Part shown: one piece after another, positions 1 through 64,000 of the stretch
Layout of the letters: every line of letters begins with the position of its first letter
Numbering within the stretch: the stretch's first letter is position 1
Assembly (NCBI GenBank): GCA_047602405.1
Contig: JASGHJ010000002.1
Coordinates: 1,312,001 to 1,376,000 of the forward strand
DNA length: 64,000 nt
Source: Anaeromyxobacteraceae bacterium
Lineage (GTDB): Bacteria; Myxococcota; Myxococcia; Myxococcales; Anaeromyxobacteraceae
Direction: 5' to 3'
Notes under the pieces: model-generated
Databases searched by the model: none
What the model saw: only the letters and a program-made list of their open reading frames with translations
Told to the model about the DNA's origin: nothing
Translations under genes and position numbers: made by a program

Positions 1-161
1 CCACCGGCTCGAGGGGCGGGTGGAGCTCCTCTTCTCCCCGGTGTGGGACCGGGTGAGGCCCGCCGAGCTCGCGCGCTGGCTGCTCGAGAGCGGATTGAAT
101 GCCCGGCTCTCGCTCCAGGTCCACAAGGTGATCTCGGGGAGCCGACGTGCGCGGCGTGTAG
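1..161 (+). CDS. queE: 3' end of radical SAM 7-carboxy-7-deazaguanine synthase (partial at window edge; apparent +1 error near 135)
   Basis: Frame from nt 2 reads HRLEGRVELLFSPVWDRV...RLSLQVHKVI. Removing one C after GATCT gives IWGADVRGV-stop (TAG 159-161), a typical QueE C-terminus. Confidence 0.7.
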
Positions 162-220
162 CCGGGCCCGGGGAGCCCCGTCCTTGACGCGCCCCGCCGT
201 GCGGGGCTACCAAACGAGCG

Positions 221-844
221 ATGCGCGCACTCCTGCTCCTCGTCGCCGCCGCGGCGCTCAGCGCCGGCGGAGCCGCGCGCGCGGGCCCCGCGGTCACGCT
301 GAACGGCGTGCCCATCGACGGCGTGACCGGGCAGAAGATCGAGAACGCGACCGTCGTCATCGACGACCGGGGCGACATCCACATCACCGCGAAGGGCTAC
401 GCGGTCCGCTCCGACGAGCCGGCTCCCGCCACCGCCCGCGCCGCCCCGGTGCCCGCCGGCGGCGCCCCCGTGCCGGCCGCGCCCACGGCGCCCGCCGCGG
501 TGACCCGCCGGTACTTCCTCGCGACCGAGCACGCCGCGCCGGGGACCGGGTTCGACCTCGCCATCTTCATCAACTCGCAGTGGATCCGGGAGGTGAAGGC
601 GAACGAGCCGCAGGTGGTCATGGAGATCACGAAGTACCTGCGGCCGGGCCAGAACCGCCTCGTCCTCTCCGCCACCCGGAAGGGCGACCGCCCCTCCACC
701 TCGAAGGACGTGACCTTGCGGGTCGTGGTCGGGGAGGGGAACATCGGCGGCGACCACGTGATGATCGACGAGACGCTCGTGGAGGCCGTCCGCACCGCCG
801 CCGAGGAGAGCCGCAGCGAGGAGTTCGTCGTCCAGGCCCGCTGA
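221..844 (+). CDS. Secreted hypothetical protein
   Basis: 207 aa ORF with a signal peptide, Pro/Ala linker and high-GC3 codon usage. Confidence 0.75.
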   Translation: MRALLLLVAAAALSAGGAARAGPAVTLNGVPIDGVTGQKIENATVVIDDRGDIHITAKGYAVRSDEPAPATARAAPVPAGGAPVPAAPTAPAAVTRRYFLATEHAAPGTGFDLAIFINSQWIREVKANEPQVVMEITKYLRPGQNRLVLSATRKGDRPSTSKDVTLRVVVGEGNIGGDHVMIDETLVEAVRTAAEESRSEEFVVQAR

Positions 845-857
845 GCCCGAGGAGCGC

Positions 858-1490
858 ATGTTCCACCCCGAGCCGACCCTCACCTGGGTGCCCGCCACGA
901 AGGACCAGATCGTGGCGATCATCGAGAGCATCAACCAGCCGCAGGTCTCGATCCCGGGCAAGCCTCCGCAGACCGTCACCGGGCACCTGTGCGCGCTCCG
1001 GAACGCCAACGGCACCTTCTCCATCTACGTCGCGCTCCACGTGCCCCGCACCGGCGAGAACGTCGTGTACGTGCACGAGCGGCGGCAGGTGACGCTCGAG
1101 GAGTACCGGGACGTCGAGATCGAGGGGCTCCAGTTCCTCGAGTCGATGGGCTTCATGCTCGACAACCTGAACTTCCGCAACCTCGCGGCGGACGTGCAGG
1201 AGCAGACCATCCGGCGGATCCCGCTCTTCGGCGGCCGCCCCGCGGGGCGGCCCGCGCCCGCGCAGCCCGCGAAGACCGCCATGGGCGTGCCGGCGATGGG
1301 TCAGACCGGGATGATGCCGGCGATGAGCGCCGCCTTCCCCCAGATCAGCTCCACCTCGCTCGGGATCCCGGCCCTGGCGGCCCCGGCGCTCGCGCCCGCC
1401 GCGCCGGCCCCGGCCCCGCCGCCGTCCGCCTCCCCCGCGCTGGGGCCGCGCGAGGCCTCCGCCCTCGCCCGGCTGCTCGCCTCCTTCTGA
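858..1490 (+). CDS. Conserved myxobacterial hypothetical protein upstream of tgl
   Basis: AGGAG RBS; globular N-terminal ~125 aa followed by a Pro/Ala-rich tail; operonic with tgl. Confidence 0.7.
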   Translation: MFHPEPTLTWVPATKDQIVAIIESINQPQVSIPGKPPQTVTGHLCALRNANGTFSIYVALHVPRTGENVVYVHERRQVTLEEYRDVEIEGLQFLESMGFMLDNLNFRNLAADVQEQTIRRIPLFGGRPAGRPAPAQPAKTAMGVPAMGQTGMMPAMSAAFPQISSTSLGIPALAAPALAPAAPAPAPPPSASPALGPREASALARLLASF

Positions 1491-1504
1491 GGTCCACCCG
1501 ACCG

Positions 1505-2275
1505 ATGGCCACCACACCCCCGCGCGCCCGCCCCACCCTCGCCGCCGCCGCGCTGCTCGCCCTCGCGGCCTGCGCGCACGGCCCCTCGCCGAAGGACCGG
1601 CGCGCCGCCGAGATCCACCACGACCTCGGCGTCGAGGCGCTGCGCGCCGGGCGCAGCCCCCCCGACGCGCTCAAGGAGTTCGACGCCGCCCTCGAGCTCG
1701 ACCCGGCCTTCGCCGACGCGCACCGCGGCCGCGGGCTCGTGCTCGACTTCGGCTTCGGCCGCGCCGACGAGGCCGAGCGCGAGTACCGCCGCGCGATCGA
1801 GCTCAAGACCCCGTACCCGGAGGCCGAGAACGATCTCGGGCAGCTCCTCGCGAAGCGCGGGCGGCACGAGGAGGCCCTGAAGCACCTCGACGCCGCGCTC
1901 GCGGAGATGACCTACCGCGAGCCGTGGATCGCCCGCTGCAACAAGGGCCAGGTGCTCTGGCAGATGGGCCGCAAGACCGAGGGCATCGCCGAGCAGCGGG
2001 CCTGCCTCACCCTCGCGCCGCGGTTCTGCAAGGGCCGGCGGGAGCTCGGGCGCATCCTGCTCGAGGACCGGCGCGTCGCCGAGGCGATCGAGGAGCTGTC
2101 GGCCTACGCCCGCACCTGCGACAGGACGCCGGACGCGCACCTCCAGCTCGGGCTCGCGCGCGTGAAGCAGGGCGACCTCGCGGGCGCGCGGGAGGCGCTG
2201 CAGCGCTGCGTCGAGCTCGGCGCGAACAGCGTCGAGGGCGACGAGTGCAAGAAGACGCTGGAGCTCCTCCGGTGA
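1505..2275 (+). CDS. tgl: TPR lipoprotein pilotin (Tgl/PilF family, type IV pilus secretin assembly)
   Basis: Lipobox LAAC, consecutive TPR repeats with Cys, followed by a RodZ-like HTH gene as in pilF loci. Confidence 0.75.
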   Translation: MATTPPRARPTLAAAALLALAACAHGPSPKDRRAAEIHHDLGVEALRAGRSPPDALKEFDAALELDPAFADAHRGRGLVLDFGFGRADEAEREYRRAIELKTPYPEAENDLGQLLAKRGRHEEALKHLDAALAEMTYREPWIARCNKGQVLWQMGRKTEGIAEQRACLTLAPRFCKGRRELGRILLEDRRVAEAIEELSAYARTCDRTPDAHLQLGLARVKQGDLAGAREALQRCVELGANSVEGDECKKTLELLR

Positions 2276-2682
2276 GCGAGGGGCGCGGCGGCCCGGACGG
2301 CCGCGCGGGCGGGCCGGAGGGCGAGCTCGCCGAGGCCGATCGCCTGGCGGCGTTCGGCCGCTGGCTCCAGCGGGAGCGGGAGCTCCGCGGGCTCACGCGC
2401 GAGGAGGTCACGCGCGCCACCCGGCTCGCGCCCGGCGTGGTGGAGGCGCTCGAGGGCGGCGACCGCGCCCGCCTGCCTCCCCGCGCCTACGCGGTGGGGT
2501 ACCTGCGCGCGGTGGCCGCGGCCGAGGGGCTCGACGCCGACGAGGTGGTGCTCCGCTGGGAGGAGGCGATCGCCGACACGCCCGCGCCCGAGGGGCGCCC
2601 CGGGACGCCCGTCCGCTGGCTCGTGCTGGGCGCCGTCGCGCTCGTCGCGGCGGGGGCGGCGGCCCTGCTGATGCTCCGCTGA
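2272..2682 (+). CDS. RodZ-like helix-turn-helix protein with C-terminal TM helix
   Basis: FGRWLQRERELRGLTREEV...ALEGG...LP.RAY..GYLR motif; GTG overlaps the tgl stop (GTGA). Confidence 0.8.
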   Translation: MSEGRGGPDGRAGGPEGELAEADRLAAFGRWLQRERELRGLTREEVTRATRLAPGVVEALEGGDRARLPPRAYAVGYLRAVAAAEGLDADEVVLRWEEAIADTPAPEGRPGTPVRWLVLGAVALVAAGAAALLMLR

Positions 2683-2775
2683 CCCGCCCGCGGCGTGCCC
2701 GGGGACGACCTCGAGGGCACGACGCGCACGTCTCCCGCAGGCGCGGACCGTCGGTCGGGGTAACATGGCCCCTGC

Positions 2776-3387
2776 GTGAGCTCCCCCCGGCCACCCCTGC
2801 CGCGCGTCGACGCCTACCTCGCGGGCCTGCCCGACGGGTTCGCCTCGCACCCGGGCTGCCTCGCGAAGGGAGCGGTCGTCCGGAACGCCTACGAGGACGT
2901 GCCGGACCACGCCGCGCTCGCCGACGCGCTGCCGCCCGAGCTCGCCCCGCTCGTGCGCGAGCCGCCGCTCGCCGGGGAGTGGGTCCCCGAGGTCCAGCTC
3001 GTGGCGCTCGTCCACGGGGTCGCCGACGTCCTCGGGCTCGACGACGCGGCCGCGGCCGCCCGGATCCGGGCCCGCAACCGCGTCCTCTTCGACAGCCCCA
3101 CCTACCGCATCCTCATGGCGGTCTTCTCGCCGGCGACGCTCGTGCGCTTCTCCGGGAAGCGCTGGAACAACTTCCACCGCGGCAGCGCGCTCGACGTCTC
3201 CGGGGTCTCCGACGACGGCGTGCGGTTCACGCTCAGCTTCCCGGCCGCGCTCTTCGACGCGCGCGTCCTCGCGCTGTACGCGCAGGCCTTCGCCGCGGCC
3301 CTCGAGCTCTCCGGCGCGAGGTCGCCGGACGTGCTCGTCGAGGAGGCCGGGCCCACCCGCTGCCGGTACCGGGCGGTCTGGGGCTGA
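2776..3387 (+). CDS. DUF2378-like Myxococcales protein
   Basis: KGAVVR...WVP...C-terminal CRYRAVW pattern resembles the family. Confidence 0.55.
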   Translation: MSSPRPPLPRVDAYLAGLPDGFASHPGCLAKGAVVRNAYEDVPDHAALADALPPELAPLVREPPLAGEWVPEVQLVALVHGVADVLGLDDAAAAARIRARNRVLFDSPTYRILMAVFSPATLVRFSGKRWNNFHRGSALDVSGVSDDGVRFTLSFPAALFDARVLALYAQAFAAALELSGARSPDVLVEEAGPTRCRYRAVWG

Positions 3388-3441
3388 GCGCCGGTGCTGG
3401 CGCCGGTGGCGCGCCGGGCCGGGCTCCGCTACGGTCCCCGG

Positions 3442-4240
3442 GTGACCGTCCGCTCGAGCCTCACCGCCATCGTCCTGCGCACCGTCGACTACGGCGAGTC
3501 GGACCGGGTGGTGACGCTCTTCACGCGGGAGCGGGGCAAGGTGGCCGCCTTCGCGCGGGGCGCCCGGGCCTCGAGGCGCCGCTTCGGCGGCGGGCTCGAG
3601 CCGTTCACGCTGCTCTCCGCCGAGGTGCGCGAGCGCGCCGGCTCCGACATGCTCGGGCTCGACTCGGTCGCGGTGCAGCGCGGGTTCGGCGGCATCCGCG
3701 GCGACCTCGCGCGGATCGCGTGCGCCGGCTACGCGGCGGAGCTCGCGCGGGAGCTCGTGCGCGACCACGAGCCTCACGACGATCTCCTGGACGCTCCTCG
3801 CCGGCTACCTCGCCGCCCTCGACGCCGCGCCCGCGACGCCCGGCGCGCTCCGCGCGTTCGAGCTCGGCGCGCTCGCGGCGGCCGGGCTCGCCCCGCGCCT
3901 CGACGCCTGCGCGCGCTGCGGCGGGCCGCTCGGCGAGGCCGGCGAGGCCGGCCCGATCCCGCCGGGCCGGGCGCGCCGGTTCGATCCGGCGCAGGGTGGG
4001 GTGCTGTGCCCGGCCTGCGGGCCCGCCGCGGGGCCGGGGAGCGTCGACCTCACCGCGCCCGGGCTCGCCGCGCTCGTCCGGCTCTCCGACGGCGGGCTCG
4101 CCGCGGGCGCGGCGCCGCTCGCGCCCGTCGAGGCGCGCGAGCTGAAGGAGGCGCTGACCCGCTTCGTCGAGCACCACCTCGGCCGGCGCCTCAAGGCCCG
4201 GGGCTTCCTCGACGAGGTCGGCCCGGTGCTGGGAGGATAG
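3442..4240 (+). CDS. recO: DNA repair protein RecO (apparent +1 error near 3786)
   Basis: AIVLRTVDYGESDRVVTLFT...GARASRRRFGG.LEPF. Removing one C after GATCT joins the frame with CARC/CPAC zinc ligands and LKARGFL end. Confidence 0.9.
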
Positions 4241-4243
4241 GGC

Positions 4244-5200
4244 GTGGGCGGCGCGCGCGACCTCGACGTCGTCTGCCTGGGCGAGGCGCTCGTCGACTTC
4301 CTGCCCGATCGCCCGGGCGCGCTCCCGGACGTGGAGGCGTTCCGGCCCTGCGCGGGCGGGGCCCCCGCGAACGTCGCCACCGGCCTCGCGCGCCTCGGCC
4401 GCCGCGTCGCGTTCACCGGGGTGGTCGGCGACGATCCCCTCGGGCGGTTCCTCGCGCGGCGCCTCGCCGACGAGGGCGTCGAGCCGGTCCTCCGGTTCTC
4501 GCGCGAGCGTCCGACCGGCGTGTGGTTCGTCGCGCTCGAGCCCGGCGGCGAGCGCAGCTTCTTCTCGCCGAACGCGCGGTTCTCCGCGGACAAGCTCTTC
4601 GCGCCGCCGGACGTGGCCCCCGCGCTCCTCGCGCGCGCGGCCTGGCTGCACGTGGGCTCGTCCGCCCACGTCCTCCCCGCCGGCCGGGAGGCGCTCCGGG
4701 CCGCGGTGGCCGCGGCGCGCGCGGCGGGCACGCGCGTCTCGTTCGACCCGAACGTGCGCGCGCACCTCTGGGACGATCTCGAGGACTGCCGCCGGCTCTG
4801 CGCGGCGGTGATCCCGTCGTGCGACCTCGTGAAGCTCTCCGAGGAGGAGGCGCCGCTCTGCACCGGCGAGCACGAGCCGGAGCGCGCGGCGGCCCGCCTC
4901 GTGGAGCTCGGCGTCGGGCTCGCGTGCGTGACCCTCGGCGCGCGGGGCGCGCTCTTGCGGCGGGGGGACCTCGTCGTGCGCGTCCCGGCCGCGCCCGCGG
5001 ACGTCGTCGACACGACGGGCGCGGGCGACGCCTGGGTGGCGGGCGTGCTCGCGTCGCTCGCGACCGCCGAACCCCTCGAGGCGCTCGGGGCGCCGGCGCT
5101 CGCGGCGGCGGGGGCGCTCGGGGCGCGGGTCGCGGCGCGGGTGGTGGCGCAGCCGGGCGCGGTCGCAGGGCTGCCGCGGATCGGGGAGATTTCCGTTTGA
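4244..5200 (+). CDS. PfkB-family carbohydrate kinase
   Basis: GEALVD, GGAPANVA, FDPNVR and DTTGAGD motifs. Confidence 0.92.
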   Translation: MGGARDLDVVCLGEALVDFLPDRPGALPDVEAFRPCAGGAPANVATGLARLGRRVAFTGVVGDDPLGRFLARRLADEGVEPVLRFSRERPTGVWFVALEPGGERSFFSPNARFSADKLFAPPDVAPALLARAAWLHVGSSAHVLPAGREALRAAVAAARAAGTRVSFDPNVRAHLWDDLEDCRRLCAAVIPSCDLVKLSEEEAPLCTGEHEPERAAARLVELGVGLACVTLGARGALLRRGDLVVRVPAAPADVVDTTGAGDAWVAGVLASLATAEPLEALGAPALAAAGALGARVAARVVAQPGAVAGLPRIGEISV

Positions 5201-5361
5201 CAGCGGGGGGTTGGGCGACCTACCGTCGCCGGTCCTCGCGGTGCCCCGAACCCCGGGCCGCGCGCGGGCGGAACAGTCCGCGCGCACGCGCGTTCAACGA
5301 GTCCGAGCGGAGGACCTCGACCTTGACCACCAGCGACGCCGACGGCTACGGTGCGCGCCCC

Positions 5362-6687
5362 ATGCCGGCCCGTCCCCTTGGCCTCCTGGTCCTCGCGGCG
5401 CTCGCCGCGACGGCCTGCACCCCCGTCGAGCGTCCTCCGGGTCCTCTCGACAGGTTCACGTTCCCGACGGGCCTCGCGCTCGCGAACGACCGCCTCCTCG
5501 TGGTGTCGTCGAACTACGACCTCACCTACGAGGACGACAAGGGCGGCTCGGTGCTCGCGGTCGACCCGTCCGCCTCGGAGCGGCAGGACGGCACGGTCGG
5601 CGGCCCGCCCCGCGTGACGAGCGCGGTGCGGATCCCGAGCTTCGGCGGGGAGGTCCGCGTCGCGGGCGCGAGCGCGTGCGGGCTCGCGCGGGACGAGGCG
5701 CTCGTCCCGAACCGGCTCACCGGCGAGCTCCTGCGCCTCGGGTTCGGCGCCGACGGCGCCCTCAGCTGCGGCGCCGACTGCCACATCCCGCTCGCCGGGA
5801 CGGGGGAAGGGGATCCCTACTCCGTGGAGGTCGTGTGCCGGCCCGGGAAGCCCTTCGCGTACGTGGGCTGGCTGCGCTCCCGGAAGGGCACGCAGTGCCC
5901 GAACGGCATCTCGAGCACCACCTGCGCGGTCCTGAGCGAGGTGCCGCTCGACGGCTCCGACGCCCCGGCCACCGGCAACGTGCTCCTCAACGCGGGCGGC
6001 GTCCGGCGGGTGCGCTACGAGCCGCAGACCGGGCTGCTCTTCTTCGCCACCACCGGCTCCGACCTCGGCTGGCTGGACCTCTCCGGCGGGTGCAGCGTCG
6101 CGTCCTCCGACCACCCGTGCCCGACGCAGTCGATCGACCTCTCGACCTCCGTGCGCGGCCTGCAGCTCAGGTCGGTGGGCTTCTCCTCGCCCGGCCTCCC
6201 GCTGCGCGTGTTCGTCACCGGGAAGCTCTACGACCCCTCGCTCCTCGCCGCGGGCGTGGAGTTCGACGTGGGCGGCGTGCTCCTCGTCCTCGGCTTCGAG
6301 CCGTCGGCGTTCGGCGGCTACAACGTCACGGTGCAGCGCACGATCCCGATCGGCACCGACGCCGCCGAGGTGGCGGTGATCCCGCGCGCGGGGCAGCGCG
6401 ACCTCGTCGTCGTGAGCGCCACCGCGGACGGCGAGCTCTGGTTCTGGGACGACGAGCTCGGCACGATCTCGGGCGTCGTCGCCCGGACGGCGCTCGGCAC
6501 GTCCGAGGTCGGCGCCCAGCCGTACGGCCTCGCCTTCGTCGACCGCAAGGCCGGCGCGCTCCCGGTCCGGCTCTACGTGGGCAGCTTCGGGGACGGCGTC
6601 GTCTCCGTGGTCGACCTGAACCCGCTCGCCCCCGACCCGCTGGCCCAGACGCCCGGCGTGGTGATCCGCGGGCGCATCGGAGAATGA
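5362..6687 (+). CDS. Lipoprotein, probable beta-propeller
   Basis: Lipobox ATAC; FPTGLAL...LLVVSSNYDL and PYGLAF...LYVGSF blade-like motifs; paired Cys. Confidence 0.7.
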   Translation: MPARPLGLLVLAALAATACTPVERPPGPLDRFTFPTGLALANDRLLVVSSNYDLTYEDDKGGSVLAVDPSASERQDGTVGGPPRVTSAVRIPSFGGEVRVAGASACGLARDEALVPNRLTGELLRLGFGADGALSCGADCHIPLAGTGEGDPYSVEVVCRPGKPFAYVGWLRSRKGTQCPNGISSTTCAVLSEVPLDGSDAPATGNVLLNAGGVRRVRYEPQTGLLFFATTGSDLGWLDLSGGCSVASSDHPCPTQSIDLSTSVRGLQLRSVGFSSPGLPLRVFVTGKLYDPSLLAAGVEFDVGGVLLVLGFEPSAFGGYNVTVQRTIPIGTDAAEVAVIPRAGQRDLVVVSATADGELWFWDDELGTISGVVARTALGTSEVGAQPYGLAFVDRKAGALPVRLYVGSFGDGVVSVVDLNPLAPDPLAQTPGVVIRGRIGE

Positions 6688-9300
6688 CCTTGCGGACCCG
6701 CTCCCTCCTTCGCGGCCTCGCCGCCGCGAGCCTCGCCGCGGCGCTCGCCGCCTGCGGCAGCACCTCGCTCAAGTCCTCGGTGGGCTTCGCCCGGCCCACG
6801 GCCGTGGCCGTGTTCTTCGGCGTCACCTCCAAGAACGCGGACGTCCACCCGTACGCGGCGATCGCGAACGGCGCCCGCGACGACCTGACGCTCATCGACG
6901 CCCTCGACGACCGGCCGGTGGTCTCGCCGGTGCTCGTCCGGGCGCTCGCCGTCCCGACGCGCTCGCGCCCGTCGACGCTGGTCGCCGGATCGCTCGCCGA
7001 CGGCGACCCGGCCGACCTCAAGTCCGGGCACAAGCCCGACCTCCTCGCGGTGATCCCGGCCGGCTCCTCGATCGTCCAGGTCGTGAGGACCTGGAGCGCC
7101 GACACCCGGACGGTCGACGCGCTCGAGGTCGACCTCTCGACGGCCGCGCCGGGCGCGGAGATCCTGAGCGCCGTGGCCGTCCCGGTGCCGCTCGCGGGCT
7201 CGGGGAATCCGACCCCCGGCAAGGTCTGGCTCGTGCTCGGCCTCACCGGCGGGCGCGTCGCGGTGCTCGAGTACGTGCGCGACCCGGGCGACGCCGCCGG
7301 CCTCGCCATCGCGCTCGGCGCCGCCCCGGTCGTGCAGGCGGTGGGGTTCGACGCGGTCTCGCTCGCGCCGGCCCCGGGCGACGCGCGGCTGCTCTACGCG
7401 GCGACGCCGGACGACCTGCCGGCCGGCAGCGGGAACCACGGCGTCGTCGAGCTCGAGCTGTCGGCGGGCGCCGGGGCCTTCGCGGCCGCGCTCCTGCCGA
7501 CGCGCGCCCCCACGCGGCTCGTGGCGGCGGTGCGCACGACCGAGCGGGTCTGGGCCGACAACGACGCCGACGCCCTCGACGCCCCGCCGGCGCTGCGCGT
7601 GTTCGCCGCCCTCGACAACGCCGGCTGCGGCCCGGAGAAGGCCATCGACTGCGGCGTGGTGACGGTGGACCCGTCCGCCGGCGTCCGGGGCATCGCGCCG
7701 GACCCGATGGGCGAGCTCCCGTACCAGCCGCCGATCCGGCTCCCGGCGGAGCCGATCGCCATGCTGGCGGCCATCCCGCCCTCGACGGAGCCCACGGGCC
7801 TCCTCGACGGGTACTTCAACATCCAGACCGGCCTCGGCACGCGCGAGACGACGGGCGCGATCGGGGTCGCCTGCGCCGACGGGCGCCTGTACACGATCGA
7901 CGCCGCCCGGCGCACGGTCCACAACGACCAGTCGATGCTGCGCGACCTCAGCGGGACCACGCAGACGCGCGTGCGCGCCGACTCGGTCGAGTTCTTCGCC
8001 GTGACCGACCCGCCGCCGAAGATGCCCGACGGCAAGACCGACAAGACGCAGGGCGTGCAGGTGGCCGTCTGCACCTTCATCACGACCACGACCGGCAGCG
8101 GCAGCGAGACGCATCCCGAGTGCAAGCTCGTCAACACCTCCGAAGCCGAGGGGGGCATCCAGGTCACCCCGGGCTACACGCGCGACGACCAGTTCAACCT
8201 GGCCTACCAGGCGGTGCTCACCGGGCTCGCCGGGCGCGCGGTCGATTCTCGGGTCCTCCTCGGGCGTCCTCACCGTCGCCTACCAGGAGCGGAACGGCAC
8301 GGCCATCGCCAACGTGGGGCGGGTGTACGACCCCGCGCTCGGCGTGCACGTGGGCGACAGCCTCCAGCTCGCGGTGAACGGCAAGCTCGAGGCGTGCGAC
8401 GTCCTCGACAACACGGCCTCGAAGAACACCGACGAGTCCGAGGCCGACGTGCACGAGTACACGATCACCGGGATCGCGCCGCCCGACGCCACCGCGCCCG
8501 GAGGCAAGCTCGAGCTCGCCGACGACGGGGGCGCCTGCTACGCGGCGCTCGCCGCGCAGCGGCCCGGCGGCGTCACGGGCACGATCCGGGCCGCGGGCTG
8601 GCTGATCAAGGGCACGCTGCTCGGCTACGTCGGGCGGCCCCAGGTGACGACCAGCGCGGACGGCAAGGACCTGTTCGCGCACGCCCGGCTCGCCTGGGAG
8701 GACGAGAGCGCGCTCTCCTGTCCGCTGTCGCCGTGGCCGGCGAACCCGGCGGCGGTGAGCTGCGACGCGGCCTGCCGCGACCGCTGCGAGCGGCTCTCGA
8801 TCGCGCGGAAGGTCCGCCGCTGGTACACGGTGCCGGACTCCTGCGACAACGCGGACGCCACGAACTCGCAGGACTCGGGGTGCACGTCCCGCTGGGGCGG
8901 CCCGACGATCGTCCCCGGCTTCGGCACGGGGCCCTCGTTCCCGACCGCGACCGAGGGGCCGGCCACCACCTTGCCGCCGAACGCCTTCGGGCCGTTCTTC
9001 GACTTCTGGTTCACCGTCCGGCAGCGCAACGTCTCGCCGGCCGGCGCGGTGACCATCGACTACCCGACGCTGCCCCTCAACCGCGACACGGGCATGAACT
9101 TCAAGACGCACTCGGGCCACAGCCCCACGGTGCGGTACCCGCTCACGGGCTCCATCGTGATGCCCACCGGGCTGGCCGCGTTCGATCGCAGCCCGTGGGA
9201 CCCGACGGCGACGTACCGGTTCTGGGTGTCCTACACCGGCGACTTCGCCCTCGACTTCTCGCCGGGCCTGCTCCTCAACTCGCCGGTCACCATCCGCTGA
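6684..9300 (+). CDS. Large Cys-containing lipoprotein (apparent +1 error at 8244-8248)
   Basis: ATG overlaps the upstream stop; lipobox LAAC. GATTC>GATC joins it to the 8314..9300 frame. Confidence 0.7.
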
Positions 9301-9390
9301 CCCCGCGCGCGTCGACGCGCCCGCGCCTGCTCTGGTAGCCTGATGGCCGTCGCCCGCGCGCACCCGCGCGCGGGGGCAGGGAGGTCACGG

Positions 9391-9954
9391 GTGAAGTCAG
9401 CGCGCACCGTCCAGATCGCCGATCACCTGTGGGCGGCGCTCGACCGCATGGCGGAGGAGATGGGCTCCGACCGCGAGGCGCTGCTCAACCAGGCCATCCA
9501 CGTCCTCGCCCGCCTGAACGGCTACGTGGTGCCCGGGCCCGCCTTCCGGGAGATCCCGACCGGCCCGCACCCCACCGAGCCGGAGCGCAGGGCCGTCGCC
9601 GAGCAGGTGCTCGAGACCGCCGCGCGCCTCGAGCGCGCCATGCAGGCGCCCCCGCCCGTGCCGGTCACCGGCACGGCCTCGCTCGTCGTCGTGCGCGAGG
9701 ACGGGACCGAGGAGCTGGTCTCGAAGGAGCGCTTCGTCATCGGCCGCGGACGGCACTGCGATCTCGTGGTCGACAGCGGCAAGGTGTCGCGCGAGCACGC
9801 GGTGCTCGTGCGGGAGAACGGCGGCTGGTTCATCGAGGACCTCGGCTCCTCGAACGGCACCTGGTTCAGGAAGGAGCGGATCCAGCGGCGCCGCATCGAG
9901 GACGGGGACGAGTACTTCGTCTGCTCCGAGAAGCTGCGCTGCCAGCTCCGGTAG
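9391..9954 (+). CDS. FHA domain protein with N-terminal ribbon-helix-helix-like segment
   Basis: GGAGG RBS; IGRG...VSREHA...EDLGSSNGT FHA motifs. Confidence 0.88.
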   Translation: MKSARTVQIADHLWAALDRMAEEMGSDREALLNQAIHVLARLNGYVVPGPAFREIPTGPHPTEPERRAVAEQVLETAARLERAMQAPPPVPVTGTASLVVVREDGTEELVSKERFVIGRGRHCDLVVDSGKVSREHAVLVRENGGWFIEDLGSSNGTWFRKERIQRRRIEDGDEYFVCSEKLRCQLR

Positions 9955-10026
9955 CCCCGCGGCTCGACCGAGGCGGTCCCGTTTTTCGCTGCCCGGCGTC
10001 GGGGGGCGGGGATAAGGTCCCCGCCG

Positions 10027-12726
10027 ATGCCGACCCTCACGCTCATCGACGGCTCGGGCTTCGTCTACCGGGCGTTCCACGCCTTGCCCGGGCTCACCAC
10101 GACGAAGGGCCTCCACACCAACGCCGTCTACGGCTTCACGACGATGCTGCTGAAGGCGCTGCGCGAGCACGCGCCCACGCACGCCGTGCTGGTGCTCGAC
10201 GCCGGCCGCCGGAGCTTCCGCAACGACATCGACCCCACCTACAAGGCGAACCGCCCCGAGGCGCCGGACGAGCTGCGCGAGCAGTTCCCGCTCGTGCGCG
10301 ACGTGGCGCGGGCGCTCGCCGTGCCGCTCCTCGAGGAGCCCGGCTTCGAGGCGGACGACATCATCGGCACGCTCGCCTGCAGGGGGCGGGAGGCCGGGTT
10401 CGACGTGGTGGTCGTCACCGGCGACAAGGACTTCGCGCAGCTCGTCGACGGCAAGGTCTCGCTCTACGACCCGATGGCCGAGGCGAGCGGGCGCGGCGGC
10501 TGGACGGGGCCGGCGGAGGTGGAGAAGAAGCTCGGCATCCGCCCGGATCAGGTGGTCGAGTACATGGCGATCCTCGGGGACAAGATCGACAACGTCCCCG
10601 GCATCCCCGGCATCGGCGAGGTCACCGCGGCCGCCCTCGTGAAGCACTTCGGGACGGTCGAGGAGATGTTGAAGTGCCCGGAGGAGATCCCGGCGGCGGT
10701 GGCGCGCGGCGGCGAGAAGGTGAAGGCCAAGATCGTCGACAACGCCGGGCGCATCCGCACGAACCGCGCGCTCGTCACCATCAAGTGCGACCTCGAGGTG
10801 CCGTGGGATCCGGCCGCGTTCGCGCGGCGGGCGCCCGATGACGGAAGAGTCCGTGCGCTCTTCACCGAGCTCGAGTTCTCCCGGCTCCTCAAGGACCTGC
10901 CGGCGCCGCCGCCCGCGCCGCGCGCCGAGAAGGCGGAGCTCGTGCTCGACGCCGCCGCGCTCGAGGGCATGGCCGCCGCGCTCGCGGCCGCCCCGGACCT
11001 GGGCGTCCTGCCGGTGCTCGCCGGCGACGCGCCGCGCACCGAGCCGCTGGTCGGCCTCGGGCTCGCGGGCGGGGGCCGCGCCTTCTACGTGCCGCTCTCG
11101 CACCGCTACCTCGGCGCCCCCGCGCAGCCGAAGGCGGACGCCGTCGCGGCCGCGCTCCGGCCGGTGCTCGCCGGGGCGAGGCCGGTGCACGCCCACGGCC
11201 GCAAGGCCGCGCTGCACGCGCTCGCGGGCATGGGCCTCGCCCTGCCGGACGCGGGGCTCGACACCGAGCTCGCGAGCCGGCTCCTCCTGCCGACGCGCCG
11301 GGAGCACGCGCTCGCCGACGTGGCGCGGGAGCGGCTCGGGAACGAGCTGCCGCGCGACCCGAGCGGCTCCGACGCCAACCGGAAGTCGGAGCGGATGGCG
11401 CCGGACGGGATCGAGGTCGAGCGCACCGGCGCCTGGGCCGCGGCGAGCGCCGCCGCGATCGTGGAGCTCGCCGGGGCGCTCGGCCGCGCGCTCGACGAGG
11501 AGGGGGTGGGGCCGCTCTACCGCGACGTCGAGGCGCCGCTCGTCCCGGTGCTCTTCGACATGGAGCGCACCGGGGTGCTCGTCGACCGCTCCGCGATGGC
11601 CGGCATGAGCGAGGAGTTCGGCGCCTCGATGGCGGACCTCGAGACCCGCATCCACGGGCTGGCCGGCCACCCCTTCAACATCGCCTCCACCCGGGAGCTC
11701 GCGCAGGTGCTCTTCGTGGAGCTCGCGCTGCCGGTGCTGAAGCGGCTCAAGACCGGGCCCTCGACGGACCAGGACGTCCTCGAGAAGCTCGCCGAGCAGC
11801 ACGAGCTGCCGCGGCTCGTGCTCGAGCACCGCGCGCTCTCGAAGCTGAAGGGCACGTACGTCGACGCGCTCCCGCAGCTCGTCGATCCGGCCGACGGCCG
11901 GATCCACACCACCTTCCACCAGGCCGGCGCCGCGACCGGCCGGCTCTCCTCGACCGATCCCAACCTGCAGAACATCCCCGTGCGCACCGAGCTGTCGCGC
12001 CGGATCCGGGCCGCCTTCGTGGCGCCGGAGGGCTGGCGGATCCTCTCCGCGGACTACTCGCAGATCGAGCTGCGCATCCTCGCCCACTACTCCGGCGACC
12101 CCGCGCTCGCCGAGGCGTTCCGGAACCGCGAGGACGTGCACACCCGCACCGCCGCCGAGACCTTCGGCGTGCCGCCCGGCGAGGTGACCGCCGACCAGCG
12201 CCGCATCGCGAAGGTGCTCAACTTCGGCATCGCCTACGGCCTGTCGGCCTTCGGCCTCGCCCAGCGCCTCGATCTCCCCGGCTCGACCGCGCAGGGGATC
12301 ATCGACCGGTACTTCGCGCGCTACGCCGGCGTGAAGCGCTACGTCGAGAAGTCGGTCGAGGACGCCCGCGCCGCCGGCGAGTCGCGCACCCTGTTCGGCC
12401 GCGTCCGCGCCATGCCCGACCTCGCCGCCCGCAACCCCGCCCTGCGCAACGCCGCCGAGCGCACCGCGATCAACACGCCCATCCAGGGCACCGCCGCCGA
12501 CATCGTGAAGGTCGCGATGATCAAGGTCCACCGCGCGCTCCGCGAGGAGCGCCGGGCGGCGCGCCTGCTCCTCTCGGTCCACGACGAGCTCGTGCTCGAG
12601 GTGCCGGAGGGGGAGCTGCCGGTGATCGAGGCGCTCGTGCGGCGCGAGATGGCGGGCGCCGCGGAGCTCAGCGTGCCGCTCGACGTCGAGGTCGGCCACG
12701 GGCGGAGCTGGGCGGAGGCGCACTGA
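10027..12726 (+). CDS. polA: DNA polymerase I
   Basis: LIDGS..YRAFHA, EADD, TGRLSS.DPNLQNIP, DYSQIELR, QGTAAD and VHDE motifs. Confidence 0.98.
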   Translation: MPTLTLIDGSGFVYRAFHALPGLTTTKGLHTNAVYGFTTMLLKALREHAPTHAVLVLDAGRRSFRNDIDPTYKANRPEAPDELREQFPLVRDVARALAVPLLEEPGFEADDIIGTLACRGREAGFDVVVVTGDKDFAQLVDGKVSLYDPMAEASGRGGWTGPAEVEKKLGIRPDQVVEYMAILGDKIDNVPGIPGIGEVTAAALVKHFGTVEEMLKCPEEIPAAVARGGEKVKAKIVDNAGRIRTNRALVTIKCDLEVPWDPAAFARRAPDDGRVRALFTELEFSRLLKDLPAPPPAPRAEKAELVLDAAALEGMAAALAAAPDLGVLPVLAGDAPRTEPLVGLGLAGGGRAFYVPLSHRYLGAPAQPKADAVAAALRPVLAGARPVHAHGRKAALHALAGMGLALPDAGLDTELASRLLLPTRREHALADVARERLGNELPRDPSGSDANRKSERMAPDGIEVERTGAWAAASAAAIVELAGALGRALDEEGVGPLYRDVEAPLVPVLFDMERTGVLVDRSAMAGMSEEFGASMADLETRIHGLAGHPFNIASTRELAQVLFVELALPVLKRLKTGPSTDQDVLEKLAEQHELPRLVLEHRALSKLKGTYVDALPQLVDPADGRIHTTFHQAGAATGRLSSTDPNLQNIPVRTELSRRIRAAFVAPEGWRILSADYSQIELRILAHYSGDPALAEAFRNREDVHTRTAAETFGVPPGEVTADQRRIAKVLNFGIAYGLSAFGLAQRLDLPGSTAQGIIDRYFARYAGVKRYVEKSVEDARAAGESRTLFGRVRAMPDLAARNPALRNAAERTAINTPIQGTAADIVKVAMIKVHRALREERRAARLLLSVHDELVLEVPEGELPVIEALVRREMAGAAELSVPLDVEVGHGRSWAEAH

Positions 12727-12907
12727 GGGGAGGGGGCTGAAGGTGGGGCGGGGGAGGGCGCGCGAGGGCGGCTCCGGGAGCAGCCCACCGAAGCGAGCCG
12801 AGCCGCTCCCGGGAATTCAGGTGGTTGCGCTGCCTGGCGAGCACGGAGCCCTCTCGCGCGGAGGCCGGTCGCGCGAGGCCCGCGCGAGCGGCGAGGGATC
12901 CCGCTGT

Positions 12908-13324
12908 TCACCAACTGTAACTTGATTGGGCGGACGTTGCCGCGGGGGAGAAGCCGCGTTCTCGGGCCTCAGTCCGCAGGTCGAGCTGCCAGGAGCCCTC
13001 CTCCCAGCGTTTCAGCGCCTCTCCGGCCGAGAAAGCAGCGAGCCCCTTGCCCCGCGCGAGTTCCTGCAGGACGCGACGAGCCTCGGCGTGCCGATGGCGG
13101 AGCAGGAATGCGGCGGCCATCACTCGGACGTGGGGTCTCGCCGTGAACATGAGGTGAGCCAGCGCATCGCGCCCCGCGTCACCCAGCGCCCGCAGTTCCT
13201 GGAAAGCTCGGAGGGCGAGCTGCGCGTGCTGGCTGCCGGTCTTCGCGTCGCCCTTCCAGATGGCGTCGGTCTGGGCCGCGACGTTGTCGGCGAAGCTCCT
13301 GACGAGCGTTTCGATCGGCCTCAT
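12908..13324 (-). CDS. DUF2019-like protein (putative toxin-immunity type)
   Basis: F...VAAQTDAIW.GD...G; GRDALA.L...P.VRV.AA.FLL; ALKRWEEG.WQLD. Confidence 0.7.
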   Translation of the reverse strand: MRPIETLVRSFADNVAAQTDAIWKGDAKTGSQHAQLALRAFQELRALGDAGRDALAHLMFTARPHVRVMAAAFLLRHRHAEARRVLQELARGKGLAAFSAGEALKRWEEGSWQLDLRTEARERGFSPAATSAQSSYSW

Positions 13325-14040
13325 GGGTCAGCGTCCGCGGCAGGCGCGTGGAGGGACGTATCTGACCGAGGGTGCGGACGGAAGCTCGAGCGGCCCCTTC
13401 GGCCCGCCGCTGCCCAGGGCTCGCAGCGGGTCAGCAACCACGTGCGTGGGGAGGAGACCGCGAAAGGCCGGCCGTCCGGCGCGAGCGCGGCGGCCGTCGA
13501 GAAGCGGTCGGCGTCCGCCTCCTGGACGGGCTCTCCCCGCCGCGAGGCGTGCGAGGCGAAGTTGTCGAGTACGTAGCGGAGCGCGTTCCGGACCTCGGCT
13601 GGGGTCCGGAGCAGGTGTGCGTGGTAGCGGTCCGCGAACACCTGGCCGCGGCGCTCCATCAGCGCGTTGAGCCCCTTCGCGAGACGGCCGGCGAGGGCGC
13701 GCATGCCCTGTGCGAGGGCTCCGGCGTCGGCGGCCTCCACGATGACGTGCAGATGGTTGCCCTGGACCGACAGGTGGATCACGCGGAAGTCCTCGCGGCT
13801 CCTGACGCCCTCGAGCGCAGCGGCGATCACCCGCCACGAACGCAGGCTGCGGAGGTTCCAGACGTGCTCGCGGACGCGGAGGGTCACGTGGACGGGGGTC
13901 CATCTGCCGAATCGGAGCGTGCGCCGATGGGAGACCCCGGGGCGTTCTCCGGAAGCCTTCCGCCCGGCGCCCGCCCGCTCCCCGCCCCAGCCGTTCACGG
14001 GCGGCAGGTCGAATGCGAGCTGCGGAGGGCGGGCGGACAC
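13321..14040 (-). CDS. REP-associated tyrosine transposase-like protein (Y1/HUH)
   Basis: PVHVTLR, SVQGNHLHVIVEA (HUH), GQVFADRYH and ALRYVLDN (catalytic Tyr). Confidence 0.85.
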   Translation of the reverse strand: MSARPPQLAFDLPPVNGWGGERAGAGRKASGERPGVSHRRTLRFGRWTPVHVTLRVREHVWNLRSLRSWRVIAAALEGVRSREDFRVIHLSVQGNHLHVIVEAADAGALAQGMRALAGRLAKGLNALMERRGQVFADRYHAHLLRTPAEVRNALRYVLDNFASHASRRGEPVQEADADRFSTAAALAPDGRPFAVSSPRTWLLTRCEPWAAAGRRGRSSFRPHPRSDTSLHAPAADADP

Positions 14041-14135
14041 GCACGGATTGTCTCACCCGGGCCTGACAACGTCCGCCCAATCAAGTCACTCAAGGTGAAC
14101 GTCGACCGTCCCGGGCGGGCCGGCCGACCCGAGGC

Positions 14136-14218
14136 CATCCTTCGACTTCGGGGTGCGCGGGCTGTCCAGGCGCCTCCGGACAGCCCGGGGCGGCGCGCCC
14201 CTACGCTCAGGATGAACG
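14136..14218 (-). repeat. REP-like palindrome
   Basis: Minus strand CGTTCATCCTGAGCGTAGGGG...CCCCGAAGTCGAAGGATG with inner hairpin GGGCTGTCC..GGACAGCCC; resembles CGTC-type REP architecture. Confidence 0.6.
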
Positions 14219-14260
14219 GCCAGGTGGGTGCTGCGGTACCGCCGCCATTGCTCCGCCCCG

Positions 14261-14332
14261 CTACTCCGCCTTCTTCGACCTCGCGGACGCGGCGAGCGGG
14301 ACCGGCTCCTCGCGCGGCTCGCGGAAGGCCTC
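14261..14332 (-). repeat. Displaced duplicate of the divIVA 3' end (att-like direct repeat of 19436-19507)
   Basis: 72 nt, 66/72 identical to 19436-19507; both encode EAFREPREEPVPLAASARSKKAE-stop. Confidence 0.92.
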
Positions 14333-14344
14333 CTCCCTCTCCCC

Positions 14345-17176
14345 CTACGGCACCCCCACCGGCGACGGTCGCAGTGCCCCGCCGTCGCCGAGCTGGGAGG
14401 CCGAGTCGTCGCCCCAGGCCCACAGGGTTCCGTCGCGCCTCACCGCGAGGGTGTGCCTGCCGCCGGCGCTCACCGCGGCCCACGTGGCGTCCGTCCCGAT
14501 CTGGACGGGGGCCCTGCGCTCGGCGACGGTGCCGTCGCCGAGCTGGCCCGACGAGTTGTCGCCCCAGGCCCACAGGGTGCCGTTCGCCTTCAGCGCCACG
14601 GTGTGGCTCCACCCGGTCGACACGCCGACCCAGTCCGCGTCGGCGCCGACCTGCGCGGGGACCGTCCGCCCGGTGCGGGTGCCGTCACCGAGCTGGCCGC
14701 TGCCGTTGTAGCCCCAGGCCCAGAGCGAGCCGTCGGCGCGGAGCGCGAGCGTGTGCTTGTTCCCGGCCCACGCGGCGGCCCAGCCCGCGCCGGCGGGGAC
14801 CTGGACCGGCGCGGTGCGGGGGGCCGTCGTGCCGTCGCCGAGCTGGCCGTGCCCGTTCGCCCCGAAGGCCCAGAGCGTGCCGTCGCCCTTCACCGCGACG
14901 GTGTGCTGGTCGCCGGCGGAGGCGGACGCCCAGCTGTCCCCGGCGACCGGGCCCGGCGCCGCGCGCCGCGCGACGGCGGGGTCGCCGAGCTGTCCGGAGG
15001 CGCCGTCGCCCCAGGTCCAGAGCGTCCCGTCCGACCGGACGCCGGCGGTGTGCGCGGTGCCCGCGGACACGGCGAGCCAGGGCCCCGCGTCGATCGTGGC
15101 CGGCCCGAGCTGGAGCTCCCAGCCACCGGTGCCCACCTGGCCGAGGGCGTTCGCTCCCCAGCCGCGGAGCGCGCCGCCTCCGGTGAGCGCCGCGGAGTGG
15201 AGGCTGCCCGCGGAGACCGCGCCCCAGTCGCGCTGGTCCCCGACCTGGGCCGGCGTCCGGTGCGTCGGCAGGGGACCGAGCCCGAGCTGCCCCCGCGCGT
15301 GGTCGCCCCAGGCGTGCAGCGTGCCGTCGCGGGCCAGGCCGAGGGAGTGGAGGCCGCCGAGCGCCACGGCCGCGGCGGGCGCGCCGCCGACGAGCGTCGG
15401 TGTCGCGAGGTCCGCAGTGCCGCCCACGCCGAGCTGCCCGGAGCCGCCCGCGCCCCAGGTGAAGAGCGAGCCGTCCGCCTTGCCCGCCGCCGAGTGCGTC
15501 GCGCCCGCGGCGACAGTCGCCCAGGGGCCACCGGGGACGGACACGGGCCGCGTCCGATCGAGCGAGGACCCGTCGCCGAGCTGGCCGTTGCCGTTCCAGC
15601 CCCACGCCCAGAGCGAGCCGTCGGCGGCGAGCGCGAGCGTGTGGAACCCGCCCGCTGCGACGGCGACGAAGCGCGTGCCGGTCGCCCTCTGGACCGGCGC
15701 GCTCCGGTCGTCGAAGCTCGCGTCTCCGACCTGGCCGTAGAAGTTGAAGCCCCAGACCCAGAGCGAGCCGTCGGCCCTCAGCGCCGCGGAGTGCCCGTCC
15801 CCGGCGGAGACGGCGGTCCAGCTCGCGTCGGTCCCGATCCGGACCGGCGTGCTCCGCGCGGCGGTGCTGCCGTCGCCGAGCTGTCCCGACTCGTTCGCGC
15901 CCCAGGCCCACAGCGTGCCGTCGGCCTTCAGCGCGAGCGAGTGGGAGCCGCCGGCCGCGACCGCGGCCCACTCCCCGGCGGCCCCGACCCGCACCGGTGC
16001 CGGCCGCTCCACCGCGGCCCCGTCCCCGAGCTGGCCCGCGACCCCCTCGCCGAAGGCGAGGAGAGAGCCGTCCGCCCGCAGCGCGAGCGTGTGCGCCCGG
16101 CCCGCGGACACGTGCGACCAGCCGTTCGAGGTCCCCACCTGCCGGGGCGCGTCGGCGCGCGCGGTCGCGCCGAGGCCGAGCTGGCCGCTCGCGCCGTCTC
16201 CCCAGGTCCACAGGGTCCCGTCCGGCCGGATCCCGGCGGAGTGCCGCGCTCCCGCGGCGACCTCGAGCCAGGCGCCGCGGCAGTTCACCACGACGTCCTC
16301 GACGCCTCCGGCGGGCACGAGGCCGGCGCCGGCGGCCACCTCGCACCGCTGGGCGGGCTGCTCCGGCTGCGCGACGACGGTCACCGCGAAGGCCGCGCCC
16401 ACGTCCCGCCCCAGGGCGAACGCGAAGGTCGTCGCTCCCGCGGCGACGGCGAGGTCGGGCAGGCCAGGACAGGCGAGCACGAGCCCGCTCCCGGCGAGGC
16501 CGACCACCGTCCCGCCCACGGTCGCGGTCTCGGGCGGGAGGAACTCGACCGAGGTCCTCGCGACGACCTCGCCGCCCACCTCCGCGCTGACCTCCTGCGT
16601 CCCGGCCACCGGGGACGTGATCCGCGCCGAGGCCTCGCCGGCCGCGTCGGTAGCGCCCGAGGGCGGATTGAGCGTGGCCCCGCCGGAGGCCGCGAACGTC
16701 ACGCGGGTGCCGGGGGCGACGGGGGCGCCACCGGCGTCGAGGACCGTCGCGACGAGCAGCGCCCCCGCGCCGCCCGTCCGCGCCACGCCGGGGATCGCCG
16801 CCAGCACGGAGGTGAGCGGGGAGGGGGCGCCGTGGGCCGGGAGGACCTCGACGTCGACCTCGCGGGAGGCGGACCCGGCGGCGTTGCTCGCGGTGAGCGT
16901 GTAGCGGGTGGTGACGGCGGGGCGCACCACGGTTCCGGCGCCGGAGACGGCGCCGGGCCCGGGCGCGATCGTGACCACGTCGGCCCCGCGCACCGACCAC
17001 GCGAGCGCGGCGGCCTCGCCGGCGCGGATCAGCGCGGGCGTGGCCCTGAACGCCTCGATGACGGGCGGAGCCCCGGGCTCCTGCCCGCCGCCGCCGCAGG
17101 CGGCGAGCCACAGCGCGAGCCCCGCGATCCCGAGCGCCGCCCGGGCCGGGGAGGCGATCGCCGTCCGCGCGCGCAC
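14345..17176 (-). CDS. RCC1-repeat lipoprotein with Ig-like domains
   Basis: GTG start, lipobox LAAC, Big_1-like segment (ATDAAGEASARITS), 13 GxLW.WG.N..GQLG repeats. Confidence 0.9.
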   Translation of the reverse strand: MRARTAIASPARAALGIAGLALWLAACGGGGQEPGAPPVIEAFRATPALIRAGEAAALAWSVRGADVVTIAPGPGAVSGAGTVVRPAVTTRYTLTASNAAGSASREVDVEVLPAHGAPSPLTSVLAAIPGVARTGGAGALLVATVLDAGGAPVAPGTRVTFAASGGATLNPPSGATDAAGEASARITSPVAGTQEVSAEVGGEVVARTSVEFLPPETATVGGTVVGLAGSGLVLACPGLPDLAVAAGATTFAFALGRDVGAAFAVTVVAQPEQPAQRCEVAAGAGLVPAGGVEDVVVNCRGAWLEVAAGARHSAGIRPDGTLWTWGDGASGQLGLGATARADAPRQVGTSNGWSHVSAGRAHTLALRADGSLLAFGEGVAGQLGDGAAVERPAPVRVGAAGEWAAVAAGGSHSLALKADGTLWAWGANESGQLGDGSTAARSTPVRIGTDASWTAVSAGDGHSAALRADGSLWVWGFNFYGQVGDASFDDRSAPVQRATGTRFVAVAAGGFHTLALAADGSLWAWGWNGNGQLGDGSSLDRTRPVSVPGGPWATVAAGATHSAAGKADGSLFTWGAGGSGQLGVGGTADLATPTLVGGAPAAAVALGGLHSLGLARDGTLHAWGDHARGQLGLGPLPTHRTPAQVGDQRDWGAVSAGSLHSAALTGGGALRGWGANALGQVGTGGWELQLGPATIDAGPWLAVSAGTAHTAGVRSDGTLWTWGDGASGQLGDPAVARRAAPGPVAGDSWASASAGDQHTVAVKGDGTLWAFGANGHGQLGDGTTAPRTAPVQVPAGAGWAAAWAGNKHTLALRADGSLWAWGYNGSGQLGDGTRTGRTVPAQVGADADWVGVSTGWSHTVALKANGTLWAWGDNSSGQLGDGTVAERRAPVQIGTDATWAAVSAGGRHTLAVRRDGTLWAWGDDSASQLGDGGALRPSPVGVP

Positions 17177-17184
17177 GCCCCCGC

Positions 17185-19203
17185 CTAGTGGCAGCCGAAG
17201 CAGGCCGACCGGAACACCGGCCGCACGTCGAGGGACCCGTTCCGGTGGAGCGTCGCGCAGGGTGTGCGGCCGCCCGGGTCGCAGGTCGTGGCCGTGCTCA
17301 GGGTCGTGTCGAGGCTCGGGCCGGTGGGCGTCTCGATGCCGAGCGCGTCCGGGTGGCAGAGCTGGCAGCGGTTCCCGCCCGCCGCCCCGTGCCAGCCGCT
17401 GTGCCAGGTGTAGCGTCCGCCGCCCGGCGCGGTGAGGTCGTGGCAGGCCGTGCAGCCGCCGGAGGGCGGCGCGTACCAGGACGGCGTCGTGGCCCCGCCG
17501 CCGTAGGCGGCCGTGGCGAGCACCGGCTCGCCGTCGCCGCCCGGGAAGGCGTAGGTGTACTCGCCGGGCGGGACGGAGTGGCAGGCGACGTTCGAGCAGG
17601 TCTTCGCGATGGGATCGAACGTCGGCGCCGGCAGCGAGGCGCCGGTCGCGGGGCCGGCGGGGTCGAACCCGACCACGCCGATGACGGCGACGTGGCAGGC
17701 GGCGCAGCCGATGTTCCGGGCGAGGTGGAGCGGGTGGGCGCCCGCGGGCAGCGCGGCCACGGTGTGCGGGTCGTGGCAGCCGGTGCACCCGCCCGTCGCG
17801 TCGACGGAGAAGGGGTGACCGGTCACGACCCCGGCCTGGACGTGGCAGCCGACGCAGCTCGCGGCACCCGAGCGCGCCGCGTGGGCGTCGCCGTGGCAGC
17901 CCGCGCAGTTGCCGGGGGTGCCGGGGCCGGACGCGTGGACGGACGCGGCGAAGTCGCTGACGATCTGCGGGGCCGTGGCGTGGCAGCCCGCGCAGAAGCT
18001 CGAGCCGACCGGGTTGCCGCGGGTGGCGAACTTCCAGGTGAAGTCGGTGCTGCTGACGGTGCCGGCCGAGACGTCCCCCGGGTGTCCACCCGCGTTGGCG
18101 CCGACGTGGCACGCGAAGCACATGACGTAGCGGGCCGCGTGGTCGGAGGCGGACCAGTTCGCGAAGACCTGGGTGCTCGCCCCGACGCCGACCGCGGAGT
18201 GACAGCTCTCGCACTGGGTCTGGGCGACGCCCGCCGGGTTCGAGGTCACGATCACGGTGGTGTTGGAGAACGAGCCGCCCGGCTGGACGGTCAGCGTGAA
18301 GGTGTAGGTGCCCTCCGTCGCAGGCGCGACGAAGGTGGTCGCCGCGGCGCCCGGCGGATACAGCGCGACCGGCGCCGGGGTCGAGTTGACCTGCGCCCAG
18401 GCGTAGGAGCTCACGGGCGGCGTCGTCGCGAGGGTGCCGCTGCCGTCCAGGGTGACGAGGGCGCCCGGCCGGACCACCTGGCCGGCGCCGGCCTGCGCGG
18501 TCGGATTGCCCGCGAAGCTCGCGAGCACCTGGATGTCGGAGGTCTGGACGGCGGCGGTCACCTTCACGCTGGCGTTCGCGGCCCAGGGGCCCGTGCATGC
18601 GACGCCGTTGCAGGTGAAGACGGTGGAGCCCGTGACCTGGATGGCCGTGACCTTCCAGCCCGAGATCGGCTGGAACGTCACGGAGGCGGAGTTCCCGTAG
18701 TAGTAGAACGAGGCCGGGGCAGCCGAGACGGAGCCGCCCGGCCCCGCGGTCGGGGTGAGCTTGTACTGCACGGGGGTGAAGCTCGCGGTGATGGCGACCG
18801 TGGCGTTCGCCACCGTGGCCGCCGGGGCAGACCCCGACCACGTCGCGCCGCCCGAGGCGACCGTGACGTTGTTCACCTTCACGTACGAGATCACGTAGCC
18901 GGCGTTCGCGGTCACGGAGACCGGGATCGTGTCGAGGTTGAAGCCGCTCCTCGTCACCGTGCCGCTCGTGCTGGTCTGCCCGGTCATGACAGGCGTCGTC
19001 ATCGAGCCGCCACCGGACATCGCGCGCGCAGAGATCCAGTACGTGTAGCTCGTGACCGCCCCGGAGCTCTGGCCCTGGCCACCCGGCCGGGTGTCGCCCA
19101 CGTCGCAGCCCGCCAGCGCGGCCGCGAGCGCCAGGGTCGCGACGACCCCTGCGCTCCGGCGTCCACTCCGGACGCGGCGAAGACCTCTCGGCTCGATCAT
19201 CAT
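17185..19203 (-). CDS. Multiheme c-type cytochrome lipoprotein (CxxxxCH/CxxCH type)
   Basis: Lipobox LAGC; 10 CxxCH plus one CxxxxCH (CSNVACH); N-terminal beta-rich and PKD-like domains. Confidence 0.9.
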   Translation of the reverse strand: MMIEPRGLRRVRSGRRSAGVVATLALAAALAGCDVGDTRPGGQGQSSGAVTSYTYWISARAMSGGGSMTTPVMTGQTSTSGTVTRSGFNLDTIPVSVTANAGYVISYVKVNNVTVASGGATWSGSAPAATVANATVAITASFTPVQYKLTPTAGPGGSVSAAPASFYYYGNSASVTFQPISGWKVTAIQVTGSTVFTCNGVACTGPWAANASVKVTAAVQTSDIQVLASFAGNPTAQAGAGQVVRPGALVTLDGSGTLATTPPVSSYAWAQVNSTPAPVALYPPGAAATTFVAPATEGTYTFTLTVQPGGSFSNTTVIVTSNPAGVAQTQCESCHSAVGVGASTQVFANWSASDHAARYVMCFACHVGANAGGHPGDVSAGTVSSTDFTWKFATRGNPVGSSFCAGCHATAPQIVSDFAASVHASGPGTPGNCAGCHGDAHAARSGAASCVGCHVQAGVVTGHPFSVDATGGCTGCHDPHTVAALPAGAHPLHLARNIGCAACHVAVIGVVGFDPAGPATGASLPAPTFDPIAKTCSNVACHSVPPGEYTYAFPGGDGEPVLATAAYGGGATTPSWYAPPSGGCTACHDLTAPGGGRYTWHSGWHGAAGGNRCQLCHPDALGIETPTGPSLDTTLSTATTCDPGGRTPCATLHRNGSLDVRPVFRSACFGCH

Positions 19204-19435
19204 CCCCCCCTGCACCGCAGGTCGACCCACACCTGCCAGCGCCGGACCAACGGGGGAGGCGCGGATCGCGGGCGATCCGGAGGGCTGGCCGGGCAGCGCT
19301 GGGGCATAAGCCCCAGCGGGCCGGCCGGTGGGGCATATCACGCACCCACAGTTCACTGACCGTGAGTCAGACGGCGGGTGTCAGGAACGGACGGTGATTC
19401 ACGTGCGGTGATGGGTCCCGGGCGGCGCCGGGGCG

Positions 19436-19936
19436 CTACTCCGCCTTCTTCGATCGGGCGGAGGCGGCGAGCGGCACGGGCTCCTCGCGCGGCTCGCGGA
19501 AGGCCTCGAGCAGCTTGAGGTGGCTCTCGACGATCATGCGGATGTTGCTCTCGAGCTGGACCCGCTGGCGCTTCAGCTCGTTGATGTCGTCGACGATCCG
19601 GAGGAACCGGCCGTGGGCGCCCTGGACGATCTTCTCCGCCTGGAGCTCGGCGTCGGCGAGGCGGATCTCGGTCTCCTTGCGGGCGGAGTCCTTGATGTCC
19701 TCGGAGGCCTTCTGCGCGGTGACGAGCGTCTCCTGGAGGATGCGCTCCTTCTCGCGGAAGGTGGCGATGTCCTCGGCCTTGCGCTGGTTGTCCTCGCGCA
19801 GGGAGGTGTTCTCCTTCACGAGCGCCTCGAACTCGGTGGCGATCATGGCGAGGAAGGCCTCGACCTCCTCCCGCGCGTAGCCGCGGAAGGCCCGGGGGAA
19901 CTGCTTCTGGGTGATGTCGAGGGGGGTGACGTTCAT
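19436..19936 (-). CDS. divIVA: DivIVA domain protein
   Basis: MNVTPLDITQKQF.RAFRGY..EEV..FL plus coiled coil; AGGAG RBS. Confidence 0.9.
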   Translation of the reverse strand: MNVTPLDITQKQFPRAFRGYAREEVEAFLAMIATEFEALVKENTSLREDNQRKAEDIATFREKERILQETLVTAQKASEDIKDSARKETEIRLADAELQAEKIVQGAHGRFLRIVDDINELKRQRVQLESNIRMIVESHLKLLEAFREPREEPVPLAASARSKKAE

Positions 19937-20074
19937 GGATCGCTCCTGCCGGGCGGGGAGGCCCTTCCCGATGATAACGGGGGAAGGGGGGCTGTCCATT
20001 TCGCCCACCCCGCGCACACCCTCGCACCCGGGGCCCCGGCGCCGGTATGATCCCCGGGACCCCGGACCCCGGAG

Positions 20075-21472
20075 ATGACCGCCCTCCTCGTCCTCTCGCT
20101 GGCCCTCGCGTGCGCGCTCGCCGCGACCGCCGCCACGCTCGGCCGCGCGCGCGCCCGCGTGCGCGTCGCCGAGGAGGCGCTCGGGGCCGCGGGGCGGGAG
20201 CGCGACGACGCGAACCGGGCCGCCGAGGAGACGGTCCGCGCGGCGGAGGCGGAGCGCGCCCGCGCCGAGGAGGCGCGGGCGCTCGCCCGGGCGCAGGCCG
20301 ACGACGCCCAGCGCGCGAAGGACGAGTTCATCGCCACGGTCTCGCACGAGCTCCGCACGCCGCTCAACGCGGTGCTCGGCTGGGCGCGGCTCCTCAGGCT
20401 CGGGCGGATGGACCCCGAGCGCACCGCGCGGGCGGTCGAGGTCATCGAGCGCAGCGCGTCCGCGCAGGCGCAGATCGTCGACGACCTGCTCGACGTGTCG
20501 CGGATCGTGCGCGGCGAGCTGAAGCTCGACGTGCGCCCGCTCGAGCTCCTCACCGTGGTCGAGGCCGCGGTGGAGGCGGTGCGGCCCGCGGCCGAGGCCC
20601 GCGGGATCGGGCTCGGCGCGGCGCTGCTCCCGCACACGGCCCGCGTGGCGGGCGATCCGGGGCGGCTCCAGCAGGTGTTCTGGAACCTGCTCGTGAACGC
20701 GATCAAGTTCACGCCCCCGGGCGGCCGCGTCGAGGTCCGCCTCGAAGAGCGCGGCGACGAGGTGGTCGTCGAGGTCGCCGACACCGGGGCGGGCATCGAC
20801 CCCGCGTTCGCGCCCCACCTCTTCGAGCGGTTCCGTCAGGCCGACTCGTCCTCGACGCGCGTCCACGGCGGCCTCGGGCTGGGCCTGTCGATCGTCCGCC
20901 AGCTCGTGGAGGCGCACGGCGGCACCGCCGGCGCGGCGAGCCCCGGACCGGGGAGGGGATCGGTCTTCACGGTGCGGCTGCCGGCCGTGAAGGGGCGGCC
21001 GCGGCGGAGCGCCTCGTCGCCGGCGGTGGCGCCGGCCGGCCCGGCGCCGCGCGCGGCGCTGGCGCCACTCGACCGGCTGCGGATCCTGGTGGTGGACGAC
21101 GACGAGGACAGCCGCGAGGTCCTCCGCGCGATCCTCGAGGACGCGGGCGCCGCCGTCACGGCCGCCGGCTCGGTCCAGGCGGCGCTCCAGCACTTCGACG
21201 GCGCGCCCCCGGACCTGCTCGTCTCGGACATCGGCATGCCGGGCGAGGACGGCTACGCCCTCATCCGCCGGGTGCGGGCGCTGCCGCCGGAGCGGGGCGG
21301 GCGGGTGCCGGCGGCGGCCCTCACCGCGTACACGCAGGCCGAGGACCGGGAGCACGCGCTGGCGGCGGGGTTCCACGCCTGGCTGACGAAGCCCATCGAG
21401 CCGGCCGACCTCACCGCCGCGGTGGCGCGGCTGGCGGGGAGGGACCCGGAGCACGCCTCGAGGACGGCCTGA
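20075..21472 (+). CDS. Hybrid histidine kinase/response regulator
   Basis: SHELRTPL, NAIKFT, DTGAG, GLGLGL and a C-terminal receiver (VVDD, SDIGMP, KP). Confidence 0.93.
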   Translation: MTALLVLSLALACALAATAATLGRARARVRVAEEALGAAGRERDDANRAAEETVRAAEAERARAEEARALARAQADDAQRAKDEFIATVSHELRTPLNAVLGWARLLRLGRMDPERTARAVEVIERSASAQAQIVDDLLDVSRIVRGELKLDVRPLELLTVVEAAVEAVRPAAEARGIGLGAALLPHTARVAGDPGRLQQVFWNLLVNAIKFTPPGGRVEVRLEERGDEVVVEVADTGAGIDPAFAPHLFERFRQADSSSTRVHGGLGLGLSIVRQLVEAHGGTAGAASPGPGRGSVFTVRLPAVKGRPRRSASSPAVAPAGPAPRAALAPLDRLRILVVDDDEDSREVLRAILEDAGAAVTAAGSVQAALQHFDGAPPDLLVSDIGMPGEDGYALIRRVRALPPERGGRVPAAALTAYTQAEDREHALAAGFHAWLTKPIEPADLTAAVARLAGRDPEHASRTA

Positions 21473-21520
21473 AACCGCCCGGCCGCGTGGGGGGTGGCGT
21501 GTTATGTTCCGCCGCCCGCC

Positions 21521-22570
21521 ATGCCGTTCTCGGAGATCATCGGACAGGACCGGGCCGTCGGCGCCCTCCGCGCGGCGCTCTCCCGCGGCGCGCTCCACCA
21601 CGCCTACCTGTTCGGCGGCCCGGAGGGCGTCGGGAAGGCGCGCGTGGCGCGGCTGCTCGCCCAGGCGGCCAACTGCGAGGGGCCGGTGGCGGGGGAGGCG
21701 TGCGGGACCTGCCGCCCCTGTCACAAGATCGCCGCCGGCAACCACCCCGACGTGCTCGAGGTCTGGACCGAGGCCGAGATGGCCCGGGCGAAGCGCTGGG
21801 AGCCGGCCGGGGGGAAGACGCCCTCGAAGTTCATCGTGGTCGACCAGGTGCGCGACGTGGTCGAGCACCGCCTCGCGCTCCGGCGCTTCGAGGGCCGGCG
21901 ACGGTTCGTGATCTTCGACCCCGCCGACCGGATGAACCCGCAGGCGCAGAACGCGCTCCTGAAGACGCTCGAGGAGCCGCCGCCGGAGACCACGCTCGTC
22001 CTCGTCTCCTCGAGCCCCGACTCCCTCCTCCCGACGATCCGCTCGCGCTGCCTCCGGGTGGCGTTCGCGCCGATCCCGGAGGCCCTCGTCGCCTCGCGCC
22101 TCACCGACCCATCGGTCCTGAAGAAGCCGCTCTCGCCGGCGGACGCGCGGTTCCTCGCGGCGCTCTCCGGGGGCTCGCTCGGCCGCGCGCTCGCGCTCGC
22201 GAAGGACCCCGACCACCTCGCGGAGGAGCGGGCGCTCGTCGAGGAGGCGGCGGCCCTCGACCCGGAGGACGCCGGCACCTGGCTCGCGTTCGCCGGACGG
22301 CACGGGAAGGACCGCGAGGCGGCGGGCGAGACCTGCGACCTCCTCGGGCTCTGGCTCCGGGACGTGCTCGCGGCGCAGGCGGGCTCGGCCGAGCTCGCGC
22401 TCGCCGACGTGGCCGAGGCCACCCGGCGGGTCGCCTCGCGGGTGACGCCCGCCGAGGTGCTCCGCCGGCGCGAGCGGGTCGCCCGGGCGCGGGAGTCGCT
22501 CGTCCAGAACGCCTCGCCGGTGCTCGCGCTCGAGGCCATGCTCGTGGGGTGGTTCCATGGCCGGGCCTAG
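21521..22570 (+). CDS. holB: DNA polymerase III delta' subunit
   Basis: HAYLF.GP.GVGK, CG.C..C, HPD, NALLKTLEEPP, TIRSRC. Confidence 0.93.
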   Translation: MPFSEIIGQDRAVGALRAALSRGALHHAYLFGGPEGVGKARVARLLAQAANCEGPVAGEACGTCRPCHKIAAGNHPDVLEVWTEAEMARAKRWEPAGGKTPSKFIVVDQVRDVVEHRLALRRFEGRRRFVIFDPADRMNPQAQNALLKTLEEPPPETTLVLVSSSPDSLLPTIRSRCLRVAFAPIPEALVASRLTDPSVLKKPLSPADARFLAALSGGSLGRALALAKDPDHLAEERALVEEAAALDPEDAGTWLAFAGRHGKDREAAGETCDLLGLWLRDVLAAQAGSAELALADVAEATRRVASRVTPAEVLRRRERVARARESLVQNASPVLALEAMLVGWFHGRA

Positions 22571-23933
22571 CTTCAGGGGGCCACCGCGCGCGGCGAAGGC
22601 CACCGGGGCCACGCTCGAGTCGTGCCTCGAGGACGTGAAGGCCGGCGCGCCGTCGCCGGTCTACCTCCTCGACGGCGACGCGTTCCTCTCGCTCCGCGCC
22701 GCGCGCGAGCTCGTGGCGGCGCTCGTCCCCGAGGCGCAGCGCGCCCTCAACGTGGTGGAGGCCGACGCCGCGACGTCGCCGGCGGAGATCGCCGCGGAGC
22801 TCGCGACGGGCGGCCTCTTCGGCGGCTCGAAGGTGGTGCTGCTCGTCGAGCCGGCGTTCCTCACCTCGAAGGAGGAGGTGGGGGAGGCGTTCGCGCGGGC
22901 GCGCGGCCAGTGGGAGAAGGGCGCGCAGCGCGACGGCGCGCGGCGGGTCCTCGCGCTCGCAGCGAAGGCGGGCTGGCAGGCGAAGGACCTCGTCGCCGAC
23001 GCGGCCCCGGACCTCGGGGCGTTCGAGAAGGACCTCGATCTCCGGCTGGGCCCGGAGGACCTGAGGTTCGTGCAGGAGGCCGCGGCCTGGGCGGTCGAGC
23101 GCGAGCTCAAGGTCGGCAAGGACGACGGCGGCCCGCTCGAGGCGCTCCTCGAGCGGGGGTTGCCGCGCGGGCACGTGCTCGTGGTGGCCGCGGGCAAGGT
23201 CGACGGGCGGCTCCCGCTCGTGAAGAAGCTCGCGGCGGCGGGGCGCCGGGTGACCTCGGAGATTGCGAACGTCGCCGAGCGCCCGTGGGACCCGCCGAAG
23301 TACGACCTCGCCCCGGTGATCGCCGACCTCCTCGCCGGAACCGGCAAGAAGGTCGACGCCGGCGGGCAGGCGCGCCTCGCGGCGCTCGTCGCCGACGACG
23401 CCCGCACGCTCGCCTCGGAGGTGGCGAAGCTCGCCGCCTACGCCGGCGACCGCAAGGTCATCACCGCCGAGGACGTGGACGCGGTCGTCACCCGGGTCGC
23501 CGAGGACGAGTTCTTCGCGCTCGGCAACGCGGTCGAGGCGCGGGACCTCGCCGCGACGATGGGGGTCCTCGACCGGGCCTTCGCGGACGGGGTGACGTCG
23601 TACCAGCTCGTCGGCATGCTGGCGGGCACGGTGCGGCGGCTCGTGGTGGAGCGGGAGCGCGCGCGGCGGGTGGCGGGCGAGGAGCCCCTCCGCTCGTCGC
23701 GCGACTGGGAGGCCCGGGTCTTCCCGGAGATCCCGGAGGACGAGCGGAAGGGAAAGAAGCCCTACGGCTTCTGGATGAAGTACCAGGCGTCGCTCCGGTT
23801 CGGGCGCGGCGAGCTCCTCTCGGCGCTCGCGGCCCTGGCGGACGCGGACGTCGCGATGAAGAGCGGGTTCGACGGGAGGCTCGCGCTCGAGCGCGTCCTC
23901 CTCGGCCTCCTCGGTGAAAGGAATCGAACGTGA
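22557..23933 (+). CDS. holA: DNA polymerase III delta subunit
   Basis: PVYLL.GD, GLFG..KVVLL, SEVAKLAAY, ADVAMKSG; adjacent to holB. Confidence 0.82.
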   Translation: MAGPSFRGPPRAAKATGATLESCLEDVKAGAPSPVYLLDGDAFLSLRAARELVAALVPEAQRALNVVEADAATSPAEIAAELATGGLFGGSKVVLLVEPAFLTSKEEVGEAFARARGQWEKGAQRDGARRVLALAAKAGWQAKDLVADAAPDLGAFEKDLDLRLGPEDLRFVQEAAAWAVERELKVGKDDGGPLEALLERGLPRGHVLVVAAGKVDGRLPLVKKLAAAGRRVTSEIANVAERPWDPPKYDLAPVIADLLAGTGKKVDAGGQARLAALVADDARTLASEVAKLAAYAGDRKVITAEDVDAVVTRVAEDEFFALGNAVEARDLAATMGVLDRAFADGVTSYQLVGMLAGTVRRLVVERERARRVAGEEPLRSSRDWEARVFPEIPEDERKGKKPYGFWMKYQASLRFGRGELLSALAALADADVAMKSGFDGRLALERVLLGLLGERNRT

Positions 23934-26044
23934 GCGAGAAGATCCTGGTGACGAGCGCGCTGCCCTACGCGAACGGCTCGGCGCACCTCGGCCACATGGT
24001 CGAGTACGTCCAGACCGACGTGTACGTGCGGTACCGCCGCCTCTGCGGCGACCACGTCACCTACGTCTGCGCGGCGGACTCGCACGGCACGCCCATCGAG
24101 GTCAACGCGGCGAAGGCCGGGATGACGCCGAGGGCGTTCACCGAGAAGTACCGCGCCGAGCAGCACGCGGACTTCAAGGCGTTCGGGGTCGACTTCTCGA
24201 CGTACTACACGACCGACTCGGAGGAGAACCGGCGCTGGGCGCAGCGGGTCTACCGCGCGCTCAAGGCGAAGGGGCTCGTCTACAAGAAGTCGGTCGAGCA
24301 GCTCTACTGCGAGAAGGACGGCCGGTTCCTGCCCGACCGGTACGTGAAGGGCACCTGCCCCAAGTGCGGCACGCCCGACCAGTACGGCGACGCCTGCGAG
24401 AAGTGCGGCACGACCTACGATCCACGCGAGCTCAAGGACCCGCGCTGCGTCCTCTGCGGCACGCCGCCGGTGCCCCGCACCTCCGACCACGCCTACGTGA
24501 ACCTCCGCGAGGCGGGCGTACACGAGGTCATCCGGCGCTGGGTGGAGGCCGACGGCCACCTCGAGCCCGGCGTGCGCGAGCAGGTGAAGGGCTGGGTGGC
24601 GGACCTGCAGGACTGGTGCATCACCCGCGACGCGCCCTACCACGGCTTCCCGGTGGACGACCCGGAGTTCCCGGGCAAGTTCCTCTACGTCTGGGTGGAC
24701 GCGCCGATCGGCTACCTCTCGAGCGCCGAGCACTACTTCGCCGCCGAGGCGCCCGCGGCCGAGCGGCTCTCGCCGACGGCCTACGAGCAGCTCTACCTCG
24801 CGGAGGGCGCGCCGACCCGGCTCGAGCACTTCATCGGGAAGGACATCCTCCGGTTCCACGCGGTCTTCTGGCCCGCGATGCTCTGGGCGACCGGGTTGCG
24901 CCGCGCCGACCGCCTCAGCGTGCACGGCCACCTCACCGTGAACGGCGAGAAGATGTCCAAGTCGCGCGGGACGTTCATCACCGCGCGGACCTACCTCGAC
25001 ACCGGCCTCGACCCGGAGCTGCTCCGGTACTTCTACTCGGCGAACCAGGGCGCCGGGGCCGGCGACCTCGACCTCTCGCTCGAGGAGTTCAGGAACCGCA
25101 TCAACGCCGACCTCGCGAACAACGTCGCGAACCTCGCCTCGCGCACGGCGACCCTGCTCGGCCGCGCGGGCGCCGAGCCCGCGGACGGCCCGGATCCGGA
25201 GATCGCGAAGGCCGTCCGGGAGGCCCTCGCCGGCGCGCGCGCGGCGTACCGGGCGCTCGAGTACCGCGACGTGGTCCGGCTCGTGTCCGCGGCGGCGAGC
25301 GTCTGCAACCGGCGCATCCAGGAGGGGAAGCCCTGGGAGGATCCGACGAGCGAGGCGTCGCGGCGGCTCCTCCACTCGGTGGGCCGCGCGCTCGTGGGGC
25401 TCTCCGTGGCGCTGCACCCGATCATGCCCCGGTTCACCGCCGCGCTCGCGGCGGCGTTCGGCACGGCCGGGCTGCCGCGCTGGGACGAGGGGCTCGATCC
25501 CTTCGCCGGCCCCGGCGTGACCGCCGCCGGGAAGCCCCCGCAGATCGCCCGGCTGGACGCGAAGTCGGTCGAGAAGCTCGTCGTCGTCCAGGGCGAGGCC
25601 GCCGCGCCGGCGCCCGCGCCGCAGAAGGTGGCCCAGAGGGTGGCGAAGTCTGCGAGCCCGGCCGAGACGGCCACGAAGGCGACCGCGAAGCCCGCGGCCG
25701 CGCCGCCGGTGTTCGGCGTCATCCAGTACGACGACTTCGCGAAGGTGGAGCTCCGCGTCGCCGCGGTGAAGGCGGCCGAGAAGGTCGAGAAGGCCGACAA
25801 GCTCCTCAAGCTCACGGTCGACGCGGGGGAGGGGACGCCGCGCACGATTGTGGCGGGCATCGCGCTCGCGTTCCCCGACCCGCAGTCCCTCGTCGGGAAG
25901 CACATCGTGGTCGTCGCGAACCTCGAGCCGCGCGCGCTGCGGGGCATCACCTCGCAGGGCATGCTGCTCGCGGCCGGCGAGCCGCCGAACCTCTCGGTGG
26001 TGTCGGTGCCGGACACCATCGCGCCGGGCACGCGGGTGAAGTAG
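23930..26044 (+). CDS. metG: Methionine--tRNA ligase
   Basis: TSALPYANG..HLGH, zinc knuckles, YVW.DA.IGY, KMSKS and C-terminal tRNA-binding domain. Confidence 0.97.
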   Translation: MSEKILVTSALPYANGSAHLGHMVEYVQTDVYVRYRRLCGDHVTYVCAADSHGTPIEVNAAKAGMTPRAFTEKYRAEQHADFKAFGVDFSTYYTTDSEENRRWAQRVYRALKAKGLVYKKSVEQLYCEKDGRFLPDRYVKGTCPKCGTPDQYGDACEKCGTTYDPRELKDPRCVLCGTPPVPRTSDHAYVNLREAGVHEVIRRWVEADGHLEPGVREQVKGWVADLQDWCITRDAPYHGFPVDDPEFPGKFLYVWVDAPIGYLSSAEHYFAAEAPAAERLSPTAYEQLYLAEGAPTRLEHFIGKDILRFHAVFWPAMLWATGLRRADRLSVHGHLTVNGEKMSKSRGTFITARTYLDTGLDPELLRYFYSANQGAGAGDLDLSLEEFRNRINADLANNVANLASRTATLLGRAGAEPADGPDPEIAKAVREALAGARAAYRALEYRDVVRLVSAAASVCNRRIQEGKPWEDPTSEASRRLLHSVGRALVGLSVALHPIMPRFTAALAAAFGTAGLPRWDEGLDPFAGPGVTAAGKPPQIARLDAKSVEKLVVVQGEAAAPAPAPQKVAQRVAKSASPAETATKATAKPAAAPPVFGVIQYDDFAKVELRVAAVKAAEKVEKADKLLKLTVDAGEGTPRTIVAGIALAFPDPQSLVGKHIVVVANLEPRALRGITSQGMLLAAGEPPNLSVVSVPDTIAPGTRVK

Positions 26045-26869
26045 ATGCCCGCCCCGCGCAGCGAGGGCGGCGCGACGCTGATCGACGCCCACGCGCACCT
26101 CGACGCCGATCGCTACGGGGAGGACCTCGAAGCGGTCGTCGCCCGGGCGAAGGCGGCGGGGCTCGAGCGGATCGTCTGCGTCGGGGTCTGGCAGCCGGCG
26201 GACCCCGCGGCGGGCACCTCGAGCGGCTTCGGTGACGCCGTGAAGCTCGCGCGCCGGGAGCCCGGCTACTTCGCCGCGACCGTCGGGTTCCACCCGCACG
26301 AGGCGAAGGCGGTCCAGGCCGCAGACTGGGCGGAGGCGGAGGCGCTCGCGCGCGACCCCGCGGTCGTCGCCATCGGCGAGGCCGGGCTCGACTACCACTA
26401 CGACCTCTCCCCGCGGGACGTGCAGGCCGAGGTCTTCCGCCGCTGCATCCGGCTCGCGCACGCCGCGGGGAAGCCCCTCGTCGTGCACACGCGGGAGGCG
26501 GACCAGGACACGGTGAAGATCCTGGAAGAGGAGGGCGTCCCCGCGAGGGGCGCCGTCATCCACTGCTTCACGAGCGACGCGCCGGCGGCGAAGGCTTACC
26601 TCGCGCTCGGCCTGTACATCTCGGTCGCGGGCATCGTGACCTTCAAGACCGCCGAGCCCATCCGCGAGGCGGTGAAGCTCGTGCCGCGGAATCGGCTCAT
26701 GGTCGAGACCGACTGCCCGTACCTCGCGCCGATCCCGCACCGCGGGAAGCGCAACGAGCCCGCGTTCGTGGCCCACACCGCCGCGAAGGTGGCCGAGGTC
26801 TGGGGCGTCGCGCCGGACGAGGTCGCGCGGCTCACGACCGAGAACGCGAGGCGGTTCTTCGGGCTGTAG
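26045..26869 (+). CDS. TatD family nuclease
   Basis: DAHAH, HPH, GE.GLDY, HTR, HCF, ETD.PYL. Confidence 0.95.
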   Translation: MPAPRSEGGATLIDAHAHLDADRYGEDLEAVVARAKAAGLERIVCVGVWQPADPAAGTSSGFGDAVKLARREPGYFAATVGFHPHEAKAVQAADWAEAEALARDPAVVAIGEAGLDYHYDLSPRDVQAEVFRRCIRLAHAAGKPLVVHTREADQDTVKILEEEGVPARGAVIHCFTSDAPAAKAYLALGLYISVAGIVTFKTAEPIREAVKLVPRNRLMVETDCPYLAPIPHRGKRNEPAFVAHTAAKVAEVWGVAPDEVARLTTENARRFFGL

Positions 26870-26969
26870 GGGAGACGGATCCGGAGGACGGAGCCCGCGG
26901 CGTCTCGCCGCCCCCGTCGGCGCGCCGCCCCTCCTTGCCTCGCCAGGAACCGCCGTGTTCCATGGGGGC

Positions 26970-27737
26970 ATGAGGTTCGCTCCCTGCCGGTGCGCCGCGC
27001 TCGTCTCGACGCTCCTCCTGCTCGCGGCGTGCGCTGGTGGGGCAGGGCAGCAGGCCCAGGATGGGCCGCTCCCCCGGCGTCCGCTCCGTCCCTCGCTCTC
27101 CTCTTGCGTGTCGCTCGACGGGGCTCCTGCGCCGTCCATCGAGCGCCTGCCCGGCGCGGTGCGCGACGCGAGCGGCTGGCGTGCCCGGGTGACCGGGACT
27201 CCCGTCGTGCCTCCGCCTCCGGCGCCGCTGTTCTGCAGCCGCGGCGCCTCGCAGACCGTCGGGGTCGACTCCGGCGGACATCGCTGGGTGTTCGGCTACG
27301 CCCTCATCGACGGCGGCGCCGACGTCACGCCGTCGCTCGCCCCGCCGTCCGGGGAGGTCACGCTCACGCTGCGGGTCGAGGACTCGTTCGCGGCGTTCCA
27401 GAGCCTCGCGCTCACGGACGAGGGCGGAATGCTCGCGGCGGTGAATGCCGGTGCGCTGCTGCTCGACCCGGCGGACACCGGCGGCGTCGTCATCGAAGGC
27501 AAGGAGGCGGTGGCGCCGACCTATTCCGGTGACTGCGGGCGGACGCGCGACCGGGTGGTGTCGTTCGACGCTCCGGGGCTCCCTCCGGCGGAGCTGCGTC
27601 CCGGGGAGCGCGCGGAGCTGGGTGCGGCCGGGCCGAACGCCTGGAACGTCGACGCGTACACCTGGCTCGGCACGGTCTCGTGCACGGACCTCACCGAGGT
27701 CGCGATGACGCTCGCCTGGCGGTCGCCTCCGCCGTAG
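26970..27737 (+). CDS. Hypothetical lipoprotein
   Basis: Lipobox LAAC; Cys pairs; no recognised domain. Confidence 0.6.
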   Translation: MRFAPCRCAALVSTLLLLAACAGGAGQQAQDGPLPRRPLRPSLSSCVSLDGAPAPSIERLPGAVRDASGWRARVTGTPVVPPPPAPLFCSRGASQTVGVDSGGHRWVFGYALIDGGADVTPSLAPPSGEVTLTLRVEDSFAAFQSLALTDEGGMLAAVNAGALLLDPADTGGVVIEGKEAVAPTYSGDCGRTRDRVVSFDAPGLPPAELRPGERAELGAAGPNAWNVDAYTWLGTVSCTDLTEVAMTLAWRSPPP

Positions 27738-27748
27738 CGTTCGCGGCG

Positions 27749-28480
27749 CTACCCGCCCCAGCTGCCCCACTCGTCGGCGACGTCGCCGGCCTCGGTCTCG
27801 CCCGGGCGGCCGCGCTCGCTCCACGCGACGACCTCCCAGCCGCGGCGCTCCGCGACCTCGCGGAACGGGGCCTTCGGGTTCACGACGACGGGGTTGCCGA
27901 CCGTCTCGAAGAGCGGGATGTCGGCGATCGAGTCCGAGTAGAGGTAGCTCTGGGCCGGGTCGAGGTCCATCCGGTCCATGGTCGCCTCGACGGCGGCGCG
28001 CTTCCCCTCGCGGAAGACGACCGGCGGGATGATCTCGTCGGTGATCTTGCCCTCGACGATGCGGGTGCGGGTGCCGATGGCCGCGTGCACGCGCAGGTGG
28101 CGGCCCACCTCGTCGATGATGAACTGCGGCGAGCCGGACGCGATGACGACGAAGTGGCCGGAGAGGAGGTGCTTCCTGATCTGGCGGATGCCGCCAGAGG
28201 TGATGCGCTTCCTCAGGTGGCGCTCGAAGCAGCGGTGCGCGTGGCCGCGGACGTCGTCGGCCCAGAGCCCCTGCTGGCACTTCGAGCCGACCTCGACCAT
28301 GTCCTGCTCGGTGAGCCGGTCGCGGGCGTACTCGTAGATGATGCGCGGGATCCTCGCCCGGATGTCCGGGAGCATCACGCGCTCCCGGTACAGGTACCAG
28401 CTGAAGATCGTGCCGGCGTTGCCGTCGAGCAGCGAGTCGTCGACGTCGAAGATGGCGGCGGTTCGGCGGAAGGGGACCAT
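27749..28480 (-). CDS. HAD-IB family hydrolase
   Basis: FDVD, ASGS, GK, YSDS..D.P and VNP motifs. Confidence 0.9.
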   Translation of the reverse strand: MVPFRRTAAIFDVDDSLLDGNAGTIFSWYLYRERVMLPDIRARIPRIIYEYARDRLTEQDMVEVGSKCQQGLWADDVRGHAHRCFERHLRKRITSGGIRQIRKHLLSGHFVVIASGSPQFIIDEVGRHLRVHAAIGTRTRIVEGKITDEIIPPVVFREGKRAAVEATMDRMDLDPAQSYLYSDSIADIPLFETVGNPVVVNPKAPFREVAERRGWEVVAWSERGRPGETEAGDVADEWGSWGG

Positions 28481-28534
28481 CGGTCCCCTCCATCCTAACC
28501 CGGCCGCCCTTCGACGCGCTCCTGCCGCGCTGCG

Positions 28535-30076
28535 CTACTCCGCCGGCTTCTCGCCCGCGGGGGCCTCGGCCGCCGGGGCGGGCTCGCTCGCGGCGGGCGG
28601 CTCGGGGGCCGGCTCCGCGGCGGCGGGCGCCTCGGTCGCCTTCGACGGGTCCTCGAGCTTGGCGGCGAGGGCGGCGAAGGGGTTGTGGGTCAGGTTGCGG
28701 GGCTTCTCGGGCGGGCGGTGCGGGCCCTTGTCGCCCGGGAGCCGCGGGCCCTGGTAGCCGCGCTTCTTGTCGCCGAACCCGCCGGGGCCGCGCGGACCGC
28801 CGCGGTCGGGCGGGCCGCCGTGCGGGCGGCGCTCGGGGCGGGCCTCGGCGGCGGGCGCGCCACCCTCGGCGGGCTTCGCCACCGGGGCCGCGCCGGCCTC
28901 GCCGGCCGGGGCGGCCTTCTCGCCCTCGGCGCGCGGGGGCCTGGGCTCGCGCTTCGGCTTCGGCGGACGCTGCTCCTTCCGCTTCTGGGCGTTCTGGCCG
29001 CCACCGCCGCCGCCGTGCTGGCCGTCGCGGGGCACGTAGATGACCGGGGTCATCACCTCGGCGGGCGGGCCCTTCTTCTCGGCCTGCACCGTCGGCAGGG
29101 CGCCGCGCCAGATCGGCTGCTCGTAGACGTTGTCCGAGCTCGTCCAGCGGCGGTGGCCGCCCTCCTTGCCCATCAGGTTGAGCCAGGAGTTCACGCGGGA
29201 GTCGATCTCGTCGATCTCGTGCGTGAGGAGCGCCTCGAGCGTCATCGGCACCTTGGGCGAGCCGTACTCGAGCTTGCCGTGGTGGGCGAGGACGAGGTGG
29301 ACGAGCTGGTGCTCGAGCTCGCGCGGCACGCCGAGGCGGCGGGCGCGGTCGTGGATCCACTGCGCCGTCATGACGTGGTGGCCGACGAGGCGGCCCTCGT
29401 CGGAGTACTCGGGGCTCCGCTCCGAGCCGAGCTCGCGGATCTTGCCGAGGTCGTGGAAGAACGCGCCCGCCACGAGGAGGTCGCGGTCGACCTGCGGGTA
29501 CTGGTCGGCGAGGCGGTGCGCGAGCTTCAGGCACGCGACGGTGTGCTCGAGCAGGCCGCCCGGGTAGGCGTGGTGGACGGACTTCGCGGCCGGCCAGCGG
29601 CGCAGCCGGGCGGCGATGTCGTCGTCCTCGACGAACGACTGCACGAGCGCCTTCACGTGCGGGTCGACGATCGGCTCGACGAGCGCGAGGAGCTCCTTCC
29701 ACGGGCCGTCCTCGTGCTCGGCCGGGGCCGGCTTCTCGGGCTTCTTCACCTCGGGCGGCGGGACCCACACGAACTCGGCGGCGTCCACCGAGGCGGGGTC
29801 GGCGAGCTTCGCGATGGTCTCGATCCGCAGCTGCGGCTTGCCCTGGAACGTGCCGACGATGCCCTCCACCTCGACGAGGTCCTTCTCCTCGAAGAGGGCG
29901 GCGAGCTCCTCGACCTTCTCGAAGGCGCGCGCCTCGAGCTCGCCCGTCTTGTCCTGGAAGGTGGCCGCGAGGTACGTCTTGCCGCTCTTGGCGGTCTGGA
30001 TCGCCTTGCGAGCGACGAGGAAGACGCTCTTCGGGCGCTCTCCCTCCTTGACGTCCTTCACCCAGATCTTGTCCAT
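28535..30076 (-). CDS. YhaM-family 3'-5' exoribonuclease (OB fold plus HD) with disordered tail
   Basis: PAAKSVHHAY.GGLLEH, HDLGK, LVGH, HHG.LEYGSP. Confidence 0.9.
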   Translation of the reverse strand: MDKIWVKDVKEGERPKSVFLVARKAIQTAKSGKTYLAATFQDKTGELEARAFEKVEELAALFEEKDLVEVEGIVGTFQGKPQLRIETIAKLADPASVDAAEFVWVPPPEVKKPEKPAPAEHEDGPWKELLALVEPIVDPHVKALVQSFVEDDDIAARLRRWPAAKSVHHAYPGGLLEHTVACLKLAHRLADQYPQVDRDLLVAGAFFHDLGKIRELGSERSPEYSDEGRLVGHHVMTAQWIHDRARRLGVPRELEHQLVHLVLAHHGKLEYGSPKVPMTLEALLTHEIDEIDSRVNSWLNLMGKEGGHRRWTSSDNVYEQPIWRGALPTVQAEKKGPPAEVMTPVIYVPRDGQHGGGGGGQNAQKRKEQRPPKPKREPRPPRAEGEKAAPAGEAGAAPVAKPAEGGAPAAEARPERRPHGGPPDRGGPRGPGGFGDKKRGYQGPRLPGDKGPHRPPEKPRNLTHNPFAALAAKLEDPSKATEAPAAAEPAPEPPAASEPAPAAEAPAGEKPAE

Positions 30077-30150
30077 GGTCCGCGCAAGCTAGCTCAGGCC
30101 GGATGCGAGGACAACCTGAAGCGACGGGCCTTTCGCGCTAGGAACACGCC

Positions 30151-30783
30151 ATGGACATCGACCCCCGGACCGACGCCCTGATCGTCGTGGACGTGCAGCA
30201 CGACTTCCTCCCGGGTGGCGCCCTCGCCGTGCCCGACGGCGACGCGATCCTCCCCGGGCTGGCCCGGCTCGCGCCCCGGTTCGGGACCGTCGTCGCCACC
30301 CAGGACTGGCATCCGCTGGCGCACGTCTCCTTCGCGTCCAGCCACCCGGGCGCGGCGGCGTACGGGACGATCGCGCTCGCGCAGGGGCCCCAGGAGCTCT
30401 GGCCGGACCACTGCGTGCAGGGCACGCGCGGCGCCGAGCTCCACCCCGCCGTCCCGGAGGAGCCGGTGACGCTGAAGCTGCGCAAGGGCACCCGCCCCGA
30501 CGTCGACTCCTACAGCGCCTTCCGGGAGAACGTCGGGCCGGACGGCACCCGGCCGACGACGGGGCTGGGCGCGTGGCTCGCCGCCCGCGGCGTGCGCCGG
30601 GTGTTCGTGGCCGGGCTCGCGCGCGACTTCTGCGTCCGCGCGACCGCCGTGGACGCCGCCGCCGAGGGCTTCGAGACCCTGGTGATCGACGGCCTCACCC
30701 GCGCCGTCTTCCCGGACCGAAAGGCCGATATCGACGCCGCCTTCGCGCGCGCCGGGGTGCGCGTCATCGCACAGGTCGGGTAG
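30151..30783 (+). CDS. pncA: Nicotinamidase/pyrazinamidase
   Basis: DVQ.DF..GGAL, QDWHP..H, WPDHC, KG, GLA.DFCV. Confidence 0.93.
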   Translation: MDIDPRTDALIVVDVQHDFLPGGALAVPDGDAILPGLARLAPRFGTVVATQDWHPLAHVSFASSHPGAAAYGTIALAQGPQELWPDHCVQGTRGAELHPAVPEEPVTLKLRKGTRPDVDSYSAFRENVGPDGTRPTTGLGAWLAARGVRRVFVAGLARDFCVRATAVDAAAEGFETLVIDGLTRAVFPDRKADIDAAFARAGVRVIAQVG

Positions 30784-30827
30784 GCCCGGTTCTTGACCCT
30801 TCCGGGCTGCGGCGCTTCACTCGCGGG

Positions 30828-32552
30828 GTGAGCCAGGTCCCGCCTCCGCACCGCACCGCCGCAGGGGTGCCCGCCCCGGGCGCCGTCGCAGGCCCCCGCC
30901 CCGACGCGACCACGGGGCTCTCGCCCGCGCACACCGAGGAGGGCCGCGCGGCGGGCGCGTTCGTGGCCGCGCTCGGCAAGGCCGCGCGCGCGTTCACGCT
31001 CTACGACGCGAACAACAGCCTCGTCCGGCAGTTCATCGGCGACTACAAAGCGCGGGCCGAGGAGGCCACCGCCCAGGGCGCGCTGCCGCTCGACGTGCTC
31101 CCCTTCGACCTCGCGCGGTCGGGCGAGAGCGTCTACCACGAGGACGATCGCGAGAAGTCGCTCGCGTTCAGGCTGTTCCGCGACGGCGTGCGGCGGTTGA
31201 CCTTCGCGCCGGGCGTGCCGTTCGAGGAGCTCCTCCGGCTCCTGCAGATCCTCGCGGTCCGCTTCAGCGGCGTGCGCCAGGCCGAGGAGGACGTGGTCAC
31301 GCTGCTCCGCAAGGCGGAGTTCAAGGCCATCACGCTCGTCGCGGTCGAGGGCTACGTGCCCGACGAGGACCTGCCCGAGGCCGACGCGGCCGCCGCGCGC
31401 GGCGACGCGGGCGTGCACCCGCCGGCCGGCTTCGACCGCCCGTTCCCGAAGCTCCCCGCGCCCGGGGCGCCCGAGTGGAAGCCGGTGCCCGAGGCGGCCC
31501 TGTCCGCGCTGCGGGCCGAGGAGGTCGAGGCGATGCTCGCGCCGAACGCGCTCCGGCTCGCGAGGGAGCTCCTCGCGCTCGGGGCGCGCGGCGCGCTCGA
31601 CGCCGGGGAGGTGGGGGCGTTCCTCTCCGAGCTCAGGAACTTCCTCGTCGCGGACGCCCAGCTCGAGCCGCTCGCGATGCTCGCCGAGCTCGCGACCGCC
31701 CAGCCGGCGGGCAAGCTGCGCGACGCGGTGCTGCGCGGGCTCGCCGATCCGCGGCTCGTGGACGCCGTGCTCGCCGCCATCCCGCCCGGCGCGGCCCAGC
31801 TGCCGCCCGAGGCGGTGAAGCTCCTGCCGTTCGTCCCGGGCGGCGCGGTGCTGGACCGGCTCGCCGACGAGCGGGACGCCGACCGCCGCCGGGTCCTGGT
31901 GCGGCTCGCCTCCGCGCGCCTGCCCGCCGACGCCGACGCGGTGGTCGCCCGCTTGCCCGGGCTCACCCCCGAGGCCGCCCGCGAGCTGTGGGCGGCGGTC
32001 CGGCAGCGGGCCCCGGCCCGCGCCGACGACGCCTCGGTGGCGCTCCTCGAGCACGCCGACCCGGACGTGCGCGCCGAGTCGCTCCTCGCGCTCGCCCACG
32101 CCGAGCGGCGCGTGCCGGCCGCCTCGCTCCTGAAGCTGCTCTCCGCCCCGCAGGAGAAGCTGCGGATCGCCGCGGCGGTCGCGCTCGAGCACCACGGCGA
32201 CGCCGCGGCGGCGCGCGCGGTGGCCGCCGCGCTCACCGAGAAGAAGGGGCTCTCGAACGCGGAGGCCGAGGCGCTCGGCCGGACGCTCGCGAAGCTGCAC
32301 CCGGGGGTGGCCGTCCGGCTCTTCGAGGAGTGGCTGGAGGAGAAGAAGGGGCTCCTGTCCGCGCTGAAGGGCGGCCTCGGGCGCGAGTCGGACCCGCTGC
32401 GCTGGGCCGCGGTGGCCGGGTTCGGGGTCATGCCGGGCGAGGAGGCCGAGGTCCGCATCCAGGCGGTCGCGCTCAAGGCCGGCCCGGAGCTCAAGCGGCA
32501 CTGCGCGGCGACGCTCGCGCGGCGCAGGGCGGAGGGCCGCAGGAATGGATGA
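30828..32552 (+). CDS. HEAT-repeat protein
   Basis: LY..N..L / LAFRLFRDGVRRLTF..G N-terminal domain, then helical repeats; start uncertain. Confidence 0.75.
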   Translation: MSQVPPPHRTAAGVPAPGAVAGPRPDATTGLSPAHTEEGRAAGAFVAALGKAARAFTLYDANNSLVRQFIGDYKARAEEATAQGALPLDVLPFDLARSGESVYHEDDREKSLAFRLFRDGVRRLTFAPGVPFEELLRLLQILAVRFSGVRQAEEDVVTLLRKAEFKAITLVAVEGYVPDEDLPEADAAAARGDAGVHPPAGFDRPFPKLPAPGAPEWKPVPEAALSALRAEEVEAMLAPNALRLARELLALGARGALDAGEVGAFLSELRNFLVADAQLEPLAMLAELATAQPAGKLRDAVLRGLADPRLVDAVLAAIPPGAAQLPPEAVKLLPFVPGGAVLDRLADERDADRRRVLVRLASARLPADADAVVARLPGLTPEAARELWAAVRQRAPARADDASVALLEHADPDVRAESLLALAHAERRVPAASLLKLLSAPQEKLRIAAAVALEHHGDAAAARAVAAALTEKKGLSNAEAEALGRTLAKLHPGVAVRLFEEWLEEKKGLLSALKGGLGRESDPLRWAAVAGFGVMPGEEAEVRIQAVALKAGPELKRHCAATLARRRAEGRRNG

Positions 32553-33888
32553 GCTGGCGAGGGCACAGGCGGACCTCGGGCGCGCGATCGGCCGCGCCCG
32601 CTCCGGTGAGGACCGGGAGCTCGCGAACCAGGTGCGCGAGCGGGGCGAGCAGGTCGCGACCCTGCTCTCCGGCCTCCTCAAGCTGAACCGCGTCCACGCC
32701 GCCGACAACCACGCCTTCGACGCGCCGGTGGCCGAGCTCGTCCGGGCGCTCGCGGCGCTCGACGACCTCATCGGCGTCGTCCACCTCGTGACCGTCGAGG
32801 ACCAGGTCTACGTCAACGACGTCCGGGTCCGCACCGACGGACGGAGCGGCGCGAAGGAGCTCGGGGCCGAGCTGCGCAAGCACAACGTCGGCGGGGTCTC
32901 GTTCCACCGGCCGCTCTCCGACGCCCAGATCCGCAAGCTGGTCTCGGCGTTCGCGGCCGAGCCCAACCCCTCGTCCCCGCGCGCGGCGCTCACCCAGCGG
33001 ATCGTGCGGGAGGGGCTCGCGGTGGTGGAGCTCCAGGGCATCTTCCGCTTCAAGACCCAGCTCGACGAGGGCGAGCGCGACCGCGCGCCCGACCTCGTGG
33101 CGGCGCGGCTGCTCGCGCTCGTCGCGGACGCCTTCGAGGCGGTCGGATTGGGGCGCGCGCTCAACCCGCTGCCGCTCCGGCGGGCGGTGCTGCAGGCCGT
33201 GGAGATCGGCTTCGCGGTCCCGGCGTTCTGGGCGCCCTTCAGCGACCACGCGCCCCACGCGGCGCACGCCGCGGAGGTGGCCTTCGTCGCGCTCGTGACC
33301 GGGCGCGCGGCGGGCTTCCCGGTGGCGTTCCTGCAGGACCTCGGGATCGCCGCGCTCGTCCACGACGCGGGCTACCTCGCGCCCGGGATGGGCGACGACC
33401 TTGCGTCGCTGCACCGCCACGGTGTCGAGGGGGCGCGGGTGCTGCTCCGTCAGCGCGGGTTCCACGAGGCGAAGGTCCGCCGGCTCCGGGCGATCCTCGA
33501 GCACCACCGGGACTTCGCCGGCCCGGCCGGCCCCCCCTCGGCGGCGGGCGCCATCCTGCGGCTCGCCGAGGACTACGTGAACGCCGTGCGGCTCTACGGG
33601 GCGAAGGTGACCCGCGGGCAGGCGCTCTCGGCGGTGGCGCGCGCGGCCGGGACCCTCTACCACCCGGCGCTCGCGCAGGTGATGGTCAACACGCTCGGGA
33701 TGCACCCCCCGGGCACGCTCCTCGAGCTGGGGGACGGGCGCGTCGTCCGCGTCGCGTACCCGCCCGCCTCGCGCGAGCGCTTCGCGCGCCCGGCGGTGCA
33801 GCACACCCAGCCCGGCACCCGCCTGCCGGCGGGGCCGGTGTTCGACCTCGAGCCCGGCGATCAGGTCCGCCGCGCGCTCCCGGGGTAG
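32545..33888 (+). CDS. HD-GYP-like domain protein (degenerate)
   Basis: AALVHDAG, H...GA..L, EHH and GMHPPGT; no GYP motif. Confidence 0.75.
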   Translation: MDELARAQADLGRAIGRARSGEDRELANQVRERGEQVATLLSGLLKLNRVHAADNHAFDAPVAELVRALAALDDLIGVVHLVTVEDQVYVNDVRVRTDGRSGAKELGAELRKHNVGGVSFHRPLSDAQIRKLVSAFAAEPNPSSPRAALTQRIVREGLAVVELQGIFRFKTQLDEGERDRAPDLVAARLLALVADAFEAVGLGRALNPLPLRRAVLQAVEIGFAVPAFWAPFSDHAPHAAHAAEVAFVALVTGRAAGFPVAFLQDLGIAALVHDAGYLAPGMGDDLASLHRHGVEGARVLLRQRGFHEAKVRRLRAILEHHRDFAGPAGPPSAAGAILRLAEDYVNAVRLYGAKVTRGQALSAVARAAGTLYHPALAQVMVNTLGMHPPGTLLELGDGRVVRVAYPPASRERFARPAVQHTQPGTRLPAGPVFDLEPGDQVRRALPG

Positions 33889-34055
33889 GGCGGACGGATC
33901 GCGAGCGATCCGCGCCGGCGTCCGGGCGCACCCGAACGCGAGATGCGAGGGCTGCTGCCGTGAGGCTAGCCTGTCCGAGGATCCCCGGCGCGCGCCCAGG
34001 GCCCGCGAGGAGTGACGGCGACGCGCCGGGCGCCCCCGAGGAAGGGAGCCTCACC

Positions 34056-34451
34056 ATGACGCTGGTCGCGGAGGCGATGCGCCGGGCGTTCACCACCGTG
34101 TCGGCGGACGCCACCGTGGCGGAGGCGAGCCGGCTCGCGGCGCGCGAGGGTGCCGAGCACCTGCTCGTGGTCGAGGCCGACAACCTCGTCGGCATGGTCT
34201 GCTGCACGTGCGATCTCTCGGACGCGCCCGCGGACGAGGCGGTCGCGGATCGGATGACGGTGCCGGTGTTCACCGTCCGTCCGGACGCCTCCCTGGAGGA
34301 GGCGGCGCTCACGATGCGTGACTGCCGGGTCGGGTGCCTGCCGGTCGCGGCCGGCGGGCTCCTGCTCGGCGTGCTCACCGCGGACGACGTCGCGGGCGTG
34401 GCGGTCGCGCCGCCGCGCCCCCGCGCCTGCCACCACCACCGGCGTTCCTGA
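34056..34451 (+). CDS. CBS domain protein
   Basis: Tandem CBS pair (GCLPV...LLGVLT..D); RBS GGAG. Confidence 0.85.
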   Translation: MTLVAEAMRRAFTTVSADATVAEASRLAAREGAEHLLVVEADNLVGMVCCTCDLSDAPADEAVADRMTVPVFTVRPDASLEEAALTMRDCRVGCLPVAAGGLLLGVLTADDVAGVAVAPPRPRACHHHRRS

Positions 34452-34454
34452 TCG

Positions 34455-34470
34455 GGGCGCGGCCCTTGCT
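34455..34470 (+). promoter_or_regulatory. Putative sigma-54 promoter
   Basis: GGGCGCGGCCCTTGCT, GG-N10-GC spacing, upstream of the second CBS gene. Confidence 0.45.
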
Positions 34471-34508
34471 TTCCCTCCGGTGCAAGGGCCCGGGGGAGGG
34501 GCTGCTCG

Positions 34509-34976
34509 ATGCGCAGGCAGGACGGGGAGGCCGGGGTTCCGTGTCGCGGGGTCACCGCGGCCGTGCGTCGCTACATGACCGCCTCACCCGTGGTCATCGC
34601 GCCCGGCGCGTCGCTCGCCGAGGCGCACGACGTCATGCGATCCCGTCGCATCCGGCACCTGCCCGTGGTGCGCGACGGCGCGCTGGTCGGCGTCGTCTCG
34701 CAGCGCGACGTCTACCTCGTGGAGACGCTCCGCGGCGTCGATCCGGCCGTCGCGTGCGTCGAGGAGGCCATGTCGCCCGACCCGTACGCCGTCTCGCCCG
34801 AGGCGCCGCTCCACGAGGTGGCCCTCGAGATGGCACGCCGTCGCATCGGCTCGGCGATCGTCGTGAGCCGGGGCGCGGTCGTCGGCCTCTTCACGACGGT
34901 GGACGCGCTGGGGGCCCTCGGGGCACTCGCCCGGGGGAGGCTCCCGGGCGGGAGGGCGGAGGGGGCCAGACGATGA
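34509..34976 (+). CDS. CBS domain protein
   Basis: IRHLPVV...LVGVVSQRD; GLFTTVDAL. Confidence 0.88.
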   Translation: MRRQDGEAGVPCRGVTAAVRRYMTASPVVIAPGASLAEAHDVMRSRRIRHLPVVRDGALVGVVSQRDVYLVETLRGVDPAVACVEEAMSPDPYAVSPEAPLHEVALEMARRRIGSAIVVSRGAVVGLFTTVDALGALGALARGRLPGGRAEGARR

Positions 34977-35089
34977 GGCGAATTGACGCAACTGCTGCAT
35001 CGCGTCGCCCGGAGAGCGCAACTTCCGCGCCCGAAGCGCTCAAAACATCAGTTTCGGCGGACGGCATGAGCCGTGAATCAATGGAGGGC

Positions 35090-35398
35090 ATGGGTCGGAT
35101 CGAGGCAGATGCCCGCGAGGCGCTGCTGCGGAGGCGGCGCTCGCTCAGCCAGGCCGCGATGCCCGCGCACGCCCACGATCCGGAGTCCCGGTGGCTCGAC
35201 TGGGAGGGCCACCCGGCCCCCCCGACCGAGGGCATCCGCCGCGAGCTCGTCGAGATCGAGGCGGCCCTCGCCCGCATCAAGGACGGCCGCTACGGCGTCT
35301 GCCTCGCCTGCGGTGGCCCGATGGGCCTGCAGCGCCTCCGGGCCATCCCCGAGGCGCGCTACTGCCTCGCGTGCAGCGGCCACGGGCCGAACGAGTGA
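35090..35398 (+). CDS. TraR/DksA C4-type zinc finger protein
   Basis: ALARI..G.YG.C..CG..M...RL.A.PEA..C..C; GGAGG RBS. Confidence 0.85.
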   Translation: MGRIEADAREALLRRRRSLSQAAMPAHAHDPESRWLDWEGHPAPPTEGIRRELVEIEAALARIKDGRYGVCLACGGPMGLQRLRAIPEARYCLACSGHGPNE

Positions 35399-36066
35399 CC
35401 CCCGCGACGTCGGCGGCGCCGGTCCTCGCCTACGTCCTCGGCGAGGCGCTCTACCTCAACCTGACGAGCGCGTGCACGCTCCGCTGCACGTTCTGCCCGA
35501 AGATCCGCGACGGTGACTTCACCGTGGGTGGCTACGACCTGCGCCTCGACGCCGCGCCCGGCGCCGACGAGGTGTGGGCGGCGGCCTGCGCCGCAGGGCT
35601 GCGTGGCCGCGCGGAGGTGGTGTTCACCGGCTTCGGCGAGCCCACCCGGCGGCTCGAGGTGCTCCTCGAGCTCGTCCGGCGCCTCAAGGCCGCCGGCGTG
35701 CCGCGCGTGCGGCTCGACACCGACGGGCTCGCGAGCCTGCGCGAGGGCGAGGACGTGGTGCCGCGCCTCGCGGCGGCGGGGCTGGACGCGGTGTCGGTCT
35801 CGCTCAACGCGCCCGACGCGACGACCTACGCGCGGCTCTGTCCGAGCGCCCACGGCGAGGCGGCCTGGGACGCGGTCCGGGCGTTCATCCGGAGCGCGGT
35901 CGGGCGCATCCCGGACGTGGCGGCGAGCGCGGTCGCGCACCCGGACGTCCCGGAGGCGGCCTGCCGGCGCGAGGCGGAGGCGCTCGGGGCCCGGTTCCGT
36001 TGGCGCCCCTACGACAGGGTCGGTCGGGACGACGCCTCGAGCCCGGTGCCCCCGTCGCAGCGCTGA
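35395..36066 (+). CDS. TatD-associated radical SAM protein
   Basis: LYLNLT..CTLRCTFC, EVVF.G.GEPT, SVSLNA; GTG overlaps the upstream stop. Confidence 0.85.
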   Translation: MTPATSAAPVLAYVLGEALYLNLTSACTLRCTFCPKIRDGDFTVGGYDLRLDAAPGADEVWAAACAAGLRGRAEVVFTGFGEPTRRLEVLLELVRRLKAAGVPRVRLDTDGLASLREGEDVVPRLAAAGLDAVSVSLNAPDATTYARLCPSAHGEAAWDAVRAFIRSAVGRIPDVAASAVAHPDVPEAACRREAEALGARFRWRPYDRVGRDDASSPVPPSQR

Positions 36067-36227
36067 CCCGTGGTGCGCCCCCGGCGGGGCGGCGTGGCGC
36101 CTTTTCCGGCGTGCATCCGGGGGCTTCCGGGACTATTCGAGTGGACGGGCCTCGGGGATCTGGTGCATAACGTGCGCGGCCCGCATCCTTTGCAGTCCGC
36201 CGCCTTCGCGCGAGCAGGAGAACCGTC

Positions 36228-37652
<1,425 letters not shown>

Positions 37653-37674
37653 TTCCCTCTCCGTCGTCTCTGTC

Positions 37675-37950
37675 CCGTTGGCATGCGTGACCGTGGGGGC
37701 GAAACGCGCCTCCGCGACGGCGCTTGCTCGGACGGGTTTGAGACGGAGCAGATCGCCGGAACCGTTGCCGTTCCAGGGCGGTGATCGGCGGCAGCAGGCC
37801 TGCGGTTGAGTTGCGCGTGACGGCACGGCGCGCTTCGCGCGCCATGCCGCCACACGCCCACATCCCTTGGCCTGCAATGCTGCGATGTGGAGACGGAACC
37901 TCGCCCGTCGCTCGCTGCGCGCCGCTGCGGAGGCGCGTTTCGCCCTTGGG
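37675..37950 (-). ncRNA. Putative ~250-nt structured ncRNA, copy A
   Basis: Perfect 19-bp closing stem 37697-37715/37927-37945; internal hairpin whose three C-A mismatches become G-U on the minus strand; homologous to copy B. Confidence 0.6.
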
Positions 37951-38096
37951 CCGAGCGGACCAAGGTCGGCCGATACTGCTGGGGTGCAAGTGCGGAACTA
38001 ACGTTGAAGAAGATGAGGCGAACGCGAACGCCCACGCCAAATCGTCAGTCGTTCACCAGGAACCCGGCAGTTTCGGACGCACCATCGTGCTCCACG

Positions 38097-38371
38097 CCCG
38101 AGAGCCAAACGGGCCTCCGCAGCAGCGCGCAGCGAGCGACGGGCGAGGTCCCGTCACCACATCTCGCATTGCAGGCCAAGGAACCATCGCGCGGGGACGG
38201 CGCCGTGCGCTCGAGCGCACGACGCCGTCACGCGCACATGGTCCGCAGGCCTGCTGCGCGATCACCGCCGTGGAACAGCAACGGTTCCGGCGATCTGTTC
38301 CGTCTCAAACCCGTCCGAGCAAGCGCTGTCGCGGAGGCCCGTTTGGCTCCCACGGACACGTATGCCGACAG
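38097..38371 (+). ncRNA. Putative ~250-nt structured ncRNA, copy B (inverted relative to A)
   Basis: Perfect 19-bp closing stem 38102-38120/38331-38349 with compensatory changes relative to copy A. Confidence 0.6.
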
Positions 38372-38408
38372 CAGGAGGCCCGTTTGGCTCCCACGGACAC
38401 GTCTGCCG
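38333..38408 (+). repeat. 35-bp tandem direct repeat (41-nt period)
   Basis: GGAGGCCCGTTTGGCTCCCACGGACACGT(A/C)TGCCG at 38333-38367 and 38374-38408. Confidence 0.9.
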
Positions 38409-38440
38409 GCTGAGGGCGCCCTGGATGGATGGATGGGGGC

Positions 38441-39571
38441 TCACCCGCCCGCCATCACCGGCAGCTTCAGCTCGAACCGGGCGCCGCCGAGGGGCGACTC
38501 GTCGACGTGGATCGTGCCGCCGTGCTGGACGACGATGGCGTGCACGATCGAGAGCCCGAGCCCGGACCCCTTGGCCTTCGTCGTGAAGAACGGCTCGAAC
38601 ACGCGGTCGCGCACGCCCTCCGGGACGCCCGGCCCGTCGTCGTCGAGATCGATGAGGACGTGGGCGCCCGCGTCGGCGGTGGCGTCGGGGTCCGCGGCGA
38701 GGGGGCGGCAGGAGACGCGGACGCGGCCGCCGTCGCCCACGGCCTCGAGGGCGTTCAGGCCGAGGTTCACGAGCACCTGGCGCAGGCGCTCCTCGTCGCC
38801 CGGGATGGGCGGGCAGGGGACGAGGTCGCGATCCAGCTTGACGCCGCGGCGCTCGGCCTCGACCTCGAGGAGATCGAGCACCTTGCGCACCACCGGGACC
38901 ACCTCGACGGGCTTCGGGGCGAAGTCGCGCGGGCGGGCGAACTGGAGGAAGTCCTCCAGGATGTGATCCAGGCGGCGGATCTCGTCGCGCACCAGCGTGA
39001 GCGGCTCGAGGAGCGGGCCCTGAACGTCCCGCTCCATCTTCCGGATGCGGCGCTCGAGCACCGAGAGCTGGAGGGCGGCGGCGTTGAGCGGGTTGCGGAT
39101 CTCGTGGGAGAGGCCCGCGGTCATGGTGCCCACCGCCGCGAGCTTCTCGACCATCTGGGCGCGGCGGGCGAGCTCGCGCTTCTCGCCGTGCAGGCGGACC
39201 TGCCGGAGCGCCTGCTCGACGGTGACGAGGAGCTCCTGGGTGGCGCAGGGCTTCACGAGGTAGGCGCAGGCGCCGGCGCGCACCGCCGCCACGGCGGACT
39301 CGATGGTGGCGAAGCCGGTGAGGAGCACCACCTCGCCGTCGGGCTCGAGCGCCTTGAGGCGCGGGGCGAGGGCGGTGCCGTCGCCGTCGGGGAGCTTGAG
39401 ATCCACGAGCGCGACGTCGAAGCCCTCCGAGGCGGCGGTCAGCGCGCCCGCGCAGGTGCCCGCGCCCTGGACGGCGTAGCCGGCCGAGCTCAGGATCTCC
39501 GAGAGGTTCTCCACCAGCACCTCGTTGTCGTCGACGACGAGGAGCCTCGGGCGCCGCGCGGCCTCGCTCAC
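38441..39571 (-). CDS. Receiver-histidine kinase hybrid
   Basis: LLVVDD..DLKLPD receiver, then SHEIRNPL, NALEA, FFTTK..GSGLGL. Confidence 0.92.
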   Translation of the reverse strand: MSEAARRPRLLVVDDNEVLVENLSEILSSAGYAVQGAGTCAGALTAASEGFDVALVDLKLPDGDGTALAPRLKALEPDGEVVLLTGFATIESAVAAVRAGACAYLVKPCATQELLVTVEQALRQVRLHGEKRELARRAQMVEKLAAVGTMTAGLSHEIRNPLNAAALQLSVLERRIRKMERDVQGPLLEPLTLVRDEIRRLDHILEDFLQFARPRDFAPKPVEVVPVVRKVLDLLEVEAERRGVKLDRDLVPCPPIPGDEERLRQVLVNLGLNALEAVGDGGRVRVSCRPLAADPDATADAGAHVLIDLDDDGPGVPEGVRDRVFEPFFTTKAKGSGLGLSIVHAIVVQHGGTIHVDESPLGGARFELKLPVMAGG

Positions 39572-40278
39572 GTGAGGGTGGACTTCTTCGCGGCGTGGAG
39601 CTTCTCGACCGCGCCGAGGAGCGCGCCGGTGTCGAACGGCTTCTGGAACATCCCGTGGTGCGGGAGCGCGGGCGGGTCGTGCAGCGCGGTCACGACGATG
39701 AGCGGCATGTCCGGGTAGCGGGCGGCGAGCCGCCGGAGCGCCTCGCCGTCCGGGCCGCCCGGGACCCGGAGGTCCACGAGCGCGCAGAGCGGCTGCACCG
39801 GCCCGAGCGCGTCGGCCTCGGCGACCGAGCCGGCGGTGACCGGCGCGAAGCCGCGGGCGCGCAGCGCCTCGGCCACGTTGTCGGAGAGGCGGGCGTCGTC
39901 CTCGACCACGAGCACCACCGCGTCGCGCCGGGCCACCTCGAGGAGCTCCACGAGCCGCTCGACCGGCACCGGCTTCGGCATCACCGCGAGGATGCCCTCC
40001 GCGCGGGCGTTCGCGAGCGCCTCGTCCGAGACGTGGGCGGTGATGACCATCGCCGCCGCCCCGGGATCGATGCGCCGGATCTCGTGCACCACCTCGGCGC
40101 CGCCCATGACGGGCATGCGCATGTCGGTGAGGAGCGCGTCGAACTTCTGCTTGCGGGCCTGGTCGATGGCCTCGGGCCCCGACTCCGCCACGACCACGTC
40201 GTCGCCGCGGTCGCGCAGGATCTCCGCGAGGTTCTCGGCGAAGTCCCGGTTGTCGTCCACGATGAGGTACCGGCGCAT
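39568..40278 (-). CDS. Response regulator with two receiver domains
   Basis: IVDD..TDMRMP..KP and VEDD..VDLRVP..KP. Confidence 0.9.
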   Translation of the reverse strand: MRRYLIVDDNRDFAENLAEILRDRGDDVVVAESGPEAIDQARKQKFDALLTDMRMPVMGGAEVVHEIRRIDPGAAAMVITAHVSDEALANARAEGILAVMPKPVPVERLVELLEVARRDAVVLVVEDDARLSDNVAEALRARGFAPVTAGSVAEADALGPVQPLCALVDLRVPGGPDGEALRRLAARYPDMPLIVVTALHDPPALPHHGMFQKPFDTGALLGAVEKLHAAKKSTLT

Positions 40279-40289
40279 CTCGTCCCCCT

Positions 40290-41421
40290 CTAGGCCGGCA
40301 GGCGGATGGTGAACCGCGCCCCGCCCCCCGGCCGTTCGTCATAGGTGATGGTGCCGCCGTGGCGCTCCACGATCCGCTTCACGAGCGCGAGCCCGAGCCC
40401 GATGCCCTTGGCCTTGGTGGTGATGAGGGGCTCGAACAGCCGCCGCCGCGTGGCCGGGTCCACGCCGGGCCCGGTGTCGTCCACCACGAGCTCGATCTGG
40501 GCGTCGGCCCGGCGCCCGCGCACGCCGACGACGCCCTTCGCCCCCGCAGCGTACACCGCGTTCTCGACGAGGTTCACGAGCACCTGGCGCAGCTGCCCCG
40601 CGTCGCCCGACAGGACCGGGAGCTCGGCGAGCTCGAGCTCGAGCGCGACCTCCGGGGGGCGCTTCACCGACTCGACCACGTCGCGCACGAGGGCGTCGAG
40701 CCGGACGTCGGCGCGCGCGAGCGGGCGGTCCCGGATCATGTCGAGCAGGTTCGTGATGATCCCGTTCGCCACCCCGAGCTGCTCGCCGATGCGGTTGATG
40801 TGCTTCGCGGTGCGCTCGTCGACGTCGCCCTTCGACCTCAGGATGTAGAGCGAGGTCTCGATCACGCCGAGCGGGTTGCGCAGGTCGTGGCCGATCGAGC
40901 CCACGAGCTGACCGAAGGTCGAGAGCCGCTCCACCCGCGCCTGCTGGGCGAGCATGTCGTCGCGGTACGTGTGCAGCATGATGGCGAGCTCGAGGTCGAG
41001 GATTCTTGCCGACCGAGGAGCGGAGCTTGTCGAGCGCGTCGCCGTGGAAGTGGGCGCGCGCGACCCGGTCGAGCTCGTCCCGGTGCACGTTCATCGCCCC
41101 GAACATGTAGTGCTGGGGGAGGCCGATGCGGACGTGGATCCGGCCGATCTTGTACCGCTCGTTCCAGTAGTCCTCGTCCCACGGCCCGAGGAGGAGGCGG
41201 TCCAGCCAGGCCACCATCGTGACCTTGAGGTGGCCGACCGAGCTCTCGCCCCCGACGAGGGCCTTCTTCGCCTCCTCGTGGTTGAGGATCCGGTCGTAGA
41301 AGACCTCCGCCATGCGCTGGAACTCCGGCGCGGCGACCGGGTGGAACGCCCGGAGGCGCTCCTCGTCGGCCGTGTCGAAGAGGACGTACCGCTTCAGCTC
41401 CGCGAGCACGGTCTCGGGCAT
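40290..41421 (-). CDS. Globin-coupled O2-sensor histidine kinase, AfGcHK-like (apparent +1 error at 41001-41005)
   Basis: Sensor globin ([25 protein letters not shown]). Removing one base gives [16 protein letters not shown], joined to the GHDLRNPL kinase. Confidence 0.9.
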
Positions 41422-41505
41422 CCTCCGGGCTAGATAACCCGGGACCCGGGCGCATTCCAGCGCCTCGGGACCCCGCGGCCCGTGGAGGGGGCGGCCACGA
41501 AGGTG

Positions 41506-41943
41506 TCAGGAGGCCGGGCCGGACCCACCGTCCGCGTGGACGGCCTGGGCGACCAGGTCCAGGTCCCGCACGACGTCGGCGGCGAAGCGCACGAAGTCCG
41601 CCTCCGTGACGATGCCGACGAGCCCGCCCCGGGCGTCGCAGACCGGAAGGCACCCGAACTTCCGCTCGAGCATGAGCTGGGCCGCCTGGGCGAGCCCGGT
41701 ACCCGGCCGGACCGTCTCGACCGCGCGGGTCATGATCTCGCAGACGGGCCGCTCCCTCGGGGAGGGCGCCGCCGCGGCCCGGAGCAGGTCCCGGTGGGTG
41801 ACGAGCCCGACGAGCCGCCCCTCCTGCACGACGGGGAGGTGGCGGATGCCGCCGAGGCGCAGGAGCGACTCCGCGAGCGCGACGTCGTCGGTGGCGCGCA
41901 CCGTGACGAGGTCCCGCGTCATGAAGTCCTCGACCGCGATCAC
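41506..41943 (-). CDS. CBS domain protein
   Basis: IRHLPVV, GCLPV..GIVTEADF. Confidence 0.9.
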   Translation of the reverse strand: MIAVEDFMTRDLVTVRATDDVALAESLLRLGGIRHLPVVQEGRLVGLVTHRDLLRAAAAPSPRERPVCEIMTRAVETVRPGTGLAQAAQLMLERKFGCLPVCDARGGLVGIVTEADFVRFAADVVRDLDLVAQAVHADGGSGPAS

Positions 41944-41947
41944 GGGC

Positions 41948-42370
41948 TCAATGTACCACCAGCACGGGCCGCGGGCTGATGTGCACGAGCCGGTCGGAGG
42001 TGCTGCCGAGGAACATCCGCGCGACCGCGCCGTTGCCCCGGCTCCCGACCACGATCATGCCGACGTCGCTCGCCGCGCCCTCCTCGGCGATCGCCTCGGC
42101 CGGCGAGCCGTAGAGCACCGCGGTGGAGATCTCGAGGCCGGACTCGTCGAGGCTCGAGACCGCCTTCTCGAGCAGCCGGTCGGCGTACGCGCGGTGCTCC
42201 TTCTCGACCTCCGCGATGGTGAGGCCGTAGACGTCCGGGGGCAGGAGGAGCTTCGGGACGACGTGGACGAGCGTGAGCTTCGCCCCGAACCTGAGCGCGA
42301 TGTCGGCGGCCATCCGCGCCGCCTTCTGGGCGGGGTCGGAGCCGTCGATCGCGACGAGGATGCGCTTCAT
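41948..42370 (-). CDS. Universal stress protein
   Basis: KRILVAIDGS...IVVGSRG...LGSTS..LV...PVLVV. Confidence 0.93.
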   Translation of the reverse strand: MKRILVAIDGSDPAQKAARMAADIALRFGAKLTLVHVVPKLLLPPDVYGLTIAEVEKEHRAYADRLLEKAVSSLDESGLEISTAVLYGSPAEAIAEEGAASDVGMIVVGSRGNGAVARMFLGSTSDRLVHISPRPVLVVH

Positions 42371-42541
42371 GGGGACCCCCTCGAGCGAGTTCCAGCGTGG
42401 CTGGATCGTACAAGGAGGATGCCCGGGGGTGGCCGTGGCGCGGCGTCGCTGCGACCGGAGGTCGCACGGGCGCCACGGTCGAAAACAGAACGGCCGGCCG
42501 CGCGGGACGCGCGTCCGGCCGCTCGCCGAGAAGGCCGCGTG

Positions 42542-42757
42542 CTACGCGCTCTTCGTGGTGTCCGACGCCGCCGGCGTGGAGGCCTGGGCGGGCGGCGTGG
42601 CGGCGGGCTTCTGCTCGTCGTCGCCGTTGAAGGACTTCTTGAAGCCGCGGATCGCCTGGCCGAGGCCGGCGCCGAGCTGGGGCAGCTTGCTCGAGCCGAA
42701 CAGCAGCACGATGATCGCGAAGATGAGCAGCAGCTCCGGCATCCTGAGACCGAACAT
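42542..42757 (-). CDS. tatA: Twin-arginine translocase TatA/E subunit
   Basis: ELLLIFAIIVLLFG..KLP.LG..LG.AIRGFK. Confidence 0.93.
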   Translation of the reverse strand: MFGLRMPELLLIFAIIVLLFGSSKLPQLGAGLGQAIRGFKKSFNGDDEQKPAATPPAQASTPAASDTTKSA

Positions 42758-42797
42758 TTTCTGACTCTCCGTAGGGCCCGAGTGGCCGGGCGGCGTC

Positions 42798-42806
42798 GTT
42801 ATAACA
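42798..42806 (-). promoter_or_regulatory. Putative extended -10 (sigma-70) of tatA
   Basis: TGTTATAAC on the minus strand ~40 nt upstream of the ATG. Confidence 0.4.
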
Positions 42807-42844
42807 CGGTGGGGCCGGGCTTTTCTTCCCGACTCACCGCTGCA

Positions 42845-43504
42845 TCATGCAGCGTTGTCTTCCATCGCGAGTGCGGCGAGGCGCCTCGGGTCCAGCACCT
42901 TCAACCCGCGGGTCGCGTCCAGCATCCCGTCGGACTCCAGGCGGGTCAGGCACCGCGAGAGGGTCTCCGGCCGCATCCCGAGCAGGCGCGCCACCACCTG
43001 CTTGCGCACCGCGTTGGGCCGGTCGGCCAGGAACCGGGCGTGCGCGAGGGCGAACCGCGCCACGCGGGACAGGCAGTCGCCCTGGCGCCAGTTCACCTCG
43101 TCGCGCTGCTGGCGAGACTCGGTGAGGAGGAGGTCGAGCACGACGCGCGCGGCGCTCTTCTCGGGCCCGACCCACTGCGAGAGCGCGTCGCCGGCGATGC
43201 CGCAGATCTTCACCCGCGAGAGCGCGCGGACCTCGAACGGCGACGCCTCGTCGTGCATCGCCTCGGTGCACAGGAGCGAGCTCGGTCCGCGGAGCGACAG
43301 GAGGAGCTCCGAGCCCTTCGGGCTCACGGACGAGAGCGAGACGAAGCCCTCCTTCACGAAGTAGACGGTGCGGGGACGCTCGCCCTGGGCGCAGATCGTC
43401 GACCCCGCCTCCCGGGTGGTGGGCGTGAGGCGGCAGCGCCCGCCCTGGGAGGCGATGCCCATCGAGCAGGCGTTGCAGTCGGTGACGGGTGCGTTCGAGA
43501 GCAA
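42845..43504 (-). CDS. Crp/Fnr family regulator, FNR-like
   Basis: N-terminal CNAC...C cluster, cNMP-type barrel, HTH with ETLSR; TTG start after GGAG. Confidence 0.88.
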   Translation of the reverse strand: MLSNAPVTDCNACSMGIASQGGRCRLTPTTREAGSTICAQGERPRTVYFVKEGFVSLSSVSPKGSELLLSLRGPSSLLCTEAMHDEASPFEVRALSRVKICGIAGDALSQWVGPEKSAARVVLDLLLTESRQQRDEVNWRQGDCLSRVARFALAHARFLADRPNAVRKQVVARLLGMRPETLSRCLTRLESDGMLDATRGLKVLDPRRLAALAMEDNAA

Positions 43505-43533
43505 GGTCGGGCTCCTTCAGAGCAAGGCGCGTA

Positions 43534-43625
43534 TTGATCGCGTGCAGTTTGCATGAGCCACGCCCGCGAAAAGACGAGGGTTTCCCCTTGATCGGGTGCA
43601 GGGGTTGCGCCTTGGGCCAGATCAA
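43534..43625. promoter_or_regulatory. Three FNR-box-like sites
   Basis: TTGATCGCGTGCAG (43534-47), TTGATCGGGTGCAG (43588-601), TTGGGCCAGATCAA (43612-25) versus consensus TTGAT-N4-ATCAA. Confidence 0.5.
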
Positions 43626-43747
43626 GCCGGGGAGGGCGCAACGTTTGCGAAAGGGGGCCCCTTCCGGAGCCATCATTTCGCGGCGCGACCGGGTCTCGGC
43701 ACCCACCGGGTGTCGGCGGCGAGGGCGCCGGGTTAGAACGGCGGACC

Positions 43748-45977
43748 ATGCTCGCCGCCCTCGTCCTCTCCGCCGCGCTCGCGGCGGACGCCCCGCCGAA
43801 CGCCGATCCCTACAACGCCCAGCTCGCCGCGACGTACGGCTTCCGCGCCGGCCGCCCGTACGCGGTCCAGCTCGCGCCGGACGGCAAGACGGCGTGGTTC
43901 CTCCGCTCGGGCCCCCGCTCGCGCGTGGCGACGCTGTTCGAGGTGGAGCTCGCGACCGGCGCGGTGAAGGAGCTCGTGACGCCGGACGCGCTCGGGGGCG
44001 TGAAGGACCCCACCGCCGCCGAGGCCGCCCGCATGGAGCGGACCCGCAGCATCGGCCGCGGCATCACCGGCTTCTTCCCGTCGCCCGACGGCGCGCGGCT
44101 CGGCATCGTCTCGGCGGGCAAGGTCTTCGGGTTCGCCCGGAAGACCGGCGCGCTCTCGCTGCTCGCCGACGGCGTGGTCGACCCGCGCTTCTCGCCCGAC
44201 GGGAAGCTGCTCGCCTACGTGAAGTCGAGGGACGTCTGGGTCCTCGACCTCGCGACCGGCAAGGAGCGGCGGCTGACGCGCGCGGTGGGCCCGAAGGTCT
44301 CGAACGGCCTCCCCGAGTTCGTCGCGCAGGAGGAGATGCACCGGTACGAGGGCTACTGGTGGTCGCCCGACTCGAGGCGGATCGCGTTCGAGGAGGTCGA
44401 CGAGGCGCCGGTCGACACCTGGACGCTCTGCGACCCGGCCCACCCGGAGCGGCCGTGCCAGGCGCTCGCGTACCCCGCCGCGGGCCGCCCGAACGCGCGC
44501 GTCCGGCTCGGCGTGGTGAAGGTGGCGGGCGGCTCGCCGACCTGGGTGCGGTGGGACGACGCCAGGTTCCCGTACCTCACGACGGTGCGGTGGCAGGCGG
44601 GCGGCCCCCTCGCGCTCCTCGTCATGGACCGGCGGCAGCGCGTCGAGCAGCTCCTCTCCGCCGACCCGGTGACCGGCGCGACGTCGCTCCTCCTCGAGGA
44701 GCGCGACGAGGACTGGCTCGTCCTCGACCAGGACTTCCCCGCCTTCCGCCGCGACGGCGCCTTCTACTGGCACACCGACCGGAACGGGGGCGAGGAGGTC
44801 GAGCTGCGCGCGGCCGACGGCGCGCTCGTGCGGAGCGTCGTGCCGCCGTCCGCCGGCTTCGACCGCCTCGCCGGCCACGACCGCGACGCGGACGTGCTCG
44901 CGTTCACGGCGTCGCCGGAGCCCACCCGCTCCGTCGTCATGGCGGTCCGCGCCGCCGGCGAGCCGTTCCTGGTGCCCCTCGGCGACGAACCGGCGAGCCG
45001 CACCGCGAAGCTCTCGGAGCGCGGCGGCGTGCTCGCGGTGACGCGCACGACCTCGCAGGAGCTCTCGCGCGCCGCGATCGTCGCCCTCGACGGGAAGAAG
45101 CTCGCCGACCTCCCCTCGGTGGCCGAGGAGCCGGCGTTCCCCTGGCGGTCGGAGCTCCTGCTCGTGGGCAAGGGCGACCCTGCGGTCGCGGACGGGCAGG
45201 GGCTCTGGACCGCGCTCGTCCTCCCCCGCGTGCCGCGGCCCGGCCCGCTGCCGGTCCTCGTCGACGTGTACGGCGGCCCGAGCGGTCCCTCGGCGGTCCA
45301 CGCGCCGATGCACCTCGCGCAGTGGTTCGCCGACCACGGGTTCGCGGTCGTGCGCGTCGACGGGCGGGGCACCGGGCGCCGCGGGCGCGCGTTCGAGCGC
45401 GCGATCCGGGGGTTCGGGCGCTCCATCCTGGACGATCAGAATCGCCGGCCTGCGCGGCGTCGCGGCGGCCCACCCGGGCCTGCTCGACCTCTCCCGGGTC
45501 GGGATCTTTGGCTGGTCGTTCGGCGGCTACACCGCCGCCCGCGCCGTGCTGGAGCGGCCGGACGTCTTCACGGCCGCGGTGGCGGGCGCGCCGGTCACCG
45601 ACTGGCGCGACTACGACACCTTCTACACCGAGCGTTACATGGGCCTGCCGGACGCCGACCGGGCGGCCTACGACGCGGCGTCGCTCCTGCCGATGGCGCC
45701 GAGGCTCTCCCGGCCGCTGCTCCTCATCCACGGCACCGCCGACGACAACGTCTGGTTCGCGAACTCGCTCAAGCTCGCCGACGCGCTCTTCCGCGCCGCG
45801 CGGCCCTTCGAGCTCCTGCCCGTCGGCGGCGCCACGCACATGGTCCCGGATCCGGTCGCCTCCCGCCGCGTCAAGGAGGCGGAGCTCGAGTTCTTCACGC
45901 GGCACCTCGCGCCCGCCCCGGCGCCCACGGCCGCCTTCGGGAAGCCGCGCGAGGGCGCGAGCGCGTCAACGAACTGA
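43748..45977 (+). CDS. S9B dipeptidyl peptidase IV-like protein (apparent +1 error at 45439-45443)
   Basis: AQEEM, WWSPD, VYGGP; after correction GWSFGG, YD..YTERYMG.P, HGTADDNV and His. Confidence 0.92.
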
Positions 45978-46020
45978 CGCGGCCCCGCGCAACCCCGCGA
46001 CGCGGCTCGGGGCTGCTCCC

Positions 46021-46036
46021 CGGCACCCCGCTTGCT
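46021..46036 (+). promoter_or_regulatory. Putative sigma-54 promoter
   Basis: CGGCACCCCGCTTGCT, close to TGGCAC-N5-TTGCW, 15 nt before the glycosyltransferase ATG. Confidence 0.55.
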
Positions 46037-46051
46037 CCCGGGAAGGCCGGG

Positions 46052-47426
46052 ATGGCGCGCCTGACGCTCTGCCTGATCGCGAGGGACGAGGAGCGCCTGC
46101 TCCCCGGCTGCCTCGCGTCGGTCGCCGGCGTGGCCGACGAGGTGGTGCTCGTCGACACGGGCTCCTCCGACCGCACCCGGGAGCTCGCCCGCGCCGCGGG
46201 GGCGAGGGTGCTCGAGCGCCCCTGGGACGACGACTTCGCCGCGCCCCGCAACCTCGCCGCCCGGGCCGCCTCGGGGGAGTGGCTGCTCGTCCTCGACGCG
46301 GACGAGCGGCTCGCGCCCGGCGCGGGCCCGGCCCTCGCCGCGGCGATGGCCCGGCGCGACCTCGACCTCGGCATGGTGCGGCTCCACAACGCCTCGCGCG
46401 AGGACGCCGCGCCGGCGGAGATCCTCTCCGGCCTCGCGCGGCAGGGCCCCCCGGCGCTCCTGCCCCGGCTCGTGAGGAACGCCGGGGAGCCGACCTGGCG
46501 CGGCGCGATCCACGAGAGCCTCGCGGAGTGGCTCTTCGCCCGTGGCGACCGGCGCGCCGAGGTCCCGGTGGACGTCCTGCACCTCGGCTACGCGCCCGGC
46601 CTCGTCCAGGGGCGCGGCAAGCGCGAGCGGAACGTGCAGCTCCTCCGGCGACGCTGCGCGGCCGAGCCGGACGACGTGACGCCGCGGGGCTACCTCGCCC
46701 TCGAGCTCCTCGCGGCCGGCCGGCCGGAGGAGGCCTGGGGGGTGACGGAGGAGGGCTGGAGCCTCCTGCCGCGGCAGCCGGCCCACCGGGACCTCTCCCG
46801 GCTCGCGATCGCGCGCGGGCTCCTCGCCCTGCGCCGCCCGGACCCCGCGGCGGCCCGCGAGGCGGCGGACCGGGCCGAGGCGCGGACCGGCCCCCACCCC
46901 GACCTCGACCACCTCCGCGGCTTCGCGCTCGAGAATCGAGGCCGTCGCCGCGCGCCCGCGCTCGCCCGAGCGCGCGGCGTTGCTCGGGCGGGCCGAGGCC
47001 GCCCTCCGCGCGGCCCTCGCGCGGCTGCGGGCGGGCGCTGCGTTCGAGGTCCTCCTCGCCGCCTCCGAGGCCGGCACCGGGGGCCGCCTCGGCGCGGTCC
47101 TGCTCCTCGCGGGGCGGCCGCGGGACGCGCTCGCGGCCTTCGCGGAGGCGCTCCGGGCGGAGCCGGGGAGCGCCGCGGCGCGCGCCGGGGCGGCGGAGGC
47201 GCTCCTCGAGCTCGGCCAGCCGGCGAAGGCGCTCGAGACGGTGGAGGCGGCGCTCGGCGAGGCGCCGGACGGCTGGATCGTCGCGGCCGCCGCGGCCCAC
47301 GCGCTGGGCGCTGCGGCGGAGGCGCGCGCGTTCCTCGCCGAGGCGGCGCGGCGGAGCGGGATCGGGTTCGACTGCGTGCACCGGCGGGCCCGGCAGGCCG
47401 CCCTCGAGGCCGCGCTCGGCGCTTGA
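46052..47426 (+). CDS. GT2 glycosyltransferase with TPR tail (apparent +1 error at 46933-46937)
   Basis: LIARDEE, VDTGSSD.T, DDFAAPRN, LDADE, IHE, HLGY. Confidence 0.88.
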
Positions 47427-47480
47427 CCCGGGCCGCCGCCGGACGTACTCCCCGGGCGTCCCCCGTCCCGGAGGCGCCCC

Positions 47481-48639
47481 ATGGCCCGTCCCTTCGCGCC
47501 CGCCGCGCTCGTCGCCCTCGCCGCCCTCGCCGCCTGCGGCGGCGGCGACGCGAAGCCCGGCGGCGACGGCAAGCTCGCCGTGCTCTTCCGCGTGCACGCG
47601 CCGCCGGCCACCCCGGCCGGCGCGACGCTCACCCTCGCCGGCGACTTCAACGGGTGGGATCCCGCCGCGCCGGGCTACGCGCTCGCCGAGGTGTCGCCGG
47701 GCACCCACGAGCTCAGCCTCCGGTTCGCGAAGGGCACGTCCATCGCGTTCAAGGTCACCCGCGGCAGCTGGGCCACCGTCGAGAAGGGCGGGCGCTTCGA
47801 GGAGGTCCAGAACCGGACCTTCGAGATCGTCAGCGACACGACGCTCGACGTCGCGGTGGGCGGGTGGGCGGACCAGCCGCCGGTGGTGGGCGACGTCACG
47901 ACCCTCGCCGTGCCGGGCTTCCTGGGCGGGCGCCAGGTCTGGGTCTACCTCCCGCCGGGCTACGCGACGTCGACCGCCCGCTACCCCGTGCTCTACCTGC
48001 TCGACGGGCAGAACGTCTTCGACGCCCGGACCTCCTTCGCGGGCGAGTGGCGGGTCGACGAGGCGCTCGAGGCGCTCATCCCGGCCGGCGAGGTGGTTCC
48101 CCTCGTCGTCGTCGCGGTCGAGAACGGCGGGGGGAAGCGCATCGCCGAGTACACGCCCTGGCCGGACCCGGACTACCCGGAGGGCGGCGGCGCCGGCGCG
48201 CACCTCACCGCCATCGCCGACGTGCTCGTGCCGTGGGTGGACGCGACCTACCGGACGGTGACGGCGCCGGCGGCGCGCGGCCTCGGCGGGTCCTCGCTCG
48301 GCGGGCTGTTCACGGTGTACGGGCTCCTCGCGCGCCCCGACGTCTTCGGCCGGGGCATGGCGATGTCGTCCTCGATTCTGGTGGGACGGGCGGGAGCTCC
48401 TCGCCTACGTGAACGCGGGGACGAAGCCGGCGGGGGCGCGGCTCTGGACCGACATGGGCGCCGCCGAGTGCAGCGCGTGCATCGGAGACCTGCGGGACCT
48501 CCGGGACGCGCTCGTGGCGAAGGGCTTCGTGCTCGGGGACGATTCCACGGCGGTCGAGGCGCCGGGGGCCTCGCACAACGAGGCGGCCTGGTCCGCCCGG
48601 TTCCCCGACGCGGTGCGCTGGCTTTTCCCGCCGCCGTAG
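47481..48639 (+). CDS. Lipoprotein with carbohydrate-binding module plus alpha/beta-hydrolase esterase (apparent +1 error at 48374-48378)
   Basis: LAAC; AGDFNGW, FK.TRGSW..VE; YPVLYL.DGQN, GSSLGG; after correction SSIWW...HNE.AW..R. Confidence 0.85.
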
Positions 48640-48660
48640 CGGGCGGGCGGCCACGGCGGA

Positions 48661-48698
48661 AAAAGAAACAGCGGGGCGGCCCTCTCGGACCGCCCCGC
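48661..48698 (-). terminator. Putative intrinsic terminator downstream of fliS
   Basis: GCGGGGCGG/CCGCCCCGC stem followed by a T-rich run on the minus strand. Confidence 0.55.
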
Positions 48699-48718
48699 CG
48701 ACCACCCGGTGAGATCGA

Positions 48719-49102
48719 TCAACGCGCCGCGCCTGCGAGCGAGGTCACCGCCTTCTCGAATGCGTCGGCGATGGGTGCGAAGGCCCGCTCCGCATCGCGT
48801 GCGGCCCGAACGTCACGGGAGAGCACCGCGGTGTTGAGGCGGAAGCACACGAAGCGGTACACCTCGGCGAGCTGGTCACACAGCTCGGGGGCCCTGGAGC
48901 GGTCGAGCGTCGCGTGGAGCTCGACGACGATGTCCGTGGCCTTTCCGAGGGCGCGTCCCGCCTCTCCGGACTTGCCGTCCTCCAGGAACGTGGCGCCGTT
49001 GCGGATGTTGCGCAGCGCAGCCTGGAAGAGGAGCACCATCAGGCGCTCCGGAGATGCGGTCTCGCGCTCGGCCTGCGAGTACCTTCTGGCGAACGGGTTC
49101 AT
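48719..49102 (-). CDS. fliS: Flagellin export chaperone FliS
   Basis: Y...TASPERLMVLLF..AL; KA.DIV.EL..TLD; L..VY.F. Confidence 0.9.
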   Translation of the reverse strand: MNPFARRYSQAERETASPERLMVLLFQAALRNIRNGATFLEDGKSGEAGRALGKATDIVVELHATLDRSRAPELCDQLAEVYRFVCFRLNTAVLSRDVRAARDAERAFAPIADAFEKAVTSLAGAAR

Positions 49103-49197
49103 GATCCCACCTGGTCGTCTACTTGCTCGGTCCCTCGCCGCCCGTCACCGGGAGGCGCTGGACCCTCGGACTGCACTGCGTTTCTCGGCTTTCGGAG

Positions 49198-49229
49198 GCC
49201 GCCCCGGGGCGGTCAGGCCCCGGGGCGGC
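49198..49229. terminator. Strong hairpin downstream of second flagellin
   Basis: GCCGCCCCGGGG/CCCCGGGGCGGC inverted repeat. Confidence 0.5.
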
Positions 49230-49250
49230 TTTCCGGTCACTCAACCTCGG

Positions 49251-50088
49251 TTACTGGCCGAGGAGCTTGAGCGCGAGCTGCGGCTGCTGGTTCGCCTGGG
49301 CGAGGATCGACACGCCGGACTGGGCGAGGATCTGGGAGCGCGACATGCGGCTCGTCTCCTCCGCGATGTCGACGTCCTTGATGCGGGAGTTCGCGGCGGA
49401 CAGCGACTCCGAGAACGCCTGGATGTTCCGGATTCGAGCTCTCGAGGCGGTTGCCGGCGGCGCCCAGGGAGGCGCGGGCGTTCGAGATGGCGGCGAGGGC
49501 GGCGTCGATGGTCGACAGGGCGGCCGAGGCGGTCGCCTTCCCGGCGAGGGAGAGGCCGGTCACGCCGAGGCCGCCGCCCGTCGCCGTCGTCGCGTTGACC
49601 GACGTGAAGCTGATCTTGTCGTTCGCCGAGTTCGCGATGCCGACCTGGAAGTCGAAGGTCGTGCCGGCCGAGGTGAGGAGCTTCGTGCCGTTGTACTCGG
49701 TGGTCTGCGCGATGCGCTCGAGCTCGTCGACGAGCGCGGTCGCCTCCTGCTGGACGTAGCCGCGCTCGGTGTTGCCGATGCCGTCGGAGGCGGACTGCAT
49801 CGCGAGCTCGCGGAGGCGGGTCAGGATGTTGGCCGACTCGCTGAGCGCGGCCTCGGTCGACTGGATGACCGAGAGACCGTCGTTGGCGTTGCGGCCGGCC
49901 TGCGTGTAGCTGCGGATCTGCGCCTCGAGCTTCGTCGAGATGCCGAGGCCGGCGGCGTCGTCGCCGGCCTTCGTGATCCGGTAGCCCGACGACAGCCGGG
50001 ACATCGAGCTGTCGAGGGAGGACTGGGTGCTGCCGAGGTTGCGCTGCGCGTTCAGCGAAGCGATGTTGGTGCGGATCGACAGGGACAT
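49251..50088 (-). CDS. fliC: Flagellin, copy 2 (apparent +1 error at 49431-49435)
   Basis: [16 protein letters not shown]; the paralogue has GATC where this copy has GATTC; corrected frame ends [12 protein letters not shown]. Confidence 0.95.
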
Positions 50089-50234
50089 GGCGCTTTTCCT
50101 TTAGTTTCGGGCGATGCTCTCGGTCGCCCTTCTCGTGATGTTGTTCGTCACGGTCTCGCGGGTTCTTCAGAGGGCCGGAACTGCCGGGTTACCCACCTCC
50201 GCGCCCGGCAGGAGTTGCCGGGCGACCCCCACCT

Positions 50235-50510
50235 TCATCGGCGGTACGCGTCGGAGGCCCTGCGCGAGCGGGCGGCCTGGTTCACGGCACCGGCGAGCCG
50301 GTCGAGCTCGGCCCGGGCGAGCGCCTCGCAGCGCGCGTGCGCGGCGCGCAGCGCCTCGAGGGCGGCGGGGGAGGGCGGCCTGCCCGCGGCGGCGAGGGCC
50401 TGGCAGGCGGCGGCGCCGGCGGCGGTGGCCGTGGCGGCGGCCTCGGCGTCCCCGCGGCGGAGCGCCGCCTCGGCGGCGGTGAGGGCCTCGGCCAGGGCGG
50501 CGGCGCTCAT
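50235..50510 (-). CDS. Small helical protein, possibly FliT-like chaperone
   Basis: 91 aa Ala-rich ORF coupled to the fliS paralogue in the fliD-fliS-fliT position; C-terminal AY. Confidence 0.45.
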   Translation of the reverse strand: MSAAALAEALTAAEAALRRGDAEAAATATAAGAAACQALAAAGRPPSPAALEALRAAHARCEALARAELDRLAGAVNQAARSRRASDAYRR

Positions 50511-50899
50511 GACCGCCGCCTCCGCTCGACGGCCTCGCGGAGGTCGAGGGCACCCGCCGCGGCCTGGAACGCCGCGGCGATCGGCCCGAAGGTCTGCTCC
50601 GCCTCCCGGGCGGCGTCCGCGTCGTGCAGCAGGGCCGCGTCGTTCAGGCGCTGGCAGACCCGGCGGTAGATCGGGGCGAGCGCCGCCGACAGCTCCGGCG
50701 AGCCCTCGCGGTCGAGCGCCGTGTGCAGGTCGACGATGATCCGGGCCGCCTCGCGCAGCGACGCGCCCGCGGCGGCGGGGTGGCCCGCCTCCATCGCGGA
50801 CGCACCCGCGCGGATGTGGCCGAGGGCGGTCTCGAGGAGCAGCGCGGCGAGGCGCGAGGGGCTCGGGTCGCCTGCGGGGCCGTCGGGGGGCGAGGTCAC
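50507..50899 (-). CDS. Divergent FliS paralogue
   Basis: GTG overlaps the fliD stop; SPSRLAALLLETAL...IIVDLHTALDR..SPEL...L..IY aligns by eye with the 48719 FliS. Confidence 0.75.
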   Translation of the reverse strand: MTSPPDGPAGDPSPSRLAALLLETALGHIRAGASAMEAGHPAAAGASLREAARIIVDLHTALDREGSPELSAALAPIYRRVCQRLNDAALLHDADAAREAEQTFGPIAAAFQAAAGALDLREAVERRRRS

Positions 50900-52245
50900 T
50901 TGCCGGAGGACGACGACATCGAGGAGAGGAAGGTGCCCATGCTCTTCAGGTTCGAGACGGTGTTCTCCATCGCCGCGAACTGCTTCTCGAGGGTGAGGCG
51001 GAAGCTGTTGATGTGCAGCTGGATCCGCGCCGCCTGCTCGTCGAGGGAGGTGATGGTCCTGTTGATCCCGGTCTGGCGGTTGACGAGGAGGCCGTCGCCC
51101 GTCCGCGTCTGCGCGGTCACGAGCGCGCCGACGACGTCGGCGAGCCCGGTGTCCTTCGTCGAGAACAGGGCGTTCACCGCCGCGGGGTTGCGCTCGAGCG
51201 CCTTCGAGAGGACGGTCGAGTCGACGCTGAGCTGGCCGTCCTTGCCGGTCTTCACCCCCAGGTCGGCGAGCGTGCGGACGTCGCCGCTCGAGCCGACGGA
51301 GGTGGCCACCAGCGCCTGGAGCTTCGCCTGCAGGGTGCGGACGGTGCTGTCGCCCGCCAGGGTCTTCGTGCGGTCGGTGTCCTTGTCCGGCGTGAGCTGC
51401 TTCTGGACGATCGTGGTGACGGCGTTGTAGGCGTCCACGAACTTCTGGAGCCGGGCCTTCGTCGCCTCGTTGTCGGTCGAGACGACGAGGTCCTCCGCGG
51501 CGCCGCCCTCCTTCTTGAGCGTGAGGGTGGTGCCGGGGATGGCGTCGGAGATGGTGTTGGTCCGGCGCGCGAAGGTGATGTTGTCGACCTTCACGGACGC
51601 GTTCACCGCGGCCTGGACCTGGGCGAGCGCGGGGAGCTTGTTCGTCGAGGTGCCGGTGGGGGTGAAGGTGAGCCCGAGCGCGTCGGCGGCCACGCCGGTC
51701 GTGGGGTAGCCGGTGTCGCGGGCGGTGACGGAGAGGTAGCGGTTCGTGCCGTCGTTGAGGACGACCGCGGAGACCGGGGCGCCGCTCTGGCGGATGAGGA
51801 AGGCGGCGTCCTCGAGGCTCGTGCCGTCGGGGATGACCACCGCGTAGGGGTCGTGATCCGGGACGGTGAGGGTGAAGGTGCCGGCGGCGACCGTGTCGGC
51901 GCTCGCGAACGCGGCGCTCTGGAACTTGGCGGCCTTGGCGAGGGTGAGCACCTGCACCGCGTACCGGCCGGCCACCGTCGAGGAGCCCGGCGCCGCGGTG
52001 AAGACGGTGTTCTCGGAGGAGGACTTCGCGGCCAGGACCCCGTTCGTGTCGAGGTCCTCCGCGGCGGTCTTCAGCGCGGTGAGCTTCGAGATGATCTGGC
52101 CGATCAGGGAGAGCTGGGTCTTGAGGCCGCTCTGCTGCGTCGCGATGTGGGTGAGCGGCTGCGACTCGAGCTGCACGAGCTTGTCGACGATGGACGCCGT
52201 GTCCATGCCGGACGCGAGCCCGCTGACCGAGAACGTGCCTGCCAT
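50896..52245 (-). CDS. fliD: Flagellar filament cap protein
   Basis: SGLASGMDT.SIV.KL, FVDAYN, L..LGV...KDG.L, QF.AME. Confidence 0.95.
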   Translation of the reverse strand: MAGTFSVSGLASGMDTASIVDKLVQLESQPLTHIATQQSGLKTQLSLIGQIISKLTALKTAAEDLDTNGVLAAKSSSENTVFTAAPGSSTVAGRYAVQVLTLAKAAKFQSAAFASADTVAAGTFTLTVPDHDPYAVVIPDGTSLEDAAFLIRQSGAPVSAVVLNDGTNRYLSVTARDTGYPTTGVAADALGLTFTPTGTSTNKLPALAQVQAAVNASVKVDNITFARRTNTISDAIPGTTLTLKKEGGAAEDLVVSTDNEATKARLQKFVDAYNAVTTIVQKQLTPDKDTDRTKTLAGDSTVRTLQAKLQALVATSVGSSGDVRTLADLGVKTGKDGQLSVDSTVLSKALERNPAAVNALFSTKDTGLADVVGALVTAQTRTGDGLLVNRQTGINRTITSLDEQAARIQLHINSFRLTLEKQFAAMENTVSNLKSMGTFLSSMSSSSGK

Positions 52246-52269
52246 CTCTCTCTCTCCCTTCGGCTCCGT

Positions 52270-52298
52270 CCGTCCCCCGGCGAGATGCCGGGGGACGG
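52270..52298. terminator. Hairpin between fliC and fliD (attenuator/stabiliser)
   Basis: CCGTCCCCCGGC-gagat-GCCGGGGGACGG, perfect 12-bp stem. Confidence 0.55.
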
Positions 52299-52319
52299 CG
52301 GAGGTGATTCACGCCACGC

Positions 52320-53150
52320 TTACCCGAGGAGCTTCAGGGCGAGCTGCGGCTGCTGGTTGGCCTGCGCCAGCACGGACACGCCGGACTGGGCGAGGATCTG
52401 GGCGCGCGACATGCGGCTCGTCTCCTCCGCGATGTCGACGTCCTTGATGCGGGAGTTCGCGGCGGACAGCGACTCCGCGAACGCCTGGATGTTCCGGATC
52501 GAGCTCTCGAGCCGGTTGCCGGCGGCGCCGAGCGTCGAGCGCGCGTTCGACACGGACGCGAGCGCGGCGTCGATGGTCTGCAGCGCGCCCTGGGCCGAGG
52601 CCTTGGAGGCGAGCGAGAGGCCGGTCACGCCGAGGCCGGTGCCGGTCGCGGTGGTCGCGTTCACGGACGTGAACGTGATCTTGTCGTTCGTCGAGTTCGC
52701 GATGCCGACCTGGAAGTCCAGGGTCTGGCCGCCGGTGAGGAGCTTCGTGCCGTTGTACTCGGTGACCTGGGCGATGCGCTCGAGCTCGTCGACGAGCGAG
52801 GTGGCCTCCTGCTGGACGTAGCCGCGCTCGGTGTTGCCGATGCCGTCCGAGGCGGACTGCATCGCGAGCTCGCGGAGGCGGGTCAGGATGTTGGCCGACT
52901 CGTTGAGCGCGGACTCGGTCGACTGGATGACCGAGAGGCCGTCGTTGGCGTTGCGGGACGCCTGCGCGTAGCTGCGGATCTGCGACTCGAGCTTCGTCGA
53001 GATGCCGAGGCCGGCGGCGTCGTCGCCCGCCTTCGTGATGCGGTAGCCCGACGAGAGGCGCGACATGGAGCTGTCCAGCGTGCCCTGAGTCGAGCTCAGG
53101 TTCCGCTGCGCGTTCAGGGACGCGATGTTGGTACGGATCGACAGGGACAT
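52320..53150 (-). CDS. fliC: Flagellin, copy 1
   Basis: Canonical D0/D1 N- and C-terminal motifs, 276 aa; AAGGAG RBS. Confidence 0.97.
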   Translation of the reverse strand: MSLSIRTNIASLNAQRNLSSTQGTLDSSMSRLSSGYRITKAGDDAAGLGISTKLESQIRSYAQASRNANDGLSVIQSTESALNESANILTRLRELAMQSASDGIGNTERGYVQQEATSLVDELERIAQVTEYNGTKLLTGGQTLDFQVGIANSTNDKITFTSVNATTATGTGLGVTGLSLASKASAQGALQTIDAALASVSNARSTLGAAGNRLESSIRNIQAFAESLSAANSRIKDVDIAEETSRMSRAQILAQSGVSVLAQANQQPQLALKLLG

Positions 53151-53337
53151 TTACTTCTCCTTGGTCTAGGTCGGGGGCGATGGTTGAGGTCGCCCCTCTA
53201 ACCTGCCTTTCGGCTCGACCTGGGAGCCCGATAAGAGCGGAGCGCGCGAGAAAGGTGGATCCGCAGCCGGCGCAGGGCGACCGAGCGCGCGTAGAGGACG
53301 AGGAGCCCGACGGCCCGCTGACCACCGGCCGAGACCG

Positions 53338-55458
53338 TCACGGCGTTGACGGCGAGGCGGGCCTCTCCCCCTTGGGCCAGCGGTCCACCAGCGCCGCGGC
53401 GGCGTGGCGCCAGCGGAGGAAGGAGTGGCCGCCGTACCGCTCCCCGCCCACCTCCACCTCCAGGTCGTGGGGGAGCCGGCCCCGGACCGCCACCGCCACC
53501 GGCTGCGCACCGCGCGCGAGCCGCCGCACGGCGGGCTCGACGTCCTCGGAGAGGCGCACCGCGAGCACGGTGTTGGGATCCGCCTGCTGGAGCACGGCCC
53601 GCGACTCGCGCAGGTGCTCCTCGAGCTCCTCGACGAAGACGAGCTCGCGCAGCACGCCGCGGTGCGCGTCGGCGTAGAGCACCGCCGCGCGGAGCTCGTC
53701 GACGAGCTGGGCGCGGCACTCGATGACGCTGGGGCCCGCGAGCGAGAACGGCCGCCGCTCGCCGGGGGCGAGCGCGAGGTCGGGGGCGTCGGGGTCGGGC
53801 AGGAAGGCGCGCGGCCGGACCGTGAAGGGATCGAGCGCGTAGCGCCGGACCGTGCGGCCGCGGGGCACGAGCACGCGGCCGCCGGCCTCGAGGGCCACCG
53901 GCACCGCGCGCGGCTCCGCGCCTTCCCGCGCGAGCGCCGCGAGCTGGGCGAGCCGCGCGGCGACCGGGTGCGCCTCGCTGCGGGCGGGGACCACCTCGAC
54001 CGCCCCGCCGTGGAGCGCCTCGCGGACGAGCCGGTCCACCGCCTGGTCCGCGGTGAGGACGCGGGCCGAGGGGCGGCGGCCCGGCGCGAGGGTCACGGCG
54101 AGCGCGCCCGGGAAGCCGAGGAGGCGCGCGGGGCCGCGGTTCAGGGGATCGAACGGGGGCCCGGACGGGACCGCGGGCTCCACGACGAGCAGGAGCGTGC
54201 CGCGCTCGCGCCGCTGCGCGAGCCGCGCGACGAGCGCGCGCCAGGGGGGCTCGGTGAACTCGACCATCGGCTCCGGGACGGCCTGGGCGAGCACGGTGAG
54301 CGCGCGGACGCGGGCCTGCACCGGCGTCGCGCCGCGGCCGAGCACCACCCCGGAGCCCAGGCGGACCTCGTGGAAGGCGCCGCGGCGCTCGAGGGTGGTG
54401 GCGAGCGAGCCCGCCGCGAGGAGCCGCGCGCGCAGGGCGGGCAGGAGCGCCCGGGGGATCTCCGCGCCGATGGCCTCCCGCCACGCGTCGCGCGCGTTCG
54501 GCCCGAGGCCGGTGGAGTGGGTGCGCCGGATCACCGCGGCCGCCGCCATCGACAGCTCGCGGGCGAGGGCCAGCACCTCCGCGGCGTCCCCGCCGGGCGG
54601 GGTGAAGGGGTCGCGGGGCCGGGCGTCGTCCGGGTGGGCGAGCTCGACCGCGCGCTCGAGCGCCTCCCGGTGCCGGGGCACGACCTCGGCCGCCCAGGAG
54701 GCGGCGAGCACCGAGGGATCCGCGAGCCGGCGGGCCGGCACGCCCCGCCGGAGGAGCCGCGCCGCGGCCGAGAGCGGGCCGGAGGTGGGGCCGGAGGAGA
54801 TGAGGGTGAGCGCGAGCGCGGCGAGCGGCGCGGGGATGGTGGTCGCGAGCGAGGCGATGACCGCGGGGTCCACGGCGACGCGGGCGGCCGCCTCGATCGC
54901 GGCCCAGGTGGCGACCGAGAAGCCTCCCGCGAGGAGCGTGCCGCAGAGGGCCAGCCGGTGGAAGACCTCGGCGTCGCGGCCGAGGCGGGCGGCGTCGAGC
55001 ACCCGCACCTCGACCCGCGGCTCCGGCGCGCCCACCGCCGCCATCGTCGCGTGCGCGCGCTCCGCGACCGCGTTGACGTCGGAGAGCCGCGTCCCCGGCA
55101 TGACGAGCACGAGCAGCTCGAGCACGTCGCCGACCGGCGCCGCCAGCACCGCCTCGACGAGCGGGGCGCCGCGCTGGGCCCGGAACGGCGGCGGCAGATC
55201 GAAGGACCGCGCGAGCGCCGGCCAGCTCCGGCGCCAGCGCATCCCGGCCACGCCCGGCGCGTCCGCGCGGAGCCGCCCGCGCTCGAAGCTCGCGTGCAGC
55301 GCGATGGGCAGGAGGCGGGCGGCCCGAAGGGTGCGGGCGTCCGGGAAGCTCTCCTTCAGCCAGTGCCCGCGGCGGCGCAGCACGGCCGTGAGCGCGCGGC
55401 GGAGCGCGGCCCGGTCCTCGAGGGGCCTCCCGGACGGGTTGAGCGTCTGGAAGACCAC
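53338..55458 (-). CDS. Hypothetical protein, probable degenerate class I adenylate cyclase homologue
   Basis: 706 aa ORF starting 4 nt after the flgL stop; LLPIALH, FHRLALCGTLLAG..W and LADP segments echo class I cyclase blocks. Confidence 0.5.
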   Translation of the reverse strand: MVFQTLNPSGRPLEDRAALRRALTAVLRRRGHWLKESFPDARTLRAARLLPIALHASFERGRLRADAPGVAGMRWRRSWPALARSFDLPPPFRAQRGAPLVEAVLAAPVGDVLELLVLVMPGTRLSDVNAVAERAHATMAAVGAPEPRVEVRVLDAARLGRDAEVFHRLALCGTLLAGGFSVATWAAIEAAARVAVDPAVIASLATTIPAPLAALALTLISSGPTSGPLSAAARLLRRGVPARRLADPSVLAASWAAEVVPRHREALERAVELAHPDDARPRDPFTPPGGDAAEVLALARELSMAAAAVIRRTHSTGLGPNARDAWREAIGAEIPRALLPALRARLLAAGSLATTLERRGAFHEVRLGSGVVLGRGATPVQARVRALTVLAQAVPEPMVEFTEPPWRALVARLAQRRERGTLLLVVEPAVPSGPPFDPLNRGPARLLGFPGALAVTLAPGRRPSARVLTADQAVDRLVREALHGGAVEVVPARSEAHPVAARLAQLAALAREGAEPRAVPVALEAGGRVLVPRGRTVRRYALDPFTVRPRAFLPDPDAPDLALAPGERRPFSLAGPSVIECRAQLVDELRAAVLYADAHRGVLRELVFVEELEEHLRESRAVLQQADPNTVLAVRLSEDVEPAVRRLARGAQPVAVAVRGRLPHDLEVEVGGERYGGHSFLRWRHAAAALVDRWPKGERPASPSTP

Positions 55459-55462
55459 CGGC

Positions 55463-56347
55463 TCACCCCAGCTTCTTCAGGAGCGAGAACTGGAAGCCCT
55501 GCGCGGTGGCGGTGAGCGACGCCTCGAGGGCGCGCTCCGCCCGCGCGAGCTCGCTCGCGGCGGCCACGGCGTCGGCGTCGGTGAGGTGGGAGGCGGCCTT
55601 CGTGGCCTCGTCCCGGCCGGCCTGCGAGGCCGCCACCGCCGCGTCGAGCGTGTTCATCACGTTGCCGGTCTCGGTCCGGGCGCGCGCCACCTGGGCGATG
55701 CCGGTGGTGAGCGTGTCGAGCGCGCCCCTGACGCCCGCGACGTCGTTCGCCCCGAGGGCCGTCGCGAAGCCGGAGAGCACGGTCAGGACGTCCACCCCGC
55801 CGCCGGCGCCCTTCACGGCCACGTCGGCCCGGACGCTCGCGGCGGCGGTCACGCCGGGCGCGATCTCGATCTGCTTCACGCCCGCGTCGCCGAGGTAGTT
55901 CCCGGCGGCGTCGAAGGGGGCCGCGTCGGTCTGGTCGCCGCCGAACACGTAGCGCCCGCCGACCTCGGTGTTGAGGGCGCCGAGGGCGTCCTTCAGCAGC
56001 CCCTGGACCTCGGAGACGGCCGCCGCGCGGTCCGCGGCGCCGTAGGTGCCGGACGAGAGCTGGACCGCGAGCTCCTTCGCGCGGATGAGGGCGGTCCCCA
56101 CCGTGCCGAGCGCCTGGTCGGCGGCGGAGATCTCGTCGGAGGCCCGGGCGGCGGTGGTGGCGATGGCGTCGAGCCGCTCGGCCTTCGCGCGGTCGAGGAC
56201 CGCGAGGCCGGCGGCGCCGGGGTCGTCCTTGGCGCGGGAGACGCGGACGCCGGTGGAGGCGACGCCGATGGCCTTCTCGGCGGCGGCGCTGGCGCGCCCG
56301 CCGTCGCGGGTGGCCCGGTCGAAGATCATGCGGTCGGTCACGCGCAT
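55463..56347 (-). CDS. flgL: Hook-associated protein 3
   Basis: MRVT...STG.RV....DDP; GRYVFGG..T..APF; SL...L. Confidence 0.92.
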   Translation of the reverse strand: MRVTDRMIFDRATRDGGRASAAAEKAIGVASTGVRVSRAKDDPGAAGLAVLDRAKAERLDAIATTAARASDEISAADQALGTVGTALIRAKELAVQLSSGTYGAADRAAAVSEVQGLLKDALGALNTEVGGRYVFGGDQTDAAPFDAAGNYLGDAGVKQIEIAPGVTAAASVRADVAVKGAGGGVDVLTVLSGFATALGANDVAGVRGALDTLTTGIAQVARARTETGNVMNTLDAAVAASQAGRDEATKAASHLTDADAVAAASELARAERALEASLTATAQGFQFSLLKKLG

Positions 56348-56357
56348 GTCGGGCTCC

Positions 56358-57755
56358 TCACTTGAGCTGCAGCAGGGTGTCGAAGAGATCGGAGGAGGTC
56401 TGGATGACCTTCGCGATCGCCTCGTACCCGCGCTGCGCCTTCTGGAGGTTGATGAGCTCCTCGTCCACCGAGACGCCGCTCACCGACTCGCGCATCGTCT
56501 GGAGGTGGTCGGCGAGCGAGGCGTGGAGGGTGGCGGCCGCCTCCGCGCCGCGCGAGGCGGCGCCGAAGTCGCTCGTGAGCTTCGCGACGGACTGGGCCGC
56601 GGTGCGGCCGCCCGGGAGGGCGAGGCCCTCGCTGGCGATGAGCTGCTGGAGCGCGCCGGCGTTGCCGGGGAGGCCGGCCGCGCTCGAGGCGGTGGCGAGG
56701 AGCGAGGGGTCGGCGACGATGGCGGCGTTCACCCGGAGCGCGCCGGCGGCGCCCGCCGGGGTGAGCCCCGCGTCGAGGAGCGCCCGGCCGGTGCCCCCGT
56801 CGAGCCCGTACCCGGCGGCGTGGGCCGCGTTCACGGTGGCCGCGAAGTCCCAGGCCAGGGTGTCGAGATCGTTCACCGAGGTGCCGAGGGTCGTGTCCCG
56901 CGCCTCGAGCAGCCCGCCGAGCTCGCCGCCGGCCGTGGAGACGGGCAGGGCGGCCTGCCCGGGCTGGGCGAACCGGAGCGCGAGGTGCCCGCCGTTCGCG
57001 GGGTCGGCGATCACCGACAGCGTGCCGGCGGTGATGCCGGTGACGAGCGCGGTGCCGCCGGGCATGAAGAGCGAGAGGTCGCCCTCGCTCGTCGCCACCG
57101 GCGTCGCGCCGGTGAGCTCCGCGAGGCGATCCACCGCCTTCTGGCGGGCGTCGAGGAGGTCGTTCGGCTCTCCGGCGCCGCCGGCCCGCGCGGCGCGGAT
57201 GTCCCGGTTGTAGAGGGCGACCTGCTTCGTGAGGTCGTTCACCTCGTCGACGTCGCCCTTGAGCTTCGCGTCGACGCCGGAGCGGGCCTCCTCGAGGGAC
57301 GCGCGGGTCGCGTTGAACGCGGTCGCGAGGGTCCGGGCCGAGGCCACCGCCGCGGAGCGGAGCGAGGCGTCGGCCGGGTTCTGGCTGAGCGCGCGGAGCG
57401 CCGTGTAGAAGCCGGAGAGCGCCGAGGCGATGCCGTTGGTGTCGGGGTCGAGCGCCGACACGCCGTCGAGCACCGAGGCCTTCGCCGACGCGCCCGCCGA
57501 GAGCCCGAGCTGCGCGGGCAGCTGCGCCTCGAGGAACCGGTCGCGGGCCTGGGTGATGGTCTGCACCGAGACGCCCCGGCCGATGTAGCCGCCGCTGACC
57601 CGCTCCGCGGGCAGGACCGCCTGCAGCTCGACGCGCTGGCGCGCGTAGCCGGGCGTGTTGGCGTTCTGGAGGTTGTGGGACGCCGTGGCCGCCGCCTGCT
57701 GCTGGGCGGCGAGCGCGGACGCTCCGGAGGTGAGGATCGAGATGAGGTCGCTCAT
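56358..57755 (-). CDS. flgK: Hook-associated protein 1
   Basis: HNL.NANTPGY.RQ; NDLLD.R; SGVSVDEE. Confidence 0.95.
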   Translation of the reverse strand: MSDLISILTSGASALAAQQQAAATASHNLQNANTPGYARQRVELQAVLPAERVSGGYIGRGVSVQTITQARDRFLEAQLPAQLGLSAGASAKASVLDGVSALDPDTNGIASALSGFYTALRALSQNPADASLRSAAVASARTLATAFNATRASLEEARSGVDAKLKGDVDEVNDLTKQVALYNRDIRAARAGGAGEPNDLLDARQKAVDRLAELTGATPVATSEGDLSLFMPGGTALVTGITAGTLSVIADPANGGHLALRFAQPGQAALPVSTAGGELGGLLEARDTTLGTSVNDLDTLAWDFAATVNAAHAAGYGLDGGTGRALLDAGLTPAGAAGALRVNAAIVADPSLLATASSAAGLPGNAGALQQLIASEGLALPGGRTAAQSVAKLTSDFGAASRGAEAAATLHASLADHLQTMRESVSGVSVDEELINLQKAQRGYEAIAKVIQTSSDLFDTLLQLK

Positions 57756-57756
57756 G

Positions 57757-58230
57757 TCAGGCCTTGCTCGAGACCGCTGCCACCGCGCGCGCCGTCGTGG
57801 CGCGCCCCCCTCGCCGGTCGTACGCCGTGGGCGCCGGGGCGAGGGCGGTCAGGTAGCCCTGAACGCAGGCGAGGGCTCTCCCCGCCAGCATCAGGTTCAG
57901 TCGGTCGAGCTCGGCCAGCGCCCCCGCGAGCGCGCGCACGTCCGAGAGGCAGGCCGCGAGGGCCTCGGCCTCCTCGGGCACCTGGAGCTTCAGCCGGCTC
58001 ATCGTGACTTCCGAGAGCCCGAGCTCCGCGGCGGCGCGGGCGAGGGCAGAGGCGAGCCGCGCCTCGAGCGCGGCCACCTCGGCGTTGAACGATGCACGGG
58101 CGGACGCCCCCGCGAACAGCTGGTCGGCGTCCAGGGTCCGGAGGATCTCACGCTCGGTGCGCGCCCGCTCCACCTCGGCCTCGAGGGTCGACCGGAGCCG
58201 TTCGGCGGTGCGCAGCGCTTCGTCGAGCAT
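57757..58230 (-). CDS. flgN: Flagellar export chaperone FlgN
   Basis: Helical protein between flgM and flgK; N..L and Y...G motifs. Confidence 0.75.
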   Translation of the reverse strand: MLDEALRTAERLRSTLEAEVERARTEREILRTLDADQLFAGASARASFNAEVAALEARLASALARAAAELGLSEVTMSRLKLQVPEEAEALAACLSDVRALAGALAELDRLNLMLAGRALACVQGYLTALAPAPTAYDRRGGRATTARAVAAVSSKA

Positions 58231-58262
58231 GATCTCCTCCGTCGGCGGGTCGGTGCCCGCCG

Positions 58263-58562
58263 CTACTTCCCCAGCATCGCCTGGAGCTGCGCGGTGACCT
58301 CCGCCTCGTCCAGGATGCGCTGGGCGATGCGGGCCGCGTCGGGCTTGAACGTGCCCGAGCGGATGGCGGCCTCGATGCTCTCGAGGCGAACGGCACGGTT
58401 GGAGCTCGCGGCCGAGCGGGCGGCATCCGCCGCCGCGCTCACCTGGGCGGTGGCCTCTGTCGAGACCTTGTCCGCCATCCGCGGGCCCTGCTCCGTCTTC
58501 TTCGTGTCCGGCGACCGGTTCGCGTCTACGCGCCGGACCTCACTCGTGTCCTTGACCTTCAT
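58263..58562 (-). CDS. flgM: Anti-sigma-28 factor
   Basis: DKVS...R..RL..I..AI..G.F..D...IA..I. Confidence 0.85.
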   Translation of the reverse strand: MKVKDTSEVRRVDANRSPDTKKTEQGPRMADKVSTEATAQVSAAADAARSAASSNRAVRLESIEAAIRSGTFKPDAARIAQRILDEAEVTAQLQAMLGK

Positions 58563-58577
58563 GGCGACCTCCTTCGG

Positions 58578-59324
58578 TCAGGGTCCGGTCCCTGCAACCG
58601 CTTCGGCACGGGCCGCGTAAGTCTTAAGGACACGGGCCGGATCCACGGGTCGGCCACCCACCCGAACCTCGAAGTGCAGGTGCGGACCGGTGGAGCGCCC
58701 GGTCGAACCGACCGTCGCGATTTCCTGGCCCGCTTCCACCTTTTCTCCTGGAGTCACCAGAACTTGTGCCGCGTGGCCGTAGAGCGTGACCACGCCGTTC
58801 CCGTGGTCGATCTCGACGGCGTTGCCGTAGCCGCCCCGGGGGCCGGCGCGCAGGACCAGACCGGCGCCAGGTGTGCGAATGGGCGCACCCTCGGGCGCGC
58901 CGAGGTCCACGCCGTGGTGGTCCGCAGGCTCGGCGGTGAGGGGGTCGATCCGGGCCCCGAAGCGGCTCGTGATGGCTCCCTGGACGGGGGGGCCGGAGAG
59001 CGCGGCCAGCGCGGCGCCGGAGGCCGGCGGGGCCACGGCGGGCGCGAGCGCGCGGGCGGGGCCGGGGAGGGGCCCGGGGGCGGCCGCGCCGCCGGACAGC
59101 GACCGGGTCACCTGGTCGGCGAGGCCGAGGCCGCCGGCCTGGGCGACCGCGTCGGCGAGCGCCTCGGCGAACATGCCGGCGCGCACCGACTTGCCGGCGC
59201 CCTCGCCGCCGTCGAACACGCCGCTCGTCTCGATGACCTGCCGGAGCAGCATCGACTCGAGCTGGCGCGCGGCGTCGCGCAGCCTGGGGTCCGTCCCGCC
59301 CGCGGTGGCGCCCGGGAGCCTCAC
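58578..59324 (-). CDS. flgJ: FlgJ-type rod-binding domain fused to M23 peptidase
   Basis: L..AA..LE..L..Q...GGLGLA; H.GVD, GYGN, YGH, STGPHLHFE. Confidence 0.75.
   Translation of the reverse strand: MRLPGATAGGTDPRLRDAARQLESMLLRQVIETSGVFDGGEGAGKSVRAGMFAEALADAVAQAGGLGLADQVTRSLSGGAAAPGPLPGPARALAPAVAPPASGAALAALSGPPVQGAITSRFGARIDPLTAEPADHHGVDLGAPEGAPIRTPGAGLVLRAGPRGGYGNAVEIDHGNGVVTLYGHAAQVLVTPGEKVEAGQEIATVGSTGRSTGPHLHFEVRVGGRPVDPARVLKTYAARAEAVAGTGP
58600..58627 (-). promoter_or_regulatory. Putative sigma-28 promoter of flgM
   Basis: TAAG-N15-GCCGAAGC versus consensus TAAA-N15-GCCGATAA. Confidence 0.55.
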
Positions 59325-60427
59325 TCGAGCACCTCGATGTCGGCGTCGAGCGCGCCGGCGGCCTTCACGGCCTGCAGGATGGCGATGAGGTCGCGCGGCG
59401 TCGCGCCGAGCAGGTTGAGGGCCTTCGCGAGGTCCTCGACCGTGGCGGTGGCCGGCAGCGCGACCGCGTTCCCGGCCGCCTCGTCGGCGCCGGCGCTGTC
59501 GCGGGAGGCCCGGGTGGTCGTGCCCTGGCCGAAGGGGTTCGGCTGCGAGATCACCGGGGTCTTCTGGACGCGGACCGAGAGGCCACCGTGGGCGATCGCG
59601 ACCGGGCGGAGCTTCACGCCGTCGCCGGCCACGACCGTGCCGGTGCGCTCGGAGACGACCACCCGCGCGCGGTGGTCGGCGTCGACCTCGACGCCCTCCA
59701 CCTCGGCGAGGAAGCCCACGAGGTCGTCCTTGCGGGCGTCCGGCACGGTGAGGGTGACGCCGGCCGGGTCGGTCGCCTTGGCGGTGCCGGCGCCGAGCTT
59801 GCCGTTGAGCGCCGCGGCCATGCGGCTCGCGGTGGTCAGGTCGGAGCGGTGCAGCGAGAGGACGAGCGAACCGCCGGCGAGGGCGCCCTCGACGGCGCGC
59901 TCCACGTTGGCGCCGCCCGGCACGCGGCCGGAGGTGGGGGTGTTCTTCCGGACCGAGGCCCCGGAGGTGCCGGCCTCGAAGCCGCCGACCTGCACCGCGC
60001 CCTGCCCGACCGCGTAGACCTTGCCGTCGCCGCCGGTGAGCGGGGTGACGAGGAGCACGCCGCCCTGCAGCGAGCGCGCGTTGCCCATGGAGGCGACCGT
60101 GACGTCGAGCTTCGCGCCGGGCCGGGCGAAGGGCGGGAGCGTCGCGGTGACCATCACCGCGGCCACGTTGCGGGAGCGCACGTCCTTCGGGTCGATGCGG
60201 ATGCCGAGGCGCCCGAGCATGCCCGCCACCGACTGCGAGGTGAAGAGCACGCGCTCGGTGTCGCCGGAGCCGGCGAGGCCGACCACGAGCCCGTAGCCGT
60301 AGAGCGCGTTGTCGCGCACGCCCACCACGTCGGCGAGCTCCTTCACGCGGGCGGCGCGGGCGGGGCGGGCGGCCGCGAGCGCGGTGGCGGCGGCGAGGAC
60401 GGCGAGGACGCGGACGAGGGCGGGCAT
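59321..60427 (-). CDS. flgI: Flagellar P-ring protein
   Basis: GVR.N.L.GYGLVVGL.G.GD, NVAAVMVTA, ERTGTVV. Confidence 0.96.
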   Translation of the reverse strand: MPALVRVLAVLAAATALAAARPARAARVKELADVVGVRDNALYGYGLVVGLAGSGDTERVLFTSQSVAGMLGRLGIRIDPKDVRSRNVAAVMVTATLPPFARPGAKLDVTVASMGNARSLQGGVLLVTPLTGGDGKVYAVGQGAVQVGGFEAGTSGASVRKNTPTSGRVPGGANVERAVEGALAGGSLVLSLHRSDLTTASRMAAALNGKLGAGTAKATDPAGVTLTVPDARKDDLVGFLAEVEGVEVDADHRARVVVSERTGTVVAGDGVKLRPVAIAHGGLSVRVQKTPVISQPNPFGQGTTTRASRDSAGADEAAGNAVALPATATVEDLAKALNLLGATPRDLIAILQAVKAAGALDADIEVLE

Positions 60428-60436
60428 GGTGGGCGC

Positions 60437-61111
60437 CTAGAACGGCCAGATCCAGGACCAGAACCGCTGCGCGAAGCCCTGGCGGCCGTTGTCGGTGAGG
60501 ATGCCGCGGCCGGTGAACTCGATCTCGGCGTCGGCCACCTTGGTGGAGGAGACCTGGTTGTCCCCGTCGATGTCGATGGGGCGCACGAGGCCGGAGATGT
60601 AGAAGTGCTGCTCCTCGCTGTTCACGAGGACCACCCGGTGCCCCTCGATGAAGAGGTTGCCGTTCGGCAGGACCTTCCGGACGAGGGAGGGCACCGTGGC
60701 GGTGAGCTTCTCGGTGCGGGCGGTCGAGCCGAGCGCCTTGAGCGCGGTCTCCGTCGAGGCGTCGAGCTTGACCGCCGGGATCGCCGAGGCCGCGTTCAGG
60801 AAGGCGGACACCGCCGCGGCGGTCGAGCTCGAGCGAGACAGGTCGGTGTCGCTCGAGCGCTTCGCGTCGGCGATCTCCTCGACCTTCACGACCACGAGGT
60901 CGTTCTCGCGCAGGGCGCGCGCGTCGGTGAAGAGCAGCGAGGTGTTCCGGCCGTCGCGCCAGAGCGAGCCGGGCGTCGAGGCCTGCTCGGTCTCGGCCGC
61001 GTTCGGCACGGCGTACTCGCGCTGCTTCGGCACGTACTTGCCGACGTGCTCCACGCCGCCGCAGGCGGCGAGGGCGAGCGCGGCGAGCGCGAGGGTGAGC
61101 GGGCGCGTCAT
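60437..61111 (-). CDS. flgH: Flagellar L-ring lipoprotein
   Basis: LAAC; LF.D.RA; VLPNGNL.IEG; G.VRP.DI; WPF end. Confidence 0.93.
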   Translation of the reverse strand: MTRPLTLALAALALAACGGVEHVGKYVPKQREYAVPNAAETEQASTPGSLWRDGRNTSLLFTDARALRENDLVVVKVEEIADAKRSSDTDLSRSSSTAAAVSAFLNAASAIPAVKLDASTETALKALGSTARTEKLTATVPSLVRKVLPNGNLFIEGHRVVLVNSEEQHFYISGLVRPIDIDGDNQVSSTKVADAEIEFTGRGILTDNGRQGFAQRFWSWIWPF

Positions 61112-61740
61112 GGGGCCTCCAGGGCGATGCGGGCGCCGTCCCAGCGGCCCTCGACGCGGCGGCCGCCGGGGAGGAGCGCGCAGGCCTTGCCGCGGGCGCA
61201 GGCGAGCGCCTTGCCGGTGACGGTGAGCTCGACCCCGCCGGCGCGGACCGCCACGGTGACCGGGTCGCCGGGGCCCGGGCCGACGCGCAGGTCGGCCTCG
61301 TCGAGCACGTCGCCGGCGCGGAGCGGGCGGGCCGCGGTGGCGCCGGCGGGGAGCGCCGGGAGGGGTCGGCGGCCGGCCTCGAGGACGACCTCGGCGGCGA
61401 CGGTGGCCCCGGCGAGCGGCTCGCCGGCGCGGAGGTCGCGGGTCGCGCGCAGCCCGGCCGCGGAGACCCGGACGTCGGCCCACGCCACGCCCGTGCAGCG
61501 CGCGCCCACGGCGTCGCGGCCGTCGAAGCCGAGCGGCACCTGGCCCGAGGCGCCCACGGCGCGCGCGGCGCTCCACGCGGCGGGCACGCAGCCGCGCGGG
61601 GTCGCGCCCGACACGCCGCGCACCTCGGCGCGCGCGCCGGGGACCGCGAGCGCGGCGGCCACGGCGGCCTCGGCCGTGGGGGCGGCCGGGAGGGCGGCGC
61701 AGAGCGCGGCGACGACGGGGAGGGCGGAGAGGGCGATCAC
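61108..61740 (-). CDS. flgA: P-ring formation chaperone (divergent)
   Basis: Between flgG and flgH; SAF-like segment and GD.V......G.V..T..G.AL. Confidence 0.65.
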   Translation of the reverse strand: MIALSALPVVAALCAALPAAPTAEAAVAAALAVPGARAEVRGVSGATPRGCVPAAWSAARAVGASGQVPLGFDGRDAVGARCTGVAWADVRVSAAGLRATRDLRAGEPLAGATVAAEVVLEAGRRPLPALPAGATAARPLRAGDVLDEADLRVGPGPGDPVTVAVRAGGVELTVTGKALACARGKACALLPGGRRVEGRWDGARIALEAP

Positions 61741-61744
61741 GTGG

Positions 61745-62530
61745 CTACCGGAGGTTGGTGAGGCGCTGCAGCATCTGGTCGGCGGTCTGGATGACCTTGG
61801 AGTTGAGCTCGTAGGCGCGCTGGGTGGAGATCATGTCGATCATCTCCTCCACGGCCTTCACGTTCGCGCCCTCGAGCGCGCCCTGCAGGATCGTGCCGGT
61901 GCCCTGCTCGCCGGGCCGCACCTGGATCGCCTCGCCGGAGGCCTCGGTGCGCATGTAGAGGTTCCCGCCCACCGCCTCCAGGCCGCCGGGGTTCGCGAAG
62001 GTGCACAGCTCGAGCTGGCCGATCTCCTCGAACTCCTCCTTCGTGGAGAGGCGGGCGAGGACCGTGCCGTCGTTGCGGATGCGCACCTCGGTGGTGTCGA
62101 GCGGGATGTTGACGTCGGGGTCGACGACCTCGCCGTTCGCGGTCACGAGCCGGCCGGTCGAGTCCATCCGGAAGTTGCCGGCGCGGGTGTAGGCGAGCTC
62201 GCCACCGGGCTTCTGGACGCGGAAGAAGCCGTCGCCCTGGATGGCGAGGTCGAGCTGCTGGCTCGTGTTCTGGATGTCGCCGAGCGAGAAGGTGCGGCTC
62301 GTCGAGCCGGTGCGGACGCCCAGGCCGACCTGCAGGGGGGTGGGCGAGGTGCCGCCGCGGGGGTCGGGCGCCTCGGCGCCGCGCAGCGTCTCGGAGAGGA
62401 GGTCCTCGAACTCGGCGCGCACCCGCTTGAAGGCGGTGGTGTTGGTGTTCGCCAGGTTGTTCGAGATGACGTCCATCTTGAGCTGCTGGGCTTCCATCCC
62501 GGTGGCGGCGGTGTAGAGCGAGCGGAGCAT
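61745..62530 (-). CDS. flgG: Distal basal-body rod protein
   Basis: SNNLAN.NT, DLAI.G.GFF, YTR.G.F, QRAYE.NSK.I. Confidence 0.96.
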   Translation of the reverse strand: MLRSLYTAATGMEAQQLKMDVISNNLANTNTTAFKRVRAEFEDLLSETLRGAEAPDPRGGTSPTPLQVGLGVRTGSTSRTFSLGDIQNTSQQLDLAIQGDGFFRVQKPGGELAYTRAGNFRMDSTGRLVTANGEVVDPDVNIPLDTTEVRIRNDGTVLARLSTKEEFEEIGQLELCTFANPGGLEAVGGNLYMRTEASGEAIQVRPGEQGTGTILQGALEGANVKAVEEMIDMISTQRAYELNSKVIQTADQMLQRLTNLR

Positions 62531-62542
62531 GGGGTCCTTTCG

Positions 62543-63248
62543 TCAGCGGACGCGCGCCACCTCGATGGCGCGCTGATCGAGCTGGCGGTACGTCTGGATG
62601 GCCTGCATGGAGGCGTCGTAGGAGCGCTGCGCGTTCACGAGCGCGATGGTCGCCTCGAGGGCGTTGGAGTTGCCGAGCTCGATCTCGCCGATGCGCACGC
62701 CGGCCTCGACCGGCACCGCGCGGCCGCCCTGGCCGGGCGCGAGCATGGAGGGGCCGACCCGGTCGACCGTCCCCTCGAGGCGGGCGAGGGCGAGGTGTGC
62801 GACCTCGGCGTCGTCCGCCCACACCGTGCCCCGGGCGTCGATGCGCGCCGCGCGATCGGGGGAGGGTGATGGGGTTGCCGTCGCGCCCGAGCACCAGGCG
62901 GCCGTCAGAGACGAGACGCCGCGCCCCGTCGAGCGTCAAGCGGCCGTCGCGCGTGTACGCCGTGGCGCCGGCCGGGGTCCTGAGCGTCAGGAAGGCGCCG
63001 TCCTCGGGCACGAGATCCAGGGGGTTGCCGGTGGTGGCGGTGGGGCCGGGGCGCAGGTCGAAGCCGGTGGCGACGGCGGCGGGGTAGTGCTTGTCCTGGG
63101 CCCCGCTGGGCGCCATGAAGGCCTCGAAGGCCGGGCGCGCGGCCTTGAAGCCGGGCGTCTGGGCGTTGGCGAGGTTGTCCGCGACGGAGTCGAGCTGCTC
63201 CTGTCGCGCGACCGCCCCGCACATGCTCACGTAGAGTCCGTCTGCCAT
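62543..63248 (-). CDS. flgF: Basal-body rod protein (apparent 1-nt error at 62858-62862)
   Basis: NLANA.TPGFK, TGNPLD, YTRDG; second frame E..N.N..E......QRSY. Confidence 0.85.
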
Positions 63249-63272
63249 GCACACACCTCGCGGGGACGCATG

Positions 63273-63288
63273 AGCAAGGGCCGGGCCA
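63273..63288 (-). promoter_or_regulatory. Putative sigma-54 promoter of the flgF operon
   Basis: TGGCCCGGCCCTTGCT on the minus strand. Confidence 0.65.
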
Positions 63289-63313
63289 GCGTCGAACCCC
63301 TGGCGGATCGGGC

Positions 63314-63329
63314 TGGCATCCTCGTTGCT
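63314..63329 (+). promoter_or_regulatory. Putative sigma-54 promoter of fliJ
   Basis: TGGCATCCTCGTTGCT. Confidence 0.65.
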
Positions 63330-63427
63330 CTGGCGGAGGGGCAGGAGGTGCCCGGCCGAACCGGCCGCGCGGAAGAACGCAGCGTCGCGCGCGGGTGGGC
63401 TTATCGGAAACCGGGCCTCGTGACGTA

Positions 63428-63856
63428 ATGCCCAACGTGGTGCCCAAGACTCGACTCGACCGTTTGGTCCAGCTCCGCGAGCGCACGGAAGACGTGGCGC
63501 TCGAGAACCTCGCCCACGCGCAGTCGAGCCTGGGGCGCGCCTCGGCGCGGCTCGCCGGGCTCCGCCAGGAAGCGAAGCGCGACGGCCGCAGCCGCGGGTC
63601 GGTCGACCTGTGGGCGGTCGAGGAGGGCGCCCACGTCCGCGCCCTCCAGGCGATCCGCACCGCCGAGCGCGAGCTCGCCCAGGCCGTCCGCACCGAGCAG
63701 GTCGCGCGCGTCGGCTACGGGACCGCGTACCGGAGCGCGGAGGTGATCCGCCGGGCGCAGGACAAGAAGCGCACGGAGCTCCTCGACGCGGCCGAGAAGC
63801 GCGAGCAGAGGGCGCTCGACGAGCTCGCCACGCTCCGCTTCAACGCCGGCCCCTGA
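63428..63856 (+). CDS. fliJ: Flagellar export protein FliJ-like
   Basis: RL..L..LR...E..A...LA coiled coil and EQ..LDE.A end. Confidence 0.7.
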   Translation: MPNVVPKTRLDRLVQLRERTEDVALENLAHAQSSLGRASARLAGLRQEAKRDGRSRGSVDLWAVEEGAHVRALQAIRTAERELAQAVRTEQVARVGYGTAYRSAEVIRRAQDKKRTELLDAAEKREQRALDELATLRFNAGP

Positions 63857-64000
63857 TCGCGCGCCCGCGCGGCGTCCCGGGGTCTCGGGACAGCCGGGTG
63901 TGCACCCCTCCCACCCGGCGAACGCGGGTGGAAATCGGCGTCCTCGCCTGATTGACTGCGCTCGGGGGGACGGGCGTCCGACGCGCTCCCCTCCCCCGAC

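Follow-up and report, generated by a model that had tools for sequence, protein, structure and literature searches.

An integrase-less 5.2-kb islet in the 3' end of divIVA, probably captured without a recombinase

Genes and repeats at the locus

The window (the whole stretch of 64,000 nt that was analysed) carries an inserted block of 5,175 nt within the last 24 codons of divIVA (Table 1). Inspection of the minus strand showed two 72-nt direct repeats (14261–14332 and 19436–19507), each encoding 23 DivIVA residues and the stop codon. The copies were 92% identical over the full 72 nt and completely identical over the gene-proximal 29 nt, and the match had an E value of 1.7e-22 when searched against the whole genome. 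Six bases differed, all synonymously; they fell in one Pro, one Val, two Ala and one Arg codon (the last with two changes), as an earlier sequence-only reading had described. Because only 53 of the 216 possible single changes are synonymous, the probability of six synonymous changes out of six under random placement was calculated to be about 2e-4.

Table 1. Features of the divIVA locus in window coordinates
Feature	Position	Strand	Basis
divIVA, intact, 166 aa	19436..19936	-	PF05103, E 6e-38; 97% identity to G010; 166-aa entry in protein collection
Working divIVA tail, putative incoming (donor) copy	19436..19507	-	Unlike G010 and the displaced copy at 4/6 variable sites; downstream flank unlike G010
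Identical 29-nt block, codons 145–153, gene-proximal copy	19479..19507	-	Repeat alignment
Incoming intergenic DNA, 235 nt	19201..19435	-	Absent from this place in G010
Predicted lipoprotein multiheme c-type cytochrome, 671 aa, 10 CXXCH motifs, PKD domain	17185..19200	-	Pfam; lipobox-like LAGC and motif count from sequence
Predicted lipoprotein, Big_1 Ig-like domain and about 12 RCC1 repeats	14345..17176	-	Pfam PF25390, PF00415, PF13540, PF02369; lipobox-like LAAC from sequence
All-purine 12-nt tract between RCC1 stop and repeat	14333..14344	-	Sequence; purine-run counts among called genes
Displaced divIVA tail, putative original host end; lacks a start codon and is not translated as such	14261..14332	-	Same as G010 at 4/6 variable sites
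Original flank downstream of divIVA	14252..14260	-	9 nt identical to the flank behind G010's single divIVA

Gene calling agreed with the earlier reading that only a multiheme cytochrome gene and an RCC1 gene lie between the copies; both products are predicted to be cell-surface proteins. The reading frames of both were intact, and the RCC1 gene indeed ended 12 nt from the repeat, with its stop at 14345. The cytochrome had only three full-length homologues (identity 49–59%); none of 362 other genomes from the order contained its N-terminal part, and a search of genome contigs with the cytochrome alignment gave no locus. No sigma-70 promoter-like or terminator-like match was detected in the 235 nt of incoming intergenic DNA. 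The cargo is host-like, its codon score lying at about the 11th percentile and its GC3 at the 18th–21st percentile of host genes. The GC content of the islet was 77% and its arm was 12 nt long; the genome's six tRNA-end islands had a GC content of 65–71% and arms of 99–3783 nt.

The 12-nt arm consisted entirely of purines. Only 2 of the 4059 called genes had 12 purines out of 12 directly after the stop codon. Where a run of this kind lay within 22 nt of the stop, 8 of 11 other genes were followed by a gene on the same strand, versus 954 of 4059 overall. The tract, which is Shine-Dalgarno-like, likely served a truncated-away donor gene as its ribosome-binding site. The cargo-side boundary was sharp, with the Shine-Dalgarno-like tract standing without a gene behind it; an insertion that was first larger and then shortened by deletion would leave the same 12-nt junction.

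The empty site and other divIVA loci

The aligned DNA of the sister genome G010 was 92.8% identical on average to that of this genome. G010 lacked the islet and contained a single divIVA with an empty site, which confirmed that the islet had been inserted into divIVA and supplied the comparison with relatives that had been proposed. At the six variable sites, G010 matched the displaced copy four times and the working copy twice, the two kinds alternating along the tail. Because the displaced copy and its flank resembled G010, the displaced copy was taken as the old end of the host gene and the working tail as the incomer, in line with the earlier proposal that incoming DNA had supplied the working end.

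The displaced copy had only two private changes, whereas about 16 would be expected if it were old and dead (Poisson P 1e-5; conditional binomial P 0.016). With all six differences synonymous and the displaced copy almost undecayed, it was borne out that the two copies had until recently been evolving under coding constraint. This near-absence of decay suggests that the insertion was likely recent and that the donor was likely a sister lineage or species. Compared with G010, the tail had 4 synonymous changes in 24 codons and the gene body 7 in 144 (P 0.053). This excess leans weakly towards a crossover near the identical block, which integration at an attachment site predicts likewise; the earlier placement of the crossover inside the 29-nt core was narrower than the data, which allow any point upstream of codon 153.

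The islet was one of 142 insertion or replacement events relative to G010 (1.58 Mb compared of about 6.0 Mb). Since it was a singleton, it shows no general habit of the lineage. Three apparent 25–43-nt overlaps at G000/G010 breakpoints were inspected, and none was a clean coding-tail copy. A scan of the own genome for gene-end duplicates returned a 33-nt repeat (C1:1741140/1757774) that ends two intact genes and a 31-nt repeat (C2:3412804) that is part of a longer paralogous match.

A total of 199 other divIVA loci (119 + 80; about 162 distinct) were surveyed, of which 134 (71 + 63) reached polA. The search for tail duplicates recovered the window itself as positive control (E 6e-26). No second divIVA tail was found at any of the 199, although only G010 shares the tail sequence closely, which leaves the search with low power within the clade. 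The species cluster (DivIVA identity of at least 95%) has two further members, both on short contigs. Nor was a recombinase found near divIVA at these loci by tblastn, or an integrase by Pfam in the downstream ORFs covered (31/35 and 42/80 of those called). Matches of 20–37 nt in L035, L037, L045, L071/L154/L178, L074, L182, L193, L198 and L222 did not include the stop or lay in or beyond polA, and an integrase match in L247 (E 0.001) fell in a peptidase MA gene. Repeated use of the site with a fixed junction was thus not seen, and the earlier claim that divIVA is an att target was not supported at these loci.

Across the loci, the divIVA–polA gap ranged from 3 nt to 12.6 kb and contained unrelated, ordinary genes. 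Within the genus, the gap holds changing genes. The cytochrome gene was absent downstream of divIVA in all 199 loci, and RCC1 gave one distant match (33%). A donor genome with the cargo behind an unduplicated divIVA was not found among 36 other genomes of the genus and 362 of the order.

Route of entry

The islet was probably a capture of donor chromosome in which no recombinase took part, with a homologous crossover within divIVA at one end and an illegitimate join at the other. In the donor, the cargo would have stood behind an intact divIVA in the divIVA–polA gap, as part of a longer operon. The transferred fragment would have been cut just past the RCC1 gene and its cut end joined to divIVA codon 145, probably through a few shared bases. 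Either the fragment closed into a circle and integrated by a single crossover, or the event was anchored by a longer homologous stretch upstream. The crossover would give divIVA the synonymous tail of the donor and push the host tail 5.2 kb downstream, and the product would survive because DivIVA is unchanged.

Two features of the islet bear on this route. One end is homologous to the recipient (the 72-nt divIVA tail, 92% identity), and the resemblance of the 12-nt arm to a cut-off Shine-Dalgarno tract indicates an illegitimate join. A ComEC-family gene is present. In an E. coli experiment, trimming, recircularisation and a single crossover left a duplicated gene end in 56 of 60 clones (PMC3240628). 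Against this route, perfect homology extends here over just 29 nt (72 nt at 92%) and so falls short of the 109–950 bp duplicated in the 14 clones sequenced in that experiment. The same source gives deletion, rather than duplication, as the usual outcome of classical homology-facilitated illegitimate recombination (HFIR).

The first alternative, possible but rather unlikely in our judgement, is that divIVA codons 145–153 form an attB, the islet being cargo-only and mobilised in trans, or being what remains of a larger element after a later deletion removed the integrase side as far as, or partly including, the displaced copy. The direct repeat restores its target gene and a relative has the empty site, as in a site-specific element. 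The layout is like that of icd/e14/icdC (PMC13626634), and a deletion after insertion would account for the 12-nt arm. The islet itself proved to be integrase-less, as had been read from its letters. No integrase gene was found by Pfam in the two cargo genes, and no remnant of a tyrosine or serine recombinase was detected in 12701–20000 by tblastn, either with seven recombinase stretches of the genome itself (best E 0.12) or with a large serine recombinase of G010. The absence of a second tail or recombinase at the 199 loci speaks against this alternative, as does the absence of the divIVA tail from the viral contigs, phages and plasmids searched. Tail DNA patterns gave no match in viral or metagenome contigs, and the DivIVA alignment gave no locus in viral contigs.

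The empty site, in favour of an attB, shows an imperfect inverted dyad (14/20) with a central dinucleotide, centred 5 nt into the 29-nt block and thus near its start. Such a score was reached in 1% of random windows, in about 2% of coding windows, and in 0.8% when the first 10 centres only were considered; four tests were made and the P values are uncorrected. With a 6–8-nt spacer, the best scores were not significant, being matched by 30% and 6% of controls. Against its role in recognition, the putative attP had no dyad at the same centre (7/20), 33 of 34 relatives scored 5–12 for the attB dyad, and divIVA contained another 14/20 dyad elsewhere.

In favour of this alternative, large serine recombinases were found in 22 of the 36 other genomes of the genus. 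None of 30 serine-recombinase loci carried divIVA sequence, however; 11 matched a tRNA-Met gene instead, and the common large serine recombinases of the family sit at tRNA-Met. G000 had no PF07508 match, and its seven PF00589 places lay in tRNA islands (five) or were Xer-like by score and position (two). The attachment-site explanation keeps some weight because of the weak dyad at the empty site and because, as reported in PMC3191183, an integrase-less E. coli island is mobilised in trans, excising without RecA. A more far-reaching version, in which the divIVA end is an undescribed attachment site, the 14/20 dyad is the recognition site, and a recombinase of this Anaeromyxobacter-like clade moves cargo-only, host-like islets in trans, each with a synonymous tail and in this case with electron-transfer surface proteins as cargo, is doubtful.

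It is very unlikely that the assembly merged two strains living together, of which one had the cargo behind divIVA and the other the transposase region. Such a chimera would agree with the two tails differing about as much as sister species do, but the contig that contains the window is 3.76 Mb long and belongs to a genome with 2 contigs and 0.89% contamination, both cargo frames are intact, and the junction shares only a few bases, probably too few for an assembler overlap. Slightly less credit still can be given to an insertion promoted by the neighbouring HUH (RAYT/TIRYT-type) transposase cutting single-stranded DNA near its own repeats. At 35–1350 nt from the displaced copy there are indeed a REP-like repeat (14138–14225) and a gene for a Y1 transposase flanked by 34-nt inverted repeats; yet the junction (14332/14333) is on the far side of that copy and not at the repeat, the inverted repeat is absent from the islet ends, and a transposase of the same kind is present there in G010 without the islet. 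Least probable of all is an old in-place tail duplication flanking ancestral cargo that G010 lost by recombination between the copies, which would fit the alleles that G010 shares with both copies and appears largely refuted by the near-absence of decay in the dead copy, the alternation of the G010 alleles where one hybrid would be expected, and the genes downstream of divIVA at the 199 loci.

Known scars of this kind

The islet is a natural, clean example of an already known kind of scar. It represents gene gain anchored on an essential core gene that was left unharmed, and the empty site in the sister tells the old tail from the new. A synonymous duplicated gene end alone is no proof of an att site. 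Should such scars mostly be recombinase-free, they would point to one way in which sister species exchange accessory genes, for instance those for multiheme cytochromes; should an integrase be found, divIVA would be a new integration target. Full-text literature searches, PMC13626063 (text and one supplement) and PMC12884075 (text) yielded no account of integration at divIVA.

Recombinase-free capture has its closest parallels in two systems. The engineered plasmid of Amarir-Bouhram et al. 2011 (PMC3240628) likewise entered E. coli free of integrase, anchored on a gene end, with partial gene-end duplication and one non-homologous joint. Its duplications were identical and 109–950 bp long, whereas the islet is natural, with a diverged synonymous tail of 72 nt and probably a sister-species donor. 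In T6SS effector/rhs arrays (Kirchberger et al. 2017, PMC5361080), an incoming module also replaces the 3' end and the old end is shifted downstream; no integrase is known there according to that source, which proposes HFIR. The new end in those arrays encodes a different toxin and the events repeat, whereas here a core gene received a synonymous end in a single event.

Two further systems resemble the islet in layout. The cryptic prophage e14 encodes its own integrase. At icd/icdC of E. coli K-12 it separates the working gene end from a displaced C-terminal pseudogene that differs from it synonymously, but e14 measures 15 kb and is excised upon SOS induction (PMC13626634), whereas the islet carries neither phage nor recombinase genes and the loci surveyed included no second occupied site. 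The microcin H47 island of E. coli is similarly small, integrase-less and placed between long imperfect direct repeats; it was shown to excise and integrate without RecA, and its att sites occur widely (PMC3191183), whereas the islet is known from sequence at one occupied site, and its repeat is the end of a coding gene.

The duplicated divIVA end and its cargo

The last 72 nt of divIVA were found to be repeated on the far side of two cargo genes, with an E value of 1.7e-22 for the match against the 6.16-Mb genome. The working copy (the end of the intact gene) and the displaced copy showed six base differences in five codons, all of them synonymous, and their gene-proximal 29 nt were identical. 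The sequence-only reading had described the 72-nt repeat, these differences, the two genes and the 12-nt arm exactly. Codon use of the cargo was within the host gene range. Judged from its domains, the cargo would likely equip the cell with a cytochrome at its surface and a lipoprotein of the beta-propeller type, with roles in electron transfer or attachment. No match to the N-terminal part of the cytochrome turned up in 362 further genomes of the order, only three full-length homologues were found (49–59% identity), and the cytochrome searches, which included these 362 genomes, yielded no donor genome.

Coordinates of the islet, its surroundings and the loci compared (positions in the window unless a contig, C1 or C2, of the same genome, G000, or a locus of a relative, L, is named)
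Feature	Position	Remarks
divIVA	19436-19936	minus strand; PF05103
Working copy of the tail	19436-19507
Displaced copy of the tail	14261-14332
Multiheme cytochrome gene	17185-19200	between tail copies; predicted lipoprotein; 10 CXXCH
RCC1-repeat gene	14345-17176	between tail copies; predicted lipoprotein; stop 12 nt from repeat
Transposase unit	12906-14100
Y1 (HUH) transposase gene	13321-14040	PF01797, weak
DUF2019-like gene	12908-13324	lowest codon score among genes tested
34-nt inverted repeats	12906-12939, 14067-14100	flank the two preceding genes
REP-like family member	14138-14225	35 nt from displaced copy
Tandem array	C2:3676100-3677050	period 157 nt; unit is a REP-like hairpin plus a transposase terminal-repeat copy
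Single copies related to the array	C2:271523, 1981000, 3346513; C1:1882930
tRNA-Met gene	C2:2475346-2475422
tRNA-Arg island	C2:2290548-2307796	17 kb; 45-nt perfect repeat; no PF00589 match; resolvase fragment at 2304435
tRNA-Val insertion	C2:1833250-1834374	1 kb relative to the sister genome; flanked by tRNA-Val and a 40-nt repeat of the tRNA end
divIVA-polA gap, distant relative	L112:1400-3800	RCC1-repeat gene, 33% identical; no tail duplicate
divIVA-polA gap	L162:368-11443	large unrelated block; methylmalonyl-CoA mutase and carboxylase cluster
divIVA-polA gap	L039:6035-14428	large unrelated block; kinase, sigma factor and nucleotidase cluster

Resident and incoming tails

A close DivIVA (97% identity) was present in one of 36 other genus genomes, the sister genome G010, whose mean DNA identity to G000 was 92.8% over 1.40 Mb aligned. 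At its locus, polA and a Y1 transposase accompany a lone divIVA and the cargo is missing, so that the islet is an insertion and an empty site, proposed earlier as a check, does exist in a relative; the closest matches to the cargo elsewhere in G010 were distant paralogues. At the six variable sites G010 agreed with the displaced copy at four and with the working copy at two, and nine of its flank bases matched the displaced copy only, which suggested that the displaced copy is the resident divIVA end and the working tail the incomer. The G010 alleles alternated along the tail between the two copies, indicating that simple excision does not account for G010.

Private changes numbered four in the working copy and two in the displaced one, and every one of them was synonymous. 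For a dead 72-nt copy split in place, about 16 changes would be expected while 17.7 synonymous sites gain four, compared with the two observed (Poisson P 1e-5; conditional binomial P 0.016). This near lack of decay implied that, before a recent meeting, the copies had been coding sequence in separate lineages, in line with the earlier claim that both tails had evolved as coding sequence. On these sequence comparisons, the distance between the source lineages would be about that between G000 and G010; the event is recent.

divIVA as an integration target

Regions downstream of divIVA were collected in two overlapping sets (about 162 distinct loci). One comprised 119 loci from the genus, the order and metagenomes, of which 71 extended as far as polA and 77 either did so or provided 5 kb of sequence; the other added 80 loci on genome contigs, 63 of them extending to polA. 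A duplicate of the gene's own tail was found in neither set, while the window, used as positive control, was recovered at E 6e-26. No recombinase was detected in either set by tblastn with the tyrosine recombinases of G000 and a resolvase, nor at divIVA loci with a large serine recombinase query, which recovered 28 of 30 control loci. One match beside a divIVA (E 0.001) was rejected, as it falls in a peptidase gene. The sequence-only reading had taken divIVA for an att target and pointed to integrases beside 3'-end duplicates; neither was borne out in these loci, among which a close tail occurs only in G010 and a clade-specific element could be missed. Pfam annotation of called downstream ORFs (31 of 35 and 42 of 80) gave kinases, carbonic anhydrases, metabolic operons and the like, and the divIVA-polA gap changed in content and length (3 nt to 12.6 kb) without att scars in the loci examined.

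Large serine recombinases occurred in 22 of 36 genus genomes and were absent from G000; none of 30 of their loci held divIVA sequence. The divIVA tail was not found in the viral contigs, phages or plasmids searched, and no report of divIVA as an integration target was found in the literature searched. Many of these genus recombinases had open frames of 540–745 aa. Eleven of the 30 loci, one of them in G010, adjoined a match to the tRNA-Met gene; these loci, within L338-L357, apparently represent a serine integrase clade that uses a tRNA site.

Six tRNA-end repeats in G000 bound islands of 12–29 kb, with a PF00589 match in five, a GC content of 65–71% and 99–3783 nt from the repeat to the nearest called gene. 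The islet, with a GC content of 77% and an arm of 12 nt, does not look like these islands. It was the only clear protein-gene tail duplicate in scans of its own genome, and the only one, beside one tRNA end, among 142 insertions or replacements of at least 300 nt between G000 and G010 over 1.58 Mb of G010. The islet did not qualify as an integrase-encoding element, and repeated use of the site was not seen in the divIVA loci examined.

Probable mode of capture

The 12 nt that separate the RCC1 stop from the repeat consist only of purines, a feature seen directly after the stop in only 2 of 4059 called genes. In 11 other genes such a run lies at most 22 nt past the stop, and a same-strand gene follows in 8 of them versus 954 of 4059 overall. 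Given this rarity and context, the tract resembles a ribosome-binding site whose gene has been lost, and the cargo-side join looks illegitimate. A junction of this form would arise if a cut piece of chromosome had entered; later loss of part of a larger element would also produce it, and in that case the original duplication may have been longer. The crossover, placed earlier in the 29-nt core, cannot be put there under either course.

The islet was probably acquired by recombinase-free capture of a sister-lineage chromosome fragment. A fragment reaching from inside divIVA to just past the RCC1 gene would have entered the cell. It would then have circularised and integrated through a single crossover, or have been anchored upstream and joined at its other end by microhomology. 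In E. coli, 56 of 60 clones acquired a gene-end duplication through trimming, recircularisation and a single crossover, a route 10 times commoner than homology-facilitated illegitimate recombination proper (PMC3240628). The homology was longer there than here, which, like the lack of a donor genome in the searches, counts against capture. Integrase-free displacement of old 3' ends has been proposed for T6SS and rhs loci (PMC5361080). The event is real, of a type already known and ordinary in kind; it works as a homology-anchored capture would and has the appearance of an att scar.

A rather unlikely alternative is that the islet is a site-specific element, for which e14 at icd (PMC13626634) and the H47 island, which lacks an integrase (PMC3191183), would be the models. 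In favour of this, an imperfect inverted repeat (14/20) lies at the empty site around a dinucleotide five bases into the 29-nt block, a level found in 1% of random and about 2% of coding windows (four tests, uncorrected). An inverted repeat about a central dinucleotide is the geometry expected of a serine-recombinase site. Against G010 the working tail was also slightly more diverged than the gene body (P 0.053), which leans towards a crossover near the block. However, the modelled attP scored 7/20 at the same centre, 33 of 34 relatives scored 5–12 there, and a second 14/20 dyad lies elsewhere in divIVA; the divIVA and serine-recombinase surveys likewise speak against such an element.

The transposase unit next to the displaced copy resembles a TIRtron (PMC3733652). 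A unit of this kind occupies the same position in G010 but lacks the DUF2019 gene and is only 77% identical. The unit was therefore exchanged or inserted in an event of its own, and it is able to carry cargo. The REP-like family is abundant, with 31 BLAST hits and 73 occurrences of a 15-nt motif.

Follow-up and report, generated by a model that had tools for sequence, protein, structure and literature searches.

A dispersed family of paired giant hairpins behind converging genes in an Anaeromyxobacteraceae genome, probably a REPIN/BIME-like DNA element

The window analysed here is a 64,000-nucleotide stretch of the genome of an Anaeromyxobacteraceae bacterium (G000, 74% GC), and the feature under study lies in the 788-bp gap between two genes that, as a sequence-only reading of the locus had described, converge on it; they encode a sigma-54 activator and a hybrid histidine kinase. 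The start of the activator gene probably lies further upstream than position 36396. The features of the locus are as follows.

36396-37652, plus strand: left flanking gene, encoding an NtrC-type sigma-54 activator; its stop lies 25 nt ahead of the element
37677-37696, plus strand: outer end of unit A, ~16 semi-conserved nucleotides followed by a GTGG foot (37693-37696)
37695-37713, plus strand: REP-like mini-hairpin in the left arm of unit A (7 bp, 5-nt loop)
37697-37945, no strand assigned: giant hairpin of unit A, subtype A-n-x-p, comprising a 27-bp basal stem (37697-37723/37919-37945), side arms, the GCAGGCC helix and the apical helix
37834-37836, minus strand: apical loop of unit A, a GAA triloop
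37946-38002, plus strand: conserved tail of unit A
38003-38043, no strand assigned: true variable spacer, ~41 nt
38044-38101, minus strand: conserved tail of unit B
38102-38349, no strand assigned: giant hairpin of unit B, subtype B-n-z-r, with its basal stem at 38102-38128/38323-38349
38211-38214: apical loop of unit B, TCGA
38350-38373, minus strand: outer end of unit B, with a GTGG foot (38350-38353)
38374-38414, minus strand: stuttered second end module of unit B (mini-hairpin, foot and outer end), 88% like 38333-38373
38441-39541, minus strand: right flanking gene, encoding a response-regulator/histidine-kinase hybrid

The two units are inverted homologues, identical at 264 of 327 aligned bases (81%), with folding z-scores of -7.2 (A) and -7.6 (B) against 200 shuffles. 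Much of the sequence-only description of their structure is borne out. Each unit is closed by its own perfect 19-bp stem within the basal arms listed above, the three differences between these stems are matched on the partner arm and joined by a fourth, G-C to A-T, pair change, and the apical hairpins of both units and the GCAGGCC/GGCCTGC helix are present. The 146-nt unique spacer of that description was misjudged, consisting mostly of two ~57-nt tails that are common to all copies of the repeat, which leaves the ~41 nt at 38003-38043 as the unique part. It had also missed a 41-nt tandem duplicate at the outer end of unit B (38333-38373/38374-38414). Beside the element the 3' end of the kinase gene is trimmed in the window (38415-38443), while in the sister species G010 it is longer (L081:2000-2090).

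The pair, previously treated as a lone one, has 29 further units elsewhere in the genome. BLAST and profile searches of the whole of G000 identified 31 units at 16 loci, comprising 14 pairs in which both hairpins are whole, one pair with its middle deleted (at C2:2545318, the two units of which lie outside the profile and module counts) and one solo unit; above 46 bits there were no further matches in G000 except self-palindromic echoes. A unit of ~330 nt consists of a 250-nt hairpin and a ~57-nt tail, and two facing units form a doublet of ~700 nt. From the outside inwards each unit displays ~16 semi-conserved bases, the foot, the 27-bp basal stem, side arms, the GCAGGCC helix, a ~21-bp apical helix, the return arm and the tail, and the arm of the basal stem alternatively forms a 19-nt mini-hairpin. 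The GTGG foot is present at the outer end of 19 of the 31 units and absent from 12, has no counterpart at the inner arm and lies on the strand opposite to that carrying the apical GNA loops described below. In the window and several other copies the end module (outer bases, foot and mini-hairpin) is tandemly stuttered. The middles of the pairs are variable and contain many short tandem repeats; four house an IS110 element and one a piece resembling an IS end, and the spacers are otherwise without genes.

Both the pairing and the placement of the units are strongly biased. Subtype typing and sequence showed that the outer stems are unlike within all 15 pairs, and 14 of these combine a B unit with a non-B unit, an arrangement with a hand-calculated probability of ~0.002 under random pairing, although the copies are not independent. 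A same-strand stop codon lies within 165 nt of the outer end in 30 of the 31 units, the remaining unit overlapping the end of a gene; by rough gene calls, convergent junctions constitute 597 of the 2,891 junctions (~21%) in the genome. The arc around dnaA (C1:1-1.56 Mb, with dnaA at C1:1.06 Mb) is without copies of this or of a second giant-hairpin family (see below), while short repeats are plentiful there; the contig order is tentative.

Beyond this genome the repeat is rare. It was found in 2 of 37 genomes of the genus, and a sequence model applied to 151 genomes of the order gave two true cases, a weak match in G065 being rejected as coding DNA. Pattern scans returned one true copy among 40 metagenome matches (L107) and none in the single viral match, and phage and plasmid collections contained no match to the unit. 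Literature searches found no published description of the repeat, and the repeat lists in the supplements of PMC3733652 and PMC11893778 may bear on its novelty.

The view that selection or repair acts on the single-stranded structure is supported by the alignment of 28 of the 31 units (A1, from which the two centrally deleted units and one more are absent). A 55-pair structure fitted to it is 92% paired, with double-sided changes at 14 of the pairs, and none of 500 shuffles reaches the covariation score; as relatedness between copies inflates covariation counts, this result is supportive rather than a test of significance. Raw folding energies are equal between the strands (-166.1 versus -166.3 kcal/mol, 29 copies), while dinucleotide shuffling favoured the inner-to-outer strand, the one named in the sequence-only reading, in 14 of 15 copies tested (z -10.4 versus -6.6), a bias that is partly compositional. 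This corrected bias fits an RNA as well as it fits a DNA strand. The argument from G-U pairs in that reading holds in part. The apical wobbles of unit A do favour the minus strand, but the apical mismatch of unit B is C.A on the plus strand, which is the transcribed strand in that reading, and an invariant G.T plus A.C tandem, present in the basal stem of 28 of 28 units, is equivalent on both strands. By a crude count, isolated mismatches on the outer-to-inner strand comprise 34 A.C and 19 G.T.

The tips of the hairpins point to DNA. Read on the inner-to-outer strand, 24 of 28 are GNA triloops (GAA in 10, GCA in 13 and GTA in one) in which G and A are fixed and the middle base is free. GCGNAGC is an extra-stable DNA mini-hairpin, the one cited RNA counterpart of which is much weaker (PMC13037366), and the short repeat family of the genome carries the same loops. 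Sequence signals for transcription were looked for and not found: the linear sequence of the window units contains no sigma-70 promoter, scored as -35/-10 sites, and neither unit is followed by a terminator. Rfam returned no match at gathering score for the window locus, where E<=10 gave chance miRNA-like matches alone, nor for five other loci of the family. Across sequencing runs all shares were under 0.2; contigs from one mixed soil RNA run covered parts of the repeat at a depth of ~2-4, and such contigs can be DNA and have no bearing on expression. Judged on sequence, the units likely fold as single-stranded DNA rather than as RNA.

The hairpins are mosaics of four nested segments, each of which occurs in two to four types. 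The left and right halves of a segment match in 28, 29, 29 and 26 of 29 copies, respectively; of the three copies with discordant apical halves, two seem to reflect ambiguous labels. Adjoining segments are nevertheless combined in all four ways. Around the apical segment the shared sequence is only ~10 bases on either side, and the halves of one bulge type stay together even though it hardly self-pairs. Given these short flanks and the barely pairing bulge, independent crossovers filtered by selection provide a strained explanation for the matched halves, although the purging of lopsided conversions by selection for pairing could be an alternative source of them. In the intact pair of G010 a ~75-nt tract centred on the tip is common to both units, with variants that occur in no G000 copy; this shows a direct trace of a tip-exchange event. 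Orthologous copies in G000 and G010 rank only 5, 16, 8 and 7 of 29 against paralogues, while the genes flanking the orthologous sites are 91-97% identical. As orthologous copies are not mutual best matches, the sites have been inherited and the sequences rewritten in place.

Comparison with G010 also informs the gain and loss of copies. At the site of the window's pair G010 carries a short hairpin of unrelated sequence without any remnant of a unit, and the site is empty too in two other relatives that share the gene order; no target-site duplication was evident at the empty orthologue of this site or among the flanks. Eight of the 16 loci were examined for their orthologous sites in G010, and these comprised one whole pair, two partial pairs, one ends-only scar, one doubtful scar, one empty site and two that are not syntenic. 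A new insertion is implied at only one site, that of the window's pair, and complete loss in G010 would look alike. The two species differ in the nuclease SbcCD. G010 encodes SbcC and SbcD, neither of which has a tblastn match in G000, and at the orthologous sbcC-sbcD position of G000 (C1:111495-121088) the genes that flank the pair in G010 are in the interior of a contig and separated by other genes. Among 92 genomes of the bacterial family, sbcD scores over the cut-off in 44, including G010 and not G000; the 48 without it include many incomplete genomes, and none of those searched carries the giant-hairpin family. In E. coli SbcCD cuts a 246-bp interrupted palindrome as a hairpin during replication and recombination repairs the break (PMC6061781). 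It is likely that the absence of SbcCD lets intact pairs persist in G000, this being a contrast between a single pair of genomes. If SbcCD was also the maker of symmetric gaps, these gaps must predate its loss in G000.

Four pairs contain near-identical copies (99.9%) of an IS110/IS1111-type element with subterminal inverted repeats (L040, L042, L044 and L046). All four lie at one site in the tails, corresponding to position 37999/38000 in the tail of unit A. The non-coding region downstream of the transposase contains guide loops, which we take to be a bridge RNA, that match the tail target, while two relatives (L144 and L148) carry different guides, each matched to the target of its own element, which in one case is a GTAG REP. 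None of 11 loci related to these IS110 copies has giant hairpins. IS110 elements reportedly parasitise REPs, and here the IS110 element is a later parasite of the repeat tails. As the mover of the repeat it was rejected: it has its own ends, its relatives lie in other targets without hairpins, and its copies are 99.9% identical compared with 70-96% for the units. A different sequence, an IS end that we take to be IS21-like, occurs both in the spacer of another pair (L038, C1:2051480-2051700) and, in G010, in the tail of a second-family unit (L164).

G000 encodes several candidates for an enzyme that might act on the repeat in trans: four RAYT-like proteins, several Y1 proteins flanked by terminal inverted repeats (TIRs) and one single-domain GIY-YIG protein amid short repeats. 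One RAYT-like gene lies in the window itself:

13330-14010, minus strand: RAYT-like Y1 gene, scoring below the NCBIfam cut-off, with an extended copy of the short repeat just upstream; the arrangement is the same in G010

Two others (C2:1013459 and C2:2438974) each lie between copies of a ~20-nt direct repeat that takes in the start codon region, and the fourth is at C1:1420711. The GIY-YIG gene (C1:1892791-1893114, in the region C1:1891801-1894200, L159) lies between tandem short hairpin repeats and has a 93% identical orthologue in G010. Neither the unit nor its mini-hairpin was present at any of 30 RAYT-like, TIR-flanked Y1 or GIY-YIG loci of G000 and its relatives (18 Y1/RAYT-like, 12 GIY-YIG), and the genomes and collections searched contained no autonomous copy with the same ends. 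RAYT-like candidates occur in 21 and GIY-YIG candidates in 14 of 37 genus genomes, and this wide distribution therefore singles out none of them. The search for an IS91-type Y2 transposase gave no match anywhere, controls included. Links of the giant hairpins to the short hairpin repeat, which has at least 204 matches in G000, are circumstantial: it adjoins the non-B end in 4 of the 31 units of G000 and at all five ends inspected in other genomes, and takes the place of a side arm in 2 of the 31. Derivation of the stems from this short REP family was rejected, the profile score being no higher than in 150 random windows. An attC/integron reading was likewise discarded, with no match to integrase model TIGR02249 over the cut-off and units that are inverted rather than direct repeats. 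A group II intron remnant was considered on account of tails ending in AY, and was dismissed for want of a domain 5 or an Rfam match.

The closest likeness among known systems is to REPINs and BIMEs. As described in PMC3116915, PMC3337134, PMC3733652 and PMC8266576, these are extragenic inverted doublets that fold as hairpins, with compensatory changes and a preference for heterodimers, and they share with the present repeat IS110 parasites, ends repeated in tandem and, for 19 of its 31 units, a GTRG-like foot ahead of a small hairpin; the stuttered end modules resemble the tandem REP arrays in the first two of these sources. The extragenic inverted palindrome doublet folding into a hairpin, by which REPINs are recognized, is present here at about three times the usual length. 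According to the same sources a REPIN measures 89 bp, compared with the 250-nt unit hairpin and ~700-nt doublet of this repeat. Unlike a REPIN, the repeat is a doublet of doublets with a branched interior of four exchangeable segments and ~30 copies, its foot is variable and restricted to the outer arm, and no cognate RAYT was found. We do not file it as a REPIN, since the test for a cognate RAYT failed and the element is several times larger. The single-domain GIY-YIG gene amid short hairpin repeats recalls the layout of Ssn genes with their NTS/SRM repeats (PMC11893778), although the giant units themselves do not score as the short hairpin repeat. In that source Ssn proteins are shown to cut, not move, DNA, and the G000 protein is likened to them by layout only. 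The hairpins are also similar in size to the 246-bp laboratory palindrome cut by SbcCD, which PMC6061781 describes as repaired from the sister chromosome; the present case differs in being a natural multi-copy family in which repair would draw on other copies.

G000 contains a second giant-hairpin family, with ~20 units at C2:3323061 and ~13 other loci (L158, L160). Its hairpins match those of the first family in size, form facing pairs behind stop codons and fall into subtypes, and it was likewise found in G000 and G010, yet profile searches in both directions found no sequence similarity between the two. This suggests a class defined by architecture. By eye, the return arm of the second family displays a sigma-54-like TG(G/T)CACG-N4-(G)TGCA spacing, and the perfect -24 letters are found on the opposite arm. 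A low-GC gene and a truncated unit lie inside one of its pairs (C2:278075-279630).

The locus contains one copy of a gene-less dispersed repeat, in which facing, unlike ~330-nt units sit behind the stops of converging genes, and we consider it probable that this repeat behaves as an oversized REPIN/BIME-like DNA element spread in trans and rewritten by repair between copies. Each unit likely folds while the DNA is single-stranded, and with one unit per strand a correctly oriented hairpin would be available on exposure of either strand. The repeat would be spread in trans by an enzyme that recognises hairpins, although no such enzyme was found. Were the folded stem cut across, or its tip broken, both arms would be removed to equal depth, and filling of the gap from another copy would swap the whole tip at once and thus yield matched left and right halves. 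Unlike partners would limit perfect pairing across the 700-nt doublet, convergent gaps may be tolerated because they lack promoters, and the loss of SbcCD would let intact pairs persist in G000. More tentatively, the two families may be members of a myxobacterial class of giant single-stranded DNA hairpin doublets that have size and architecture, not sequence, in common, recombine while folded by one-step tip swaps and bloom on loss of SbcCD, the families being independent members with a dedicated hairpin-processing enzyme; this broader possibility we hold well short of even.

Several other explanations account for part of the data. A structure in mRNA that is useful to the host, either stabilizing 3' ends or acting as a barrier to colliding convergent transcription, and spread and kept for that reason, would explain why all 31 units, the solo copy included, lie just behind stop codons in the same polarity, why sites are inherited between species and why, in the second family, raw RNA energies favour the sense strand in 20 of 20 cases. 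We nevertheless regard it as unlikely: in the window's family the shuffle-corrected score of the sense strand is the poorer of the two (14 of 15), this strand bears a non-GNA loop, no U-tract is present, most copies are lost or collapsed in the sister species and only 2 of the 37 genus genomes have the family at all. The units may instead be paired single-strand priming or promoter signals, a hairpin on each strand starting primer synthesis or transcription for the copy cycle of the element or for the host. Repeats of the Frpo and ssi types are similar in size to the units, one unit lies on each strand and the second family has a pair with a gene inside it. GNA mini-hairpins also occur at the single-strand signals of phage G4, ssiA and N4 (PMC13037366). 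With no sigma-70 match, no GG-N10-GC sigma-54 spacing seen by eye in the window's family, and spacers devoid of genes other than IS, this proposal is quite unlikely.

The two paralogous non-coding RNAs that the sequence-only reading envisaged, transcribed outward from the spacer, draw on the strong folding of both units, the covariation and the preference for the inner-to-outer strand after shuffling. Such RNAs are hard to reconcile with 31 dispersed mosaic copies and an empty site in the sister species, with the lack of an Rfam match, promoter or terminator, with a hypervariable, IS-tolerant spacer, with a C.A apical mismatch on the proposed strand of copy B and with tip loops of a DNA type (GCGNAGC; PMC13037366), and we judge them very unlikely. 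That interpretation as a whole was mostly wrong, although the underlying feature is real. It had named a MITE in many copies as one outcome that would tell against it; many copies indeed exist, but without target-site duplications. The lack of these duplications also weighs against a classical MITE, in which the pair would be an internally deleted DDE or IS110 transposon and the units its two ends. Inverted, unlike ends and the IS110 transposase gene inside four pairs are in keeping with that model; the separate ends and near-identity of the IS110 copies, and their relatives in targets free of hairpins, leave it largely refuted and most improbable. An oversized REPIN/BIME-like DNA element remains our preferred reading.

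These data remove a tempting ncRNA candidate and illustrate that covariation can arise in a DNA repeat. The matched exchange of left and right segments provides an unusually clean natural record of this process in hairpins, and the IS110 passenger is a natural example of a guide retargeted to a lineage-specific repeat. The contrast between the sister species, intact pairs where SbcCD is absent and mostly collapsed ones where it is present, opens to direct test the old idea of SbcCD as a limit on palindromic repeats.
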